From: Waterburya sp.
GTDB lineage: Bacteria; Cyanobacteriota; Cyanobacteriia; Cyanobacteriales; Xenococcaceae
Length of the DNA stretch: 64,000 nt
Reading direction: 5' to 3'
Assembly (NCBI GenBank): GCA_965217895.1
Contig: CBDCJV010000002.1
Location: forward strand, 5,120,001-5,184,000
Position 1 is the stretch's first letter; every line of letters begins with the position of its first letter. The translations under genes and the position numbers were made by a program. The notes under the pieces were generated by a model that saw only the letters and a list, made by a program, of their open reading frames with translations, was not told where the DNA came from and made no database searches. Shown here piece by piece: positions 1-64,000 of the stretch.

Positions 1-643
1 CGTTTTCACTATAGTTCGGGAAAAGTTTTCTTCGATCCTGCTAATCCCGATGTCCAGCGTTATCTTTTATCTCTATTAACAGAAATTGCTACTAATTACG
101 AGGTAGACGGTATCCATTTAGACTATATTCGCTATCCGTTCCAAAGTCTTTCAGGTAAAATAACCTATGGCTATGGTAAGGCTGCTAGAGAACAGTTTAA
201 AAAACAGACAGGCTTCGATCCGATTACCCTAAATCCCAATCATTACTTGTGGTCTGAATGGACGGACTTTCGTATTAAACAGATAGACAATTTTGTAGCT
301 GCTGCTTCTCAAAATCTTAAGCAGCTACGACCTGAATTGACTCTTTCGACTGCCGTATTTCCCATGCCAGAACCAGAGCGATTGTCAAAAATTCAGCAGC
401 ACTGGGAAAAATGGGTAAATTAAAGAATGGATTGATATGCTAGTGCCGATGACCTACGCTCAAGATGCCGATCAACTTAATGTTCTTGCTAATCCTCTAC
501 TCAGTGAATTTGATCGCGGTCAAGCTCTACTTTTACCAGGAATTAGGCTTTTAAACATATCTGAAGTAGCAGCGTTAGATCAAATACAGCTATTGCGAGG
601 TATGTCTACTGAAGGTTACGCTTGTTACGCACTCATCCTGTAA
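1..643 (+). pseudogene. C-terminal part of glycoside hydrolase family 10-like (DUF187) protein, frameshifted near 421 and apparently truncated near 623
   Basis: Reads DGIHLDYIRYPF...QQHWEKWVN then TAA at 421. Removing one base continues KEWIDMLVPMTYA (ORF 437..643). The window begins inside the gene. Confidence 0.7.
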
Positions 644-815
644 GACTTGGGGACTTAGGGACTTAGGGACTTGGGGACGAATTTACTACCTGCGTAGTTG
701 CTCCCAGTCTCCCGCGCTCCCCGTCACCTCGTTACCTCATCACCCTTTTATGCGAAGCGGTATCCTTTAGGACACCCCGTCACTCCGTCACAGCAGTTGG
801 ATTAAATGCGTAACA
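623..815. repeat. IR-bounded insertion containing short tandem repeats (GACTT(A/G)GGG, CCCCGTCAC-like)
   Basis: Left end TGTTACGCACTCATCC; right end GGATTAAATGCGTAACA (reverse complement TGTTACGCATTTAATCC). Internal 9-mer repeats. Confidence 0.6.
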
Positions 816-903
816 TCAAATGTTAATTTCTGTTCTAACTTTAATATCAGGAAAGCTGGACGTATGCCCTGCTAAAATAACAGTGTCGTGAATTAGCCAA
901 CTA

Positions 904-1146
904 TTGAAGACGATTATGCTGCTTACAGAGACTAATTTAGTTGCCTTGTTATATCTAGTTCTAAGTGGTACATATCTTGTGGTGTTACCAGCACTAGTTT
1001 ATTTTTATCTTAAGAATCGTTGGTATGTTGCTAGCTCTATCGAGCGGTTAATTATGTACCTATTTGTGTTTCTCAGCTTCCCTGGAATGATTTTACTCAG
1101 TCCGTTTCTTAATTTTCGCCCCAAACGTCGCGATCTAAAAGCTTAG
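904..1146 (+). CDS. ndhL: NAD(P)H-quinone oxidoreductase subunit L
   Basis: RWYVASSIER...FPGMILLSPFLNFRP signature; usual ndhL-DUF3007-trpA order. Confidence 0.93.
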   Translation: MKTIMLLTETNLVALLYLVLSGTYLVVLPALVYFYLKNRWYVASSIERLIMYLFVFLSFPGMILLSPFLNFRPKRRDLKA

Positions 1147-1155
1147 GATAACAAA

Positions 1156-1461
1156 ATGCGTAGAATCGATGCGATCGCAATTAGTCTTGGCGTATTTGTG
1201 GCTGCGGGACTAGTCTATTTTGTTTTGCAAATAGTTGGTTTGGACGGCATTAATGCAGGAATTTGGACTCAAGCCCTATTGGTTATTGGTTTGGTGGGTT
1301 GGTCGCTGACCTATCTTTTGCGAGTCGGTAATAAAAATATGACTTACAACCAGCAGCTTAAAGATTATGAAGAGGCAGTGATGCAAAAGCGTCTTGAAGA
1401 GATGTCTTCAGAACAGCTGGCCGAACTACAAAAAGAAATTGAGCAACAAAAAGAAGCTTAA
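1156..1461 (+). CDS. DUF3007 family membrane protein
   Basis: MRRIDAI start, two TM helices, MTYNQQLKDYE motif; synteny. Confidence 0.88.
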   Translation: MRRIDAIAISLGVFVAAGLVYFVLQIVGLDGINAGIWTQALLVIGLVGWSLTYLLRVGNKNMTYNQQLKDYEEAVMQKRLEEMSSEQLAELQKEIEQQKEA

Positions 1462-1612
1462 ATAAGTAGGCAGGAAACAATAAACCTTGGTATAGATTGA
1501 CTGGGAGACTGGGAGAATTCTATTTTCAGTTTAATTATGTCGCTCTACTTATCGTGGCAACTTAAATTAAATTATTCAGTATTAATCTTAAACTTTAAAT
1601 TAACTTTACCTA

Positions 1613-2407
1613 ATGAACTCCGTTGCCCAACGTTTTCAACAACTAAAACAAAATTCTCAATGTGCTTTAATTCCCTTTATTACTGCTGGCGATCCCGATC
1701 TAGAGACAACAGCTAAAGCTATAGAAGTTTTGGCTGAAAACGGTGCAGATTTGATTGAATTAGGTGTTCCCTATTCCGATCCCTTAGCAGATGGTCCAAC
1801 GATTCAAGCAGCGGCTACTAGAGCCTTACACAGAGGAGTTAAGTTAGAAGCTGTTTTAGAAGTAGTTAAGCAAGCTGTACCAAAAATAGATGTGCCGATT
1901 GTTTTATTTACTTACTACAATCCAATTTACTATCGGGGCATCGAGTCTTTTCTTAAACAGGTAAAAGAGGCAGGAGTTAGCGGTTTAGTTGTTCCTGACC
2001 TACCTTTAGAAGAAGCAGAAGTACTGCTTAAACCCGCAACAGAAATAGGAATTGAGGTGATTTTATTAGTTGCACCTACTAGTTCGACCGCTAGAATAAA
2101 GGCGATCGCTACTAAGTCTCAAGGCTTTATTTACTTAGTATCTGTCACAGGTGTAACGGGGATACGGTCAGAAACAGCAGCAGGAGTCAAAGATATCCTG
2201 GCAGAGTTGCACAGCACGACGGATAAACCTATCGGCGTTGGTTTTGGTATTTCTAACCCCGAACAGGCAAAACAAATTAAGGAGTGGGGCGCAGATGGGG
2301 TAATCGTTGGTAGTGCGATAGTTAAACGCTTGGCAGAGGGAACTCCAGAAGCGGGACTAAAAGCGATCGCTGAATTCTGTGCTGCTTTGAAACAAGCGAT
2401 TTCCTAA
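1613..2407 (+). CDS. trpA: Tryptophan synthase alpha subunit
   Basis: [31 protein letters not shown] motifs. Confidence 0.98.
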
Positions 2408-2413
2408 AAAATC

Positions 2414-2854
2414 ATGAATCTGAAATTATTACATGAACGCGATTATAACCTTTGGATAGAAGAAATCAAAAAAGCGATCGCCAATCAAGATCTAGAAAAT
2501 ATGGACTGGGATAATTTGCTAGATGAAATTGATGACATGGGCAAGTCGGATAAACGGGCTTTACGTAGCTATACTCAGCGATTGATTGAGCATATATTTA
2601 AAATTAAGTACTGGGAAAATGAGCGTGAACGGGCTTTAAACGGCTGGAAGATTGAAGTAATCAACTTTCGCACTCAAATCATGAATATCTTAGAAGACTC
2701 TCCTAGTCTTAAGAATTATTTAGCAGACAACTATAGTAAATGGTACGAACAGTCTTACCAAAAATATCAAAAAGGTATTCTCTTTGATATGCCTTCATTT
2801 GAGCAGATCGAGCTAGAGCATTTGATGCAAGATGATTATTTTGGAGAGATGTAG
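2414..2854 (+). CDS. DUF29 family protein
   Basis: D..LW...D..NL.DEI..MG.S...L and SPSLKNYL pattern. Confidence 0.88.
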   Translation: MNLKLLHERDYNLWIEEIKKAIANQDLENMDWDNLLDEIDDMGKSDKRALRSYTQRLIEHIFKIKYWENERERALNGWKIEVINFRTQIMNILEDSPSLKNYLADNYSKWYEQSYQKYQKGILFDMPSFEQIELEHLMQDDYFGEM

Positions 2855-2860
2855 CATGAC

Positions 2861-4366
2861 TCACGAATTGGGATAACCAAACCAGGTAGGGTCAATATAA
2901 TTGATGCGAGCGCAAGGTTCTAGAGTTAATAAAATTTCTTTGCCATAACTACGGAAATTGACGCGGTTGTCCAATAAAGCCATGATGCTTTGTGATTCTC
3001 GCAGCGGTACTACGGTTTGTTCGAGCGTTTTTAGGGCTGTCGGCAATAAATAAGTCCGAAACCAATCTTGACGCTGATTTTTGTAGTAGGCAACGCGGTT
3101 GGCAACTAAGGGGTTTTCTAAAGATGGTATGGGAAGAGTGGCAATAATCAACAGACTGGGAATTGGTAGCTTTTCTTGATGTTGTTGCCAAAATGACCAA
3201 CCACAAATTAAGATACTGCGATCGCTTACCTTGCTTTTTTCTACTTTAACCCGCGAACCAAATTCCGCTGCCAACACTGAACTTACCTGTCCCTGAAGCG
3301 GCACATCTTCGACAATTAAGACAATTAGGCGATTAAGCCTACCGCTCAGGCTAACTAGCAATAGGCTTTCTTCGATCAAAGCCGACTGAAATTCGGGTGT
3401 ATTGGGCAAAGGAAAGCGATCGGGAATATAAAGCTGGATATGATTATTTTGGCGGTTGGGAGTAAATTTTAAACTTAACATTTGTGAATCTAAGCCCAAC
3501 TGTTGTCGATAAGTGGTTGCTTTGGCTTCAATATCTAAAAAGCCACCAATTATTACGACTGGCTGCTTTTGCCAAATTGGTTTGAGTTTTGTACCAACTT
3601 CAGCAGGGGCGAGATTAACGGTAAATAAACCGCGATCGCGATCGCGAGATATCCAAGCTATAGTTAGTTCTGAAGCTAAGTACTGTCCAAATTGTTCAAA
3701 TTTACCCTTGAGCAGTTTTTTTTGGGCTAAGACTGTCCATAATTGCTTGATTGTGTTCAATTCCGAATTAAGCAATATGTAATTACCATAAGGATTTTCA
3801 GGACGAGTAAAGATAGATTTAGTTAACTTGATTTTCGTGTCGCGAATCAATTCCTGATGCTCAGGAATTGTCTTTAATAACTCCTCCCAGTCTGAAGGAG
3901 TAATACTAATAGTTAGCTGCTGTCTTGCCCATTCTTCGAGGCTCTCGGCTCGTTCGATAATGGTGGGCATATTCAGGGGAAATTTTCCTTGCTCCGTTAG
4001 GCGATCGCCTAACCAGCTGGCAGGGGAAGTGAGGAGTAGCTGATCGTCGTCTTGCCAGCGATCGCCAATTCTGACTTTTTTATTAGTTTTTAACCATGCC
4101 TGTAATTTAGGAATTTCGACCTCGATTAAATATTGCTGGGTTGTCAGGGGGGCAACTATAATAACCGACCAGTCTCCTATCAATATCGGCATTAAATAAC
4201 TCAGACAATACTTGCTGACGCTACTACCAGTTTGCATCAACGCAGGGCGACCTAGGCGTAAAGCTCTAGCGATTAGCCTTGCCATGGTTAAATGATGGGG
4301 AAAATTTCGCTCCCCATTCGCTCTTAAAAAATCTCGCAGGGATGAATGAACTTCTACTTCAATCAA
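2861..4366 (-). CDS. DinG-like helicase C-terminal domain protein (cyanobacterial conserved)
   Basis: MIEVEVH...HHLTMARLIARALR start; LPIPSLENPLV and LDNRV..RSYG motifs. Confidence 0.8.
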   Translation of the reverse strand: MIEVEVHSSLRDFLRANGERNFPHHLTMARLIARALRLGRPALMQTGSSVSKYCLSYLMPILIGDWSVIIVAPLTTQQYLIEVEIPKLQAWLKTNKKVRIGDRWQDDDQLLLTSPASWLGDRLTEQGKFPLNMPTIIERAESLEEWARQQLTISITPSDWEELLKTIPEHQELIRDTKIKLTKSIFTRPENPYGNYILLNSELNTIKQLWTVLAQKKLLKGKFEQFGQYLASELTIAWISRDRDRGLFTVNLAPAEVGTKLKPIWQKQPVVIIGGFLDIEAKATTYRQQLGLDSQMLSLKFTPNRQNNHIQLYIPDRFPLPNTPEFQSALIEESLLLVSLSGRLNRLIVLIVEDVPLQGQVSSVLAAEFGSRVKVEKSKVSDRSILICGWSFWQQHQEKLPIPSLLIIATLPIPSLENPLVANRVAYYKNQRQDWFRTYLLPTALKTLEQTVVPLRESQSIMALLDNRVNFRSYGKEILLTLEPCARINYIDPTWFGYPNS

Positions 4367-4409
4367 ATTTAGATGATCCCACTAAAAAAAACTGCCGTAG
4401 TTTCCACTA

Positions 4410-5618
4410 TTACTCAAATTCGCCTTTAGGAAAAGCAGTTGGTTGAACTTTAAGGGTTTTAAGCTTACCATCTCGCAAAACTTCCACCTCTAATTCTGAA
4501 CCAATTTTACTTAGGTCAACTTGTTCTTGTACCTGAACAGAGGTTTTTACAGGACTACCGCCTACTTTATCAATTATGTCTCCTGGCTCAAAACCGCCTT
4601 TAGCAGCAGGAGAGCGAGGCATTACTTTGACTACCACCACGCCTTTATCTTCAGGAATTTTGAAATCAAATTCTTGGCTGGAGTTAATTTCGCTTTTAAT
4701 TTCTTCATTCAGGTTAATCATGTGAACCCCTAAATAAGGATGATCTGCCTGTCCCTTGGTAAATAACTGATTGGCGATGCGGTTAGCCGTTTCAATCGGA
4801 ATAGCAAAGCCCAATCCTTGAGCATCAGCGCGAATTGCCGTATTAATGCCAATAACTTCTCCTTGGGAATTTAATAAAGGTCCTCCAGAGTTACCTGGAT
4901 TAATGGCTGCGTCAGTTTGGATAAATTTAACTCGCTTGTCTGGCACGCCAACTTGAGAACTCGATCTACCCAAAGCACTTACAATACCCACAGTTACAGT
5001 ATTATCTAAACCTAAAGGATTACCAATAGCGATCGCCCATTCCCCAGGCATCAACTTTTTTGCATCCCCAAAACTAACCGTGGGTAAGTTTGTGGCATTA
5101 ATTTTGATGACTGCTACATCAGTAAAAGGATCTGTTCCTAATACTTTTCCTGGGTAACTTGTGCCGTCTTTAAGAGTTACCTGTACTTTTTCTGCCCCAT
5201 CTACCACATGAGCATTAGTAATCAGACGACCATCAGAGCCAATAATAAAGCCAGAGCCAGTTCCTCGTTCTATCTGCTCAGGCAAGGAGTCTGAAGACTT
5301 TTTACTCTTATCACCGCCAAAAAAACGCTTCAGTAAAGGATTTCTGAGATTTTCTGGTGATGCCGAAATATGACGCGAAGCATCAATTCTAACTACTGAT
5401 GGACCAACTTTTTGTGCTGCCGTGGCAATAAAATTAACGTCTCGGTCATTACTGCTTCTGCTGACAGAATTAGCCTCAGTTGGGATGGCGGTAGGATAAA
5501 CTTGAGTTTGTCTCATTGCCGTTGGTTGTTGAAACTGACGACTTCCAAGAAAGCCTAAACTACCGCCAACTGCAAGTATGCCTAAATAAACACTTAGCTT
5601 ATTAGATAAAAGTTTCAT
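4410..5618 (-). CDS. HhoA/HhoB/HtrA family serine endopeptidase with PDZ domain
   Basis: TNAHVV, DVAVIKI, QTDAAINPGNSGGPL catalytic motifs; C-terminal PDZ. Confidence 0.95.
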   Translation of the reverse strand: MKLLSNKLSVYLGILAVGGSLGFLGSRQFQQPTAMRQTQVYPTAIPTEANSVSRSSNDRDVNFIATAAQKVGPSVVRIDASRHISASPENLRNPLLKRFFGGDKSKKSSDSLPEQIERGTGSGFIIGSDGRLITNAHVVDGAEKVQVTLKDGTSYPGKVLGTDPFTDVAVIKINATNLPTVSFGDAKKLMPGEWAIAIGNPLGLDNTVTVGIVSALGRSSSQVGVPDKRVKFIQTDAAINPGNSGGPLLNSQGEVIGINTAIRADAQGLGFAIPIETANRIANQLFTKGQADHPYLGVHMINLNEEIKSEINSSQEFDFKIPEDKGVVVVKVMPRSPAAKGGFEPGDIIDKVGGSPVKTSVQVQEQVDLSKIGSELEVEVLRDGKLKTLKVQPTAFPKGEFE

Positions 5619-5888
5619 ATCGTTTATTTAATTATGCTGGGCTAAATCCCTAATTCAAATTATCGCAGACATTAATCAATAAAGCTTTCTTAAAATTTAC
5701 AATAAACTTATTGTCTTAATTATGTCTAATATCTTGATGCAAAACTTTACTATTTTATTTTAAGGCATTGTCAAGAAGAAAACTGTTATTAATTTTAGTA
5801 GCTTCAATACGAACAAAATCTAAGTTCTTTGGACACTTACGTTAATTTTGTAAAATAAGATAAAGCATTTAAAAGGCAGTCTGTACTC

Positions 5889-6830
5889 ATGGAAGCAACA
5901 AAGATTTCAGTCGGCAATATTTCTTTTCCCCCTCTAGGCATTGGTACATGGGCATGGGGTGATAGTTTATTTTGGGGTTATGGCTCAAACTACGGAGAAA
6001 CAGAAGTAAAACAAGCTTTTGAGACAGCCGTAGACAATGGCGCAGCTTTTTTTGATACTGCTGAAGTTTATGGTTTGGGAAAATCAGAAAAGCTAATTGG
6101 GCAATTTCTCCAGCAAACTAGTCAGCCAGTACAGATAGCGACTAAATATTTTCCTTTACCCTGGCGATTTAACAAACAAGCGGTAGCTGATGCTTTGAAT
6201 AAAAGTCTTCAGCGACTCCAGGTTGAACAAGTTGCTCTTTATCAGGTTCATTCGCCCTTTGACTTTTTTATGGGACAAGAAACTCTAATGGAGGCTTTGG
6301 CAGAAGAAGTAAAACAAGGACGTATTCTGACGGTGGGAGTTAGTAATTACTCCGCCACACAAATGCAGCAGGCTCATGATTTGTTGGCAAAGTATGATGT
6401 GCCTCTGGCAGTAAATCAAGTTCGCTATTCTCTGTTGACTCGCAAGATTGAACAAAATGGTGTTTTAGCTACTGCTCGTCAATTGGGAGTTACCATACTG
6501 GCATATAGTCCCTTAGATCAAGGATTACTAACTGGTAAGTATACTCCAGAAAACACTGAAAAAGTACAGGGCGCAAGAAAACTAGATCCTAAATTCTCGA
6601 CTCAAGGATTGAGTAAGATTGAACCAGTTATTAACCAGTTAAAACAGCTTGGAGAAAAGTACCAAAAAACACCTGCACAGGTAGCTCTAAATTGGTTAGT
6701 AGCCCAAGGAAACGTAATTCCTATTCCTGGAGCAAAAAATGCTAAACAAGCCCTTGACAATGCAGGTTCTATAGGTTGGCAACTGAGTTCAGAAGACGTT
6801 GAACAGCTTGGTTTATCGGTAGGCGGTTGA
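5889..6830 (+). CDS. Aldo/keto reductase
   Basis: GIGTWAWG, FDTAEVYG, VGVSNY, LAYSPL, IPIPGAK motifs. Confidence 0.95.
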   Translation: MEATKISVGNISFPPLGIGTWAWGDSLFWGYGSNYGETEVKQAFETAVDNGAAFFDTAEVYGLGKSEKLIGQFLQQTSQPVQIATKYFPLPWRFNKQAVADALNKSLQRLQVEQVALYQVHSPFDFFMGQETLMEALAEEVKQGRILTVGVSNYSATQMQQAHDLLAKYDVPLAVNQVRYSLLTRKIEQNGVLATARQLGVTILAYSPLDQGLLTGKYTPENTEKVQGARKLDPKFSTQGLSKIEPVINQLKQLGEKYQKTPAQVALNWLVAQGNVIPIPGAKNAKQALDNAGSIGWQLSSEDVEQLGLSVGG

Positions 6831-7194
6831 CAATATTTTGGCAAAATTTATTAGCTTAACCACCCTTGAAAGTGATTTTGAATTATTGCGATCGCCTATT
6901 GCTGCTTCAATCAATATGATAAGACAAAAATTGCATATTAAAACTCTAAAAATATCAACTTTTATCAGAACAAAGTTGTGTTTAATATAAAAAATACTTT
7001 AATAGAAAAACAAGTCATTAAGCAATTGCATTAGTTTTTTATGAAAATAAGCTCAAAGTAATCGCTAGCTTTTTTTTAGTAACCATTGCATAATGTCTTT
7101 TAGGCAAAGTAATGTTTCGTAGCACGAACAAAGGTCAAACCAGTGCTGTAATCTTAATTAAAGTTAGTCGAGTTTATCTGCGGAGGCGATCGCT

Positions 7195-10167
7195 ATTACC
7201 GTAATTAGTAGAACTGCTTATCCTCAGTTCAAGCGTTATCCATCCAATAAAGAACTACACGAACTTTACACTCCAACGGCTGAAGAAATAAAGTTTGTTA
7301 CCAGTCGCACCAGAAGCAAGATAGGACTATTGGGATTGATGGTGATGCTAAAATCATTTCAAAAATTGGGCTATTTTACTCATCCAGAATTAATCCCCCA
7401 GCCAATTATTATTCACCTCCGCACCTGTCTAAAATTAAATTACCAAGTCTCTCCCATTCCTTCCCTACGGTCAATTCGCTACTATCAAGAAGCCATTAGA
7501 GAATACCTGAACATTAGTCCCTATAATAATCGAGGTCAAGAGTTAGCAGCAGTAGCTATTAGAGATGCAGCCTTTGTCAGAGATCATCCCGCAGATTTAA
7601 TCAACGTAGCCATTGAAGAGTTAGTAAGACAACGCTACGAGTTACCAGCCTTCAGCACTTTAGATCGTTTAGCCTGTCATATTCGCTCGATTGTAAATAC
7701 CCGTTTGTTCAAACGAGTAGCCCGCAAACTATCTCCCACTGATAGGCAGAATATAGATGGCTTGCTAGTTCCCGATTCTGTCGATCATACTAATGCCAAT
7801 CTCAACCTCCTCAAATCTTCTCCCAAAAGTCACAAACTCAAGTACATCAAAGAACTACAGGATAAGTTCGATACCATGATGTTGGTGGGAGATGCCCAGA
7901 AATTACTCTCATTTATCCCCGCGACCAAAGTTAAATCTTTTGCTGCATTAGCCAGAACTCTGGATATTTCCGAATTTAACGATTTCAGGCTGCCCAAACG
8001 CCGAACTTTATTGCTGTGCTTGCTCTATCAGGCTCAAGTGAAAACTCGCGACCATATGGTAGAAATGTTTCTCAAGCGGATTAAGAAAATTCACAACAAT
8101 GCTAAAACCAAGTTGGAGTATCTAAGAGAGAAGTATCTCAATCAAACTCAGACCATGTTAGAAATGTTTGGTGAGATTTTGATTTTTTCCGATAAATCTC
8201 CAAACTATACTCAATTAGGACTCCAGGTACAGGGTTTATTAGACAGCAATGGCGGGACTCCTTTACTGCTAGAACAATACTCAGAAATTGCCTCTGTCAA
8301 TACCAAAGACCATTTCCCCTTACTCTGGTCGTTTTATTCTCCCTATCGCAAGGCATTATTTGACTTGGTAAGGTCCTTAGAAATTTGCTCTACTTCCAAC
8401 GAACAGTCAGTCATCGAAGCAGTACAGTTTGTTCTAGATCATCAGCAGAGAAGAAGTAAATTCTTCAAAGCCAATCTGAATTTAAGTTTTATCGGCGACC
8501 AATGGCTAAAGCTTGTAGTTGTAGAAGTTGATGGCGAAGAATTATTGGTGCGCCGTCAGCTAGAGATTTGTATTTTTTCCCATTTAGCTCAAGAACTCAA
8601 AACTGGAGATGCTTGTGTCATCGGTTCGGAGAATTATGCTGACTTTCGCCAACAGCTATTATCCTGGTCGGAATGCGAGCCGAAATTAGCAGAATACTGT
8701 TCTTCTTTAGGCATTCGCGATACTCCAGAAGAATTTGTCTCCCAACTGCAAGATCGACTTACTACAGTAGCTCGCGAAGTAGATATTATCTGTCAGCAGG
8801 GCGACCAAATAACCATTAATGAAGAAGGAATTCCCGTTCTCAAAAGAATTACCGCTCAAGATAAACCCGACGGTGCAGAAGCCTTGTTTAATGCCATTCG
8901 AGAGCAATTGCCCCAGCGCAGCGTGTTAGATGTTCTCTGTAATGTAGAACATTGGCTTAACTGGACGAGACACTTTGGTCCTCTATCGGGCAGCGAACCC
9001 AAATTATCAAACCCTCAAGAAAGGTATATCCTGACAGCATTTGGTTATGGGTGCAATATTGGTCCTAGCGAGATGGCTCGTCACGTCAGAGGAAAAGTAA
9101 CTTCTCATATGCTTTCCTATACCAACCGCCGTCATGTTACCAGTTCCTATCTAGAAGCTGCGATTAAAGATATCATCAATGCCTATAACCGCCTCAGTCT
9201 TCCCAAATGCTGGGGTAGTGGGAAAAAAGCAGCAGCCGATGGCAGTAAATTTGAAATCTATGAAAATAATTTGATGAGCGAGTATCACATTCGCTATGGA
9301 GGTTACGGCGGAATTGCTTACCATCACGTTTCCGATACTTACATTGCCCTGTTTACCCACTTCATTGCCTGTGGAGTTTGGGAAGCAGTTTATATCCTCG
9401 ATGGACTGCTAAAAAATACTTCTGATATTCAACCCGACACCATCCATGCAGATACTCAAGGACAGTCTTCGACCGTGTTCGCTCTTTCTCACCTGTTGGG
9501 AATTGAATTGATGCCCAGGATTCGTAACTGGAAGGACTTGGATTTTCTCCGTCCCCATAAGGATGAAGTTTACGATTATATCGACCCTCTATTCGATGAT
9601 GTGGCTGAATGGAAGTTAATCCAGACCCACTGGCAAGATTTGATGCGGGTGGTATTGTCGATTAAAGCGGGAAAACTTTTACCCTCAACTGTTCTAAGAA
9701 AGTTGGGCAGTTATAGCCGTAAGAACAGATTGTATCAGGCTTTTCGAGCCTTGGGCAAAGTCATACGCACCATGTATCTTTTGCGATTTATTTCCGATCG
9801 CGCTCTGCGTCAAGAGGTTACTGCCTGTACTAATATCGTTGAGAGCTATCATCATTTTTTGGACTGGTTGTTCTTTGGCAAAGATGGCGTGATTACAGAT
9901 AATGATCCAGTGGAACAGGAGAAGCGGTTGAAATATCTAGATTTGGCGGCTAGTGCGGTAATTCTCCAGAATACAGTAGATATGACTGGGGTAATTCGTT
10001 CTTTGAGTGGGTCGGGATTTAAGATTAATCGTCGGATGCTGGCAACTATGAGTCCTTATATCAACCGCAATCTCAAGCGGTACGGGGATTACGTGGTGGA
10101 TTTGAAGAACATTCCTCAACCATTTGAGGGGGCGATCAACCTGCCAGTAGAGATTTTTGAAACATAG
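7195..10167 (+). CDS. tnpA: Tn3 family transposase; the frame opens at ATT 7195, upstream of the listed ORF start 7330
   Basis: In-frame I-T-V-I-S-R-T-A-Y-P N-terminus (cf. Tn3-type M..I.RTAYP); DGS, HADTQGQS, NIVESY DDE motifs. Confidence 0.92.
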   Translation: MTVISRTAYPQFKRYPSNKELHELYTPTAEEIKFVTSRTRSKIGLLGLMVMLKSFQKLGYFTHPELIPQPIIIHLRTCLKLNYQVSPIPSLRSIRYYQEAIREYLNISPYNNRGQELAAVAIRDAAFVRDHPADLINVAIEELVRQRYELPAFSTLDRLACHIRSIVNTRLFKRVARKLSPTDRQNIDGLLVPDSVDHTNANLNLLKSSPKSHKLKYIKELQDKFDTMMLVGDAQKLLSFIPATKVKSFAALARTLDISEFNDFRLPKRRTLLLCLLYQAQVKTRDHMVEMFLKRIKKIHNNAKTKLEYLREKYLNQTQTMLEMFGEILIFSDKSPNYTQLGLQVQGLLDSNGGTPLLLEQYSEIASVNTKDHFPLLWSFYSPYRKALFDLVRSLEICSTSNEQSVIEAVQFVLDHQQRRSKFFKANLNLSFIGDQWLKLVVVEVDGEELLVRRQLEICIFSHLAQELKTGDACVIGSENYADFRQQLLSWSECEPKLAEYCSSLGIRDTPEEFVSQLQDRLTTVAREVDIICQQGDQITINEEGIPVLKRITAQDKPDGAEALFNAIREQLPQRSVLDVLCNVEHWLNWTRHFGPLSGSEPKLSNPQERYILTAFGYGCNIGPSEMARHVRGKVTSHMLSYTNRRHVTSSYLEAAIKDIINAYNRLSLPKCWGSGKKAAADGSKFEIYENNLMSEYHIRYGGYGGIAYHHVSDTYIALFTHFIACGVWEAVYILDGLLKNTSDIQPDTIHADTQGQSSTVFALSHLLGIELMPRIRNWKDLDFLRPHKDEVYDYIDPLFDDVAEWKLIQTHWQDLMRVVLSIKAGKLLPSTVLRKLGSYSRKNRLYQAFRALGKVIRTMYLLRFISDRALRQEVTACTNIVESYHHFLDWLFFGKDGVITDNDPVEQEKRLKYLDLAASAVILQNTVDMTGVIRSLSGSGFKINRRMLATMSPYINRNLKRYGDYVVDLKNIPQPFEGAINLPVEIFET

Positions 10168-10189
10168 ACAGAGTAGGATATTGAGGGCT

Positions 10190-10227
10190 ATCTTGCACTA
10201 TTTTACACGTATCTCGGCTCTTCCCCC
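10190..10227 (-). repeat. Right terminal inverted repeat of the Tn3-family element
   Basis: Minus strand GGGGGAAGAGCCGAGATACGTGTAAAATAG..., just after the tnpA stop and where the RT sequence breaks off. No matching left IR seen. Confidence 0.7.
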
Positions 10228-10851
10228 TTTAGGGGCAATGAGCCGTTTCATGATGGATGAGTGGCTGATTCTATCGAAGCATTTGGATATGTCGAGTTCC
10301 ATTACTCGTTTTTTATATCCTTTGGAGTTGGAGCTTAGGTTTGAAAATAGGATTTTTTGTGCGTCATGCGCGCTTCTTCCTGGTCTAAACCCATAACTTC
10401 GTTCATGAAAACCTGCTTCGTGGGTTGGTTCTAACGCGAACTTAGCAAGACATTGCCAAGCTCTATCGCTGATGGTGGGTACTTTTAGTATCCGCTTTGA
10501 GCCGTCCTTCTTGGGGATTGGAATAGAACGTAGCCCTTGATGCTTCCAATTGTTAGCCTGGGTTTTTAACTTTTGTTCTAATTCAAATCTTTCTTTGAAG
10601 TCTAAGGCTAGCTGTCCATCGATACCAGCCGTTTTCTTGCCGTTGTTTAGTTGTGTTACTTGACGTATTGCCAGAAATCTAGCTGCGACAGAACGCATAA
10701 TTAGTTTCTGTAATGACCGAGCTTTAGCTGTATCGCCTTCTCTAACTGCTTTGTACGTGCGCTTTTGCAAACGGAATAAATCTCTGCGGAATTGCTTCCA
10801 GGGGAGATTTACCCAAGATTCACTATCGAGTTTTTCGATGTGTCCAATCAT
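10228..10851 (-). pseudogene. Group II intron reverse transcriptase/maturase, N-terminal half only
   Basis: RQVTQLNNGKKTAGIDG, IPKKDG..R.L.VPT..DR, SYGFRPGRSAHDA, DISKCFDRISH. PQG and YADD motifs absent; the last residues come from the Tn3 IR. Confidence 0.93.
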
Positions 10852-11461
10852 GTTTTGCTCCAGTTTTACGTATTCTGAGTTCCTTTTGGCAATTACGCCT
10901 CATCCTACCCGTCGTCTGGTTTTCCGCTACTCGTCTAGCCTATCTGGGTTTCGACTACACCCAGAACCAGATATCGACGTTTTTATTCGTTCCGTCTGTG
11001 AGATTGACGGTGGGGGACGCGGAGGCTTCCTCCGTTTGTCCAACCACAGTGTTGACTGACATTTTAGGGCGGTTCAATTTGCCTACATACCATCTCGGAG
11101 AAGCAGCTATCTGGGGGATAATACTGCGAGAATAATCGGTAGTGAAGTCCATATTGTTTTGTTCAGATTATGGCTTAAAAATAAGACATTTTTCTAGAAC
11201 CTGTTTACCCATGATGTTTCCCTATTAGCGGTAGTGTGCCTATCTGATTTGGCTCTAATTCCGCCCTGTTCCCAGCTTCAGCCTCCCGAATTCCGAGTCG
11301 GGTCACTGTGGGCAGATGAGGAGTCACTAATCTCCGTAGCGGTGGGAGTTGAACCCACATCCCACGAGACAGTTCAAGGTACTTACGGTTTTCTCCCCGT
11401 CATTCCTTGGATACTTTATACTCTCTGTTCCCCAGAGGATTCGGGTATCAACGAATCGCAC
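10228..11461 (-). mobile_element. 5' part of a group II intron, truncated by the Tn3 end
   Basis: Minus strand starts GTGCGATTCGTT at 11461 (GUGYG 5' consensus), followed by ~610 nt of non-coding sequence and then the RT ORF. Confidence 0.88.
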
Positions 11462-11581
11462 CTCCCACTTTTTTTCGCTCTCGATCATCATCCCTTTTTT
11501 ACTGGTGTTTGTCCAGTTTGCAGATATGAGTTTAATCGAGGCAATTGCTTATTGTAAGCAGAAGCGGATATTTTTGGCAGA

Positions 11582-12241
11582 TTAATCTGAGCCGAAAATG
11601 GAAGTTTTTGCTTTTGATCGAGAGCGCAATCCTAAAGCTAAAAAAGCAACTAGTTTAGATACTGTAGCTTGAATGCTTAGGGGTGAATTATTCTGAATTA
11701 AAGCGTTGGGTTTATTTGCCTCTGTTAATACACGAAGTAACGTAGCAATTACTAAATCCAACTTCCAAGTAAGTTCGGTACGAGAGAAATTAGGAAGCGA
11801 TCGCCCAAATGCATCTAAATAAGCTGTTTTACTACCCTGAAATTCTTGCTCGGCAATTTTCCCAATCGGATCGGGTTCAACACGGCAACGTCCCATAAAT
11901 CGTGCGCAATAGATACTGCGGTCGCCACTATTGAGAACTACTTCTAAAGGGGGAGTGATAAACGCCTCTAAAACAGCTTCAATACTGGGAGTATTACCCT
12001 TCGCTTCACATTGTGCTAAACGCTTCAATTGACCACTAACTACTGGTTTGGCAATTCTAGCCGTAACTGCACGAAATAATTCTTCCTTAGAACCAAAGTG
12101 GTAATGAACCGCAGATAGGTTAACATCAGCTTCGCGAATTACGCTTCGTAATGAAGTTCCTGCAAAACCATTTTCGGCAAACAAATGTTCGGCGACATTA
12201 AGGATCTGCTCTTTGGTATCAACGGAAATAGAAGTAGTCAT
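11582..12241 (-). CDS. TetR/AcrR family regulator, PsrA-like
   Basis: TKEQILNVAEHLFAENGF..TSLR..VNLSAVHYHFGSKEEL HTH; divergent from the RND genes. Confidence 0.92.
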   Translation of the reverse strand: MTTSISVDTKEQILNVAEHLFAENGFAGTSLRSVIREADVNLSAVHYHFGSKEELFRAVTARIAKPVVSGQLKRLAQCEAKGNTPSIEAVLEAFITPPLEVVLNSGDRSIYCARFMGRCRVEPDPIGKIAEQEFQGSKTAYLDAFGRSLPNFSRTELTWKLDLVIATLLRVLTEANKPNALIQNNSPLSIQATVSKLVAFLALGLRSRSKAKTSIFGSD

Positions 12242-12242
12242 A

Positions 12243-12477
12243 TTAAAACAAACGTAAGAACTATATTTATACTATATTCTCTTGAAATAAATGTCTATAT
12301 GTTACTTCTGATTGAGCTTGTAAACCAGATAACCTAAAAACTAACCTTGTCAAAATTTAAATCGTTTGTTTTAATGAAGTTAAATACAGATTTAAATAAT
12401 TACTTGGCAAGCAAAGCCAAGCTTTACTCCAATAAATGTACTCGGCTCTTAATAATTAGAATAAAACGTTCGTTTGA
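12243..12477. promoter_or_regulatory. Candidate TetR operators (AAACG-N2-CGTTT type palindromes and a half-site)
   Basis: TTAAAACAAACG at 12243, TTAAATCGTTTGTTTTAA at 12357-12374, TAAAACGTTCGTTTGA at 12462-12477. Confidence 0.6.
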
Positions 12478-12500
12478 TTTAACCAACTCGACAAAACATC

Positions 12501-13895
12501 ATGACTTCCAATCCGATCGCCAAGACAGACTCCAAATCCCAAGCTTCGTCAGAGTTTTTAGAACAGCCTCGTAAGAAACTGGGTAAATACTTTTACTGGC
12601 TGTTGGGGATTGGGGGAGCGGGATTAATATTGCTAATTGCTCGTCCGATAGTAATTTCAACTCAAAACAGTTCGACGAAGACTGAAACAGCGAGTAAGGG
12701 TAGGGCTTTACCCATAGAAACAATTGAAGTTCAGCCAGTAAATTCCTATCAAGTGTCGCGCACCTATACAGGCGAGATTGCTGCGGTGAGAACCAGCAAT
12801 TTAGGATTCTCTCGTGGTGGGGAGATAGAGCAGGTTTTAGTTAGAGAAGGCGATCGCATTACTCAAGGGCAACCATTAGCCAGATTGGATATTCGTAACC
12901 TAGAAACTCAGCGTCAGCAGCTTGTGGCAGAGAAAGCTCGCGCCCAAGCACAACTATCTGAGTTGCAAACAGGAGCGCGAATTGAGGATATTAATGCAGC
13001 GTCAGCAGCGGTACAAGATATGGAGCAGCAGCTAAAGCTGCAAGAAAAGCAAAGAGAAAGAAGAGAGTTTTTATACACCCAGGGGGCAATTTCCAAAGAA
13101 GAACTAGACGAATATTCCTATGGCGAAGGAGCATTACAGGCGCGGTTAAATCAGTCTCGCAGTAACTTAGCAGAACTAGAAAATGGTACTCGCCCCGAAC
13201 AGATCGCAGCACAGCAGGCAATGGTACAGCAGCTTGAAGCTCAGATCGCCGACATTGATGTAAATATCGATAAAAGTACTCTTAAAGCACCCTTTACAGG
13301 AATTGTGGCACAACGGGAACTAGATGAAGGAACGGTGGCAAATGCAGGACAGTCTGTGATTCGGCTGATGGAAAGTGCTGCGCCCGAAGCGCGGGTAGGA
13401 ATGCCAGCTAAAGCAGTAGAAAAATTACAAATCGGCAGTTCGCAAACTTTAAAGCTTGGTTCGCAGACATATAAAGCGAAGGTGGCATCTGTTTTGCCAG
13501 AAGTAAATTTGAACACCCGCACTCAGGTAGTTGTATTTAACTTAGATCCTTCTGCCATAACTCAGATAAATCCTGGTCAAACCGTCAGATTGGAATTGGT
13601 AGAAAACATTGATACAGAAGGTTATTGGCTACCAACAGAATCTCTATCTAAAGGTATTCGCGGTTTATGGACGTGCTACGTCTTAACCAAACCAGAAGGT
13701 GAACAAGAATATCGGGTTCAACAACAGTCGGTAGAAATAATTCATCAAAAGAGCGAACGTGCTTTAGTTAGAGGCACTTTAGAATTGGGGGACAAGATTG
13801 TGGCAAATGGTACACATCGTCTAGTGCCAGGACAGCGGGTGGAAGTAATAAGTAATAAGGGCGTTGCTGATTTGAAGTATGAAACTGCTAAGTAA
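12501..13895 (+). CDS. RND efflux periplasmic adaptor subunit
   Basis: N-terminal TM, lipoyl half-motifs (V.EGD.I.QGQPLA; LKAPFTG), long coiled coil. Confidence 0.95.
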   Translation: MTSNPIAKTDSKSQASSEFLEQPRKKLGKYFYWLLGIGGAGLILLIARPIVISTQNSSTKTETASKGRALPIETIEVQPVNSYQVSRTYTGEIAAVRTSNLGFSRGGEIEQVLVREGDRITQGQPLARLDIRNLETQRQQLVAEKARAQAQLSELQTGARIEDINAASAAVQDMEQQLKLQEKQRERREFLYTQGAISKEELDEYSYGEGALQARLNQSRSNLAELENGTRPEQIAAQQAMVQQLEAQIADIDVNIDKSTLKAPFTGIVAQRELDEGTVANAGQSVIRLMESAAPEARVGMPAKAVEKLQIGSSQTLKLGSQTYKAKVASVLPEVNLNTRTQVVVFNLDPSAITQINPGQTVRLELVENIDTEGYWLPTESLSKGIRGLWTCYVLTKPEGEQEYRVQQQSVEIIHQKSERALVRGTLELGDKIVANGTHRLVPGQRVEVISNKGVADLKYETAK

Positions 13896-13974
13896 TCTGT
13901 TCGTAGCTATCAGTTTTTTAAATACTCGTTATCAAGTCAAAATTTTGAAAATCATACCTTGATTCAGCAACGCC
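13860..13974. mobile_element. MITE (115 bp) with 8-bp target duplication
   Basis: Ends GGCGTTGCTGATTTGAAGTATGA and TCATACCTTGATTCAGCAACGCC; GTAATAAG on both sides. Confidence 0.85.
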
Positions 13975-14020
13975 GTAATAAGTAATAAGTTTAATATTTC
14001 CCAATCCCCAATCCCTAATC

Positions 14021-17000
14021 ATGGTTAAACCGTTTTATCGCAACATCCGTTTATTAATCCTCACCTTTATCCTCATAATTGCCTGGGGAATGGTGTCCTT
14101 TGAATCTTTGCCTCGACAAGAAGATCCCGAATTAATTTCGCGCATTGCCGTAGTTAAGACTGCTTTCCCTGGTGCTAGTGCTGAGAGAGTAGAAGCACTG
14201 GTGACAGAAGTTTTAGAAGGTGAGATCGCCGAAATTGAAGAAATTAAAACGTTGCAATCCGATTCGCGGGTAGGGTTTTCCACCGTAACGGTTGAGTTAG
14301 TCGATTCAGTAGAAGATGCTCAACCGATTTGGTCTAAGGTACGAGATGACATGGATGATGCCTATGCTTCCTTTCCTCCTGGCGCGGGTGTTCCCGAATT
14401 AGAAGAATCCAAAATTAAGGCATATACGGCGATCGCATCTTTGACCTGGAACAAACCGAGTAAGCCTAATTATCCCGTGTTACGACGCTACGCAGAACAG
14501 CTAGAAATAGCAATGCGCGGTGTGGAAGGCACGGAGGAAGTAGAAATCTTTGGCGATCCGAATGAAGAAATTACCGTAGAAATTAATGCTCCAGATTTAG
14601 TGGCAGTCGGACTTTCACCCCAAGAGTTAGCCGAACAGATAAATCTTAGCGATGCTAAAGTATTGGCTGGTCAATATCGCAGCGATCGCTCTAATATTGC
14701 CATTGAGGTAGATAGCGAACTGGAAACTATTGAGAGAATTCGTCAGATCCCAATTCAAAATAATAGCGGACAGTTTACTCGTTTAAGCGATATTGCCACA
14801 GTTAATCGTGGCGTTCGAGAACCACCTACGGATTTAGCTTTAGTTAGCGGTAAACCTGCGGTAGTTGTCGGGGTGCTGATGAAGTCGGGGTTGAGAATTG
14901 ATAAGTGGGCAAAGGAAGTTAAGGCAGAAATAGCTAACTTTGAAGCTAGTTTACCCCAAGGAGTTAGTTTAGATCTTATCTTCGACCAAAGTAAGTATGT
15001 TGAAGATCGCATCGGTACTTTGCTTTCCAATTTATTCGTTGGTGCGCTGCTGGTAGTGGGTGTCAGTTTGGTTTCGATGGGTTGGCGTTCGGCTTTAGTT
15101 GTGGGTATAGCTTTGCCCTTAACTACCTTAATGGTTTTTGGCTGGATGACTCTATTAGATGTTCCCATTCATCAGATGTCCGTAACGGGCTTGATTATTG
15201 CCTTGGGATTACTGATTGATAATGCCATTGTGGTGGTGGATGAAATTAAGATCGAGATGAAAGAGGGAGAAGAACCTCTCCAGGCTGTAGTAAAAACAGC
15301 AAATTATCTCAAAGTACCCCTATTTGCTTCTACCTTAACTACGATTCTGACTTTTCTCCCTATTGTTTTACTTCCTGGGGCTGCGGGTGAATTTGTCGGC
15401 TCGATCGCCTTAAGCGTAATTATGGCGTTAATTACATCTCTGGCACTTTCGCTAACGGTAATTGCCTCCTTAGCAGCGCGAATGCTAGGGAACACTAGCA
15501 ACAAAGCCGAAGAGTTAGAGCATCAGGATACTCAACCCAAAAGTATTCCCCAGAAAATTCAAAGCTTTCTTCTTAAGCCTGGGGCATGGTGGAATGAAGG
15601 GTTTACCTCTCCTAAACTAGCTCGTCCATATCGTAAATCCTTAAAATTTGCTGCCTCCAAACCATTAATGGCGATCGCCTTAACTTTCTGTATCCCTTTA
15701 ATCGGCTTTATTGGTGCAAAGACTTTAGAAAATCAATTTTTTCCTTCCGTATCCCGCGATCAGTTTCAAATTGAGGTGGAATTTGCTTCTTCAACTGCGA
15801 TCGCCGAAACTAAATCTAAGATGCTTCAGGCTAGAGATGTCATCTTAGCTAATCCCAATGTCAGAGATGTCCACTGGTTTATGGGAGAAAGTGCGCCCAA
15901 GTTTTACTACAACTTCACTGGCAACCGACAAAACCAGTCCAATTATGCTCAGGCAATGGTGCAGTTAAATACCGACCGAGAAGTTGCAGCCATCGTCCAA
16001 GAGGTACAAGACGAATTAGATACCAAATTTCCCTCTGCCCGTATCTTAGTAAGACAGCTACAGCAAGGACCTCCTTATGATGCCCCTGTAGAGATGCGAA
16101 TCTTTGGTCCAAATTTAGAGGAATTAAGACGCTTGGGCATAAAGGCAAGAGGTATTTTAGCTGGCGTTCCCGATGTGATTCACGTCCGCGACGATTTAAC
16201 CGAATCATTACCCAAATTAGGACTATCTGTAGACGAAGAACAGGCAAGACAGGCTGGTTTAACTAATACAGCGATCGCGAACCAGCTAGAGGCATATTTA
16301 GAAGGTGCGATTGGCGGTTCGATCTTAGAAGCGACGGAAAACCTCCCAGTACGAGTTAGGGTAAGCAATACAGACCGTGCGGATTTAAGTCAGATTGCCT
16401 CTTTGAACTTAAGTGGTAGTAATAGAGAAAACGGCGGTTTTCGTTCTACCTCGGCTTTGGGAGAATTCAATCTTATACCCCAACTATCTAATATTTCCCG
16501 TTATGACGAACAAAGAGTTAATACCGTCCAGGGATATATTACCGCAGGAGTCTTACCTGCCGTAGTCCTGACTAACTTTCAAGAACAGTTAGAAGCAAAG
16601 GGTTTTGAACTACCCCCAGGCTATCGTTATGAGTTTGGCGGAGAACAGGAAGAAAGTAGTAAAGCCAGAGGAAATTTGGCACAGTATGTACCTCTTTTAT
16701 TAGTAGTCATGATAACAGCCTTGGTACTATCTCTCGGTTCTTTTCGTCAGGCAGCAATTGTCGGCGGTGTTGCTATCGGCTGTATTGGTACGGCATTATT
16801 TTCCCTTAAAGTAGCAGGTTCGCCCTTGGGCTTTATGGCAGTTGTCGGCACGATGGGTTTGGTGGGAATTGCCATTAACGATACGATCGTAGTTCTTTCG
16901 GCTTTGAATGAACATCCCCAAGCTAGAAAAGGCGATCGCCAAGCAGTTGAAGATGTAGTAGTCAAAGCCACCCGTCACGTTATCACCACTACCGTTACTA

Positions 17001-17206
17001 CCATCGCGGGCTTTATTCCCCTGTTAATTAGCGGCGGCCCTTTTTGGCGACCTTTGGCAATTGCGATCGCAGGAGGTATCAGCGGTTCTTCTATACTCGC
17101 TCTCTATTTTGTCCCTGCTGTTTATTTAATGATTAAACGTAAGTCAAACAAAGAGCGTAAATCAAAGCCACAACAACCAGTATATAAGGAAGTTCCTCAA
17201 AGCTAA
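14021..17206 (+). CDS. RND efflux permease (AcrB/AcrD/AcrF family)
   Basis: 1061 aa; PGAS.E.VE, GLLIDNAIVVVD, GIAIND..V motifs; two-repeat RND layout. Confidence 0.97.
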   Translation: MVKPFYRNIRLLILTFILIIAWGMVSFESLPRQEDPELISRIAVVKTAFPGASAERVEALVTEVLEGEIAEIEEIKTLQSDSRVGFSTVTVELVDSVEDAQPIWSKVRDDMDDAYASFPPGAGVPELEESKIKAYTAIASLTWNKPSKPNYPVLRRYAEQLEIAMRGVEGTEEVEIFGDPNEEITVEINAPDLVAVGLSPQELAEQINLSDAKVLAGQYRSDRSNIAIEVDSELETIERIRQIPIQNNSGQFTRLSDIATVNRGVREPPTDLALVSGKPAVVVGVLMKSGLRIDKWAKEVKAEIANFEASLPQGVSLDLIFDQSKYVEDRIGTLLSNLFVGALLVVGVSLVSMGWRSALVVGIALPLTTLMVFGWMTLLDVPIHQMSVTGLIIALGLLIDNAIVVVDEIKIEMKEGEEPLQAVVKTANYLKVPLFASTLTTILTFLPIVLLPGAAGEFVGSIALSVIMALITSLALSLTVIASLAARMLGNTSNKAEELEHQDTQPKSIPQKIQSFLLKPGAWWNEGFTSPKLARPYRKSLKFAASKPLMAIALTFCIPLIGFIGAKTLENQFFPSVSRDQFQIEVEFASSTAIAETKSKMLQARDVILANPNVRDVHWFMGESAPKFYYNFTGNRQNQSNYAQAMVQLNTDREVAAIVQEVQDELDTKFPSARILVRQLQQGPPYDAPVEMRIFGPNLEELRRLGIKARGILAGVPDVIHVRDDLTESLPKLGLSVDEEQARQAGLTNTAIANQLEAYLEGAIGGSILEATENLPVRVRVSNTDRADLSQIASLNLSGSNRENGGFRSTSALGEFNLIPQLSNISRYDEQRVNTVQGYITAGVLPAVVLTNFQEQLEAKGFELPPGYRYEFGGEQEESSKARGNLAQYVPLLLVVMITALVLSLGSFRQAAIVGGVAIGCIGTALFSLKVAGSPLGFMAVVGTMGLVGIAINDTIVVLSALNEHPQARKGDRQAVEDVVVKATRHVITTTVTTIAGFIPLLISGGPFWRPLAIAIAGGISGSSILALYFVPAVYLMIKRKSNKERKSKPQQPVYKEVPQS

Positions 17207-17295
17207 TTACTGTTATTTACTTTAAGTATTAAACCAGATAATACTTACTTTCAGAATCAACTGTGAACTTTAATCTCTTTTTTTCTTTCGCTTAA

Positions 17296-17313
17296 TTCAA
17301 ACGTCCGTATAAA
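17296..17313. promoter_or_regulatory. Candidate TetR operator upstream of the glutaredoxin-fusion gene
   Basis: TTCAAACGTCCGTATAAA resembles the 12462 site. Confidence 0.5.
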
Positions 17314-17381
17314 CGCGATCCACCAAATGTGTAAAAACTCAACTCAAAACCGTAAATCAATTATTAAATAGGAAACAAACC

Positions 17382-19016
17382 ATGACTCAATCAACAGTAA
17401 CTATATTTAGCAAACCAAACTGTCAATACTGCGCTCGCGCGAAAGCAGTCTTAAAACGCGCCGAGATAGATTATCAAGAATACGATGTCATTACCAGCCA
17501 ACGTAATGCCGATGCTTCGGTTTACTTTAGTGGTGTCGTCACCGTACCGCAGATCTTTATTGGTGACTATCACATCAACGGTGCAGAAGACTTAGAGAAA
17601 TTAGAAGCAGCCCGAAGACTAAATAAGCTATTAGAAATAGGTAAAGGGAATTTAGCCCTAGATACTCTTAGTGATGAAGAACTACATCAGGGTGCCAAAG
17701 ATTTCGCCCTGCGGGAATACATTCCTCAGAGTGACGGTAGTAGAGATAAGGATGATGAAAGTCTACCGATCCTGCACTTTTATAAAGAGTTTTTTGGTTT
17801 TTGGCCCAATACTTTTGCTTACCTGCATCACTGGAAAGAGGCATACAAGCTTTTTGTCTACTGTCATAACTTTTCCGCCGTTGCCTATGGTAAGCAGTTT
17901 CTTAGTATGAAGCTGATGAGTGCCATTGGCTATTCCACTTCTAATGCTCATGGCTGTTCCTATTGTCAGGTACATAGTGCAGCAACGGGAGGCGAACAGT
18001 CTGTTAATGTTGTCGAACAGTTAAAAGAGGCGCGTCAGGGAAAAGATAGCTCGTTTGATGAGTCAGACCTTGCCCTTGCGGATTTAGCAGCAGCAGCCAG
18101 TAAAAACCAAGTCGATAAAGCTTTATGCGATCGCGTAGCGTACCCGAAGGGTAATCGCCTGAAAAGCTCAAACGCAGACAAGCAGAGTATTGAGGGTACA
18201 ACAATGATTACCTCTGCCTTTGGTTTTCTTAATGTATTTAACGATCTAACTGGACTAGAGATAGAAGGGGACTGGGCGCATCAGGCACAAGAAAAAGCAG
18301 GTATTGAAGCGGGAAGACATGGTTCAGAAGATACCAATCCAGCCAATCTTGACTATGAAATACCACAGGGTAATCTATCCATTCAGGATATGCTGGCAAA
18401 ATACGACCGAGAAATAGGCGACTTTCAAACCTATGCTCAAAGAGAATTTGGCTTATTACCAGCCTGGATGCAAAACTGGCCTAAACCATTACAAAAGCGT
18501 CATATTTATCTATATGGCGAACTGATGGGCGATGGTGAAGATACCTTAATCTCTGCCGAACTCAAACATTTGATGGCAAGGGTTAGTGCGATCGCCAAAG
18601 GTCACGATTATCTGGCAGCAGTAGAAGGATACATGGCGTATCATACGGCTACTAATAAGGAAGGGGCGATTGAGCGCATTCGTCAGTGTTTTATTGCAGC
18701 AACCAATAGAGGCGATACCAGCAGTATATTTAGTGAAAAAGAACAAGCAGCACTACAACTAGCTTGGCTATCGGCTCAAGTTCCTTTAACTACACCCTAT
18801 CGATTTGTTCAAAGCGCGAGCGCACTCTATCAGCCTCAAGAATTAATTCATCTAATCGTAGTTTGCTCTATTGCTTCGATGGTGCAAAGGTTTGTGGCAA
18901 TAGATCGCCCAGAAATGGAAGCAGAAGTCAGTCAGTTTTATAATCAGCATCCTATAGAAACTGATGCTTTAAAACTACGCTATCCACTACCGTTACAACC
19001 TCAAGCAATTCATTAA
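17382..19016 (+). CDS. Glutaredoxin domain fused to AhpD/CMD-like domains
   Basis: N-terminal CQYC...TVPQIFIG; central S.AHGCSYCQVH AhpD-type motif; C-terminal helical repeat (ELKHLM, SEKEQAAL). Confidence 0.75.
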   Translation: MTQSTVTIFSKPNCQYCARAKAVLKRAEIDYQEYDVITSQRNADASVYFSGVVTVPQIFIGDYHINGAEDLEKLEAARRLNKLLEIGKGNLALDTLSDEELHQGAKDFALREYIPQSDGSRDKDDESLPILHFYKEFFGFWPNTFAYLHHWKEAYKLFVYCHNFSAVAYGKQFLSMKLMSAIGYSTSNAHGCSYCQVHSAATGGEQSVNVVEQLKEARQGKDSSFDESDLALADLAAAASKNQVDKALCDRVAYPKGNRLKSSNADKQSIEGTTMITSAFGFLNVFNDLTGLEIEGDWAHQAQEKAGIEAGRHGSEDTNPANLDYEIPQGNLSIQDMLAKYDREIGDFQTYAQREFGLLPAWMQNWPKPLQKRHIYLYGELMGDGEDTLISAELKHLMARVSAIAKGHDYLAAVEGYMAYHTATNKEGAIERIRQCFIAATNRGDTSSIFSEKEQAALQLAWLSAQVPLTTPYRFVQSASALYQPQELIHLIVVCSIASMVQRFVAIDRPEMEAEVSQFYNQHPIETDALKLRYPLPLQPQAIH

Positions 19017-19158
19017 CTAAATCTAGTAAGGGTACAGGTAAAACTTCCTCTCTAGCAATTGACAATTATTCAATAACAGATTGATGAAATTTCTACTATG
19101 GCAATATCTCAAGCAACTACTTTTAGATACAAATTATCCGATCGTCGATCCCATCTCA

Positions 19159-19194
19159 TTATTTATAGCGATCGCATTTGTTCGCTATAAATAA
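19159..19194. repeat. Intergenic hairpin with 13-bp arms
   Basis: TTATTTATAGCGA-N10-TCGCTATAAATAA. Confidence 0.6.
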
Positions 19195-19231
19195 ACCAAA
19201 TTTTTTAACTTAATCCAAAAGGAGACTAAAT

Positions 19232-20884
19232 ATGTTACACAATACGGATGTATTAATCGTCGGAGCGGGACCTACAGGCTTAACTACCGCTATCGAATTA
19301 GCCCGTCGCAATATTAACGTCAGAATTATCGAGCGTCGTACTGAACCTTCTACCCGCAGTAAAGCTTTAGTCGTTCATGCCCGAACTCTAGAGTTTATGG
19401 ATATTTTGGGTATTGCCGATGAGATGGTGTGTCGCGGTTATACTTCCCCTGGCATTGATTTTAGTTCCAATGCCAAAAAACCTTTACGAGCAAATATGTA
19501 TGGATTAGATACACGGTTTCCCTTTATTTTGATATTACCTCAAGCTGAAACTGAAGCTATATTAGAACGTCGTCTTAACGATTTTGGTATTGAAGTCGAA
19601 CGCGGGCATAGTTTGACTGATTTTAAGGAAACTGAGGAGGGAGTAACTAGTACAGTTGAACGTATACAAGATGAAAAGTTTGATATTAAATCTCAATATC
19701 TTGTTGGTGCAGATGGTGCAAAAAGCGTAGTGCGAAAAACTTTGGAATTACCCTTTGAAGGTTCTTCTTACGACTGGACGGCTTTTCTGGGCGACGTTCA
19801 GCTAAAAGGTCATCATGCCGAAGGAGGAACAGAACAACATTCAAATAATCGCGGTTTGGCGTTTATTGTCCCCTTTGATGATGGTTCTCACCGTATTGTA
19901 ACTATCGACCGCAACTATCAGGGTGAAGATGATACCCGCGAACTTAAGTTGTCAGAGTTACAGGAATCTATTAGTGCCATTTTAGAAAAGCCCGTAGAAC
20001 TAAGCGAACCCAAATGGTTATCACGCTGGGGTGCATCTTTGCGTCTTGCGCCGACCTATCGTATTAGTAGAGCATTCATGGGCGGTGATGCGGTTCATAC
20101 CCATTCACCAGCAGGAGGACAGGGTTTAAATACTGGCATGCAGGATGCTTTTAATCTGGGCTGGAAATTAGCTTTAGCCGTTGAAGGGACTGCACCAAAG
20201 ACTATTCTAAATACCTACAATGATGAACGTCATGCAATTGGCGAAAAGGTATTACGCACCAGTGACTTTCTCTTAAAAAGCTTGTTATTACGTCAACCCA
20301 TCTTGAGACAGTTACGCACCATTCTATTTCAGCTATTGATTCCTTTACCACCCGTACAGCGCAATCTGGCTCTTAATCTGTCAGGTTTGGGAATCAGCTA
20401 CGAAACGGGAACAGGAGATCTTGCGGGTAAACGTATACCCGACATGGAGTTAATGACCGCCGAACACGAATTAGTTCGGCTTTATAACCTTCTGAGTTTT
20501 CCTGGCTATACCATGTTGCTGTTTATCGATCCCGACCAAGTACAACAGTCACGAGATAAAATCGACCACCTAATCGAATATGCCGATAACAGGTTACAGC
20601 CTCAAATCGTATTAAACAATGGTTTGCCTGAGTTACACGACTTTCAAGCTAATACTTTAGTAGATTATCGTGGCGACTTAGAAACCAAAATAGGTAGCGA
20701 AACTGGTCGTATTATTCTAATCCGCCCTGATGGTTATGTCGCCTGTGATTTATCTACCCTCGATCCTGACGTCTTTGCTCGACAGCTAGTAAGTTGGAAA
20801 AGACAGAACGTCGCTTTGTCTCCAGAATTAGTTACTCGGTCAAAGCTTCTAACCCATCATTCATTGAGTTCCAATCTGAAATAA
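19232..20884 (+). CDS. FAD-dependent aromatic-ring monooxygenase (PheA/TfdB-like)
   Basis: GAGPTG, VGADGAKS.VR, GDAVHTHSPAGGQGLNTG.QDA.NL.WKL, LIRPDGYV motifs. Confidence 0.95.
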   Translation: MLHNTDVLIVGAGPTGLTTAIELARRNINVRIIERRTEPSTRSKALVVHARTLEFMDILGIADEMVCRGYTSPGIDFSSNAKKPLRANMYGLDTRFPFILILPQAETEAILERRLNDFGIEVERGHSLTDFKETEEGVTSTVERIQDEKFDIKSQYLVGADGAKSVVRKTLELPFEGSSYDWTAFLGDVQLKGHHAEGGTEQHSNNRGLAFIVPFDDGSHRIVTIDRNYQGEDDTRELKLSELQESISAILEKPVELSEPKWLSRWGASLRLAPTYRISRAFMGGDAVHTHSPAGGQGLNTGMQDAFNLGWKLALAVEGTAPKTILNTYNDERHAIGEKVLRTSDFLLKSLLLRQPILRQLRTILFQLLIPLPPVQRNLALNLSGLGISYETGTGDLAGKRIPDMELMTAEHELVRLYNLLSFPGYTMLLFIDPDQVQQSRDKIDHLIEYADNRLQPQIVLNNGLPELHDFQANTLVDYRGDLETKIGSETGRIILIRPDGYVACDLSTLDPDVFARQLVSWKRQNVALSPELVTRSKLLTHHSLSSNLK

Positions 20885-21036
20885 ATGAGAATATTTGAGT
20901 TAGCATTATTGTCCAAGAAGCAGAAAACTTTTTTCAGTATAAAGATACGATAGTAAAAGCGATCGCCGAGATCGCTCAACGGGAAATAGCCCATCTCGAT
21001 CTAGAGAATCGACTTGAAGGAATTAGGCTAGGGGTT

Positions 21037-21720
21037 TTGTCACAAACCACTAGCCAAGAATTTATACAGCAAAATTATCCAGAGATAGACATGAATAATT
21101 TAGTATCTAAAAGCATAGAATTTTTGAAATCCAAGGAAAATGACAAATCTGAAATTATTTTAAAAGGAGCAGCATCGGAATTTCTAGCCAATGGTTATGC
21201 TGCAACCAGTATGGATCGAGTCGCCATAGTTAGTGGAGTTTCCAAAGCAACTGTTTATAAATATTTTGGTAACAAAAGAAGGCTGTTTGAAGTTTTGATT
21301 GAGAAATTAACTAAGGTAAAATTAGAGGCGGCAAGGAAGTCGATAAATTCTCAATCTCCTCAAGAAAAACCTGAAATTACTCTAAATAATATAGCAACAA
21401 AACTCTTAATTAATATTGGAGATGATTACAACTTTCAAAATTTGATGCGAATTGTTGTGGCAGAGTCAGGACGCTCTCCAGAACTAGCGATCGCTTACGT
21501 CAATAATTTTGCCAAACCAGCGATCGATATTTTGACTGACTATTTTAAGTCTCATCCTCAACTAAACATTCAAGATGAAGCAGCAACAGCGAGAATATTC
21601 ATCGGTACGTTAGTCCATCATGTAATTCTGCAAAATCTACTATATAGCAGTGAAATTGTTCCTTTAAAGCTTAATTGTTTAGTCAATACTTTAACTGACT
21701 TAATTATTTTTTCTAAATAA
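21037..21720 (+). CDS. TetR/AcrR family regulator (true start may be ATG 21091)
   Basis: IL.GA..EFL.NGY..TSMD.VA...GVSKATVY.YF.NK HTH. Confidence 0.9.
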   Translation: MSQTTSQEFIQQNYPEIDMNNLVSKSIEFLKSKENDKSEIILKGAASEFLANGYAATSMDRVAIVSGVSKATVYKYFGNKRRLFEVLIEKLTKVKLEAARKSINSQSPQEKPEITLNNIATKLLINIGDDYNFQNLMRIVVAESGRSPELAIAYVNNFAKPAIDILTDYFKSHPQLNIQDEAATARIFIGTLVHHVILQNLLYSSEIVPLKLNCLVNTLTDLIIFSK

Positions 21721-21838
21721 TAATAAAAACTTATTTACATTCTAGACCGAATAATTTAATAAAAGTAAGTAATATAAATGCAATTATTAATTGCATAAGT
21801 AATACGAAGCAATAATTATTAGATATTATTTAATCTAT

Positions 21839-23471
21839 CCCTCTTTTGTCACTTTCCGAAACTTGAATTACAATAGAAAAAATTTTTAGAAGCTGAGAGA
21901 GAGAGAGGGCAATGGATGTAGAATTACAGATTCTCAACAGGCGAGTGGAATAAGCTCCCTAGACGGGAGCATTTCCTCGCCTCAAACATTTAAAGCGATC
22001 GCCAACATCTACGGTTTCCATAATAGATCGTTATTGCGACTCTTATAATGACTTGTTTTCTAATGACTTGTTTTCTGATGTCAGAAATTATGAATGTTTC
22101 AAATATTTACATCAAGGAATTATCTCATCAATCAAAAGAAAATCATTACCAGAGATAGCCAACTCGCGCGTTCCCTAGCGTCTTGAAAAGACGCGGGGTC
22201 GCTCGTCAAAGTAGTAGGAGTATCTTCATCTCAATCATTACATCATTTCGTAGCTAATTCACCTTGGTCAATAACAGAATTAAGAACTAGAAGATTAACT
22301 TTATTAACTTTAACTAAAAATACTTTAAAAGAACGAAAAATCACGTTGGTAATTGACGAAACAGGAGATAGAAAAAAAGGAAAGAAAACCGATTATGTAG
22401 CTAGGCAGTATTTGGGAAGCGTAGGCAAAATAGACAACGGTATAGTATCGGTAAATGCTTATGGTGTTTATGAGAATATAACTTTTCCTCTATTGTTTAA
22501 AATCTTCAAACCTAAAGGAACATTAAAAGAGTCAGATACTTACAAAACAAAGATTGAGTTAGCATCTTCTATCGTGACTGAGCTAATAGAATTCGGATTT
22601 AAAATTGGATTAGTATTAGCCGATAGTTTATATGGCGAAGCTAGTTCATTTATTAGAACATTGGAGAAATATCAACTACCTTGGGTTGTGGCAATTAGAA
22701 GCAATCATGGAGTCTGGCTGTCTCAAGAACAAAAGGTCAGAGCTAACAAATGGTGTAAATTTAAGAGAACTTTTAGCAACCAAAAAGCGGTGCGACCCCG
22801 CGCCGACGTAAGGCGCAAGGGAACGCGCACCAAGACATCTGAAATAAGGTATATCAGAGAAATAATTGATGGTCGAAGAAATCATAGAACTTATTGGGAA
22901 ATAACTACCGACCCTGAAACTATGCCAGAGAATTCCACTTCTTTTGTAATGACTAATATTCAGTTAAGTCGGAACAAAATGAAACAAACTTTAGGTAATC
23001 TATACGGAATGAGAACATGGGTAGAATATGGATTTCGGCAATGCAAACAAGAATTAGGATGGACTGATTATCGATTTACTAGTTTTCAGGAAATTAATAA
23101 GTGGTGGGAAATAATTTTTTCAGCTTACTGGATGGTCAGTTCCCATTCCAAAGTCTTCTGTGACTTAAATCAATCTCAGACTTTATCTACTTCCAAAATT
23201 CCAAGTGAAAAATTCATTCCTAATTTTAATCTTCATCAACAATGGTCAAACGAAGGGGGATGGAAAACGACCTTAAACAATTTACGTCTAATTATTCAAC
23301 CAACAATTGTATTCTGGATGATTATGCCCTGGTTAGATGTTTTTCCCAATCGTTCTTTGCTACTTGGTTTTCATCAACTCATTGCTGTCATGAATCAATT
23401 TTATTTTTCTTTTCCTGATGGATAGATTTTGTTTTTGCTATTTTTAAATCTCGGAAAGTGACATAAGAGGG
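21839..23471 (+). mobile_element. IS701 family insertion sequence, degenerate
   Basis: 21-bp terminal IRs CCCTCTTTTGTCACTTTCCGA / TCGGAAAGTGACATAAGAGGG (1 mismatch). Confidence 0.92.
21912..23425 (+). pseudogene. IS701 transposase disrupted by micro-insertions and duplications
   Basis: MDVELQIL start; IDETGDRKKGKKTDYVARQYLG, LADSLYG, WVEYGFRQCKQELGW. In-frame stop at 21951; 47-bp insertion at 22161. Confidence 0.9.
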
Positions 23472-23579
23472 CTAAGATGGAGACTTGAAAAAATTTTTAC
23501 TCGATCGCGAAGGTGGCTTGTATCAATCGAACTTTAATATAAGGTGCGATCGCAATGGTCGTTTTGACTATAAAACCTA

Positions 23580-23930
23580 TTATATTGGTTTTCCTAGCAA
23601 CTGCGTTAATTTACTCTTGTCAATCTCATGTCTCATAGCTTCGTTATTGATGACAAATACTTGAAAATAGGTATCTCGATTGGGCAAAATACTTGGTGGA
23701 TAATGCTCAACTAACATCATCTTATTCGGAAATAGATCGTAAAGATTGCTGACAAAATTAATTATTTCTTGAGTGACATTAGCGATTTTCTTGCCAGGAT
23801 TGTCGGTAATATCTGTGGCAATAACTATGGCTTTTTCCCAAGTAACCCAATAAATGCGTATACGACACTTATTAGGTCGATCGTCGCCCTCTGACTCCCA
23901 AAAGAGAACTGTATCTATATTATCGGTCAC
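23580..23930 (-). CDS. Hypothetical protein
   Basis: 116-aa ORF with CRIRIY..VIATD..DNPG..I.N..EHY pattern that I recall from small cyanobacterial proteins. Confidence 0.65.
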   Translation of the reverse strand: MTDNIDTVLFWESEGDDRPNKCRIRIYWVTWEKAIVIATDITDNPGKKIANVTQEIINFVSNLYDLFPNKMMLVEHYPPSILPNRDTYFQVFVINNEAMRHEIDKSKLTQLLGKPI

Positions 23931-24219
23931 GATAACTCAAAATTTTTTAGCTTGTATAGCAGAGATAAACATTTGGTTTAAATAGCCAACTCTTAACTTT
24001 TGCATATTATTTAAAGAATGTCTGACCGTTAGCGGACATAGAAGTAACCCTTGCCAAGAGAATATTTCCAATCTCCTGTTAATCTTTCTTATACTGTTCT
24101 GTACTGTAACAGCAACTATAAATTTAAAATAAGACAAAATTAAGACACTTACATAGCAAAATAATGTTGTAGCATACAAAAAGTATATTATAATTCTAAA
24201 AGTTCCAGTTTAATTAAAA

Positions 24220-24255
24220 TAGACCAAATCATTTTGGACAAAATGATTTGGTCTA
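24220..24255. repeat. Perfect 17-bp inverted repeat with 2-nt spacer upstream of the Crp/Fnr gene
   Basis: TAGACCAAATCATTTTG-GA-CAAAATGATTTGGTCTA. Confidence 0.85.
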
Positions 24256-24298
24256 GGTTTCCTAGCTAACTCCAATAAAGTTTAGAGATATACACAAA

Positions 24299-25006
24299 TT
24301 GTCCTCACCAAATTTAAGCAAGCCAGTCAATCGGCTATTAGCTGCTCTACCAGCCGAAGACTATCAACGCCTTTCCCCTCATTTAGAGCCAGTAAAGTTG
24401 CTTCAGCATCAAATTCTATTTAATGCTGGAGAAAACTATAAATATGCTTACTTTCCCTCCCACTCAATTGTTTCTACCGTGGTGACTATGGAAAACGGTT
24501 CAACAACAGAGATTGGAGTCATTGGCAATGAAGGCATGGTGGGGTTGCCAATCGTCTTAAATACTAGTTATACAAACTCTACAGCTATAGTTCAGGTGGG
24601 TAACGGTGGCTATCGAATTGCTGCCAAGCGACTACAAGAAGAGTTCAATCGTCAAGGAGCGTTAAATCGTCTGCTGATGCACTACGTTCAAGCTCGCATC
24701 ATCCAGCTTGGTCAAACTGCTGCCTGTAATCGCTATCACCACCTTGAGCAGCGATTTGCTCGTTGGTTGCTCACCCTACGAGACAATCTTCAACAAGATG
24801 AATTCCAGTTAACTCAAGAATTTATCTCCCAAATGCTGGGAATGCGCCGTACTGGTGTAACCGAGGTAGCTAGCAAATTTAAAAAAGCAGGCATTATTAA
24901 CTATAAACGTGGCACGATACGTATTGTCTCTCAAGAAAAGCTAGAAGCTCATACCTGCGAATGTTACTGGCTAATTGCTGAAGAGTTTTCTCGGTTGCTC
25001 GATTGA
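24299..25006 (+). CDS. Crp/Fnr family transcriptional regulator
   Basis: NRLLAALP, IGNEGMVG, ACNRYH..EQR.ARWLL, LTQEFISQMLG.RR.GV, CECY. Confidence 0.93.
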   Translation: MSSPNLSKPVNRLLAALPAEDYQRLSPHLEPVKLLQHQILFNAGENYKYAYFPSHSIVSTVVTMENGSTTEIGVIGNEGMVGLPIVLNTSYTNSTAIVQVGNGGYRIAAKRLQEEFNRQGALNRLLMHYVQARIIQLGQTAACNRYHHLEQRFARWLLTLRDNLQQDEFQLTQEFISQMLGMRRTGVTEVASKFKKAGIINYKRGTIRIVSQEKLEAHTCECYWLIAEEFSRLLD

Positions 25007-25111
25007 TCTTGAAAGCTAAAAGCTAAGAGCTAGTAATGTTCTGTACATCATTACTTAAATCAGCAACGCCGAAAGAGTTATACTACTGAGTTGTTGTTTT
25101 GTTGCTGAAAA

Positions 25112-27259
25112 ATGTCTATGGTTGACTTGTTGCGATATTGCGCTGGAATAACTTTATGGGCGTGTTTTCTACAAACATCTTCTTTAGCTTCGCAATTGTC
25201 TGAAGTTAAGACAAAAGCGAGTTTTCTGCCTAGCAAATTAAATTTATTAACCACGCAGCCAGATTCAGACATTACAACAAATTCTCCTCGTTATTTAATT
25301 ACTCAAGAACGTCAAGGTGAGCAAAGAAAATTTCAAATACCGACTAATCAGGAGTTTCAACCATCAATTCCCATTGAAGAAATTAAAGTAATCGAGGTAA
25401 TTGCCGATCGCCAAGAATATGACGAACAAAGAAAAGTAATTACGGCGAAAGGTAATGTAGTCATGCGTTTTGCTCAATCTGTCATGACTAGCGATCGCTT
25501 GGAAATAAATTTAAGCGATCGTCTTGCAGTTGCCAAGGGTAATGTCGTCCTTAAACGAGGTCAACAGGTATTGCGGGGAGCAAAGTTTGAATATTATCTA
25601 GTTAGCGATCGCGGTATGATTTTTAATGCCAGAGGCGAAATCTATCAGCCTAGTTTAAATCAAGATACCAACGTTAACCAAAGATTAGCACCAGAACAAA
25701 CAATCTTCGATCGGGCTTTGAGCGATCGCCTGATTAACGCCCAACCCTTAACAGGTGTAACTGCTGGTGAGGGTATTGGGGCTACTATAGGCAGCAGCAG
25801 AGATACAAATTTAGGAACTAGCAATAATTCTATAGGCGGGACAATTAATCGTCTGCGCTTTCAGGCTAATCGCTTAGACTTTGCTGGAACTAACTGGAAA
25901 GCAAGCAATCTGCGTCTGACTAACGATCCTTTTTCTCCGCCTGAACTAGAATTACGCGCCAAAACCGCTACTTTTGAGCAAGCTGCTCCTTTGGTAAATA
26001 AACTGACTACCAAAAAGTCTCGTGTAGTAATTGACGATAGTTTAGCCTTACCACTTTTAGCTAGTACGTATGTCTTTGATGGTCGCCGTGGTCGAGGTGG
26101 TGGATTGTTTAGTCTGGGTTTTGACGGGCAAGACCGAGGCGGTTTATATATTGAGAGAACTTGGCGCATTCTTGACGGGACAAAATATAGCTGGAATATT
26201 ACTCCACAATACTTTTTAGAGCGAGCTTTATTTCCTACTACCTTTAGCTTTAGCAATGCTGAGGATGGAGGCTTTGATTTAGCAACGTTGGGCTTAAGAA
26301 GCGATTTTCAGGCAAATTTGACCCCCCGCAGCAATTTTGAAGCTAATTTTTCCTTAAGCAGCTTTAATTTTAATAATCTAGAAGATAATTTACGAGCCAA
26401 GGTTGGCATACAGCAAACCCTAGGTAATGTAGCTAATCCTTATACATTCGATCTGGCATACAACTATCGCGATCGCCTGTTTAATGGTTCTTTGGGCTTT
26501 CAAACAGTTAGAAGTAGTATTGGTGGGGTGCTGACTTCGCCAAATATTGCGATCGCTAATACTGGCGTTAATCTAAGATATCAGGCTTCAATTCAAAACA
26601 TCAATGCCGATACCGATAGGCAAGACCTCTTTAACGTAGATAGAAACAATAACCGCATCAACCTTACTCGTTATCAGGGAGCGGTGTTTCTCAATAAAAG
26701 CTTTCCTATCTGGTCGGGAACAGCATTGCCAAGTAATCAATACCAAGGATTGCGCTATACTCCCGTGCCTGTAGTTCCCTATTTAGAAATATATACGGGA
26801 ATTTCAGGAGTAGGTAGCTTTTATAGTAATAGTGATACTCAGCTATCTTTAGAAGGAACTATCGGTATTCAAGGGCAAATAGGTCACTTTTCTCGTTCTT
26901 GGCTCGACTATACAGGATTTAAGCTTGGTTACTCGCAAAATCTTCGTGGAGATGAATCGCCTTTTCTCTTTGATCGTTTAGTGGATCGTCAAGTTCTCGA
27001 TCTGGGATTGACTCAACAAATTTATGGACCAATTCGTTTGGGGGTTCAGACATCTATTGATTTAAATAATAATCAGGAAATCAGTACAGATTACCTTGTA
27101 GAATACAGTCGTCGAACTCACAATATTACTCTACGCTACAATCCCGTGTTACAAGTTGGTTCTTTTAGCCTCCGCATCAGCGACTTTAACTGGCAGGGAA
27201 ATCCTCAACCTTTTGATAATGAAGGAATTAGCCCAGTTATTCAGGGAGTTAAACAATAA
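25112..27259 (+). CDS. DUF3769 / LptD-like outer membrane protein
   Basis: OstA-like N-terminus (ADRQEYD, A.GNV), TNDPFSPPELE, YRDRLFNGSLGFQTV. Confidence 0.88.
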   Translation: MSMVDLLRYCAGITLWACFLQTSSLASQLSEVKTKASFLPSKLNLLTTQPDSDITTNSPRYLITQERQGEQRKFQIPTNQEFQPSIPIEEIKVIEVIADRQEYDEQRKVITAKGNVVMRFAQSVMTSDRLEINLSDRLAVAKGNVVLKRGQQVLRGAKFEYYLVSDRGMIFNARGEIYQPSLNQDTNVNQRLAPEQTIFDRALSDRLINAQPLTGVTAGEGIGATIGSSRDTNLGTSNNSIGGTINRLRFQANRLDFAGTNWKASNLRLTNDPFSPPELELRAKTATFEQAAPLVNKLTTKKSRVVIDDSLALPLLASTYVFDGRRGRGGGLFSLGFDGQDRGGLYIERTWRILDGTKYSWNITPQYFLERALFPTTFSFSNAEDGGFDLATLGLRSDFQANLTPRSNFEANFSLSSFNFNNLEDNLRAKVGIQQTLGNVANPYTFDLAYNYRDRLFNGSLGFQTVRSSIGGVLTSPNIAIANTGVNLRYQASIQNINADTDRQDLFNVDRNNNRINLTRYQGAVFLNKSFPIWSGTALPSNQYQGLRYTPVPVVPYLEIYTGISGVGSFYSNSDTQLSLEGTIGIQGQIGHFSRSWLDYTGFKLGYSQNLRGDESPFLFDRLVDRQVLDLGLTQQIYGPIRLGVQTSIDLNNNQEISTDYLVEYSRRTHNITLRYNPVLQVGSFSLRISDFNWQGNPQPFDNEGISPVIQGVKQ

Positions 27260-27269
27260 CTAATAACTT

Positions 27270-27456
27270 AAGTAGCAAGTAGCAGATAGCAGATAGCAAT
27301 GCTTTAAAGTAGTAATTAGCAGATAGCAGATAGCAATGCTTTAAAGTAGTAATTAGCAGATAGCAGATAGCAATGCTTTAAAGTAGCAAGTAGCAGATAG
27401 CAGATAGCAGATAGCAATGCTTTAAAGTAGTAATTAGCAATTAGCAGATAGCAATT
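27270..27456 (+). repeat. Composite tandem repeat: ~37-bp units built from heptamers (TAGCAGA/TAGCAAG) plus ATGCTTTA
   Basis: Four full units (37, 37, 37, 44 bp) and one partial unit; no unique spacers. Confidence 0.92.
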
Positions 27457-27529
27457 AAGAAAGTTCAAAATTTGCTACTTAAGTAAAGCTTGTCAATGAT
27501 AAAATTAAGTTACACAACTTAATTTTATC

Positions 27530-27749
27530 ATGAATAATCATAACATTTCGATACAAGATAGAACTAGAAATTTTGCGAATAGAGTAATAAAAGTCTATGT
27601 AGAATTAAACAAGAGAAAATACGATGATGCTGGTAAAGTTTTGTCTAAACAATTTCTTAGAAGTGGCACTAGCATTGGTGCAAACTGCTGTGAGGCTGAG
27701 TTCGCACAATCGAGAGCAGATTTTAGATCTAAACTAACTATTGCCTTAA
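27530..27749 (+). pseudogene. Four-helix-bundle protein (TIGR02436-like), N-terminal 73 codons
   Basis: RT..FA..VI...LSKQFLRSGTSIGANCCEA..AQSRADF.SKL.IAL; family similarity stops at the element end. Confidence 0.92.
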
Positions 27750-27874
27750 ATTATATAACCCTCAATATTAATAATAAACAACAACAACAATGGTTGTATT
27801 TTTTTCTGTTGAGTAAAGTTACAATTACCCAAATTCTATATTCTTTTACGAGTATTATGGTGTATAGTTAATAC

Positions 27875-28969
27875 ATGATGCTCACACTACAGAAAGGAAC
27901 TGACCCACACACAAATAAAACCATCTGGATAATGCTGGATGAAGACTATCAGGTAATCGAACCGATACAGCGTTATTTGACTTCTTTATGCGCTACCAAG
28001 TCGCCTAATACTGTACAAGCCTATGGAACAGATTTAAAGCGATGGTGGGAATTTCTCGACCATAAGTGCTTGGATTGGCGTAATGTAAATATTCATCAGG
28101 ATTTAGAGGACTTTGCTTATTGGTTGAGAGTAGGAGATACAAAGGTGATTTCTCTACAGCCAGTAGAAGCCGATAGATCGGAGAAGACTATTAATAGAGC
28201 GATTACTGCTGTGTCAACTTTCTACGACTATCACCTGTGCAACCAAACAGTTGATTTTAGCGAGTTTGAGAGGTTTCATGCGATCTATAAAACGGGGAAC
28301 ACCAGAGTCGGTACGACAGGTATATTGACTGGTATTGCCAAAGCAAAACCAACCAGGGAAAAGTTAGTCAAACTCAAAGAAACTAAGAAATTCCCAGGCT
28401 GTCTGACCGATGAGCAAATAGAAACATTAGTTGATGCCTGTAGCAATCTTAGGGACAAGCTAATGATTCTGATGTTTAACGGAACTGGCATACGTAAAGG
28501 TGCGCTTTGTGGCTTAAAACACGAAGACGTTGGGGATTTTGGAGATTACTTTATTCGAGTAGTCAGAAGAGAAGACAACCCTAATGGAGCATTAGTTAAG
28601 ACAAAAGAGAGGACAATTCCAGTAACTAAGGAGCTGCTCCAACTATATGACGAGTACTTAATGAATGAGTATCCAGGCGTGGATTCAGAATATGTGTTTG
28701 TCAATATCTGGGAAGGGGATATCGGTGCGCCAATAATGCTGACATTGCCTAACAAAATACTTACAGGCTTGGAAGAAAAAACAGGTATTAGAGTTTATCC
28801 ACATTTATTTAGACATACTTATGCCACTCGTCTTTTGAAAGCGGGATATTCACCAGAGAGAGTCAAATATTTGTTGGGTCACGCTAGTATTGCTACCACT
28901 TTGGATGTCTATTCTCATGTCATCAACGAAACAAATCTATGGGAAGTAATCGAGAGAGAAGAAAAATGA
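27875..28969 (+). CDS. Tyrosine recombinase 1 (Tn554 TnpA-like)
   Basis: SPNTVQAY, GIRKG, PHLFRHTYAT, LLGHASIATT..VY. Confidence 0.93.
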   Translation: MMLTLQKGTDPHTNKTIWIMLDEDYQVIEPIQRYLTSLCATKSPNTVQAYGTDLKRWWEFLDHKCLDWRNVNIHQDLEDFAYWLRVGDTKVISLQPVEADRSEKTINRAITAVSTFYDYHLCNQTVDFSEFERFHAIYKTGNTRVGTTGILTGIAKAKPTREKLVKLKETKKFPGCLTDEQIETLVDACSNLRDKLMILMFNGTGIRKGALCGLKHEDVGDFGDYFIRVVRREDNPNGALVKTKERTIPVTKELLQLYDEYLMNEYPGVDSEYVFVNIWEGDIGAPIMLTLPNKILTGLEEKTGIRVYPHLFRHTYATRLLKAGYSPERVKYLLGHASIATTLDVYSHVINETNLWEVIEREEK

Positions 28970-30444
28970 GCTTAAATCAATTTGATTGGCTAGACGATTA
29001 TCAAGATCTATTTGAAGAAAAGCTACCGTCGCAATTATTATTAAATCCTCTGCTACAAAAAAATATATGGCATACAGTTAATGATTTAAACTTGAAGATT
29101 AGTCCGCATCAAAAAGTATGGACTCTTAACTTTCAGAGTATTTCTCAAGATTGGTTTAGACTTCTTGTCAAGCTATACATATTAGTCAAAGCCAAACCAA
29201 ATCAGCCTGGTAATACCATCAAAGGGTTTGTTATTTATTTGAGAGGATTCTCTAAGTTTTTAGACAAAAGAAATATTTACAGTCCCAAACATATAGATAA
29301 TCAAGTATTTGAAGAATTTGACTATTATCTAAAAGCTAAAGGGCTAAAAGATAGCTCTCTGGGACATTATCGAAGTACAATCTGCAATTTTTTCGATACC
29401 TGCCGTACTGAAGGATGGATTGATGTTAATACTTATTGGTTTAGAGGCAAGCGCAACAGAGTTCATGTTAACAACGATGAAGTTGACTACATTCCCGAAG
29501 AAGTTTGGCATCAACTAGAAGAAAATCTACATTACTTGCCAGAACCAGTACAGAGGATGATCCTGGTAATAAAAACAACAGGTATTCGAGGTGGCGAACT
29601 TTTAAATTTACCATTGGACTGTCTGAGGAAAAGAGGTAAGCAATGGAGGCTTCGTCTTACAACAGAGAAATACGACATTAAAGATGAAATACCAATAACT
29701 GTTCCAGAATTAGTTGCAGTAATTAAAGAACAACAAAAATACATAAAACAAATTTTCGGTGATAAATTTGATAATTTATTTTGTAGCAATCATCCTGGTC
29801 ATCATCGCAAAGATGGAACTCTTTCTTTTTCTCCTAACTCTAGTGTGATGAGTACAGGTACTTTTAACTTATGGCTGAATAGATTAGCCGAAAAAATTAA
29901 CATCCTTACTTCAGAAGGTGAAATCTACGAGTTTAAATCTCATCAATTTAGAAGGACAGTGGGTACTGTTATGACCAATGCAGGTGTCAGAGATTTAATT
30001 GCTCAAAAATATCTCAGACATCGTAGTCCAGATATGTTGCCCCATTATCAACATCTTCTTAAGCAAACATTAGGAGATGAATTTGAGGAGTTGATTAAGG
30101 ATAAAAAATATCATGATATATCGGGAAAAGTAGTCGAAATAATTAAAGGTAAAAATCCGATTACTGAATTTATTCGTCGCAAAATGTATCCTTTTACAAC
30201 CCAATACGGGGAATGCCATCGACCAATTTTAAAATCACCCTGTCAAACAGTTAATGCTTGCTGGAGATGCGAATATTGGCGAATAACCGATGGTGATTTG
30301 AATTATCTCAAAGAAGATTTTGCGAGAGTCGAGGAAGAATTAAAGGTAGCCAAAACACTTTCTATGACTAGGCAACAACAAGGATTAGAAGATGACAGGA
30401 ATAACTTAAGTGCGATTATTCAAGGTGTAGAAGAAAACAGATGA
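28966..30444 (+). CDS. Tyrosine recombinase 2 (Tn554 TnpB-like, C-terminal Cys cluster)
   Basis: TGIRGGE, SHQFRR, YLRH..P.M..HY, YGEC..PC...NAC.RC. The ATG at 28966 overlaps the upstream stop (ATGA). Confidence 0.92.
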   Translation: MSLNQFDWLDDYQDLFEEKLPSQLLLNPLLQKNIWHTVNDLNLKISPHQKVWTLNFQSISQDWFRLLVKLYILVKAKPNQPGNTIKGFVIYLRGFSKFLDKRNIYSPKHIDNQVFEEFDYYLKAKGLKDSSLGHYRSTICNFFDTCRTEGWIDVNTYWFRGKRNRVHVNNDEVDYIPEEVWHQLEENLHYLPEPVQRMILVIKTTGIRGGELLNLPLDCLRKRGKQWRLRLTTEKYDIKDEIPITVPELVAVIKEQQKYIKQIFGDKFDNLFCSNHPGHHRKDGTLSFSPNSSVMSTGTFNLWLNRLAEKINILTSEGEIYEFKSHQFRRTVGTVMTNAGVRDLIAQKYLRHRSPDMLPHYQHLLKQTLGDEFEELIKDKKYHDISGKVVEIIKGKNPITEFIRRKMYPFTTQYGECHRPILKSPCQTVNACWRCEYWRITDGDLNYLKEDFARVEEELKVAKTLSMTRQQQGLEDDRNNLSAIIQGVEENR

Positions 30445-32219
30445 TGGAAATAAATTGGTCTAGAGATTATCAGCATGAATTTATTTGTCCTCATTGCGAT
30501 ATTCAAGGTTTACGTTTAGCTGGCAAAGACAATTATACAAATAGGAAACTATTTAGATGCTCCAAATGTAGAAAAAGAATTTCTCAGTGTGTAAATATAA
30601 AATTTCCTAATAGTAATACTGGTATTAATTGGAACAAAGATTATAAAATAGGAGAGTTTGCTTGCCCCAATAAAGAATGTAATTCAAGGGATATCAGGCT
30701 TGCTAGCCAATCTAAAAAAAAGCAGCGTTTTACGTGTAATATTTGTGGAACTAAAACTAGAGAATCAATAGATCTTACGGAAAGCAATTTAGGTCAATAT
30801 GCTCATAAAAGACCAGTTAAGCCATTTTCTTTTCAAGACGATAAATGGGATATTAGGGCAATTAAATCACCAGCAAATAAACAAGAGAAGATTCTAATTG
30901 CTAACTTTCATACTGTAAAAACAAACTGGTTTAGAAATTTAACCAAGCACTACACATACCACCTCTGTAAGCTCAATAAACCTATAGGTGCAATTGAGTA
31001 TCATTTGATTAATCTTCGTATTTTTTCTCGGTATTTAGTAGAGAAAAATATAACTAATATAAATTTAATTAGCCGAAGTTTAATTCTTGATTTTCTCGCT
31101 TGGGATAATACGGGTGTAGACGCTACCAGAAAAAGACTCTCGACACTTAGAGATTTCTTCTGGACTGGTAATGTGCAGAATTGGTTTGTACTTGACCCAG
31201 ATCTTGTAAGAGATAATGATTATCCTAAAGCGAAGGTAAGCAATCCTGACCCAATACCAGATAGCGTTCGAGAACAGATTGAAAGCAATTTACATAAGCT
31301 ACCAGAGCCTATTGCTAGAATGTGGATTATTGCTTTTTTCACAGCAATGCGACCTGGAGAACTAGCTTTATTAAAGAAAGGCTGTTTGGTACAAGAGGGT
31401 AGCCACTGGAGCATTACTTGGCAACGTGGAAAAAACCGAGATTTTCACACAGTTCCAATTACAAGAATCATTGCCAAAGTAGTTCAAGAACAGCAGGATT
31501 ACATAGAGCAATTATGGGGAACTGAATGGGATTACTTGTTTTGTCATTATCAGCGACCTTCAAGCACAAGGCAATATAGCAATATAGATCCTGTTCAAAA
31601 AGTAATACCGAAAAATAATAGCCTGTTTTATGGAGCGATTGAATATCTAATCGAAACAGAAGATATTCGGGATGATAATGGTAAGTTAGCGACATTTAGT
31701 CCACATTTAATTAGGCATACACGCCTAACTCAATTATTTGAGCAAGGACACGACTTGTCAGTAGTTAGTGCATGGGCTGGACACAAAAGATTGGCAACAA
31801 CGAGTAATTTTTACACTCAAGTTAGTTGTGAACTAATTGAAAAAGAAGCAGGTCATATTCAAAAAGCTCTGTTTAATGCAGATGGTCAATACCATCAATA
31901 TGAATCATTACCTAAATCCTTCTGGAAAGATCCTCAAGCTCATAAATTAGATCTTCCTGGCGACCATATTAACACACCTATTTATGGCTACTGTGGGCTA
32001 CCGTTAAATGAGCGTTGCAACAAGTTTAGAGCTTGTTATACTTGTCACTCTTTTGTTGCCTTCCCTGAGAAACTTGGACAATACATCAAACTCCGTGATG
32101 AATTGAGAGCCAAAGAGTCACGAGCTTTAGCGAATGGTCAAGGTGTATTAGTAGAACAATTTAGTAGACAAGCCGACCAACTAGACAAAATAATTGCATC
32201 GTTACAGGAGGCAGCATGA
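30441..32219 (+). CDS. Tyrosine recombinase 3 with two N-terminal zinc-ribbon repeats
   Basis: CPHC..CSKC and CPNKEC..CNIC; AMRPGE, PHLIRH, WAGH...T..FY, YGYC..C...RAC.TC. Confidence 0.92.
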   Translation: MMEINWSRDYQHEFICPHCDIQGLRLAGKDNYTNRKLFRCSKCRKRISQCVNIKFPNSNTGINWNKDYKIGEFACPNKECNSRDIRLASQSKKKQRFTCNICGTKTRESIDLTESNLGQYAHKRPVKPFSFQDDKWDIRAIKSPANKQEKILIANFHTVKTNWFRNLTKHYTYHLCKLNKPIGAIEYHLINLRIFSRYLVEKNITNINLISRSLILDFLAWDNTGVDATRKRLSTLRDFFWTGNVQNWFVLDPDLVRDNDYPKAKVSNPDPIPDSVREQIESNLHKLPEPIARMWIIAFFTAMRPGELALLKKGCLVQEGSHWSITWQRGKNRDFHTVPITRIIAKVVQEQQDYIEQLWGTEWDYLFCHYQRPSSTRQYSNIDPVQKVIPKNNSLFYGAIEYLIETEDIRDDNGKLATFSPHLIRHTRLTQLFEQGHDLSVVSAWAGHKRLATTSNFYTQVSCELIEKEAGHIQKALFNADGQYHQYESLPKSFWKDPQAHKLDLPGDHINTPIYGYCGLPLNERCNKFRACYTCHSFVAFPEKLGQYIKLRDELRAKESRALANGQGVLVEQFSRQADQLDKIIASLQEAA

Positions 32220-33061
32220 GCAGCGGTAACGATGATACAAGAGAGTTTAGAGTCAATAACCTCAAAAAGACTCAGGAACAGAGGAAGCAAGAATCTCAGG
32301 ATCGAGTTTATCAAGCTATTGAGCGATTGCAGAAACTCAATGCCAAGATCAACTTTCACACTATAGCTAGAGAAGCGCAGGTTAGTGTTAGTTATCTCTA
32401 TAAATATCCAGAGATAAAGCAACATATAGGAGTGCTAAGAAGCAAACAAAACTCTTTACCTGTTTCTCCTGTAGCCAAACCTAATTCTACGTCTCATGGC
32501 AAAGTAGTCACCCGTCTTCAAGAGAGAATCAAAAAGCTGGAAGCGGAGAATAAAGAACTCAAACGTAAGTGTGAAGCTTTAGCTGGTCAAGTTTATCGAG
32601 TTCATTATTTGGAATCTCAGGTAGAAAGATTACAGAAACAAAATGAAGACTTGAAAAGTAAATTGGGCGAACAAGAAATTGCCAGAAAAGTTACACCTAT
32701 TGACAAAAAGAGAAAGACCAAATCTGCTGCTTTCAAGGATGTCCAATCGGAATTAGATGAGCTGGGAATTACTCTGAATCCAACTCTCACTAAAACTATT
32801 AAGGTAGCCAGCGAAGAAACTGTATTAGCTGCAATTGAAGCACTCAAAGAGCAATCTTTCAAACAAGATATTCCTAACCCTGGCGGTTGGCTGAACAAGG
32901 CAATCAAAGAAGGTTGGATAAAAGCAGAACCCACCTCTAGTAAGCCATCAGTTTCCCCACAACCAAAAATCGTTACTGCTACAGATAAAGCAAATAAGAA
33001 ATTAATTTCTCCTAACAAGCTCAAGCAATTAAGCAATTTATTCAACAATCAAGATGACTGA
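32216..33061 (+). CDS. TnpC/DUF6262-like HTH-coiled-coil protein with extra C-terminal domain
   Basis: AI.RL....KINF..IAREAQVS.SYLY.YPEI, coiled coil, then IPNPGGWLNKAIKEGW. Confidence 0.8.
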   Translation: MSSGNDDTREFRVNNLKKTQEQRKQESQDRVYQAIERLQKLNAKINFHTIAREAQVSVSYLYKYPEIKQHIGVLRSKQNSLPVSPVAKPNSTSHGKVVTRLQERIKKLEAENKELKRKCEALAGQVYRVHYLESQVERLQKQNEDLKSKLGEQEIARKVTPIDKKRKTKSAAFKDVQSELDELGITLNPTLTKTIKVASEETVLAAIEALKEQSFKQDIPNPGGWLNKAIKEGWIKAEPTSSKPSVSPQPKIVTATDKANKKLISPNKLKQLSNLFNNQDD

Positions 33062-34373
33062 TAACAAATTCCCCCCCACTAACATAGAAGCTGAAGAAGC
33101 CATATTAGGAAGCATTTTATTTGACCCTGGTGCTATTAGTATTGCTGCTTCTATCCTCCCTGTTGAGGCATTTTATGTTGCTGCCCATCGTCATATTTAC
33201 AAAGCAGCATTAGAGTTACATAATAAAGACAAGTTGACAGACTTTATGGGCATTTCTACTTGGTTAAAAGACCATAAATCATTAACTAAAGCAGGAGGTA
33301 CAGCCAAGTTATCTCAACTGCTTAATCGTACTGTCTCAGCAACTAATATTGACCGCTACATTAATCTGGCTTTAGAAAAGTATCAGCGTCGTCAACTCAT
33401 AGCAACAGCTAATGAAATTGAGGCTTTGGGATATGATAATGCTACCGAACTAGAAACAGTTTTCAATACCTCAGAAGAGAAAATATTTAACCTTACTACC
33501 AACAAGCAAGACAAATTCAAACCTATACCGATTGACGATTGTCTGGCATCAGTATTCAACAAAATAGAACAAGGTTCATCTCCTGCCTATTCTACTGGAT
33601 TAGATGATTTAGATGCTCTGATTGGGGGATTAATTAAACAAGATTTGATTGTAATTGCTGCTAGAGCTTCTATGGGCAAAACTTGGTTGGCTTGCCATCT
33701 GGCTAATCACATTGCCAGCGAGCAACAAAAGCCTGTAGTCTTCTTCTCGGCTGAGATGTCGAGCGAACAGCTAACTAAAAGATTCCTCTCAATGCACTCT
33801 GGTATTGATTCTCATAGGCTAATACACAATGAAATTTACGAGGATGAATATGATGTTTTAGTTAATGGTTTGACTCAATTGGCTGAATTACCTATCATCA
33901 TCGACGATACTCCTGCTACTCAGCTAACACCTTCTAAAGTTCGTTCTGTCCTGCGCAGAATCGTTTCTGAGAAAGGCGAACTAGGCTTAGTAGTCTTAGA
34001 TTATATTCAGAAGCTTGGCGACAGAGCAGCAGGGAATAGAGCGCAGACAGTAGGTAAGTTTTCAGGGGCATTTAAAGACATTGCTAAAGAGTTTGACGTT
34101 CCTTTTGTGGCATTGGCTCAAATCAATCGAGGTGTTGAATCTCAGGCAAATAAACGCCCTTTAATGTCTGATATAAAAGACAGTGGTGATATCGAGCAGG
34201 ACATGGATTTGGGTTTGATGCTGTATCGGGACGATTACTACAACGATGATACTGACAACTTAAGCATAATGGAGATAATTGTAGGAAAGAATCGTAACGG
34301 TGGAACAGGGACTTGTAAAATTTTGTTTGAGCTAGATACAGGGATTTTCAAAAGTTTAAACAGTGTAAAATAA
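33054..34373 (+). CDS. dnaB: DnaB-family replicative helicase (element-borne)
   Basis: PP.NIEAEEAILGSIL, AARASMGKT, FFSAEM, DYIQ, QINRGVE, SDIKDSGDIEQD.D, KNRNG. Confidence 0.95.
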   Translation: MTDNKFPPTNIEAEEAILGSILFDPGAISIAASILPVEAFYVAAHRHIYKAALELHNKDKLTDFMGISTWLKDHKSLTKAGGTAKLSQLLNRTVSATNIDRYINLALEKYQRRQLIATANEIEALGYDNATELETVFNTSEEKIFNLTTNKQDKFKPIPIDDCLASVFNKIEQGSSPAYSTGLDDLDALIGGLIKQDLIVIAARASMGKTWLACHLANHIASEQQKPVVFFSAEMSSEQLTKRFLSMHSGIDSHRLIHNEIYEDEYDVLVNGLTQLAELPIIIDDTPATQLTPSKVRSVLRRIVSEKGELGLVVLDYIQKLGDRAAGNRAQTVGKFSGAFKDIAKEFDVPFVALAQINRGVESQANKRPLMSDIKDSGDIEQDMDLGLMLYRDDYYNDDTDNLSIMEIIVGKNRNGGTGTCKILFELDTGIFKSLNSVK

Positions 34374-34497
34374 TCGCAAGTAATTCAATATATTTTAATA
34401 TATATTAAACAGTACAAATGTATACTAGACTAGGCTTCCTAGTTTGCAACTCTGAAGTGAGCATTGAATTTACAATTATTTTTTATAAGAATTTTAA

Positions 34498-36543
34498 ATG
34501 ATAACCACAGATATATTTAACACAGATGTTGTAAACAAAGTTAGAAAGATAAAGCTCCCTATTTCCAAAGTTATGCTTCCATTATTTGAAGCAGTAGTAA
34601 ATTCAATTCAATCTATTGAAGAAGTTAAAAAAGAAAGCATCAAAGATGGTGTTATTCAAGTTATTATCAACAGACCTTTTGAGGAGATAAGACTTCTTGA
34701 CGGTGGAGATACCTCTCCAGTAGAAGGATTTACTGTTATAGACAATGGAATAGGGTTTAATACGCAAAATTATAAATCTTTTCTAACTGCGGATAGCTCA
34801 CACAAACTTGTCAAAGGATCTAAAGGTGTAGGTAGATTCTTATGGCTAAAAGCATTTACAAATGTAGAAGTAGAAAGCTATTACCAAGAATTAGGAAAAT
34901 ACTATCATCGTAAATTTAATTTTACAAGTGCAGAAAAACCAATATCTTTTCATGAAAATAAAGTTATTGATTCTACAGATATTAAAAATAAGACTACTAT
35001 TAAGCTGAAAGGTCTACAAGGTCACTATAAAATAAAATGTCCTCAAGATATAGAAAAAATAGGACTTAAAATCTTTGAGCATTGTATTTCATATTTTTTA
35101 CTAGAAAATGTCCCTACTATAGAAGTTATTGACGGAGAAAAGAGTCTAGATATTAATAAATTCTTTGCTGAGGATATAAAAAAATATACTGAAACTAAAG
35201 ACATTAACATTGGAAAATGTAATTTTAATATTAAAAGCCTTAGATTTTATAACAGCAGTACATCCGATCACAGACTATTTTTCTGTGGACATCAGAGAGT
35301 AGTTTTAGATGAAGATCTCAGTCAGTATATAGTTGACTTATCACCTACAAGAAAAATCAGAGATGAAAATGGAAAGTTGTTTAAGTATTTAGCTTTTGTT
35401 TCTGGAGAATATTTAGACAATAATGTTAACTCTGAAAGAACTAGCTTTACTATCTCTGAAGATTATGATTTGTTGACTTCTAAAGAGTTTGGAGATGTAT
35501 CTTTTTATGATCTTAAAATGGCAGTAACAGAAGTTATTGACAATACATTGTCTCCATATCTCAAACAAATACAAGAAAACAAAATAGAAAGGTTTAAACA
35601 GTATATTCGGAAAGATGCTCCCGAATATCGTCCTTTATTAAAATATGCTTCAAAAGAATTAGAGCATCTTTCTCCTAGTTTAAATGATACTCAGCTTGAG
35701 TTTCAGCTACATGGATTAATGTCCCAGTTTGAGATTTCATTAAAAGAGACTGGAAAACAAATATTAAGCGATCCAATTGATTGCTTTGAAAAATATCCTG
35801 AATATAGTCAGAAATATCACGAATTTTTAGAGCAGTACACAGATTTTGGTCAGGCAAAATTAGCAAAATACGTAGTTCACAGAAAAATAATTCTGGAACT
35901 TTTCAAGAAAAATCTTAGAAAAGATGATGACGGCAGATTTAAGCTTGAAAAGGATATTCACGAAATAATTTTTCCTTTGAGACGAACATCTGATGAGATC
36001 AATTTTGATGAGCAAAACCTTTGGATTATTGATGAAAGGCTAACATATCATAGATATTTATCTTCAGATCAGGCATTAGATAGTCTAGAAGATCTAAGTG
36101 TAAATAGTACTAGACGACCAGACCTACTTGTATTCAATAATCCTATAGCTTTGGTGGAAGGAGAACAACAGCCTTACTCTTCCGTAGTTATAGTTGAATT
36201 TAAACGTCCTATGAGAGATGGTTATTCTGAAAAAGAAAATCCAGTAACTCAAGTTTACGATTATGTAAGAAAAATCCAGTCTGGCAATTATGAAGACGAG
36301 AACGGTAGGCTAATAAGCCTAGCAAATAGCACTCCCTTTTATGTATACATAATTTGTGATTTAACATCGAAAATAAAAGAATTTGCTGAAAATGCCACTT
36401 TTTTCCCGACACCAGATTTAGGGGGATATTTTGGATACAATACAAGACTTAATACTTACGTCGAGATTATTTCTTTCACAAAATTAATCAATGATGCAGA
36501 AAAAAGAAATAGTGTATTGTTTAAGAAACTTCATATAAATTAA
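34498..36543 (+). CDS. GHKL (HATPase) ATPase fused to a putative PD-(D/E)XK nuclease; candidate defence gene
   Basis: EAVVNSIQS, DNGIGF, KGVGRF, T.I.L Bergerat motifs; C-terminal RPDLLVF...IVEFKRP; AT-rich. Confidence 0.8.
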   Translation: MITTDIFNTDVVNKVRKIKLPISKVMLPLFEAVVNSIQSIEEVKKESIKDGVIQVIINRPFEEIRLLDGGDTSPVEGFTVIDNGIGFNTQNYKSFLTADSSHKLVKGSKGVGRFLWLKAFTNVEVESYYQELGKYYHRKFNFTSAEKPISFHENKVIDSTDIKNKTTIKLKGLQGHYKIKCPQDIEKIGLKIFEHCISYFLLENVPTIEVIDGEKSLDINKFFAEDIKKYTETKDINIGKCNFNIKSLRFYNSSTSDHRLFFCGHQRVVLDEDLSQYIVDLSPTRKIRDENGKLFKYLAFVSGEYLDNNVNSERTSFTISEDYDLLTSKEFGDVSFYDLKMAVTEVIDNTLSPYLKQIQENKIERFKQYIRKDAPEYRPLLKYASKELEHLSPSLNDTQLEFQLHGLMSQFEISLKETGKQILSDPIDCFEKYPEYSQKYHEFLEQYTDFGQAKLAKYVVHRKIILELFKKNLRKDDDGRFKLEKDIHEIIFPLRRTSDEINFDEQNLWIIDERLTYHRYLSSDQALDSLEDLSVNSTRRPDLLVFNNPIALVEGEQQPYSSVVIVEFKRPMRDGYSEKENPVTQVYDYVRKIQSGNYEDENGRLISLANSTPFYVYIICDLTSKIKEFAENATFFPTPDLGGYFGYNTRLNTYVEIISFTKLINDAEKRNSVLFKKLHIN

Positions 36544-36619
36544 AAACTTATCGTATAAAGTATATACAACGATATAATCTATGTCACAAAATATGTGTGG
36601 AATTTTTAGGTCATATAAT

Positions 36620-36766
36620 TTAAAAGAAGCAAGTGAAACTCGCTACTGGATATTACTTTTAATTGATAATAATATTGTCTCAGAAACAAAATTGGCAATG
36701 ATGCTAGATGAATTAAATCAAATAATAAAAATTCTGATTGTAACAACGAAAAAGCTGAAAGAGTAA
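36620..36766 (+). pseudogene. Four-helix-bundle protein, C-terminal part
   Basis: (L)KEASETRYWILLL...EL.QIIKIL continues the 27530 fragment in frame once the element is removed. Confidence 0.92.
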
Positions 36767-36816
36767 TTGCTACTTGTTATCTGCTATCTGCTACTTTAAA
36801 GCATTGCTACTTTAAA
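36765..36816 (-). repeat. Inverted copy of the 27270 repeat unit
   Basis: AATTGCTACTTGTTATCTGCTATCTGCTACTTTAAAGCATTGCTACTTTAAA. Confidence 0.88.
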
Positions 36817-36824
36817 CCCATTTA

Positions 36825-37631
36825 TTACTCGATAAAAACAAAGTAGCTTAGAGTACACACAGTAAAAATCAAAAATAGATTAACAATAAGCTGTACTTTA
36901 ATAGCCAAACTAGTACTTTTTTCAAACTGATTCATTTGATGTCTCAAACGATCGAGCCTGAATTGCAGATTGGCATCTCGCTCTCTACGCAGAGACATTT
37001 CTTGTTTAACAATACTTTCTACGGTTTCGTTTAGGTTGTGGGGCGTTAACTGTTCAAATATACTAACTTTTTGTTCGATTTTAGCCAAAACCTTATCAAC
37101 GACGTTTAATTTATGGCTTAGGGCAGAATCTTGTGGCAAAGAGTTTTCTGTTGTAGACTTGCTAAAGTGTTTTTCTACCAATTTCAACGCTAATTGGAAA
37201 TAGCCTTTGTGAACGTGTCTAATTGCATCGGCTAATTCTTGGGCAGTGGTGTTTTTTAGCCAATAGCCTTTTGCCCCCAACTCCAAAGCATCAGCAATAT
37301 CCTGCTTTCGGTCATGGATACTAAGCATTAGAACTTTGGTATCGGCAAATTTTTGGGCAATGGCTTTGGTAGCAGCAAAACCATCCATCACTGGCATCTC
37401 AATATCCATTAAAACTATGTCTGGCTTGAGTTTTTCTACCTGAGCGATCGCAATTTCTCCGTTTTCAGCAAAACCAATTACATTTAGGTCTAACTCTGAT
37501 TCTAAATATGATGCTAAAGTTTTGCGGACAAAATTTTGATCATCGGCTATAAGGACATTAATCATCGCCATCTTCATCTCTATTCTTGGTAAATTAAACA
37601 AGTTTTGAAAAACTATCGAAAAACTGACCAA
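36825..37631 (-). CDS. Response regulator (REC domain, coiled coil, C-terminal TM); true start probably near 37566-37578
   Basis: VLIADDQ, PDIVLMDIEMPVMDG, GAKGYWLK. Confidence 0.88.
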   Translation of the reverse strand: MVSFSIVFQNLFNLPRIEMKMAMINVLIADDQNFVRKTLASYLESELDLNVIGFAENGEIAIAQVEKLKPDIVLMDIEMPVMDGFAATKAIAQKFADTKVLMLSIHDRKQDIADALELGAKGYWLKNTTAQELADAIRHVHKGYFQLALKLVEKHFSKSTTENSLPQDSALSHKLNVVDKVLAKIEQKVSIFEQLTPHNLNETVESIVKQEMSLRRERDANLQFRLDRLRHQMNQFEKSTSLAIKVQLIVNLFLIFTVCTLSYFVFIE

Positions 37632-37855
37632 ATTATAATGTATAAATCTCTAGTTGAAGTATTAACAATTTATTAGCAAAGTACATCTCGAAAATAAGTT
37701 TGGTTTTAAGCTTTAAATCGTCAACGTAAGATCTTAAGTAATATAGGGTAATTGAATGTTAGCTTCATGACAATAGACTTAAAATAAAAACAAGCTTAAA
37801 TAGCCTTTTATCGGCGGTAATCTCCATATACCATATACTAGAATCAATAATCATT

Positions 37856-40800
37856 GTGACTTCACTATCCTTGTTATCTAATGTTGAACAATTTTTAGAA
37901 TATTGCAGTCATTCTAGTGCCGATGCTTTTGCTGCCTTTAGCGAACTTTTAAATAGCTTGAAATCTCCTGAGACGCAGGCTCAAAATAGGCGGTTTTTTG
38001 GCTTAATTTATCAGACTTGGCAGTCGAAAAATCAGCAAGATTATTACTTTTCTTTTGTTACTCAAACGGTTAAAACCTATAGTGGCGATCGCCGTGAGCT
38101 TTTACTTTTATTATTTCCCAGTATTTTTGCCCCTGAAGAATGGTCGTTTACCTTTTATGAAGGCATATTACGCTATCCTGCCGAGGAATTTTATACCCGT
38201 CGGGTGGTAGAGTTAGGCTGTGGCAGTGGCTGGATTACTCTGGCGATCGCCTTAAATTCTTTGCCTGAAGTTATCTATGGAGTTGATATCAATCCACGGG
38301 CGATCGTCTGTTCGCAATTAAATCTATATTTGAACGCTTTAGACGAACAGGGAAATCCCATTTTAGATAGGGAACAAAAGACTTTAATTGACCGCGTTAA
38401 ATTTGCTCAATCAGATTTACTAGAATTTTTTGACGATTATCCTCATCCCCTCGATCGCATTGTGGGCTGTATTCCTCAAGTACTCAATCCAGAATTGGAA
38501 GTAATGCGAGATTTGGTTAATCAAGGTGCTAATGACGAATTTCTCCATTCTTTGAGCAATTATTGCGAAAAACAGGGCTATGTAGAAGATCAATTTGGCT
38601 TAGGCTTGTTAGCTAAGGCGATCGAGCAGTCAATTCAATTACTCAGACCTACGGGTAAAGTTCTCTTTAACTTTGGGGGCAGACCAGGTGCATCAGTACT
38701 AGAGCGATTGATGACTAGAAGAGGGTTAGAAATTCGCCATATCTGGCAAACCAGAGTCGAACAAGATCCTGATACGGATATTTCTAGCTTAGTAAAGATC
38801 GAACAGGCTACAGGTCATCGGTTTGAGTTTTTTATGACCTCCCGTAGTAATGTGCCAATTAGTGCTGCTACCGCCCAAGTTTACAGCCAGCATGGAGGCA
38901 GAATATATCACTCTGTCTCCGTATACGAAGGGGTTTTGGCTTATCCTAACTGGCTCAAGCAAATTTTCGCCGTACTACAGCATCCTAGTTTGCAGGGGGT
39001 AAAAAGCGCACTAGATTTGACGGAAAATGATGCAGATGTGGCAGAAGAAAGATTTTACTGGCTAGCATCCTTATTTAGTTATCTTAATAACCAGAGCCAT
39101 TTTCCCTATGGACTGACAGCAGGAGAACCAGGATTACGCGATCGCATTACGGCTTATTTTCGCAACTATCATTCAATTCTTTGGCAGCCTGATGATTTAA
39201 TTATTACCCCATCTAGAAAAGAACTAATTGCTAATCTGTTAACAATTTATGAGCCATCGTTAATTGTTATCGATGAGGGATTACAGCAGCTACTACCCGT
39301 AAGTTGGCATGGCAGTCAGCAGGTTATTGAAGCACCGCGACGCATCCCCTTAGTTGGCAAATTAATGGTCAAGCTACGTCCGCAGCTTGTAATTACAGGA
39401 CTCAAAGCTTTTGAAATGACTGCACAAGAGCCTTTTGAATCTTTAGTCAATACAGCCAAAGAAATTGGCGCACTATTGATAGTGGATATTTCTGATAATT
39501 TAAATCTTTCTAGCAACCCCGTTGATAATGGTTTGTTTGAATATCTAGCAGATCGCGGCTTGCCCGATCATGTAATTTTAGTTGCAGACTCGATCAAAAA
39601 TAGACTTTATCCAAGCTTATCTTTATGTATCTGCATAACTAACTCAGAGCCAATTCAACAAGACTTAATTAGAGCAGCAGAGTTGAGCTACAGTCGCGTT
39701 TGCCTGATTACCCAATATTTCTATCAGCAGCTTTTAGAACAGTTATTACACTTCCAGACTACCAGAGTGCAGCCAGCTAATAGGGAGCTTGATAAGTCTC
39801 AAAGCTTTTTTACCTTAGATCGTTCAGCCAATGCCACAAGAGCCTTTGCTCATCCTGCAATTAAAGAAAGTGAATTACCTTTTAAACCATCAACTATTCG
39901 CCTAGACTATGGTGAAAACTGTTTGCCATCTCCTAAAGCACTCAATAAAGCGATCGCCGAAGCCTTTGCCAGACAGGAGATCACCTCAGAAGAATGTGAA
40001 GTATACAAACCCCTATCTGCTATCTGTTCGCAAAAATACGGAATTAAATACGGCGATCGCGATAATTTTATTTATGGTTCAGGAGTAGCATCATTATTTA
40101 GTGCGGTGGTGCAGCAATGCCGTCAAGAACAAGGAGCTTTTATCTTTCCCCAAGGTGCTTACGGTTATTTCCGAGCAACCCTAGATTTCTATGGAGTTGG
40201 AGTACAAACGGTATTGGGAAACCCAGCCCAAGGTTTTAAAATCGATTTATCTAACCTAGAACAGATTCTCAAAACCACTGCTAATCCTTGGCTTTATCTT
40301 AATGCACCCATTTCTAATCCCACAGGAGCGTTATATTCTGCTCCAGAATTACAGTCAATTATTCAATTAGCTTGGCGGTATCAAGCAAAAGTTGTCTTAG
40401 ACACGATTTTTTCTGGTCTAGAATTTGACCAGTCCCAACCCAAAACTGATTTATCATGGCTGCAAGATCGCCGTCACAGCAACTCTAGTAACTTAATCTT
40501 ACTAGGTGGCATTTCCAAGGAATTTTCCGCAGCAGGGATACGTTTTGGCTATTTATATTCTCCCAGTGCCACTATAGTTAGACAAATAGCAGAATTTATT
40601 CCTGGTCAGCTTCCCCAGACTACTATGTATGCTATGCGTCGATTTTTTGAGGGGGTGGTCAAAGACGATGCTGAACTTATTCAACATAGAGAAGCTCAGA
40701 GTCAACTTCTACAGCAAAGAGCCAAACAGCTAACAGCAGTATTGCAGCAATCTGGTTGGACAGCCATTGACCCACGAGGCGGATTGTTTTTAGTAGCAAA

Positions 40801-41044
40801 ACCAAGTTTCCTCTTAGGCAAAACAGTATCTTACAAACAAGATAATGTTAGATATGAGACAGTCATTGATGGAGATTCTATTACTACCGTTTTATTTTCA
40901 AGTGTTGGACTAACGATCAATGGTGCTACCTGGACTGGGTTGCCAAACTATTGCCGTTTTGTCTTATCAGTTTCCGAATCTGAGTTTCAGGAGGCTTTGC
41001 AGCGAATTAAAGAGTTTTACAGTTCATTTGAGGTTGAACTATAG
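37856..41044 (+). CDS. Plant-type methionine S-methyltransferase (SAM methyltransferase plus PLP aminotransferase-like domains)
   Basis: PSIFAPEEWSFTFYEG, ELGCGSGWI, DINPRA, LYLNALD, DRIVGCIPQVLNP, SLSNYC..QGYVEDQFGLGL, FNFGGRPG, DTDISSLV.IE match plant MMT/MmtN as I recall them; 1062 aa. Confidence 0.9.
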   Translation: MTSLSLLSNVEQFLEYCSHSSADAFAAFSELLNSLKSPETQAQNRRFFGLIYQTWQSKNQQDYYFSFVTQTVKTYSGDRRELLLLLFPSIFAPEEWSFTFYEGILRYPAEEFYTRRVVELGCGSGWITLAIALNSLPEVIYGVDINPRAIVCSQLNLYLNALDEQGNPILDREQKTLIDRVKFAQSDLLEFFDDYPHPLDRIVGCIPQVLNPELEVMRDLVNQGANDEFLHSLSNYCEKQGYVEDQFGLGLLAKAIEQSIQLLRPTGKVLFNFGGRPGASVLERLMTRRGLEIRHIWQTRVEQDPDTDISSLVKIEQATGHRFEFFMTSRSNVPISAATAQVYSQHGGRIYHSVSVYEGVLAYPNWLKQIFAVLQHPSLQGVKSALDLTENDADVAEERFYWLASLFSYLNNQSHFPYGLTAGEPGLRDRITAYFRNYHSILWQPDDLIITPSRKELIANLLTIYEPSLIVIDEGLQQLLPVSWHGSQQVIEAPRRIPLVGKLMVKLRPQLVITGLKAFEMTAQEPFESLVNTAKEIGALLIVDISDNLNLSSNPVDNGLFEYLADRGLPDHVILVADSIKNRLYPSLSLCICITNSEPIQQDLIRAAELSYSRVCLITQYFYQQLLEQLLHFQTTRVQPANRELDKSQSFFTLDRSANATRAFAHPAIKESELPFKPSTIRLDYGENCLPSPKALNKAIAEAFARQEITSEECEVYKPLSAICSQKYGIKYGDRDNFIYGSGVASLFSAVVQQCRQEQGAFIFPQGAYGYFRATLDFYGVGVQTVLGNPAQGFKIDLSNLEQILKTTANPWLYLNAPISNPTGALYSAPELQSIIQLAWRYQAKVVLDTIFSGLEFDQSQPKTDLSWLQDRRHSNSSNLILLGGISKEFSAAGIRFGYLYSPSATIVRQIAEFIPGQLPQTTMYAMRRFFEGVVKDDAELIQHREAQSQLLQQRAKQLTAVLQQSGWTAIDPRGGLFLVAKPSFLLGKTVSYKQDNVRYETVIDGDSITTVLFSSVGLTINGATWTGLPNYCRFVLSVSESEFQEALQRIKEFYSSFEVEL

Positions 41045-41086
41045 ATTATCTTCTTTGAATTTGCGATCGCTCTTTTTGTCCCGTTT

Positions 41087-41639
41087 TTGGTTAAGGTGTC
41101 AGGAACAAATCTCCTGATAACTTGGCAAATGGTAATTTCAGCACTACTTATATTTGCTGTCCCCGTATTAGTTTATCGGCTAGTAAAGCAAGATTATCGA
41201 TTATGCCTTGGTGCGATCGCCTTATTTTCTATCTTGGCGTTTATTATCTATAGTGGCTATCTCATTGGCGCAAATGAGCTAGCCTTCGGTGGGACTCGTC
41301 CCCTAGCTGAATTCATTCAGAGTGAAGGGTTAGCAGATCGACCTATTTTAGTTTACGACAGGCTTCTGCCGTCCCTTGCTTTTAACCTCGACCGCAATAT
41401 TATTACCTTAACAACGGCGAAGTAGAGCGTGAAACTCAGTTTGAGATCGACGATAAGTGGAAACAATATTGGCTCGATATCCGTGAACCAGTTTCAGTAG
41501 AACAGCTAAGAAGTCTTGTCCAGTCTCCTTCTGTTCTAGTAACAAAAAAGCTGCCCGATGAGTGGAGTTGGATCGCCCAAAACTATAGCCAGTCTCAATC
41601 CTTGGCTAAATGGGTCATTTACTATCAACCCAAAATTTA
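41087..41639 (+). pseudogene. C-terminal remnant of an ArnT/GT39-like membrane glycosyltransferase, frameshifted near 41420
   Basis: TM helices, ILVYDRLLPSLAFNLDR, then VERETQFE..DKWKQYW in another frame; no N-terminus. Confidence 0.5.
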
Positions 41640-41924
41640 GGAGTTACCTCTAGAAGCACGTCGCGTCTTCCACCACATCGAAATACCTGTTGTTGCCAAA
41701 AACAACAGGCCAATTCCGTTGAGAAAAGGATAGCTTTTTTGAAAATCGATAAAGCCAAAGTCGCCCTTATGCCAGTTAATAGCCCAACTAACCTGCTCTT
41801 CAAAACCTCCGAGATCGCCAATCTGATAAACGATTCCAGTAATGAGAGTAAGCAAGATTGGCAAAATCATAATTGGTGCCAACCAGCGATGCCATTGACG
41901 TATTTTTGCAGGTTTAATTTTCAT
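41637..41924 (-). CDS. PepSY-associated TM helix protein
   Basis: RQWHRWLAPIMILPILLT..TG, WH.G, YPFLNG.GL...TG..MW. Confidence 0.85.
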   Translation of the reverse strand: MKIKPAKIRQWHRWLAPIMILPILLTLITGIVYQIGDLGGFEEQVSWAINWHKGDFGFIDFQKSYPFLNGIGLLFLATTGISMWWKTRRASRGNS

Positions 41925-41930
41925 CTTAGA

Positions 41931-41962
41931 TTACAAATTAAATGAGGTAGAAATGAGGGTAG
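41931..41962 (-). promoter_or_regulatory. Tandem direct-repeat box, copy 1 (candidate OmpR-family site)
   Basis: TTACAAATTAAATGAGGTAGAAATGAGGGTAG; 29/32 identical to 45283-45314. Confidence 0.7.
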
Positions 41963-41998
41963 AGAAAAAACATTTTTGCTGTTAAATTGTAATTAAAT

Positions 41999-42439
41999 TT
42001 AGGTAATCTTAACTAAAATTGAATCTCCTTCTACCTTGACTTCATAACTAGTAAGGGGTTCTGTGGCTGAACCTTTTAAGACTTCTCCACTACTACTAAA
42101 TTCAGAATCGTGACAAGGACAAAGAAATTTTTGCTGGTCTGATTCCCAATTCACGGCACAGCCTGCGTGGGGACAGGTAGGATTGACAGCAATTAATTTT
42201 TCTGCGTTAGTTGGGTCTTTAATAATTAAAGCTGGTTCATTTGCTGATTTTTTATTGAGAATTTGTCCTGTTTGCTCCAATTCGCTTACATTGCCAACTT
42301 GTTGAAAACCGCTTGCAGAAGCAGTAGTTTCAGCAGTAGCCTTGTCTTTAGTTTGGGTATCACAAGCAGTCAAAGCTGCTGGTAAGATACTCATTCCTAC
42401 TCCGATACCTACAAAACTGGTAAATTCTCGACGCTTCAT
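41999..42439 (-). CDS. Small Rieske 2Fe-2S protein (PetC3-like) with Tat/lipoprotein signal
   Basis: MKRREF, LTAC lipobox, CPHAGC, CPCHDSEF. Confidence 0.92.
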   Translation of the reverse strand: MKRREFTSFVGIGVGMSILPAALTACDTQTKDKATAETTASASGFQQVGNVSELEQTGQILNKKSANEPALIIKDPTNAEKLIAVNPTCPHAGCAVNWESDQQKFLCPCHDSEFSSSGEVLKGSATEPLTSYEVKVEGDSILVKIT

Positions 42440-42921
42440 TTGATAAAACCTGTTGCTAAGATGAATAAAATTTTTGGCTAGTAATTGATTGGGGAACAGT
42501 GCCGTTAAATCGAGCTAGAATAATTCCCCAATATAACCTTAGTTTTAGTGACAAAATGTCCAGACATACTTTAAATTACCTGTTCCAAAGGAAGAAAATT
42601 ATGAGTAATAGCTCCTTGAAGTAAAAATACTATTTGAAAACCATTTTTCTCTTCTCCTCTATAGTTGTGAAACTTTTTTTTCCAGGATCTCTTAAATCTG
42701 CGGTTTTTGTGGTCTAATTTTACTTGTTTTTTTAGGTTAGAGGAATGAGAAAATAAAGGCATTTTTAAAGTTATAAAAAAACGACATGATAAAAAAACTA
42801 GGCGAACATTTCTGCTGCAATTTCGGTCATACCCGTAGATAGCCAAACGTTAATAAATGATGTTTTTGATAATTCTGATTTATTTAAGAAGTAGAGCTCA
42901 AATTATCTACTGCCAGGGATT

Positions 42922-43527
42922 TCAAAATTTGAATGATGGAACTTGCATATCTTTGATTAGACCAGTCTTGAAATTAATTATCCAACCATGAATTTGAGGT
43001 GCATTATCTTTTTGTATACACTTACGCATAATTGAGGTTTGATAAAGGTTTTTTACTTGAACCATGACATTTAATTCCGCTAGACGATTAATCTTCTCTT
43101 CTTGGGTAGATAAAGAGTCTATTTCTCCTTGTTTATGAAGATATATCTCTCGGATGGGATTAACCCAATTATCAACCAATCCAGTGGTGTTTCCTTCTAA
43201 AGCAGCTTCGATACCTCCGCAGCCATAATGTCCACAGACAATAATATGCTGTACTTTTAAATGAGCGATCGCGTAATCTAAAATAGATAAGAAGTTGAAG
43301 TCTGTCAGAGATACTTGATTGGCAATATTGCGATGAACAAAAGTTTCTCTAGGTTCGGTTTGAGTAAACCTAGTCAAAGGCATTCGACTATCGGAACAAC
43401 CAACGTATAAGTAAGGTGGTTTTTGTCCTGCACCTAATTCGTTAAAGTATTCTGGTTCTGAGGCAAGTTTTTGAGCAGCCCAGTATTGGTTATTTTTCAG
43501 TAATTCTTCTATAGTGTAGTGAATCAT
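42922..43527 (-). CDS. Beta-class carbonic anhydrase
   Basis: GCSDSR, FVHRNIAN, CGHYGCGG. Confidence 0.95.
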   Translation of the reverse strand: MIHYTIEELLKNNQYWAAQKLASEPEYFNELGAGQKPPYLYVGCSDSRMPLTRFTQTEPRETFVHRNIANQVSLTDFNFLSILDYAIAHLKVQHIIVCGHYGCGGIEAALEGNTTGLVDNWVNPIREIYLHKQGEIDSLSTQEEKINRLAELNVMVQVKNLYQTSIMRKCIQKDNAPQIHGWIINFKTGLIKDMQVPSFKF

Positions 43528-43663
43528 TTACAGTACTTAACGTTATTCAGCTTAAATAGTTGAAAAAATTGTCGGCATCAAGTTTTTGCTCGGAAATAAC
43601 CGTTTTTTTTCTTGTTTCTTCAGAGTTAGGGACATGACTCTTTTGATTTGGGATGTCGATAGC

Positions 43664-44365
43664 TTACGCTACTGTCCCGAAAAGTGTTCCGACGACTATC
43701 GTAAGAGCCATTGCCAACGCTCCTAAAATTGTCATTCTCGCAACTCCGACAGCAATATTTGCACCACCAGTACGCGCAGCTAATCCCCCTAAAACTGCCA
43801 AGAATACCAATGAACCTATTGCTACACCGGGAATCATTAAGGTTTTTGGACTTAGTATGACTAGAATTAAGGGTAAACTTGCTCCCACTGCAAACGTAAC
43901 AGCAGATGCCAGCGCAGCCTGAATCGGTCGGGCTTGGTGTATTTCTGACAACCCCAGTTCATCACGGGCGTGAGCAGAAAGGGCATTGTGAGCCATTAGC
44001 TGACTAGCTACTTGTCGAGCTAGAGAGGGCGTTAAACCTCTATCTACATATATTTTAGCTAGCTCTTCTTGTTCAGAATCTTGGTCTTCCTCCAGTTCGC
44101 GCCTTTCGCGAGCTAGATCGGCCAATTCTGTATCGGCTTGAGAACTGACCGACACATATTCTCCTGCTGCCATAGACATGGCTCCAGCCACCAGTCCTGA
44201 TACTCCAGCGACAAGTACACCGCTCTTGACAGTATTAGCAGCAGCAACTCCTACGACTAAACTAGCGGTTGAGACAATGCCATCATTTGCACCAAGCACT
44301 GCTGCTCGCAACCAACCAATTCGGTCTGTGTAGTGACGTTCAAAATGTTTACCTGTCTTGGGCAT
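43664..44365 (-). CDS. VIT1/CCC1 family Fe/Mn transporter
   Basis: WLRAAVLGANDGIVS, AGAMSMAAGEYVSVSSQ, AHARDELG. Confidence 0.95.
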   Translation of the reverse strand: MPKTGKHFERHYTDRIGWLRAAVLGANDGIVSTASLVVGVAAANTVKSGVLVAGVSGLVAGAMSMAAGEYVSVSSQADTELADLARERRELEEDQDSEQEELAKIYVDRGLTPSLARQVASQLMAHNALSAHARDELGLSEIHQARPIQAALASAVTFAVGASLPLILVILSPKTLMIPGVAIGSLVFLAVLGGLAARTGGANIAVGVARMTILGALAMALTIVVGTLFGTVA

Positions 44366-44476
44366 ATTTTCTTTCTTTCCTCGTAGATCCTCTTATTCCA
44401 ATGGGTTCGAGGGTTGTGTCGCTAATAATCAACAGGACAAGAATATTTTCGAGCAGGTAAACCAATAAAAATGCTG

Positions 44477-45211
44477 TTACCTGCTGGCAGGTTGCCTATT
44501 TTCTAATTCAGCAGCTCGAACTATTGCTCCGCGCTTATCTTCAAGTACATGATGATAAAGTAAAGCAGCAGCGGCACCGCCAGCCAAAGGACCGAGCCAG
44601 TAAAGCCAAAAATATTTTAGTCCACCTCCCATCAACGCTGGTCCTAAATAACGAGCGGGGTTCATTGCCGCACCGCTTAAAGGACCACCCGCAAAAATAT
44701 CGAGAGCTACAGTCAAACCAATAAACAATCCACCCATTTTAGGAGCGCGAAAATCGATCGCCGTGCCAAAGACAACAAATACCAAGAAAAAGGTGAGGAT
44801 AAATTCCATCACCAAACCCATTATAGGAGTTTCTGCATTCCCCAGACCTGGAGTTCCCATGCTAACTGCTTGAAGTACATCCAGAGGAATTGCTAGCTTA
44901 AGCAAACTGGCAGCAAAAATTGCTCCTAAACATTGAGCCACAATATACCCAACAGCGTTTTTTGGGTCGATTTTGTTGGTTAGCCAAGCACCAAAGGTAA
45001 CGGCTGGATTGAGATGACCGCCACTAACCGCAGCAGTAGCACTAACCATAACTGCAATAGTAAAACCGTGTGCCAGGGCAATAGCAGCCAAGTCTACTGC
45101 CGTTCCCGTTATTCCTCCTCTAACAATATAGTTAGTGGCGATCGAGCCTACCCCAACAAAAATCAGGGCAAAAGTACCGATAAACTCTGCTATTAAAGCT
45201 TTGGAATTCAT
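44477..45211 (-). CDS. Aquaporin (MIP family)
   Basis: SGGHLNPAVT and AMNPAR NPA motifs. Confidence 0.95.
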   Translation of the reverse strand: MNSKALIAEFIGTFALIFVGVGSIATNYIVRGGITGTAVDLAAIALAHGFTIAVMVSATAAVSGGHLNPAVTFGAWLTNKIDPKNAVGYIVAQCLGAIFAASLLKLAIPLDVLQAVSMGTPGLGNAETPIMGLVMEFILTFFLVFVVFGTAIDFRAPKMGGLFIGLTVALDIFAGGPLSGAAMNPARYLGPALMGGGLKYFWLYWLGPLAGGAAAALLYHHVLEDKRGAIVRAAELENRQPASR

Positions 45212-45282
45212 GATTTTTAGTTCCTCAGAAGTTTACAATTTGTTCTACCGATTTATCACTCTATTTAAGCTACTCGCTCAAA

Positions 45283-45314
45283 TTACAAGTTAAATGAGGT
45301 AGAAATTGGGGTAG
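45283..45314 (-). promoter_or_regulatory. Tandem direct-repeat box, copy 2
   Basis: TTACAAGTTAAATGAGGTAGAAATTGGGGTAG. Confidence 0.7.
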
Positions 45315-45322
45315 GAATAGCT

Positions 45323-46669
45323 TCAATTAATCGGTAATTTGACTTCAAAACAACTACCAATATTAAGTTGACTAGTTACTGAGATTCTGCCATGATGATG
45401 CTCTGCGATCGCTTTAGCAATAGCTAATCCCATCCCCATACCTCCAGCCCTTCTGGTTCTAGCTTTATCTGCTCTCCAGAAGCGATCGAATACTAAGGAT
45501 AAATGTTTTGGTGCAATCCCAATTCCAGTATCTTCGATCCTGACCAAGACACTTTGTCGCTCTCGTGTCATGGTTACAGTGACTTTTCCGCCTGAAGGTG
45601 TATATTGCAAGGCATTTTCGATCAGATTTCTAAATAAACGCGATAGTTCGCTGTCATCTCCTTTGACTATGACTTCAGGTAGCAAATTAGATTCAAGATT
45701 AATATTTTTTTCTTGAGCCGAAGATTCAAAAAGTTCGAGTAAATCTTCTAATATTTCAGTTAATGAAAGCTCAACCCAGGTTGTTTGATTCTGGAAATCG
45801 TCTGAATCCATTCTGGCTAACAACAACAAATTTTCTACTAGTTGGATAGTGTGGTCTGTGGTTGAGGCGATCGCGCCAATTTTTTTGAGGTCTTGAGGAT
45901 GCAGTCGCTCTGGATAATACTCCATCACCTGAACCGAGGTTTTAATAGCTGCTAAGGGACTACGCAGTTCGTGAGCAGCATCGGCAGTAAACTGTTTAAG
46001 TTGCTCAAAGCTTTGCTCGATTGGTTTAAGCGACTGCTTGGTCAGCCAGATGCCTCCCAAGCCTGTTAAGCCAATGATGCCAATCCCACCGACTCCTAGA
46101 CCCCAACGTAGGCGAGTCAAAATAACTTCGATCTCGTCAGTAACCTGACTAGCACGAATGTATCCTTCCAATTGTTTTCGATCATTACTACCGCTATAGG
46201 CTGGTAGAGTTAGAGTTCTAATTTTCTTTTGCCGTCCAAACTGCCATCCTGGCTGTAGAGGTAGTTCGTTTAATAATTTACCAGCATTTCCGACTAAACG
46301 TTTTTGAGCATCAAACCACTCGACACCTTGATCTGGTTGACGCAAATCTTGCCAAGGAATATCTAAGTCGCCATCATTGTCGAGATAGCATCTAGTTTTG
46401 GCAGATGTCGGATTACCGATTAATCCTCGTTGCTGACGTTTTTCATAGTGAGCTTTAACTCCTACTAAATTATGAGAGGCAGCCTGGGCTAAAACTTCTA
46501 AACGCCGATCCATCTGTTCGTAGAGATTATGACGGGTATATTTATAGATTGCCAAAGCTGAAATACCCAAAATCGTCATCATTACAGTCATGTAAGACAG
46601 CAGCAGCCGCCATCTTAGTGCTTGGGAATGCTGAGGGTTAGATTTGTTGCAGACGATATCCAAAACCAT
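45323..46669 (-). CDS. Sensor histidine kinase (two TM helices; start uncertain)
   Basis: QFTADAAHELRSPL H-box, NLIENALQY, DTGIGI, FDRFWR, GMGMGL. Confidence 0.95.
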   Translation of the reverse strand: MVLDIVCNKSNPQHSQALRWRLLLSYMTVMMTILGISALAIYKYTRHNLYEQMDRRLEVLAQAASHNLVGVKAHYEKRQQRGLIGNPTSAKTRCYLDNDGDLDIPWQDLRQPDQGVEWFDAQKRLVGNAGKLLNELPLQPGWQFGRQKKIRTLTLPAYSGSNDRKQLEGYIRASQVTDEIEVILTRLRWGLGVGGIGIIGLTGLGGIWLTKQSLKPIEQSFEQLKQFTADAAHELRSPLAAIKTSVQVMEYYPERLHPQDLKKIGAIASTTDHTIQLVENLLLLARMDSDDFQNQTTWVELSLTEILEDLLELFESSAQEKNINLESNLLPEVIVKGDDSELSRLFRNLIENALQYTPSGGKVTVTMTRERQSVLVRIEDTGIGIAPKHLSLVFDRFWRADKARTRRAGGMGMGLAIAKAIAEHHHGRISVTSQLNIGSCFEVKLPIN

Positions 46670-47318
46670 AAACTGTTTCTATTAGATTGGCAGGCGCACC
46701 AACCGCTTTTAGCTTTCTGCGTAATGTCTTCAGATGTACTTTTACCGTTTCTTCTGAAGGAGGATCGTCAAATGTCCACAGGCGATCGATAATCGTACTA
46801 CGACTTACTAATTTACCTTGTTGGCGCAACAATAAGTCCAATAAGCCATATTCTTTAGGAGTTAAGTGTATTGGTTGTTCTTGATAGGTAACTTGGCAAC
46901 TACTACCATCTAGCAGTAAATCTCCCCATTCAAGTACTGGAAGTAAATTGATGCTGCCACGTCTTAGTAAAGCGCGAATCCGAGCTAATAGTTCAGGTAG
47001 ATCGAAGGGTTTGACCACATAATCATCTGCTCCCACATCCAAACCGATAACGCGATCGCTACTCATATCCCTAGCTGTTAACATTAATACAGGAGTCATA
47101 CTACCAGTTCGTCGTAATCGCTTACATAAACTAATCCCATCTAATTTAGGTAGCATAATGTCGAGAATAATTAGATCGTAAACAGCAACTTCCATAAACG
47201 CCCATCCTATCTCCCCGTCGGTTGCAGCATCTACAGCGTAATGTTGCCTATCAACTAAAACCTCTATTAATGCTGCTGCTAGTTGTTCGTCATCTTCTAC
47301 CAACAAAATTTTCATCAC
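46638..47318 (-). CDS. OmpR-family response regulator
   Basis: ILLVEDD, DIMLPKLDG, GADDYVVKPF, IETVYGFGY. Confidence 0.95.
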   Translation of the reverse strand: MMKILLVEDDEQLAAALIEVLVDRQHYAVDAATDGEIGWAFMEVAVYDLIILDIMLPKLDGISLCKRLRRTGSMTPVLMLTARDMSSDRVIGLDVGADDYVVKPFDLPELLARIRALLRRGSINLLPVLEWGDLLLDGSSCQVTYQEQPIHLTPKEYGLLDLLLRQQGKLVSRSTIIDRLWTFDDPPSEETVKVHLKTLRRKLKAVGAPANLIETVYGFGYRLQQI

Positions 47319-47848
47319 AGTTTCTTGACTTCGACCAACAATTTAGAATAAGAGAATAAGCTCTGAGACTATGGTAACTCCTTCAAGAGATGCAGCTTCA
47401 ACAGTAGGTTTTTCGACCATTATTGCCTGATTTATCGCAGCTTATTTAGGGAAGTTAGACAGTTTGAATGCTTTAAATATCTTCATTAATGATTGATGAA
47501 ACAGGAGACGCTGAGAAAGGAAAAAGTACTGATTATTGAAGAAAATGGTATAAGAGGCGACGAAATCGCTCTCTCGGAAATTATTATTGTCATGAGAGAT
47601 TAATAATTGTTACCAGATAAATTAATAAGATTAAATTTACAAATACCTTAGTAAAAGTCTGAATTTTCAAGATAAATAAAAAGATACTCTTCTAAAAGAA
47701 GCTTAAACTAGCAACTAAGCCTATTATGCCAATATGAGCTGGTTTTTTAACTATTTAATCTAGTTTTGCTCTTATAGAACCCATTTGGTATTTAATTAAC
47801 TGCTAATCTTTTGAGCATGAGTCAAGGTTTACCCATATGCACTTACCG

Positions 47849-47890
47849 CAAGCGTGGAATAAGCTTGGGTTTCCCAAGCATTTCCGCTTG
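47849..47890. repeat. Small dispersed hairpin repeat (same family as 21939-21982)
   Basis: CAAGCG-TGGAATAAGC-TTGGG-TTT-CCCAA-GCATTTC-CGCTTG. Confidence 0.7.
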
Positions 47891-47942
47891 TTAAGACCGC
47901 GCTCGTTCGCTGAATTAGCAACGCCATAAATTTTTTCACTGT

Positions 47943-48281
47943 TCATGGTTTACTGTTGATGGAAGATTGAGAAACTTTAGTTTCATTATGACGAGAGGCT
48001 TTCCAGATTCCCCAAGCAGCAATACAAACTGTAAAATTTCCCACTACGGTCATAGATGCCTGCAAGACAACCAGCCATTTAAGAGATTGAGTATTATCAA
48101 AAAAGTGCCAGGTACAGGCACACATAGCACTGACTAAAGCTGGTAACATAGCAAACGACAAGTTGTACCAAGCGCGATCGCCTGTAATTTCTCCATACTG
48201 CCAAATATAGTAAATAGCAGCAGCCCACTCAAGGACGCTTGATACATGAACTATCCAGGTTGGAATTGATAATGCGTGCAT
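47943..48281 (-). CDS. DUF2499 / Ycf49-like membrane protein
   Basis: MHALSIPTWIVHVSSVLEW, AMCACTWHFFDN. Confidence 0.92.
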   Translation of the reverse strand: MHALSIPTWIVHVSSVLEWAAAIYYIWQYGEITGDRAWYNLSFAMLPALVSAMCACTWHFFDNTQSLKWLVVLQASMTVVGNFTVCIAAWGIWKASRHNETKVSQSSINSKP

Positions 48282-48288
48282 TACTGAT

Positions 48289-48315
48289 GTACGGGCGAAC
48301 GGCCGTTCGCCCCTA
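48289..48315. repeat. REP-like palindrome
   Basis: GTACGGGCGAACGGCCGTTCGCCCCTA. Confidence 0.8.
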
Positions 48316-48337
48316 ACTGATTACTGATTTAATAGCA

Positions 48338-49306
48338 CTACTTAGATAGCTTATTTTCTAGCCATTCTATAACTTGCTTACCTAAGCCGACATTATTTAG
48401 GCGATCTATTTCTCTAATTCCTGTTGGACTAGTAACATTAACCTCTGTTAAATAGCCACCAATTACATCAATACCTACAAAATAGAGAGCGTCAGCTTTT
48501 AATTGAGGTGCAACCAAGGCACAAATTTCTTTTTCTCGCTCGGTAATATCTACCTTGACAGCTTTTCCTCCCACTGCCATATTGCCTCTAAAATCATTAC
48601 CGCTGGGAACACGATTAACTGCACCGATGGGTTCACCATCGAGCATAATAATTCTTTTATCTCCTTCTTTGGCAGCAGGTAAATATTCTTGAACCATTAC
48701 TGGTTCTCGCCCTCGGTAAGTGCTAACTTCAACTATAGAGTTAAAATTGCGATCGCCCGCTTCTAAAAATAAAATTCCCTCGCCTCCTTTACCGCCTAAA
48801 GGTTTTAAAACAGCAGATTTTTTCTCATCTACAAATTTGGCAATTACTAACTTATCCTGGCTGACAATAGTTTCAGGGATTATAGAAGTAAATTGTAGGG
48901 CATATACTTTTTCGTTAGCAGTTCTTAACCCTTGAGGAGAATTAACCACTAAAGTTTTACGGCGATCAATTAAGTCTAATATGTATGTCGTATACAAATA
49001 AGGAACAGTAACAGGAGGATCGCTGCGCATAAATATAGCGTCCATTTCCTCCAAACAAGTTAAAATTTTGCCCTGAACTTGATACCAATCGGCTTCTGCC
49101 TGCCAATGTTCATCCACTAACTTCACGGGTTTAAGATCGACGGCTTGTAAATATCCCCAAGCTTTTCCCTCAATAATGCTCAATTGATTGGCAACCGTAA
49201 TCCAAACTTGATGACCTAATAACTGCGCTGCTTCCATCATGGCAACACTGCTATCATGTCCAGGATCTAGTTTGGCTATTGGATCGATGATAAATGCCAG
49301 CTTCAC
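48338..49306 (-). CDS. gshB: Glutathione synthetase
   Basis: FIIDPI, MRSDPP, ANEK, GDKRI, FRGNMAVGG, EVNVTSPTG. Confidence 0.97.
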   Translation of the reverse strand: MKLAFIIDPIAKLDPGHDSSVAMMEAAQLLGHQVWITVANQLSIIEGKAWGYLQAVDLKPVKLVDEHWQAEADWYQVQGKILTCLEEMDAIFMRSDPPVTVPYLYTTYILDLIDRRKTLVVNSPQGLRTANEKVYALQFTSIIPETIVSQDKLVIAKFVDEKKSAVLKPLGGKGGEGILFLEAGDRNFNSIVEVSTYRGREPVMVQEYLPAAKEGDKRIIMLDGEPIGAVNRVPSGNDFRGNMAVGGKAVKVDITEREKEICALVAPQLKADALYFVGIDVIGGYLTEVNVTSPTGIREIDRLNNVGLGKQVIEWLENKLSK

Positions 49307-49378
49307 TCTGTTTCCTTTGAGTAATTTCTTAATTTAGCTTCTAACTTCATAAGTAATAAGATACAGCTTCAGAATACC

Positions 49379-49636
49379 TCAATTCAACAAAGCGTCTAAT
49401 TCTCCATTGCTTTCTAGAGCATAAACATCCTCGCATCCGCCAATATGGCGATCGTTAATAAATATTTGCGGTAAGCTAGATTTGCCATTAGCTCTTGCTT
49501 TCATCTTATCTCTGGCATCTTCGTCTCCATCAATACAATATTCACTATATTCAACTCCTTTTTCGTCCAATAGACCCTTAGCACGAATACAAAACGGACA
49601 ACGACTCCAGGTATATATTTCTACTTTTGCTGTCAT
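49379..49636 (-). CDS. grxC: Glutaredoxin 3
   Basis: CPFC, LPQIFI, HIGGC. Confidence 0.95.
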   Translation of the reverse strand: MTAKVEIYTWSRCPFCIRAKGLLDEKGVEYSEYCIDGDEDARDKMKARANGKSSLPQIFINDRHIGGCEDVYALESNGELDALLN

Positions 49637-49806
49637 AGCTATAGTGAATATTAAGTATTATTACATTTTCTCCATTTTAGACTGATTTGTTAACTGAGTG
49701 AAACTTTTTTGCTAAATATCTTAGCAATGGTTCGGACAATTTTTGTAAAAGAGAGAAAAAAAGCCATCCACTGAATTAAGGTAAAAGTGTTGAAAGATTA
49801 CCTGCA

Positions 49807-51267
49807 ATGGATAGCGTCAAAACAATTATACAAAGCTTACTGATCTCGATGGGGGATTTAACACATCCTCAAAAGAAATTTATCTTGACCTTATTTTCAA
49901 CTCTGCTTGTAGGTTGCGGTAGAGCTAATTTTGTTAACTTAAGTCGTTATAGTCAAATCAGTGAGCGAACATATCGGCGACAATATCAACGTTCTTTTAA
50001 CTTCATCCAATTCAACCAAAAGCTAATAGAGCAAGCAATTGACTCTAAATCAGAGGTAATCCTAGCGGTAGACTGTTCTTTTATTCCCAAAAGTGGAAAA
50101 CGAACCTATGGTCTGGATCGCTTTTACAACGGCAGTGCATCAAGAGCAGAGAAAGGATTAGAGATTTCGGCAATGGCAGTAGTAGATGTAGGCAAAAAAA
50201 GGGGATACAGCCTCAGTGTTCAGCAAACACCAGCCAAGAACTCATCTTTAGAGAAAAATGAGCAACCAGAAACGACTAGGATTAATCACTATCTAGCTCA
50301 ATTAGAAGTAACTGTTCCTTATTTACCCAGCTCCTTTGGAGCAAAAGTAACAAGTAGCAGATAACAGATAGCAATTAAGTAACTCCGAAGTTGGTCTAAA
50401 GCGCAGAGCCTGAAAGGCTCAGATCGTCGTCGAAGACGACTGGCAACGCGCAAGCGTTGCGCTCTTTAAAGACGAAAAAAAATAAAACACATTTCTTTGT
50501 TTCAATCCTCTTGTTTTAACGAGAGGTAAAATTGCTACTTGCTACTTGCTACTTGCTACTTGTGAACCAGCTCCCTTCGCTATGTAGTCAGTGATGGATT
50601 CTACAGCAAAATTAAATGGGTCGAAGGAGTCACCAACCTCAAGCTAGAAGCAATCGGAAAATTACGACGGGATGCCAATTTACGTTATCCCAACCGAGAA
50701 GAATATTCAGGAAGAGGACGACCTCGTAAGTATGGCAAAAAAGTCGATTTAACCAACCAAAATAACTTTGAGTTGGTCACTCAATTATCTAACGGTATAG
50801 ATCTTTACACCGCCGTTGTTTGGTCTATCAGTCTTAAACGCCAAGTTCGGATAGTCTATTTACTCAATAATTCAGCTTCTTCAAGCTATGCTGTTTTATT
50901 TTGCACTCATCTTGAGCTTGATGCTTACTCGATTTATCTCTACTATAAATCTCGCTTCCAAATCGAGTTTGTGTTTCGTGATAGTAAACAGTTTACAGGG
51001 TTAGCTGATTGTCAGGCTCGCGATCTAAGCAAGCTTGATTTTCATTTTAATGCTTCACTCACTGCGCTCAATCTTGCCAAATTGGATACTGTTCAACAGC
51101 ATAATTGTTCGACTAATTTTGTTTTTTCAATGGCAAGTTACAAACGCCGTGCGCTTAACTACCATCTGCTTGAACGATTTATTGACAAGTTAGATCTAGA
51201 GCCTACTTTAATTAAATCCCATCCCAATTACTCAAACCTTTATGACTACGGAGCTATTGCTGCCTAA
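49807..51267 (+). pseudogene. DDE transposase split by a 232-bp insertion
   Basis: VDCSFIPKSGK, (LPSS|)LRYVVSDGFY, YKSRFQIEFVFRDSKQFTGL. Confidence 0.9.
50335..50566. mobile_element. Non-coding 232-bp insertion with inverted heptamer-array ends and an 8-bp target duplication
   Basis: CCAGCTCC at 50327-34 and 50567-74; left AGTAGCAGATAACAGATAGCAATT, right AATTGCTACTTGCTACTTGCTACT. Confidence 0.85.
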
Positions 51268-51789
51268 TTTTGTCCGAACCATTGTAACTAATAACTAACG
51301 TTTATCTAATCTTTTTTAAAGGCTAATAGCTAATAGCTAAAAACTAGCCACCACGAATGAAGGTAATTCACATTAAGCGTTACTTATTCCCATACTTGCG
51401 ATCCAATTTGTCCATTTGAACGGCATAGACAAAAACTAGTACGTACTTTCTTCTATAATTTAAATTTTGAAATTAAGTTTATCTTGGTTTACTCTGGTAA
51501 CTTAGGCATTTGTAAATTTTGTAACTATTTTTACCAAACTTTGGCTCAAGAGATTTATAGGATTGTGCCATCAACTTGCGATCAACACCAGGGGAAAAAC
51601 TCAGGTATTTTGTTTAAATAGGAAATTGATAGTTCGTCGCTTACCGTTTTGTGGTTTTAAAGAACAAATTTTGTATAAACAATTGTCATATCAGGCTCTC
51701 TAATTCAGATTGAAGGTGCGAAATAAATGTTAAAACTCCTTTAGTTAATCAGATTATCAAATAAGAGCGATCGCAAGTAACTCATAAAT

Positions 51790-52866
51790 ATGAACAAAAT
51801 GAAGAACAAGATTTTGCTCACGGGTGGCGGTTCTGCTGGACATATTACGGTCAATTTGGCTTTAATTCCTCTATTGATTGAGTCTGGATGGAAAGTTGTC
51901 TATATTGGCTCTTTTGCAGGAATTGAGCGGGAACTCATTGCCGATTTTCCTGAAGTTACTTATCATGCAATTCCCACAGGTAAACTGCGACGCTACTTTG
52001 ACAGGCAAAACTTTAGCGATGTTTTTCGCGTGCTAAAAGGCATCATTGAAGCTTACAAAATTATTCGTCAGGAGCAACCAAAGATTGTTTTTTCTAAAGG
52101 TGGTTTTGTTTCTGTTCCTGTAGTGCTGAGTAGTCGATTAAACAATATACCTGTAATTACCCATGAGTCTGATTTGACACCTGGACTAGCAAACCGCATC
52201 AATATGAATTTTGCTCAGAAAATTTGCGTTACATTCTCTGAGACTTTGCAGCATTTACCCAAAGATAAAGGAGAATTTATCGGTGCCGTAGTACGTCCAG
52301 AGTTAAAGCAGGGCGATCGCGAAAGAGGCAGGATTTTTTGCCAATTTGATTCTACTAAACCAGTAATTTTGATTGCTGGTGGTAGTCTTGGCTCTGTATA
52401 TATTAATCAAACAGTACGTTCGCTGCTTAATAAATTGCTCCAAGAGTTTCAAATTATTCATATTTGTGGCAAGGGCAATATAGATCGAAGTTTAGAACAC
52501 CAAGGCTATAAGCAATTTGAATATGCAGCTAATGAACTGGCAGATTTAATGTGTTTAGCAGATCTGGTGATTTCTCGCGCCGGCTCGAATTTTCTTTTTG
52601 AATTTCTAGCTCTTCAAAAACCGATGATTTTAATTCCTCTGTCGAAAAAGTCTAGTCGTGGCGATCAGATTGACAATGCTAAAGTCTTTGAAAGACAGGG
52701 ATATGCCGAAGTGATTTTAGAAGAAAACTTAACTGAAGATAGCTTGTTGGACACAATTAACACTGTTTATAGTAATCGAGAAAACTATATCAAGAAAATG
52801 GACAATTGGAATAGCGATCGCTCTCTAGCTAAATTATTCGATTTGATTACTAATTCAGTCAATTAA
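51790..52866 (+). CDS. murG: Undecaprenyldiphospho-muramoylpentapeptide beta-N-acetylglucosaminyltransferase
   Basis: [45 protein letters not shown]. Confidence 0.93.
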
Positions 52867-53540
52867 GCAGCAAAAATTTCAGTCAAATTTAAAGCAAACC
52901 CTGGTAGTACGTCTTCTCCGAATAGAGTTTGCGGATTATTTAATACTTCTACGGGTTTTCCTAGGCGATAAATTTCGACTATTTTCGCTGATGGCTCAAT
53001 TAACCAGCCTAACTTAACTCCATTGTCTAGATACTCTTGCATCCTCGCGCGTACATGCGGCTAAAGCCTTTGTCTTGCGCCTATCGGCGACGCGGGGTCG
53101 CTCGTCATCTTTGTCTGTAAGTCTTCGTATCGCTGATTTTTTAAATCGCTTGGACTAACAAGCTCAATTACAAAATCTGGGGCAATGGGGGGAAATCCGT
53201 CTTGCTGTGCTTGAGTCAGTTGATTCCAACGCTCTAATCTAATCCAGCTAACATCAGGACTTCTTCTTACGCCACTAGGCAAAACAAATACGGTAGAGGA
53301 ATCAAATACTTCTCCTTGACCATGTCGATCTGCCCAGTTTCTCAATTTTTGAGTCAGCCGACTATTTTTTCTGCCTGCTGTTCCAACCGTAGGACTCATG
53401 ACAATTAATTCTCCATTCTCGGTTAACTCTAATCTTGCTAGTTGTTCGGCATCAGCCAACTGCTCAAACTGTTCTGGAGTTATACGAAATCCTTGAGGAA
53501 TAGTAAAGGGGAAAGTCATGCCTTCGACGATCGCTTCCAT
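52863..53540 (-). pseudogene. Uma2 family endonuclease interrupted by a 66-bp insertion
   Basis: RSPDVSWI, APDFVIELVSPSD, ..KM|QEYLDNGVKLGWLI...GEDVLPGF resumes after the insertion. Confidence 0.9.
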
Positions 53541-53573
53541 TTTGCTTAATTAATATATTTAATTATTATTTTA

Positions 53574-53873
53574 TTATTTCTGAAACAGATTACACACAAG
53601 TTCACCTGGGCTATTGACCTTGAAAGGAATAGGATATTTACCTTTGCGGGTTAAAGTGCGATCGCGACAGTTATAAATTTCTTTGTCTCTCTGCTTTTGC
53701 CCGTCAATACTTACTTTAGCTCGATATTCCCAGTAGTTTTTAGCACTCCGCTTGAGCTTAAGGATACACACCTGTTGCCCGTTGCGATCGCCACACATTG
53801 AAGCATCTGCCACGGTTGTAAACCCTAGCCAAAATATTAGCAATACTAACAAAAACAACTGTCTATATTTCAC
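53574..53873 (-). CDS. Hypothetical secreted protein (cyanobacterial conserved)
   Basis: Signal peptide; C..KRSAKNYWEYR..YNCR. Confidence 0.75.
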   Translation of the reverse strand: MKYRQLFLLVLLIFWLGFTTVADASMCGDRNGQQVCILKLKRSAKNYWEYRAKVSIDGQKQRDKEIYNCRDRTLTRKGKYPIPFKVNSPGELVCNLFQK

Positions 53874-53900
53874 TACCTCAAATCACTTCTTACTTCTCAC

Positions 53901-54743
53901 TTAAGCTGGAGGTAACTCCAAGGAAATCTGTCCCATGTTACCTGTACGAAAATCATACAGTATTTGGCGGGCGACTCTTTCTTTGTCTCCCTTGAAGGAG
54001 CGATCGCTCACCGACTGAATAAAAGCTTCTCCTGTCATTCCTGTAGGCTCAAAATTAAAGCGAGATTGTAATGTTTTCTCAAAGCCTAATTCTAAGAGTA
54101 AATCTACTGCTGCTGCTGCTACAACTTGATTGTCATAAGAAGCCTGACCAATATCTTCGCAAATAGCTAATTTTATCGCATCCTGCTGATTTTCTAATCT
54201 CCAGGGAATTACCCCAGGAGCATCTAGCAGTTCAATTTCATCAGAAATTTTTACCCAACGTAACTGACGGGTTACACCAGCGCGACGTTCACTAACAACA
54301 ATTTTTTGACCCACTAAACGATTAATTAAGGCAGACTTGCCCACGTTGGGAAAGCCAATTACCACAGCCCTTACAGGACGAGGACGCATACCGCGATCGC
54401 GTCGTCGTTGATTTGTTGCCACACCTGCTTCTTGAGCAGCACTTTTAATGGCTTTGATGCCCTTTCCCTGTTTGGCATTAGTAAAAAATGGTTGTTTTTC
54501 CTGTGCTTGAAACCATCTTGTCCAATCCTGTTGTGCTGATTCAGGAATCATATCCAGACGATTTAAAACTACAATTCGCGGTTTATTGCCGATCCAGCTA
54601 TCGATTTGCGGATGATGAGAAGCCAAAGGAATTCTGGCATCTAGTATTTCTAAGACCACATCAACTTTCTTTAGCTGTTCTTTTAGTTGCCTTTCGGCTT
54701 TGGCAATATGACCTGGATACCATTGAATCGGAGGAGCAGACAT
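53901..54743 (-). CDS. ylqF: Ribosome biogenesis GTPase YlqF/RbgA
   Basis: IQWYPGH, DARIP, GFPNVGKS, LLDAPG. Confidence 0.96.
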   Translation of the reverse strand: MSAPPIQWYPGHIAKAERQLKEQLKKVDVVLEILDARIPLASHHPQIDSWIGNKPRIVVLNRLDMIPESAQQDWTRWFQAQEKQPFFTNAKQGKGIKAIKSAAQEAGVATNQRRRDRGMRPRPVRAVVIGFPNVGKSALINRLVGQKIVVSERRAGVTRQLRWVKISDEIELLDAPGVIPWRLENQQDAIKLAICEDIGQASYDNQVVAAAAVDLLLELGFEKTLQSRFNFEPTGMTGEAFIQSVSDRSFKGDKERVARQILYDFRTGNMGQISLELPPA

Positions 54744-54900
54744 ACGTATTTAAGAATAAAATAATAAAAAACCCCATAGATTACTCTAGGGGCTATGGTT
54801 ATCGGTTGGCATAACTATCATCATGGCTCAGATATAACTACTAGCTATAGCTTGAAAATAGAATTCTGAAGTAAAGATGCGATCGCCCTTAAAATAAATT

Positions 54901-56118
54901 TTACGGTTTAAGAATATATTTAGACTCCAAAGGTTTTAGTTTTCCTTCTTGGACTAAAGCTTGGTGAATCATAGCTGCAACCTCACCGCGAGTTGCTGAT
55001 TTATTAGGCATAAGAGAATCTTCAAAACCAGGACGATTAACAATTAATTTTGCTTCATAAGCAGCAGCTACCTGTTCTTTTGCCCAATCGGGTAGGTTTT
55101 CACTACCCTTAAGTTTTTGAAGAGCTTGGTCGGCATTTTGAGATGGTTTTAAACCTAGTCCTGTTGCCAGAGCAACCAATACCTGATAGCGAGGGATATT
55201 TTCTAAAGGACGAAACGTATTTTTAGAATAGCCTTTCATAAAGCCAAGGCGAACTGCTTTATCAATATCGACCGCGATCTCATTTCCATTACTTACGTCA
55301 TTAAATTTTCTAATTCCTTGAGTTTCAGGCTGCATATCAAAAGCTCGGCTAATTAAAGTAGCCATACTAGCTCTGGTAATCAGCTTATTTGGTTCAAAGT
55401 TTTTATCGCCTATCAAGGTACTAGCTAACCCATTATCACTCATCTGCTTTACAAACGGATAAATCCAATTGTCCTTGGTAATATCTTTAGGTATTCCAAT
55501 GGGAACAATTGCCTGTGGCTTTTTCTTAGCGGGAGGTTCAACGAAAGCAGGTGGCTGTGGCTTTTTCTTAGGAGCTTCAATGGGAGCAGGTGACTGTGGC
55601 TTTTTCTTGGCAGGAGCTTGAGTAGTAATATTATTTTTATTTTGCTCTGGTTTAGCTGTCAGAGCAGGGACAGCAACTCCAGCTAAAGGAACTAGCTTTG
55701 CTCCAGAATCAAGCTGATAAGATTGCTTTTTGACTTTAGGGGGTAAATTAAGTTCTTGAGATGGAGGAACAAAAGCAACGGGTGATTCTGACTGACGTAA
55801 TTTATTAATTATTTCTCGCTCATCAGATTTTGTGATGCTAGCGTTGGTATTGGATTTTGAGTTACTAATAACTCCATTATTTAAACCAAAACCAGTTGAG
55901 GTGGTATCAGAGTTAGAAAGTAAGCTATTGCCTCCAACTAAACCCCCAAAATTGGCAAGACCGCCTTTTTTTCCGCCTAGCGTCCAAAATAATATTGCCC
56001 CAATAGTTGTAAAGGCGACAATTATGCCGATCATTTCATCAAAAGTTACACCAGAGGCAGGTCTTCTTCTGCGTTCTGGAATCGGGTTTTGCGGATCTTG
56101 AGGAGATGGATTTGTCAT
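54901..56118 (-). CDS. S-layer homology domain protein with N-terminal TM and Pro/Lys-rich repeats
   Basis: F.PN..ITRA, FRP.ENI.R.QV, ATRGEVAAMIHQAL; three KKKPQ repeats. Confidence 0.88.
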   Translation of the reverse strand: MTNPSPQDPQNPIPERRRRPASGVTFDEMIGIIVAFTTIGAILFWTLGGKKGGLANFGGLVGGNSLLSNSDTTSTGFGLNNGVISNSKSNTNASITKSDEREIINKLRQSESPVAFVPPSQELNLPPKVKKQSYQLDSGAKLVPLAGVAVPALTAKPEQNKNNITTQAPAKKKPQSPAPIEAPKKKPQPPAFVEPPAKKKPQAIVPIGIPKDITKDNWIYPFVKQMSDNGLASTLIGDKNFEPNKLITRASMATLISRAFDMQPETQGIRKFNDVSNGNEIAVDIDKAVRLGFMKGYSKNTFRPLENIPRYQVLVALATGLGLKPSQNADQALQKLKGSENLPDWAKEQVAAAYEAKLIVNRPGFEDSLMPNKSATRGEVAAMIHQALVQEGKLKPLESKYILKP

Positions 56119-56301
56119 AAATAATAAACTACTAATTTAAGAATGATATTTAAAAAGTAAACTACGCTGAAGATATTGTCCTAAAAATAAACTTAAGTTT
56201 CTATGTTTTAACTTGTAGCAGGATTATTAGAGGTTTTCAAGGTTAAAGCTAAAATCAAACAATTGTTTACTAAAAGTCGGCGTATGAGCAGAATATCAAA
56301 A

Positions 56302-56333
56302 AGGGCGATCGCAGTTTAACTGAAAATCGCCCT
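56302..56333 (-). terminator. Probable intrinsic terminator after the glutamate synthase gene
   Basis: AGGGCGAT...ATCGCCCT stem with adjacent T-run on the minus strand. Confidence 0.55.
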
Positions 56334-56372
56334 GAACTATTAAGATTAAGGTATTTAATGCTCGATTGTGGA

Positions 56373-59300
56373 CTACACAGAGGTCAAAGTCTTGGTTTCT
56401 GCTGCACCAGTTTCTGGACTATCTGCTTCTGATGGAGGAACTACCTGCCAAAATTGACCTAAATAATTGTTCCAATCAGCTAGAATAGTTTTTCCTTTGG
56501 GGCTGCCAGTTTTCTCAACGTGCTTTTGGATCATTTCTTTTAGCTGTTTTTCTCCTGCGGGAGAATTAACTCGTTGAATTTTGACAATTTCGGGATTAAC
56601 TTTATCAGAAAAAGTATTATTTTCATCTAGGAAGTAACCTAAACCGCCTGTCATCCCTGCGCCAACATTACGCCCGGCTTCTCCCAAGACTACTATTAAA
56701 CCGCCTGTCATATATTCACAACAGTGATCTCCCGCACCTTCGATCACAGCTTTTGCTAAAGAATTACGGACTGCAAACCTTTCTCCAGCCCGTCCATTGG
56801 CATATAATGCGCCTCCAGTTGCCCCATAAAGACAGGTATTACCCACAATTACGTTGGTAGCAGCATCATAGGTAGATTTGGTATGGGGAGCAATAATAAT
56901 TTCGCCCCCGTGCATTCCTTTGCCAACATAGTCATTCGCTTCACCAGAGAGGATCATCTTCATTCCTGGTAAATTAAATGCTCCAAAGCTTTGACCAGCA
57001 GAACCTTTGAATATTAAAGTGATCTCTCCCTCAAAACCGCTGTTGCCATATTTTGAGGCGATCGCACCTGATATTCGCCCGCCTACACTGCGATCGGTAT
57101 TGATAATAGTTACGTCTTTGATGACTTGACTTTGATTAGCGATCGCTTCAGCTACTCGGTCATCGGCTAAGATCTCCTCATCTAGTACTTTGCCATTGGT
57201 ATGAACCTCTTCATGCTTTAACCAACTGCGATCGCTTTTAACACTTGGCAAATCGATTAGGCAGCTTAAGTCTAAAGCATTGGTTTTAGCAATCTCTACT
57301 TCAGAATTTTGAACCAGTAAATCAGTACGTCCAATAATTTCATCTAAATGGCGATAGCCTAATTTTGCTAACAACTGTCTTACTTCTTCGGCCACAAAGT
57401 AAAAGAAGTTAACCACATTTTCAGGAATACCTTTAAAGCGATCTCGCAAATGCTGCTGTTGAGTCGCCACGCCTACAGGACAGGTGTTCATGTGACAAAC
57501 TCTTGCCATGATACAGCCTTCGGCAATCATCGCAATTGAACCAAAGCCATATTCTTCTGCGCCCATCAGCGCAGCCATAATCACATCCCAGCCAGTTTTT
57601 AAGCCACCATCAGCCCGCAATAAAACGCGATCGCGCAGTTGATTCTCTAGCAATACTCGGTGTACTTCTGTTAGCCCTAATTCCCAAGATACCCCTGCGT
57701 GTTTGATAGAACTTAAGGGTGATGCCCCTGTACCTCCATCATGTCCTGAAATTTGAATCACATCAGCATTAGCCTTGGCTACCCCTGCTGCGATCGTGCC
57801 TATGCCTATTTCTGCTACTAATTTGACTGAAACTTTGGCACTAGGGTTTATTTGGTGGAGATCGAAAATTAGCTGTGCCAAATCCTCAATCGAGTAAATA
57901 TCATGGTGCGGTGGAGGAGAAATTAAGGTTACTCCAGGTTTAGAACGACGCAGAGAAGCAATATAAGGGCTGACTTTTTTCCCTGGTAACTGTCCTCCTT
58001 CTCCTGGCTTTGCCCCTTGAGCTAGCTTGATTTCTAGCTGTTTGGCACTCATTAAATATTCAGGAGTAACTCCAAAACGTCCTGATGCCACCTGCTTGAT
58101 GGCAGAACTAGCAGTATCGCCGTTTTGCAAACCATTAAGATGAGGTAAGGTAGGAGACTTTCCATCTGCTGCAACGTCGTTTAATACTTTGAAGCGAACT
58201 GAATCTTCCCCTCCTTCTCCTGAATTAGACTTTCCGCCAATTCGATTCATAGCTACGGCTAAGGTTTCATGAGCTTCCCGCGATAAAGAACCAAGGGACA
58301 TTCCTCCAGTACAAAAGCGTTTGACGATACTTTCTACTAATTCTACTTCTTCAATGGGAATAGATTTACGGTCTGGTTTAAAGTCCAATAAATCCCGTAG
58401 TGCCGTTGCTGGTCGTCCATGAAGATGTTTTTTATAAAGCTCGTAGTGGTCATAATCTCTACTGGCTACAGCTTGATGCAATGCCTTGGACATTTCAGGG
58501 GAGTTCATATGATATTCTCCACCTTTTTTGTACTTGACAAAGCCGTAGTTTTCCAGCTTTTTACCGTGAATTTCTGGAAAAGCCTTGTGGTGAAAAGCAA
58601 CAACTTCTTGAGCCAACTCAGATACGGTTAAACCACCCAAACGAGAAGTTGTACCAGCGAAAGCTAAGTCAACTAAATCTACTCCTAAACCTAATGCTTC
58701 AAAGATTTGCGCTCCATGATAGGAGGACAGCAAAGAAATTCCCATTTTAGAAAGAATTTTAAGTAATCCCGCTTCAATAGACTTGCGATAGTTCTTCTGA
58801 GCTTTGTCCAAACTTACAGACTCAATCCGCTCATTCTGCATTAATTTTTGCGTTTTAGGATCGTTCCACCATTGACGGACACTTTCCAAGGCTAAATAAG
58901 GACAAATTGCTGAGGCACCATAACCAACCAAGCAAGCAAAGTGATGAGTACTCCAGCATTGAGCCGTATCTACCACTAAAGATGTTCTTAGGCGTAATCC
59001 TTGACGTATTAAATGATGATGCACTGCTCCAACTGCCATTAAGGGAGGAATATAGCTATATTCTGTGCCAATCTTTTGCGTACCAGAGCGATCGCTCAAA
59101 ATAATTATTTCCACTCCAGTCTGCACCGCAGCAGTAGCTTTTTGACAAAGCTGGTTTACCGCCTCTTTTAATCCATCTGGGCCTGTAGAAATTTTGTAGA
59201 GGGTTGATAATTCTTGAGTTTTAAAGCCCGAAGCCTTGATACCAGCTAATTCTTCATCATTTAGCACAGGAGATTCCAACTTCAGCAGTCTAGCATCTTC

Positions 59301-61043
59301 AGGTTTTAAGTTGAGCAGATTTCCCTTGCCTCCTAGCTGCATCGACAAAGACATAACTAAGCTTTCTCGCAAAGGATCGATCGCGGGATTTGTTACCTGA
59401 GCAAATCTTTGTTTAAAGTAGTCATATAATAGCCTTGGCTTGTCTGAAAGCACCGCTAAAGGAATATCATCCCCCATACAAAAAGTTGGCTCTTTACCGT
59501 TAATTGCCATTGACTGAATAATCAATTCGAGATCTTCAGCGGTGTAGCCAAAGGCAGTTTGCCGTTGTAATAACTTCTCAGAAGTTATGAGGTTTTCAGT
59601 CCCAAAATATTGAGGTTCAACGGACTGGCGATGTTGCTGTATCCACTTTCCATAAGGATTCGCTTTAGCAACACGCTGTTTTACCTCCCAGTTGCGCAAC
59701 ACTTCTTTTGTTTGCAGATCGACTACTATAGTTTGACCAGGGCCTAATCTACCTTTTTCTACTATCTCCTCGTCGGGCAAATCTACAACCCCTGTCTCTG
59801 AACCTACAACTACATAACCATCTTTGGTAATGCAATAGCGGGCAGGACGCAAGCCATTGCGATCTAAAACTGCACCAACGGTTTTGCCATCGCTGTAAAC
59901 TAGTAGTGCAGGGCCGTCCCAAGGCTCTTGCTGTCCACTATGATATTCATAAAAATCAACTATCTCAGGATATTCTTTGAGGGATGGTTGATTTTTATAT
60001 GCTTCTGGAACTAGAATCATAGTTGCTTCAGGAATGCTGCGACCAGTTCGCACTAATAATTCCATTGCGCTATCTAAATTATAGGAGTCGCTATTATCAT
60101 TGTTGACAATAGGCGTTAATCCTTCAATTTCAGCTTGAGTCCAACCAGGCAAAGATGCGTCCCCAGAGTTGGAAATTAGTTCTTTCTCCCGATTGGACAT
60201 CCAGTTAATATTGCCCAAGAGAGTGTTTATTTCGCCATTATGACCCAACATCCGCATTGGTTGAGCGAAGGGCCATTTGGGCATTGTATTCGTGCTGAAG
60301 CGACGATGGTAAACAGCAAAGCTACTTTCGTAATCTGGGTTGGCTAAATCTTGATAAAATTCACCTAGAATAACCGAGCGCACCATGCCTTTATAGACAA
60401 TAGTACGGCACGAAAAAGAGCAGATATAAAAATCATCCGATAGTCTTTTGCCCACGCGCGATCGCGCTATATAAAGTTTGCGCTCTAAATCATCCCCCGT
60501 CAGATTGTCTGGCGAACTAACAATAATTTGCTCAATATGAGGCTGATAGGCTCTTGCCTGTTCCCCCAATACTTCGGGACTAACTGGAACTTTTCGCCAA
60601 CCTAATACCGTTAGATTCTCCTGCTTTACTGTTTCTTCGATAAACCTCTTTAATTCTTCAGCCTGACTTTTTGCTTGAGGTAAAAATACCATTCCCACAC
60701 CCCAAGCTTCTTCTGGTGGCTGAAGGATATTATTATTTGCAAACCAAGCAGCAAAAATCTTGAGAGGCAATGAAGTCATAACACCTGCACCGTCTCCAGA
60801 ATCGCGATCGGCACTGCATCCGCCACGATGCTCCATACATCCTAAAGCTTTAAGAGCCTGCTGTACTAGCTTATTGCTTTGCCGACCATCTTGGTAAGCA
60901 ATAAACCCTACACCGCAAGCGTCTCTTTCTTCTACTAACCAACGTTGACCCTGAAAAGGCTTGTTTACTAACTTACCAGATAATTGAGATTGATGCACAT
61001 TACTACCTATTGCTTCTTTTGATTCCATTTCTTGCTTGCTCAT
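56373..61043 (-). CDS. glsF: Ferredoxin-dependent glutamate synthase
   Basis: [48 protein letters not shown]; no small subunit adjacent. Confidence 0.95.
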
Positions 61044-61528
61044 ACAGATGTAATAAATTATTTTAGATAACTTTTAAACAGTCGATCGCTATTTCAGTTT
61101 TGTTTTTAAAGCTAAAAATATAAAAATTGATTAAATACTGATAAAAATGATGCACATTCAGTTATTCACAGAATACAAATGGATATCGTACTTTATCGGT
61201 ATAAGATTTTACAAACTAGCTTTTGATAGTTGAGTAATTGAAGAGTAATCAAATAGGTAGCTAAAGATAATTATTAGAATATTCCAGATAGTATAACACT
61301 ACCGATAATTTGTTACTCGCTACTGCATAATATCTTTAGGCTCGAATATGCCAAAATTTCGATATAGTCATTTGTGTGCATTATCGAATCAGCATAATAA
61401 AAGCATAAATTCTTTTCATACCTAAATTTTAATAATATTTGGTTACATAAAGTACGGAAATTATTAAAGATCGTAGAGGAATATCCGCAGACCAGTTTAG
61501 ATATTTAGCGATTTTAGCTTAAATTTTC

Positions 61529-61710
61529 CTATGCCCAAAGAGCAGCAGTAATGCGATCGCGCACCTCTAATTTACTTAGAATTTGGGTAATGTAATTTTT
61601 TACTGTTCCCATACTTAAATATAGGGTGTTGGCGATTTTACGGTTGTTTTTGCCCCGACCAACCAACTGCAAAACCTCTAACTCTCTGGGGCTAACTGCA
61701 TCTAGATATT
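61529..61710 (-). pseudogene. LuxR/NarL-type HTH remnant (not in the ORF track)
   Basis: Manual translation: SPRELEVLQLVGRGKNNRKIANTLYLSMGTVKNYITQILSKLEVRDRITAALWA*. Confidence 0.8.
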
Positions 61711-61890
61711 TAGTATTCTTTGGGTTACAAGCAAAGATACTTTAACACTCCCCGAAGGCGTAGATGTTTATGCAGGATTGTTTGCAATTAGCTATCAAGA
61801 AAAAGATCTCAGGCGATCGCTTCTTCACACCATTCAACCCATTCTGTCTCATAGCGAATTCCCTGTCGTAGAGTTAAATACATACATTTT

Positions 61891-62199
61891 TTGGCTAAAG
61901 ACAATTCGGACGAATCAGCAAACAAACAAATTGCCCGTTTAGCTGTTACCCAAACTAACAATGCCGATGGCTACTGGTTGCCCATTAACGCTTTGGTAAA
62001 AGGCGATCGCGGTTTGTGGTCTTGTCACGCTTTAGTAAAGTCATCAGACGGTAATAATAAAGCAGAACGCAGATATGTAGAGATATTAAAAACCCAAGGC
62101 GATCGTGTTTTAGTCCGAGGCACACTTCAAACGGGAGATGAAATCATTACAGGCGGTACACATCGTTCAGTACCAGGTCAATTAGTAAAAAAGATCTAA
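61891..62199 (+). pseudogene. C-terminal remnant of an RND periplasmic adaptor
   Basis: GYWLP..AL.KG.RGLW.C...RVLVRGTL..GD.I..GTHR.VPGQ, paralogous to the end of 12501..13895. Confidence 0.85.
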
Positions 62200-62204
62200 G
62201 GTAA

Positions 62205-62786
62205 TTAAACTTCAGCAAACTCAATATTTTCATACAGATCGGCAATTTTAAGCTGTATATCTACCGAATTTAAAGTCAACTTTACTTGAGGATCTGTGTA
62301 TTCAGATAGCAACCATTGATTAGCAGCAGTTCTAACGTAATGTTCGACATGAATCCGATATTGGTCAATCAAAATATACTCCTGAAAAGTCTCAATGGTT
62401 CGATAGGCGATGAATTTTTCACTGCGATCGTAATCTTTGGTCGATTTTAATAATACTTCCGCTATTAGACAAGGATTCATTACCGTATCGGTTCTTCTTT
62501 CCTGAAGCTGAATCGGTTGTTCTAAAACCATAATATCGGGATAAGTATATAGATTGCGTTCAGGAATCCAAAGACGCTGATCTGTAAAGAAAGTTTCATA
62601 TGGCTGTTGCTTAAAAGCAAGTTCAAGAGCAATCAGTAAATTACGGCAAATTCTATTGTGGTTTGGTGTACCCCCTGTCATTAACCTTATTTCTCCATTG
62701 TTGAACTCATGGCGTTCTTTTGAACCTAACTCAAATTCAAAATACTCTTTGGTTGTATAAGTCTTTTTTTCAAGTGCTTGTGTCAT
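62205..62786 (-). CDS. Uma2 family endonuclease
   Basis: MTGGTPNHN, YTYPD, NPCLIAEVL..ST..YDR..KF..YR, EYILIDQ. Confidence 0.9.
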   Translation of the reverse strand: MTQALEKKTYTTKEYFEFELGSKERHEFNNGEIRLMTGGTPNHNRICRNLLIALELAFKQQPYETFFTDQRLWIPERNLYTYPDIMVLEQPIQLQERRTDTVMNPCLIAEVLLKSTKDYDRSEKFIAYRTIETFQEYILIDQYRIHVEHYVRTAANQWLLSEYTDPQVKLTLNSVDIQLKIADLYENIEFAEV

Positions 62787-62816
62787 TTCATTTAGTGTTC
62801 AACATCATAAATAATT

Positions 62817-64000
62817 ATGTTTACCCTGTTTTATCGCAACAGTCGCTTACTAATCCTCACTATTATCTTAATCTGCGTTTGGGGTATCTCTTCTTATTTT
62901 GCGTTACCCAAATTAGAAGATCCAGAATTAGTATCTCGTAATGCTGTAGTCAAGACTTTTTTACCTGGTGCTGATTCCGCCAGAATTGAGGCATTAATTA
63001 CAGATAAGATTGAAAATAAGCTGACAGAAATAGAAGAAATAAAGGACTATGAATCGACCTCTATTTCTGGTAAGTTCGATTATTAATATTGAGTTACTAG
63101 ACAGCGTGCAAAAAGAAGAGGTAGAGGGGATTTGGTCGCGGGTACAAAATAAAATTGATGAGGTTAAGCCAGAGTTACCCGCAGATGCTAGTCAACCAGA
63201 ATTAGAAAAGCTCAAAATTAAAGCTTATGCTCTAATTACAGCTTTAACCTGGCAACAGGACAATCGCCCCAACTATGGAATTTTAGATCGTCAAGTGGAA
63301 GTCTTAAAAGATCGTATTCAAGGTATTGTAGGAACAGAAGAAGTTGAACTATTTGGCGATCGCCCAGAAGAAATTCTTGTGGAAATTAACCAGGAAGCGA
63401 TCGCTAGTTACAACCTCACCGCAGCCGATATTTCCCCGCAGCAGATCGCGATCAGTTACAGATTCAGTTAGGGCTACCCGCAGCAACTTCCATCGCCCAA
63501 ACCCAAGTCGTAACTAAACAAATACGCGATCGCCTGTTACTCTATGAAAATATTACTGATGTCTACTAATTTATTGGTAGAAGTGCGCCTCGATTTTATT
63601 ACAACGTAGCGGGAAGCAGGGAACAAGAAGCTAATTATGCTCAAGCTATAGTTCAGCTAGATACTCTAGCTAAGAGCGATCTAGCCAAGAAAATGCAAGG
63701 TGAATTTAGAGAGTAACTTTCCTACTGCTCGTATTTTAGTCCGACAGTTAGAACAAGAACCGCCTTTTGATGCGCCAGTGGAAATGCGAATCTCTGGTTC
63801 GGACTTGAATATATTACAGCAACTAGGGGAAGAAGCCAGAAGTTTGTTATTAGGTGTAGATAAAATAACTCATACCCGCGCTAGTTTGGCTGAAATCAGA
63901 CAGATGAAGAAGAAGTTCGTTTAGCTGGCTTAGATCGTAGTGCGATCGCCCAACAGTTAGATTCTGATTTGGAAGGGGCAACTGGAGGATCTATTCTAGA
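62817..64000 (+). pseudogene. Degraded RND permease (frameshifts, stops, large internal deletion)
   Basis: Fragments match 14021..17206 (FYRN.RLLILT, EDPEL.SR, APRFYYN, PPFDAPVEMRI); the region from the first porter loop to the second is missing. Confidence 0.88.

Follow-up and report, generated by a model that had tools for sequence, protein, structure and literature searches.

The window analysed here, a stretch of 64,000 nucleotides from a Waterburya sp. genome, carries a four-helix-bundle gene interrupted by a large mobile element (Table 1). With the element removed, the gene encodes a TIGR02436 protein of 120 aa, which can be aligned to intact homologs without a gap. The split proposed by the first-pass annotation is thus real, and its claim that the halves are in frame also holds, since joining 27749 to 36624 gives 363 nt in a single frame with no internal stop. 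Both halves score above the TIGR02436 cut-off and are contiguous on the profile (2-62 and 63-109; for PF05635, 4-66 and 67-104), together giving a full-length match to the family, and residues 1-120 of the joined protein are 81% and 78% identical, without gaps, to the intact homologs L232 and L236. The Ala-Leu-Lys protein is identical whichever flanking 6-mer, left or right, is kept on rejoining. The gene belongs to a cassette bordered by arms of heptamer repeats, the left of which, taken alone, folded no better than shuffled sequence (z 0.51). Of 30 loci of the genus, 27 lack this cassette downstream of DUF3769, among them those of the window's two closest relatives, with the same neighbour genes; in G056 it is inverted. 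At 25 of 27 homologous loci the site itself carries no insertion, and three other TIGR02436 genes of the genome are unsplit, one having a stop inside the match.

Table 1. Features of the interrupted gene and its element (window coordinates)
Feature	Position	Strand	Basis or remark
Left arm of heptamer repeats, upstream of the gene (outer cassette)	27260..27457	.	inverted repeat I1, 46 nt, 83%
5' half of four-helix-bundle gene, codons 1-73	27530..27748	+	TIGR02436/PF05635 profiles, rejoined ORF
Left 6-bp spacer CTTAAA	27745..27750	+	presumably the target's own core, from the rule in relatives
Tn554-family element, 8,868 bp	27751..36618	+	four further copies, differently flanked, are identical
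Left terminal inverted repeat TTATATAACC, then AAC run conserved in relatives	27751..27760	+	comparison with relatives
tnpA-like tyrosine recombinase, 364 aa	27875..28969	+	31% to Tn552-II TnpA, E 3e-46; profile E 2e-69
tnpB1, TnpB-like tyrosine recombinase, 492 aa from the ATG used	28966..30444	+	28% to TnpB, E 1e-24
tnpB2, second TnpB-like recombinase, 592 aa	30441..32219	+	24% to TnpB, E 8e-18
tnpC-like gene (DUF6262) with C-terminal extension, 281 aa	32216..33061	+	32% over 68 aa to TnpC, E 5e-7; profile E 1e-15
DnaB helicase, 439 aa	33054..34373	+	TIGR00665 above cut-off
Cargo, 681 aa, weak GHKL-type ATPase match	34498..36543	+	seen only in the identical copies
Right terminal inverted repeat, 9/10 bases match left	36609..36618	-	copy comparison
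Right 6-bp spacer TTTAAA	36619..36624	+	likely brought in from donor site
3' half of four-helix-bundle gene, codons 74-120 and stop	36623..36766	+	TIGR02436/PF05635 profiles, rejoined ORF
Right arm of heptamer repeats, inverted relative to left arm	36764..36809	.	inverted repeat I1

The ends of the element, TTATATAACC and its imperfect inverse, were set by comparison with four other copies, which places it at 27751-36618. The insertion had been described as bounded by TTAA; a shared direct repeat does exist, but it comprises five bases (TTAAA) rather than four. The flanking 6-mers CTTAAA and TTTAAA differ and are probably not a target duplication. In TnpB1 the catalytic R, HxxR, H and Y are invariant across 28 aligned sequences, and the core-binding region varies with target. 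In TnpB2 the first catalytic Arg is invariant in 25 sequences and the first His is variable; its N-terminus has two CxxC pairs of pairs that are likely zinc ribbons. Structure models gave recombinase folds (XerH, Cre), with the zinc ribbon matched only weakly (Rpb9, E about 0.03) and a poor model for TnpB2 (pLDDT 63, pTM 0.36). Plasmid matches to the TnpB paralogs carry a TnpB annotation, and PADLOC gave no family match for the ATPase cargo or TnpA. A promoter scan stayed at background (3 found, 3.3 expected). The reading frame of the left gene half continues for 40 codons inside the element, ending 3 nt short of tnpA. Coupling of tnpA translation to the target frame was rejected as a general feature, a stop at most 4 nt before tnpA being present in only 3 of 30 elements.

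The element sits at one conserved codon of a four-helix-bundle gene subfamily. Four further copies, in two related genomes, are identical over 8,868 bp and occupy the same codon of such genes, although the three genomes are perhaps not independent samples and repeats could have been homogenised in assembly. All five copies thus lie at one codon, across three distinct paralog types, and because the left gene halves in L032 and L034 are only 48% and 51% identical to the window's, this argues for targeting, in line with the preference for the gene family that had been suggested. Contigs of one metagenome sample show three right-junction types, each at the same codon, one of them in a further paralog matching none of the 257 loci compared, and L070 holds an element with a 93% identical TnpA at that codon of another paralog. 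TTAA is dispensable, since the core is TTACAA in two of the copies. A pattern common to the five sites found one other match in the 5.3-Mb genome, even at 3 mismatches, and this was the intact paralog; in G055 no empty target site is left. The suggestion of a recent insertion is also borne out, the element being identical in all five copies against differences of 1.4-2.8% in the gene halves and 8-15% in flanking host genes. The first-pass annotation further asked whether related elements sit in TIGR02436 genes: the identical copies and L070 do, but more distant relatives lie at unrelated targets, which does not refute targeting since each lineage has its own fixed target. Close TnpA homologs occurred in 2 of 400 other genomes in a sample of the phylum, TnpB1 homologs at 79-85% identity include P0122-P0125, and a search of viral contigs gave one weak 27-aa match only.

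The relatives occupy fixed codons of other families, including TnpB nucleases, RecD-like helicases, GIY-YIG and Cas1, and their targets are mostly genes of mobile elements. Change of target accompanies divergence of the TnpB pair and not of TnpA. In pairs whose TnpA identity is 84% or more, residues 60-170 of TnpB1 were 76-100% identical (median 98) in the 7 pairs sharing a target and 40-79% (median 52) in the 27 pairs with different targets, where pairs are not independent and unlabelled targets are taken as different; the L070 contig is without its TnpB genes, so the best test pair is missing. The L035 element, whose target is a TnpB-nuclease site, has a TnpA 92% identical to the window's. 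Trees place the window's TnpA with L035, L068, L044 and L041 (100/100) and its TnpB1 with L039 (100/100), and AU tests rejected each gene's grouping in the other (p 4e-8 and 2e-4; 17/31 rows), for groups named after the trees were seen; the int3 tree is the FastTree version.

Two pairs of twin copies in related elements bear on movement. The right 6-mer of L035 is the left 6-mer of L036 (TATCCA), and that of L180 is the left 6-mer of L179 (AATACA); the twins are identical in DNA (0 of 6,738 and 0 of 7,113 differences, respectively) and the donor copies are still occupied. This chain of 6-mers is the 'brought-in' footprint of Tn554 and SEs. Both ends were located in 18 elements, whose two 6-mers are unequal in 8 (in 4 by two bases, counted by hand) and identical in 10, with a right-end search that favoured similar 6-mers. 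In the window itself the two 6-mers are one base apart, which fits the brought-in rule without proving it; on the window alone, a target duplication followed by one point change explains them equally well. Some complete relatives (L179, L180) have no DnaB. No joints of empty sites or circles were listed in the assembled contigs of runs X1-X5, of which X3 and X5 are without the right end and where assembly drops rare forms, so that this does not count against their existence. No RNA run was among those listed as carrying the element. Depth over the element was higher in X1 and X2; several strains and copies are summed there, so this was not taken as replication.

Viewed in isolation, the window, with its 5-bp direct repeat within a 33%-GC stretch, could suggest a recent insertion that struck an AT-rich TTAA by chance, duplicating its target and with no preference for the gene. 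However, occupancy of the same codon by five copies, three metagenome junction types and L070, together with the TTACAA cores, leaves that reading scarcely credible. An assembly artefact, in metagenome-assembled genomes from a single community, is also very unlikely to account for part of the multi-copy pattern. In its favour are the zero differences over the whole element in three genomes, and the runs that best cover the element are from one sample that may be the source of these assemblies. Short-read contigs, however, show the element in long unbranched pieces without differences, branching exactly at its end into different paralogs; the left and right halves of each copy match their own paralog, and same-codon twins recur in unrelated genomes. 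Another reading is a regulated switch of the heterocyst xis kind, proposed in the first-pass annotation, in which conditional excision would restore a needed protein: the full ORF can be restored with either 6-mer, the gene halves are intact in four of the five copies, empty sites do arise from some GInts, and a few non-heterocyst cyanobacteria have interruption elements. Against it, a nonsense codon interrupts the left half in L033, the protein is altered by 8 of the 12 codon differences among the three orthologous split alleles, the cassette comes and goes or is inverted between loci, and the site and the other TIGR02436 genes of the genome are generally unsplit. Furthermore, no nifD was found above cut-off in a genome 99.9% complete (a NifH-family search gave one match, present in non-fixing controls too), the element spreads among paralogs with relatives mostly in mobile-element genes, and xis elements, as described, use a single recombinase on direct repeats. 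We therefore regard the switch as highly improbable, although rare excision may still occur.

A further alternative concerns not the insertion but what aims it, namely that TnpA, TnpC or a host factor chooses the target and the TnpB pair diverges for other reasons, such as faster evolution, end binding or immunity between elements. TnpB1 and TnpB2 are more variable than TnpA in every comparison, tnpB genes may simply evolve faster than tnpA, and element ends vary between lineages too. Two exceptions also break a simple rule of one selector to one target: L057 lies in a sigma-70 gene, with TnpB1 and TnpB2 84-88% identical to those of GIY-YIG-targeting elements, and a putative methyltransferase site is hit by two lineages that are sisters in no tree and share only 52% of the core-binding region. 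Yet elements with unrelated targets have TnpA 92-95% and the N-terminal part of TnpC up to 91% identical, which leaves these proteins little room to read different sites, and we consider this alternative unlikely.

The explanation we favour, and consider probable, is that of a Tn554-family transposon with two TnpB paralogs, fixed by codon in four-helix-bundle genes, likely moving by copy-in and likely disabling the gene rather than making it switchable. It would have arrived by copy-in from a circular intermediate carrying the donor's left 6 bp, the circle being copied out of a donor that stays occupied, with DnaB perhaps helping the copying. The target would be a protein-read pattern of about 50 bp, made of conserved codon positions on either side of a 6-bp core of variable sequence. 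On balance, it is rather probable that the main readers of this pattern are TnpB1 and TnpB2, through their core-binding and zinc-ribbon regions, with TnpA and TnpC acting on the element ends. The split gene itself is likely a mere landing site, and may be a safe one because it is multicopy and within a dispensable cassette. Anatomy, homology, exact ends, codon-exact paralog occupancy and the 6-mer chain in two related elements form the observed part of this explanation, and the transposition, circle and binding steps are likely ones, read from sequence.

More tentatively, and with confidence a little short of even, we suggest a naturally retargetable large-cargo family in which a constant TnpA/TnpC/DnaB engine would be aimed by an exchangeable TnpB1-TnpB2 pair, each pair reading the conserved codons of one protein motif, mostly of mobile elements (TnpB nucleases, IS4 and REP transposases, group II intron reverse transcriptases, integrases, Cas1 and four-helix-bundle cassettes). 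If so, target choice in the Tn554 family would be assigned to TnpB, the natural selector-target pairs would form a code by which tyrosine-recombinase integration could be redirected, and the family would be a library of protein-guided integrases moving 7-12 kb. Because matched natural pairs in this family combine near-identical TnpA with different targets, a single swap could test site choice by TnpB; the twin copies record donor and recipient.

By homology, the element is a variant of the Tn554 family with two TnpB genes instead of one. It shares with Tn554 and Tn552-II/Tn553 (PMC12486829, PMC3414803) the order tnpA-tnpB-tnpC, a fixed site in a conserved gene and imperfect terminal repeats. 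In that family the left att comes from the target and the right att from the donor (PMC12486829, PMC3414803), and related elements here likewise have no true target duplication and a right att from the donor. The window element differs in its two TnpB paralogs, one with N-terminal zinc-ribbon motifs, in a TnpC with a 160-aa extension, in the adjoining DnaB and in its cyanobacterial hosts, while its lineage uses many target gene families and a spacer read here as 6 bp, not 7 bp. In 2012 it was described as not established which roles TnpA and TnpB each play in transposition of the Tn554 type (PMC3414803), and how Tn554 moves has been called unresolved (PMC10214605).

Other systems resemble the element in part. 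SEs, by description, have a 6-bp fingerprint at the left and footprint at the right, a retained donor and four recombination genes ending in a TnpC counterpart. The still occupied donors of the twin pairs would fit the lack of empty sites after left-right recombination in SEs. They are reported from Gammaproteobacteria with two catalytic recombinases and a non-catalytic Tfp, whereas both window TnpB paralogs keep the catalytic R, R, H and Y. GInts (PMC5385486), again by description, carry cargo and, at the 5' end, three recombinase genes with a small fourth one, and show an imperfect 6-nt overlap and site-specific insertion into genes; their GinC is without the first catalytic Arg, which the window element keeps in all three recombinases. 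Tsy elements (TnsF; PMC10293859) are alike in described architecture, a plain recombinase with a larger one bearing N-terminal zinc fingers, and in inserting where a gene encodes a conserved protein motif. The Tsy recombinase, with zinc-finger, core-binding and catalytic parts, binds its conserved target (PMC10293859), a precedent for the selector role suggested for the TnpB pair, but Tsy has one TnsF, one known target (comM, which is not the window's) and no detected terminal repeats. RITs (PMC3414803, PMC10214605) also have three overlapping recombinase genes with the catalytic tyrosine in all; they encode proteins of 315-410 aa, lack TnpC and have terminal repeats of about 34 bp. In contrast, the window element has recombinases of 364, 492 and 592 aa, 10-bp repeats and a TnpC-like gene. 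RITs are also reported, in Ricker's work of 2013, to show a target-gene preference. Heterocyst xis elements (PMC4874684) likewise split a gene whose frame would be restored on excision; however, they have one recombinase and direct repeats and lie mostly in nitrogen-fixation genes, whereas the window element has three recombinases and unequal spacers, is spread among paralogs and resides in a host with no nifD above cut-off.

The first-pass annotation had described a four-helix-bundle gene (TIGR02436/PF05635) split by the element, with excision restoring a 120-aa open reading frame, and the junction sequences at both ends match that description: joining 27749 to 36624 gives a stop-free frame. 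The direct repeat to be removed with the element is also present, but the bases in common are five, TTAAA, and not the four of TTAA. In a profile search the two gene halves covered TIGR02436 positions 2-62 and 63-109, and the joined protein aligned without gaps to intact homologues at up to 81% identity. The reading frame of the left half stays open for 40 more codons past the junction, with its stop 3 nt ahead of tnpA, an arrangement that is not general among relatives. At the right end, an in-frame ATG within the element would yield, with the 3' half, a 61-aa product.

The element encodes three tyrosine recombinases, a DUF6262 protein, a DnaB helicase and a putative 681-aa ATPase, all placed between the two parts of the gene. 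Against annotated Tn552-II genes, the first recombinase is TnpA-like (31%, E 3e-46), the second and third (TnpB1 and TnpB2) are TnpB-like (E 1e-24 and 8e-18) and the DUF6262 protein is TnpC-like (E 5e-7). TnpA and TnpB1 retain every catalytic residue (R, HxxR, H and Y) without variation; TnpB2 varies at the first catalytic His, and its N-terminus carries eight invariant or near-invariant cysteines as CxxC pairs. The element is present once in the window's genome. Two further DnaB-like genes occur there, one interrupted by ~1.5 kb, possibly an intein. Elsewhere in the window are a DDE transposase gene (DDE_5) upstream of a Crp-like regulator and the gene of a 1,062-aa protein. The latter joins a methyltransferase domain at its N-terminus to a class I/II aminotransferase domain at its C-terminus, and we take it to resemble plant methionine S-methyltransferase.

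Features and flanking 6-mers of the element, its copies and its relatives (window positions unless a contig or locus is named)
Feature	Position	Left 6-mer	Right 6-mer
Window's element	27751-36618	CTTAAA	TTTAAA
Inverted heptamer arms	27260-27457, 36764-36809		
Left-half read-through	27746-27871		
In-frame ATG plus 3' half	36581-36766		
DDE_5 transposase gene	22346-23425		
1,062-aa protein	37856-41044		
DnaB-like gene, interrupted	G000 C2:296435-299221		
DnaB-like gene	G000 C2:4239719-4241055		
Distant recombinase element (G050)	L150:742-1900		
Element with 92% TnpA	L043:1342-1503		
Identical copy L031		CTTAAA	CTTAAA
Identical copy L033		TTTAAA	CTTAAA
Identical copies L032, L034		TTACAA	TTACAA
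Relative L035 (G054)		TAGCAA	TATCCA
Relative L036 (G054)		TATCCA	TATTAA
Relative L179 (G498)		AATACA	AATTCA
Relative L180 (G498)		TATTCA	AATACA

A preference for this gene family as target, also proposed earlier, is supported by the same codon being occupied in all identical copies, in metagenome junctions and in the marine-metagenome relative L070. TnpA matches at E 1e-40 or better occurred in 30 of 61 genomes of the family, and a TnpA identical to the window's in two other genomes, once in G056 and three times in G055. All 8,868 bases of the window's element recur unchanged in these four copies, each of which is inserted in a four-helix-bundle gene at the codon used in the window: two at the orthologous locus, with gene halves at 97-99% and flanking genes at 85-92% identity, and two in paralogs with a left half ~50% identical in protein. 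In contigs from one metagenome sample, the element's right end branches into three junction types, all at the target codon, one of them in a paralog absent from the 257 compared loci. That related elements would share this TIGR02436 codon holds for L070 (TnpA 93%; yet another paralog), but relatives with TnpA at 60-93% lie mostly in other gene families. The target is one subfamily of four-helix-bundle genes: of the four TIGR02436 genes in the window's genome one is split, one is empty with the same site and two carry a different motif. A site pattern of the positions common to five occupied sites (20 fixed, 6 two-fold) had the empty paralog as its sole match in the 5.3-Mb genome, a partly circular result since the pattern derives from such genes; the same scan found no empty site in G055.

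Other insertions into four-helix-bundle genes were also seen. In G050 a distant tyrosine-recombinase element (23% to TnpA) occurs twice (L150 and L151), both times in reverse orientation, in another subfamily and at a codon other than the window's; it has an AAC-run end motif in common with the window's element family. The insertion at L043 precedes the window's site by ~22 codons, and the TnpB genes of this element are off the contig.

Restoration of the frame, which is possible with either 6-mer, had also suggested a reversible gene switch analogous to the heterocyst xis elements, and apart from the split the gene is intact in four of five copies. However, the left half in L033 carries a nonsense codon, and 8 of 12 codon differences among the split genes, a small sample, change the protein. 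A comparison of the window with L031, L199 and L200 places the gene between inverted heptamer arms, a package that is missing in close relatives: of 30 genus loci, 27 lack the whole cassette at this position, as do other strains' metagenome contigs. One strain's contig keeps the arms, but ~30 other bases replace the gene, and in G056 the cassette between the arms is inverted. Furthermore, the site is uninterrupted in 25 of 27 homologous loci, nifD was not found in the window's genome, and the anatomy differs from that of xis elements as given in PMC4874684. A switch is thus unlikely; at the level of assembled contigs, excision may still occur rarely.

The element's flanks read as a footprint and not as a target duplication, because in two pairs of identical twins the right 6-mer of one copy is the left 6-mer of the other. 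L035 and L036 occupy one motif of two TnpB-nuclease genes with flanks 48% alike, L179 and L180 lie within two RecD-like genes, and in both pairs the apparent donor is still occupied. By hand count the 6-mers were equal in 10 and unequal in 8 of 18 elements with both ends located, for part of which the right-end search favoured equal 6-mers.

Relatives with TnpA at 60-93% have their own fixed targets in other gene families, named from profile matches of their left flanks. These match TnpB nucleases (two distinct motifs), RecD-like helicases (more than one site), GIY-YIG, CoiA/T5orf172, IS4 transposase, Cas1, sigma-70, integrases, non-specific endonuclease, group II intron RT and, weakly, REP transposase; at E 0.05, Pfam gave nothing for 11 of 34 flanks in one set and 8 of 16 in another. 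Methyltransferase, WGR, Rad52-like, endonuclease V and DUF932 are presumptive labels based on motifs, and DUF7227 rests on E 0.048. Several sites are occupied repeatedly at one codon, as in L058/L060/L081, L037/L184/L185 and L038/L042/L189/L195. The relative L186 (G712:C1) is inserted after a G-V-D-V-G motif, of the kind found in TnpB-nuclease targets, in what we presume to be an endonuclease V gene; the nearest match to the TnpB1 of L186 is the TnpB1 of the TnpB-targeting L037.

We lean towards the TnpB1/TnpB2 pair as the selector of the target, from a comparison of 31 elements for which TnpA, TnpB1 and a target label were all available (six duplicates/twins and flankless elements left out). 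In element pairs whose TnpA identity was 84% or more, which are non-independent, residues 60-170 of TnpB1 (predicted to form the core-binding helices) were 76-100% identical when the target was shared (n=7) and 40-79% when it differed (n=27), and the TnpB2 zinc region had median identities of 76% and 43%, respectively. Against this, TnpB evolves faster in general, and L057 does not fit a simple reading, nor does the pair of lineages that use the putative methyltransferase site. The middle TnpB1-TnpB2 pair has been exchanged as a module, because the window's element and L035 agree at 92% in TnpA, 81% in TnpC and 87% in DnaB but at 52% and 59% in the TnpB pair, and because the sister of the window's TnpB1 is that of L039, whose TnpA belongs to another clade.

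On sequence grounds, the element is best described as a variant of the Tn554-type transposon. The literature searched, with most subscription papers outside it, yielded no account of a Tn554-like family with two TnpB proteins in cyanobacteria, of its DnaB or of targeting to four-helix-bundle genes. Targets of RIT elements were reportedly treated by Ricker in 2013. Further related work includes PMC3414803, PMC8138268, PMC5737581 and bioRxiv 10.1101/2023.03.28.534373. The 6-mer pattern here is the same as the 'fingerprint/footprint' rule of SEs (PMC10214605) and as the model, proposed for Tn554 and Tn552-II, of an 'att brought-in' (PMC10214605; PMC12486829); no empty site arises with SEs, whereas some GInts do leave one (PMC5385486). 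For a recombinase that selects the target, as proposed here, a tested precedent is the Tsy protein TnsF (PMC10293859), which combines zinc fingers with a core-binding and a catalytic domain and chooses a conserved coding motif.
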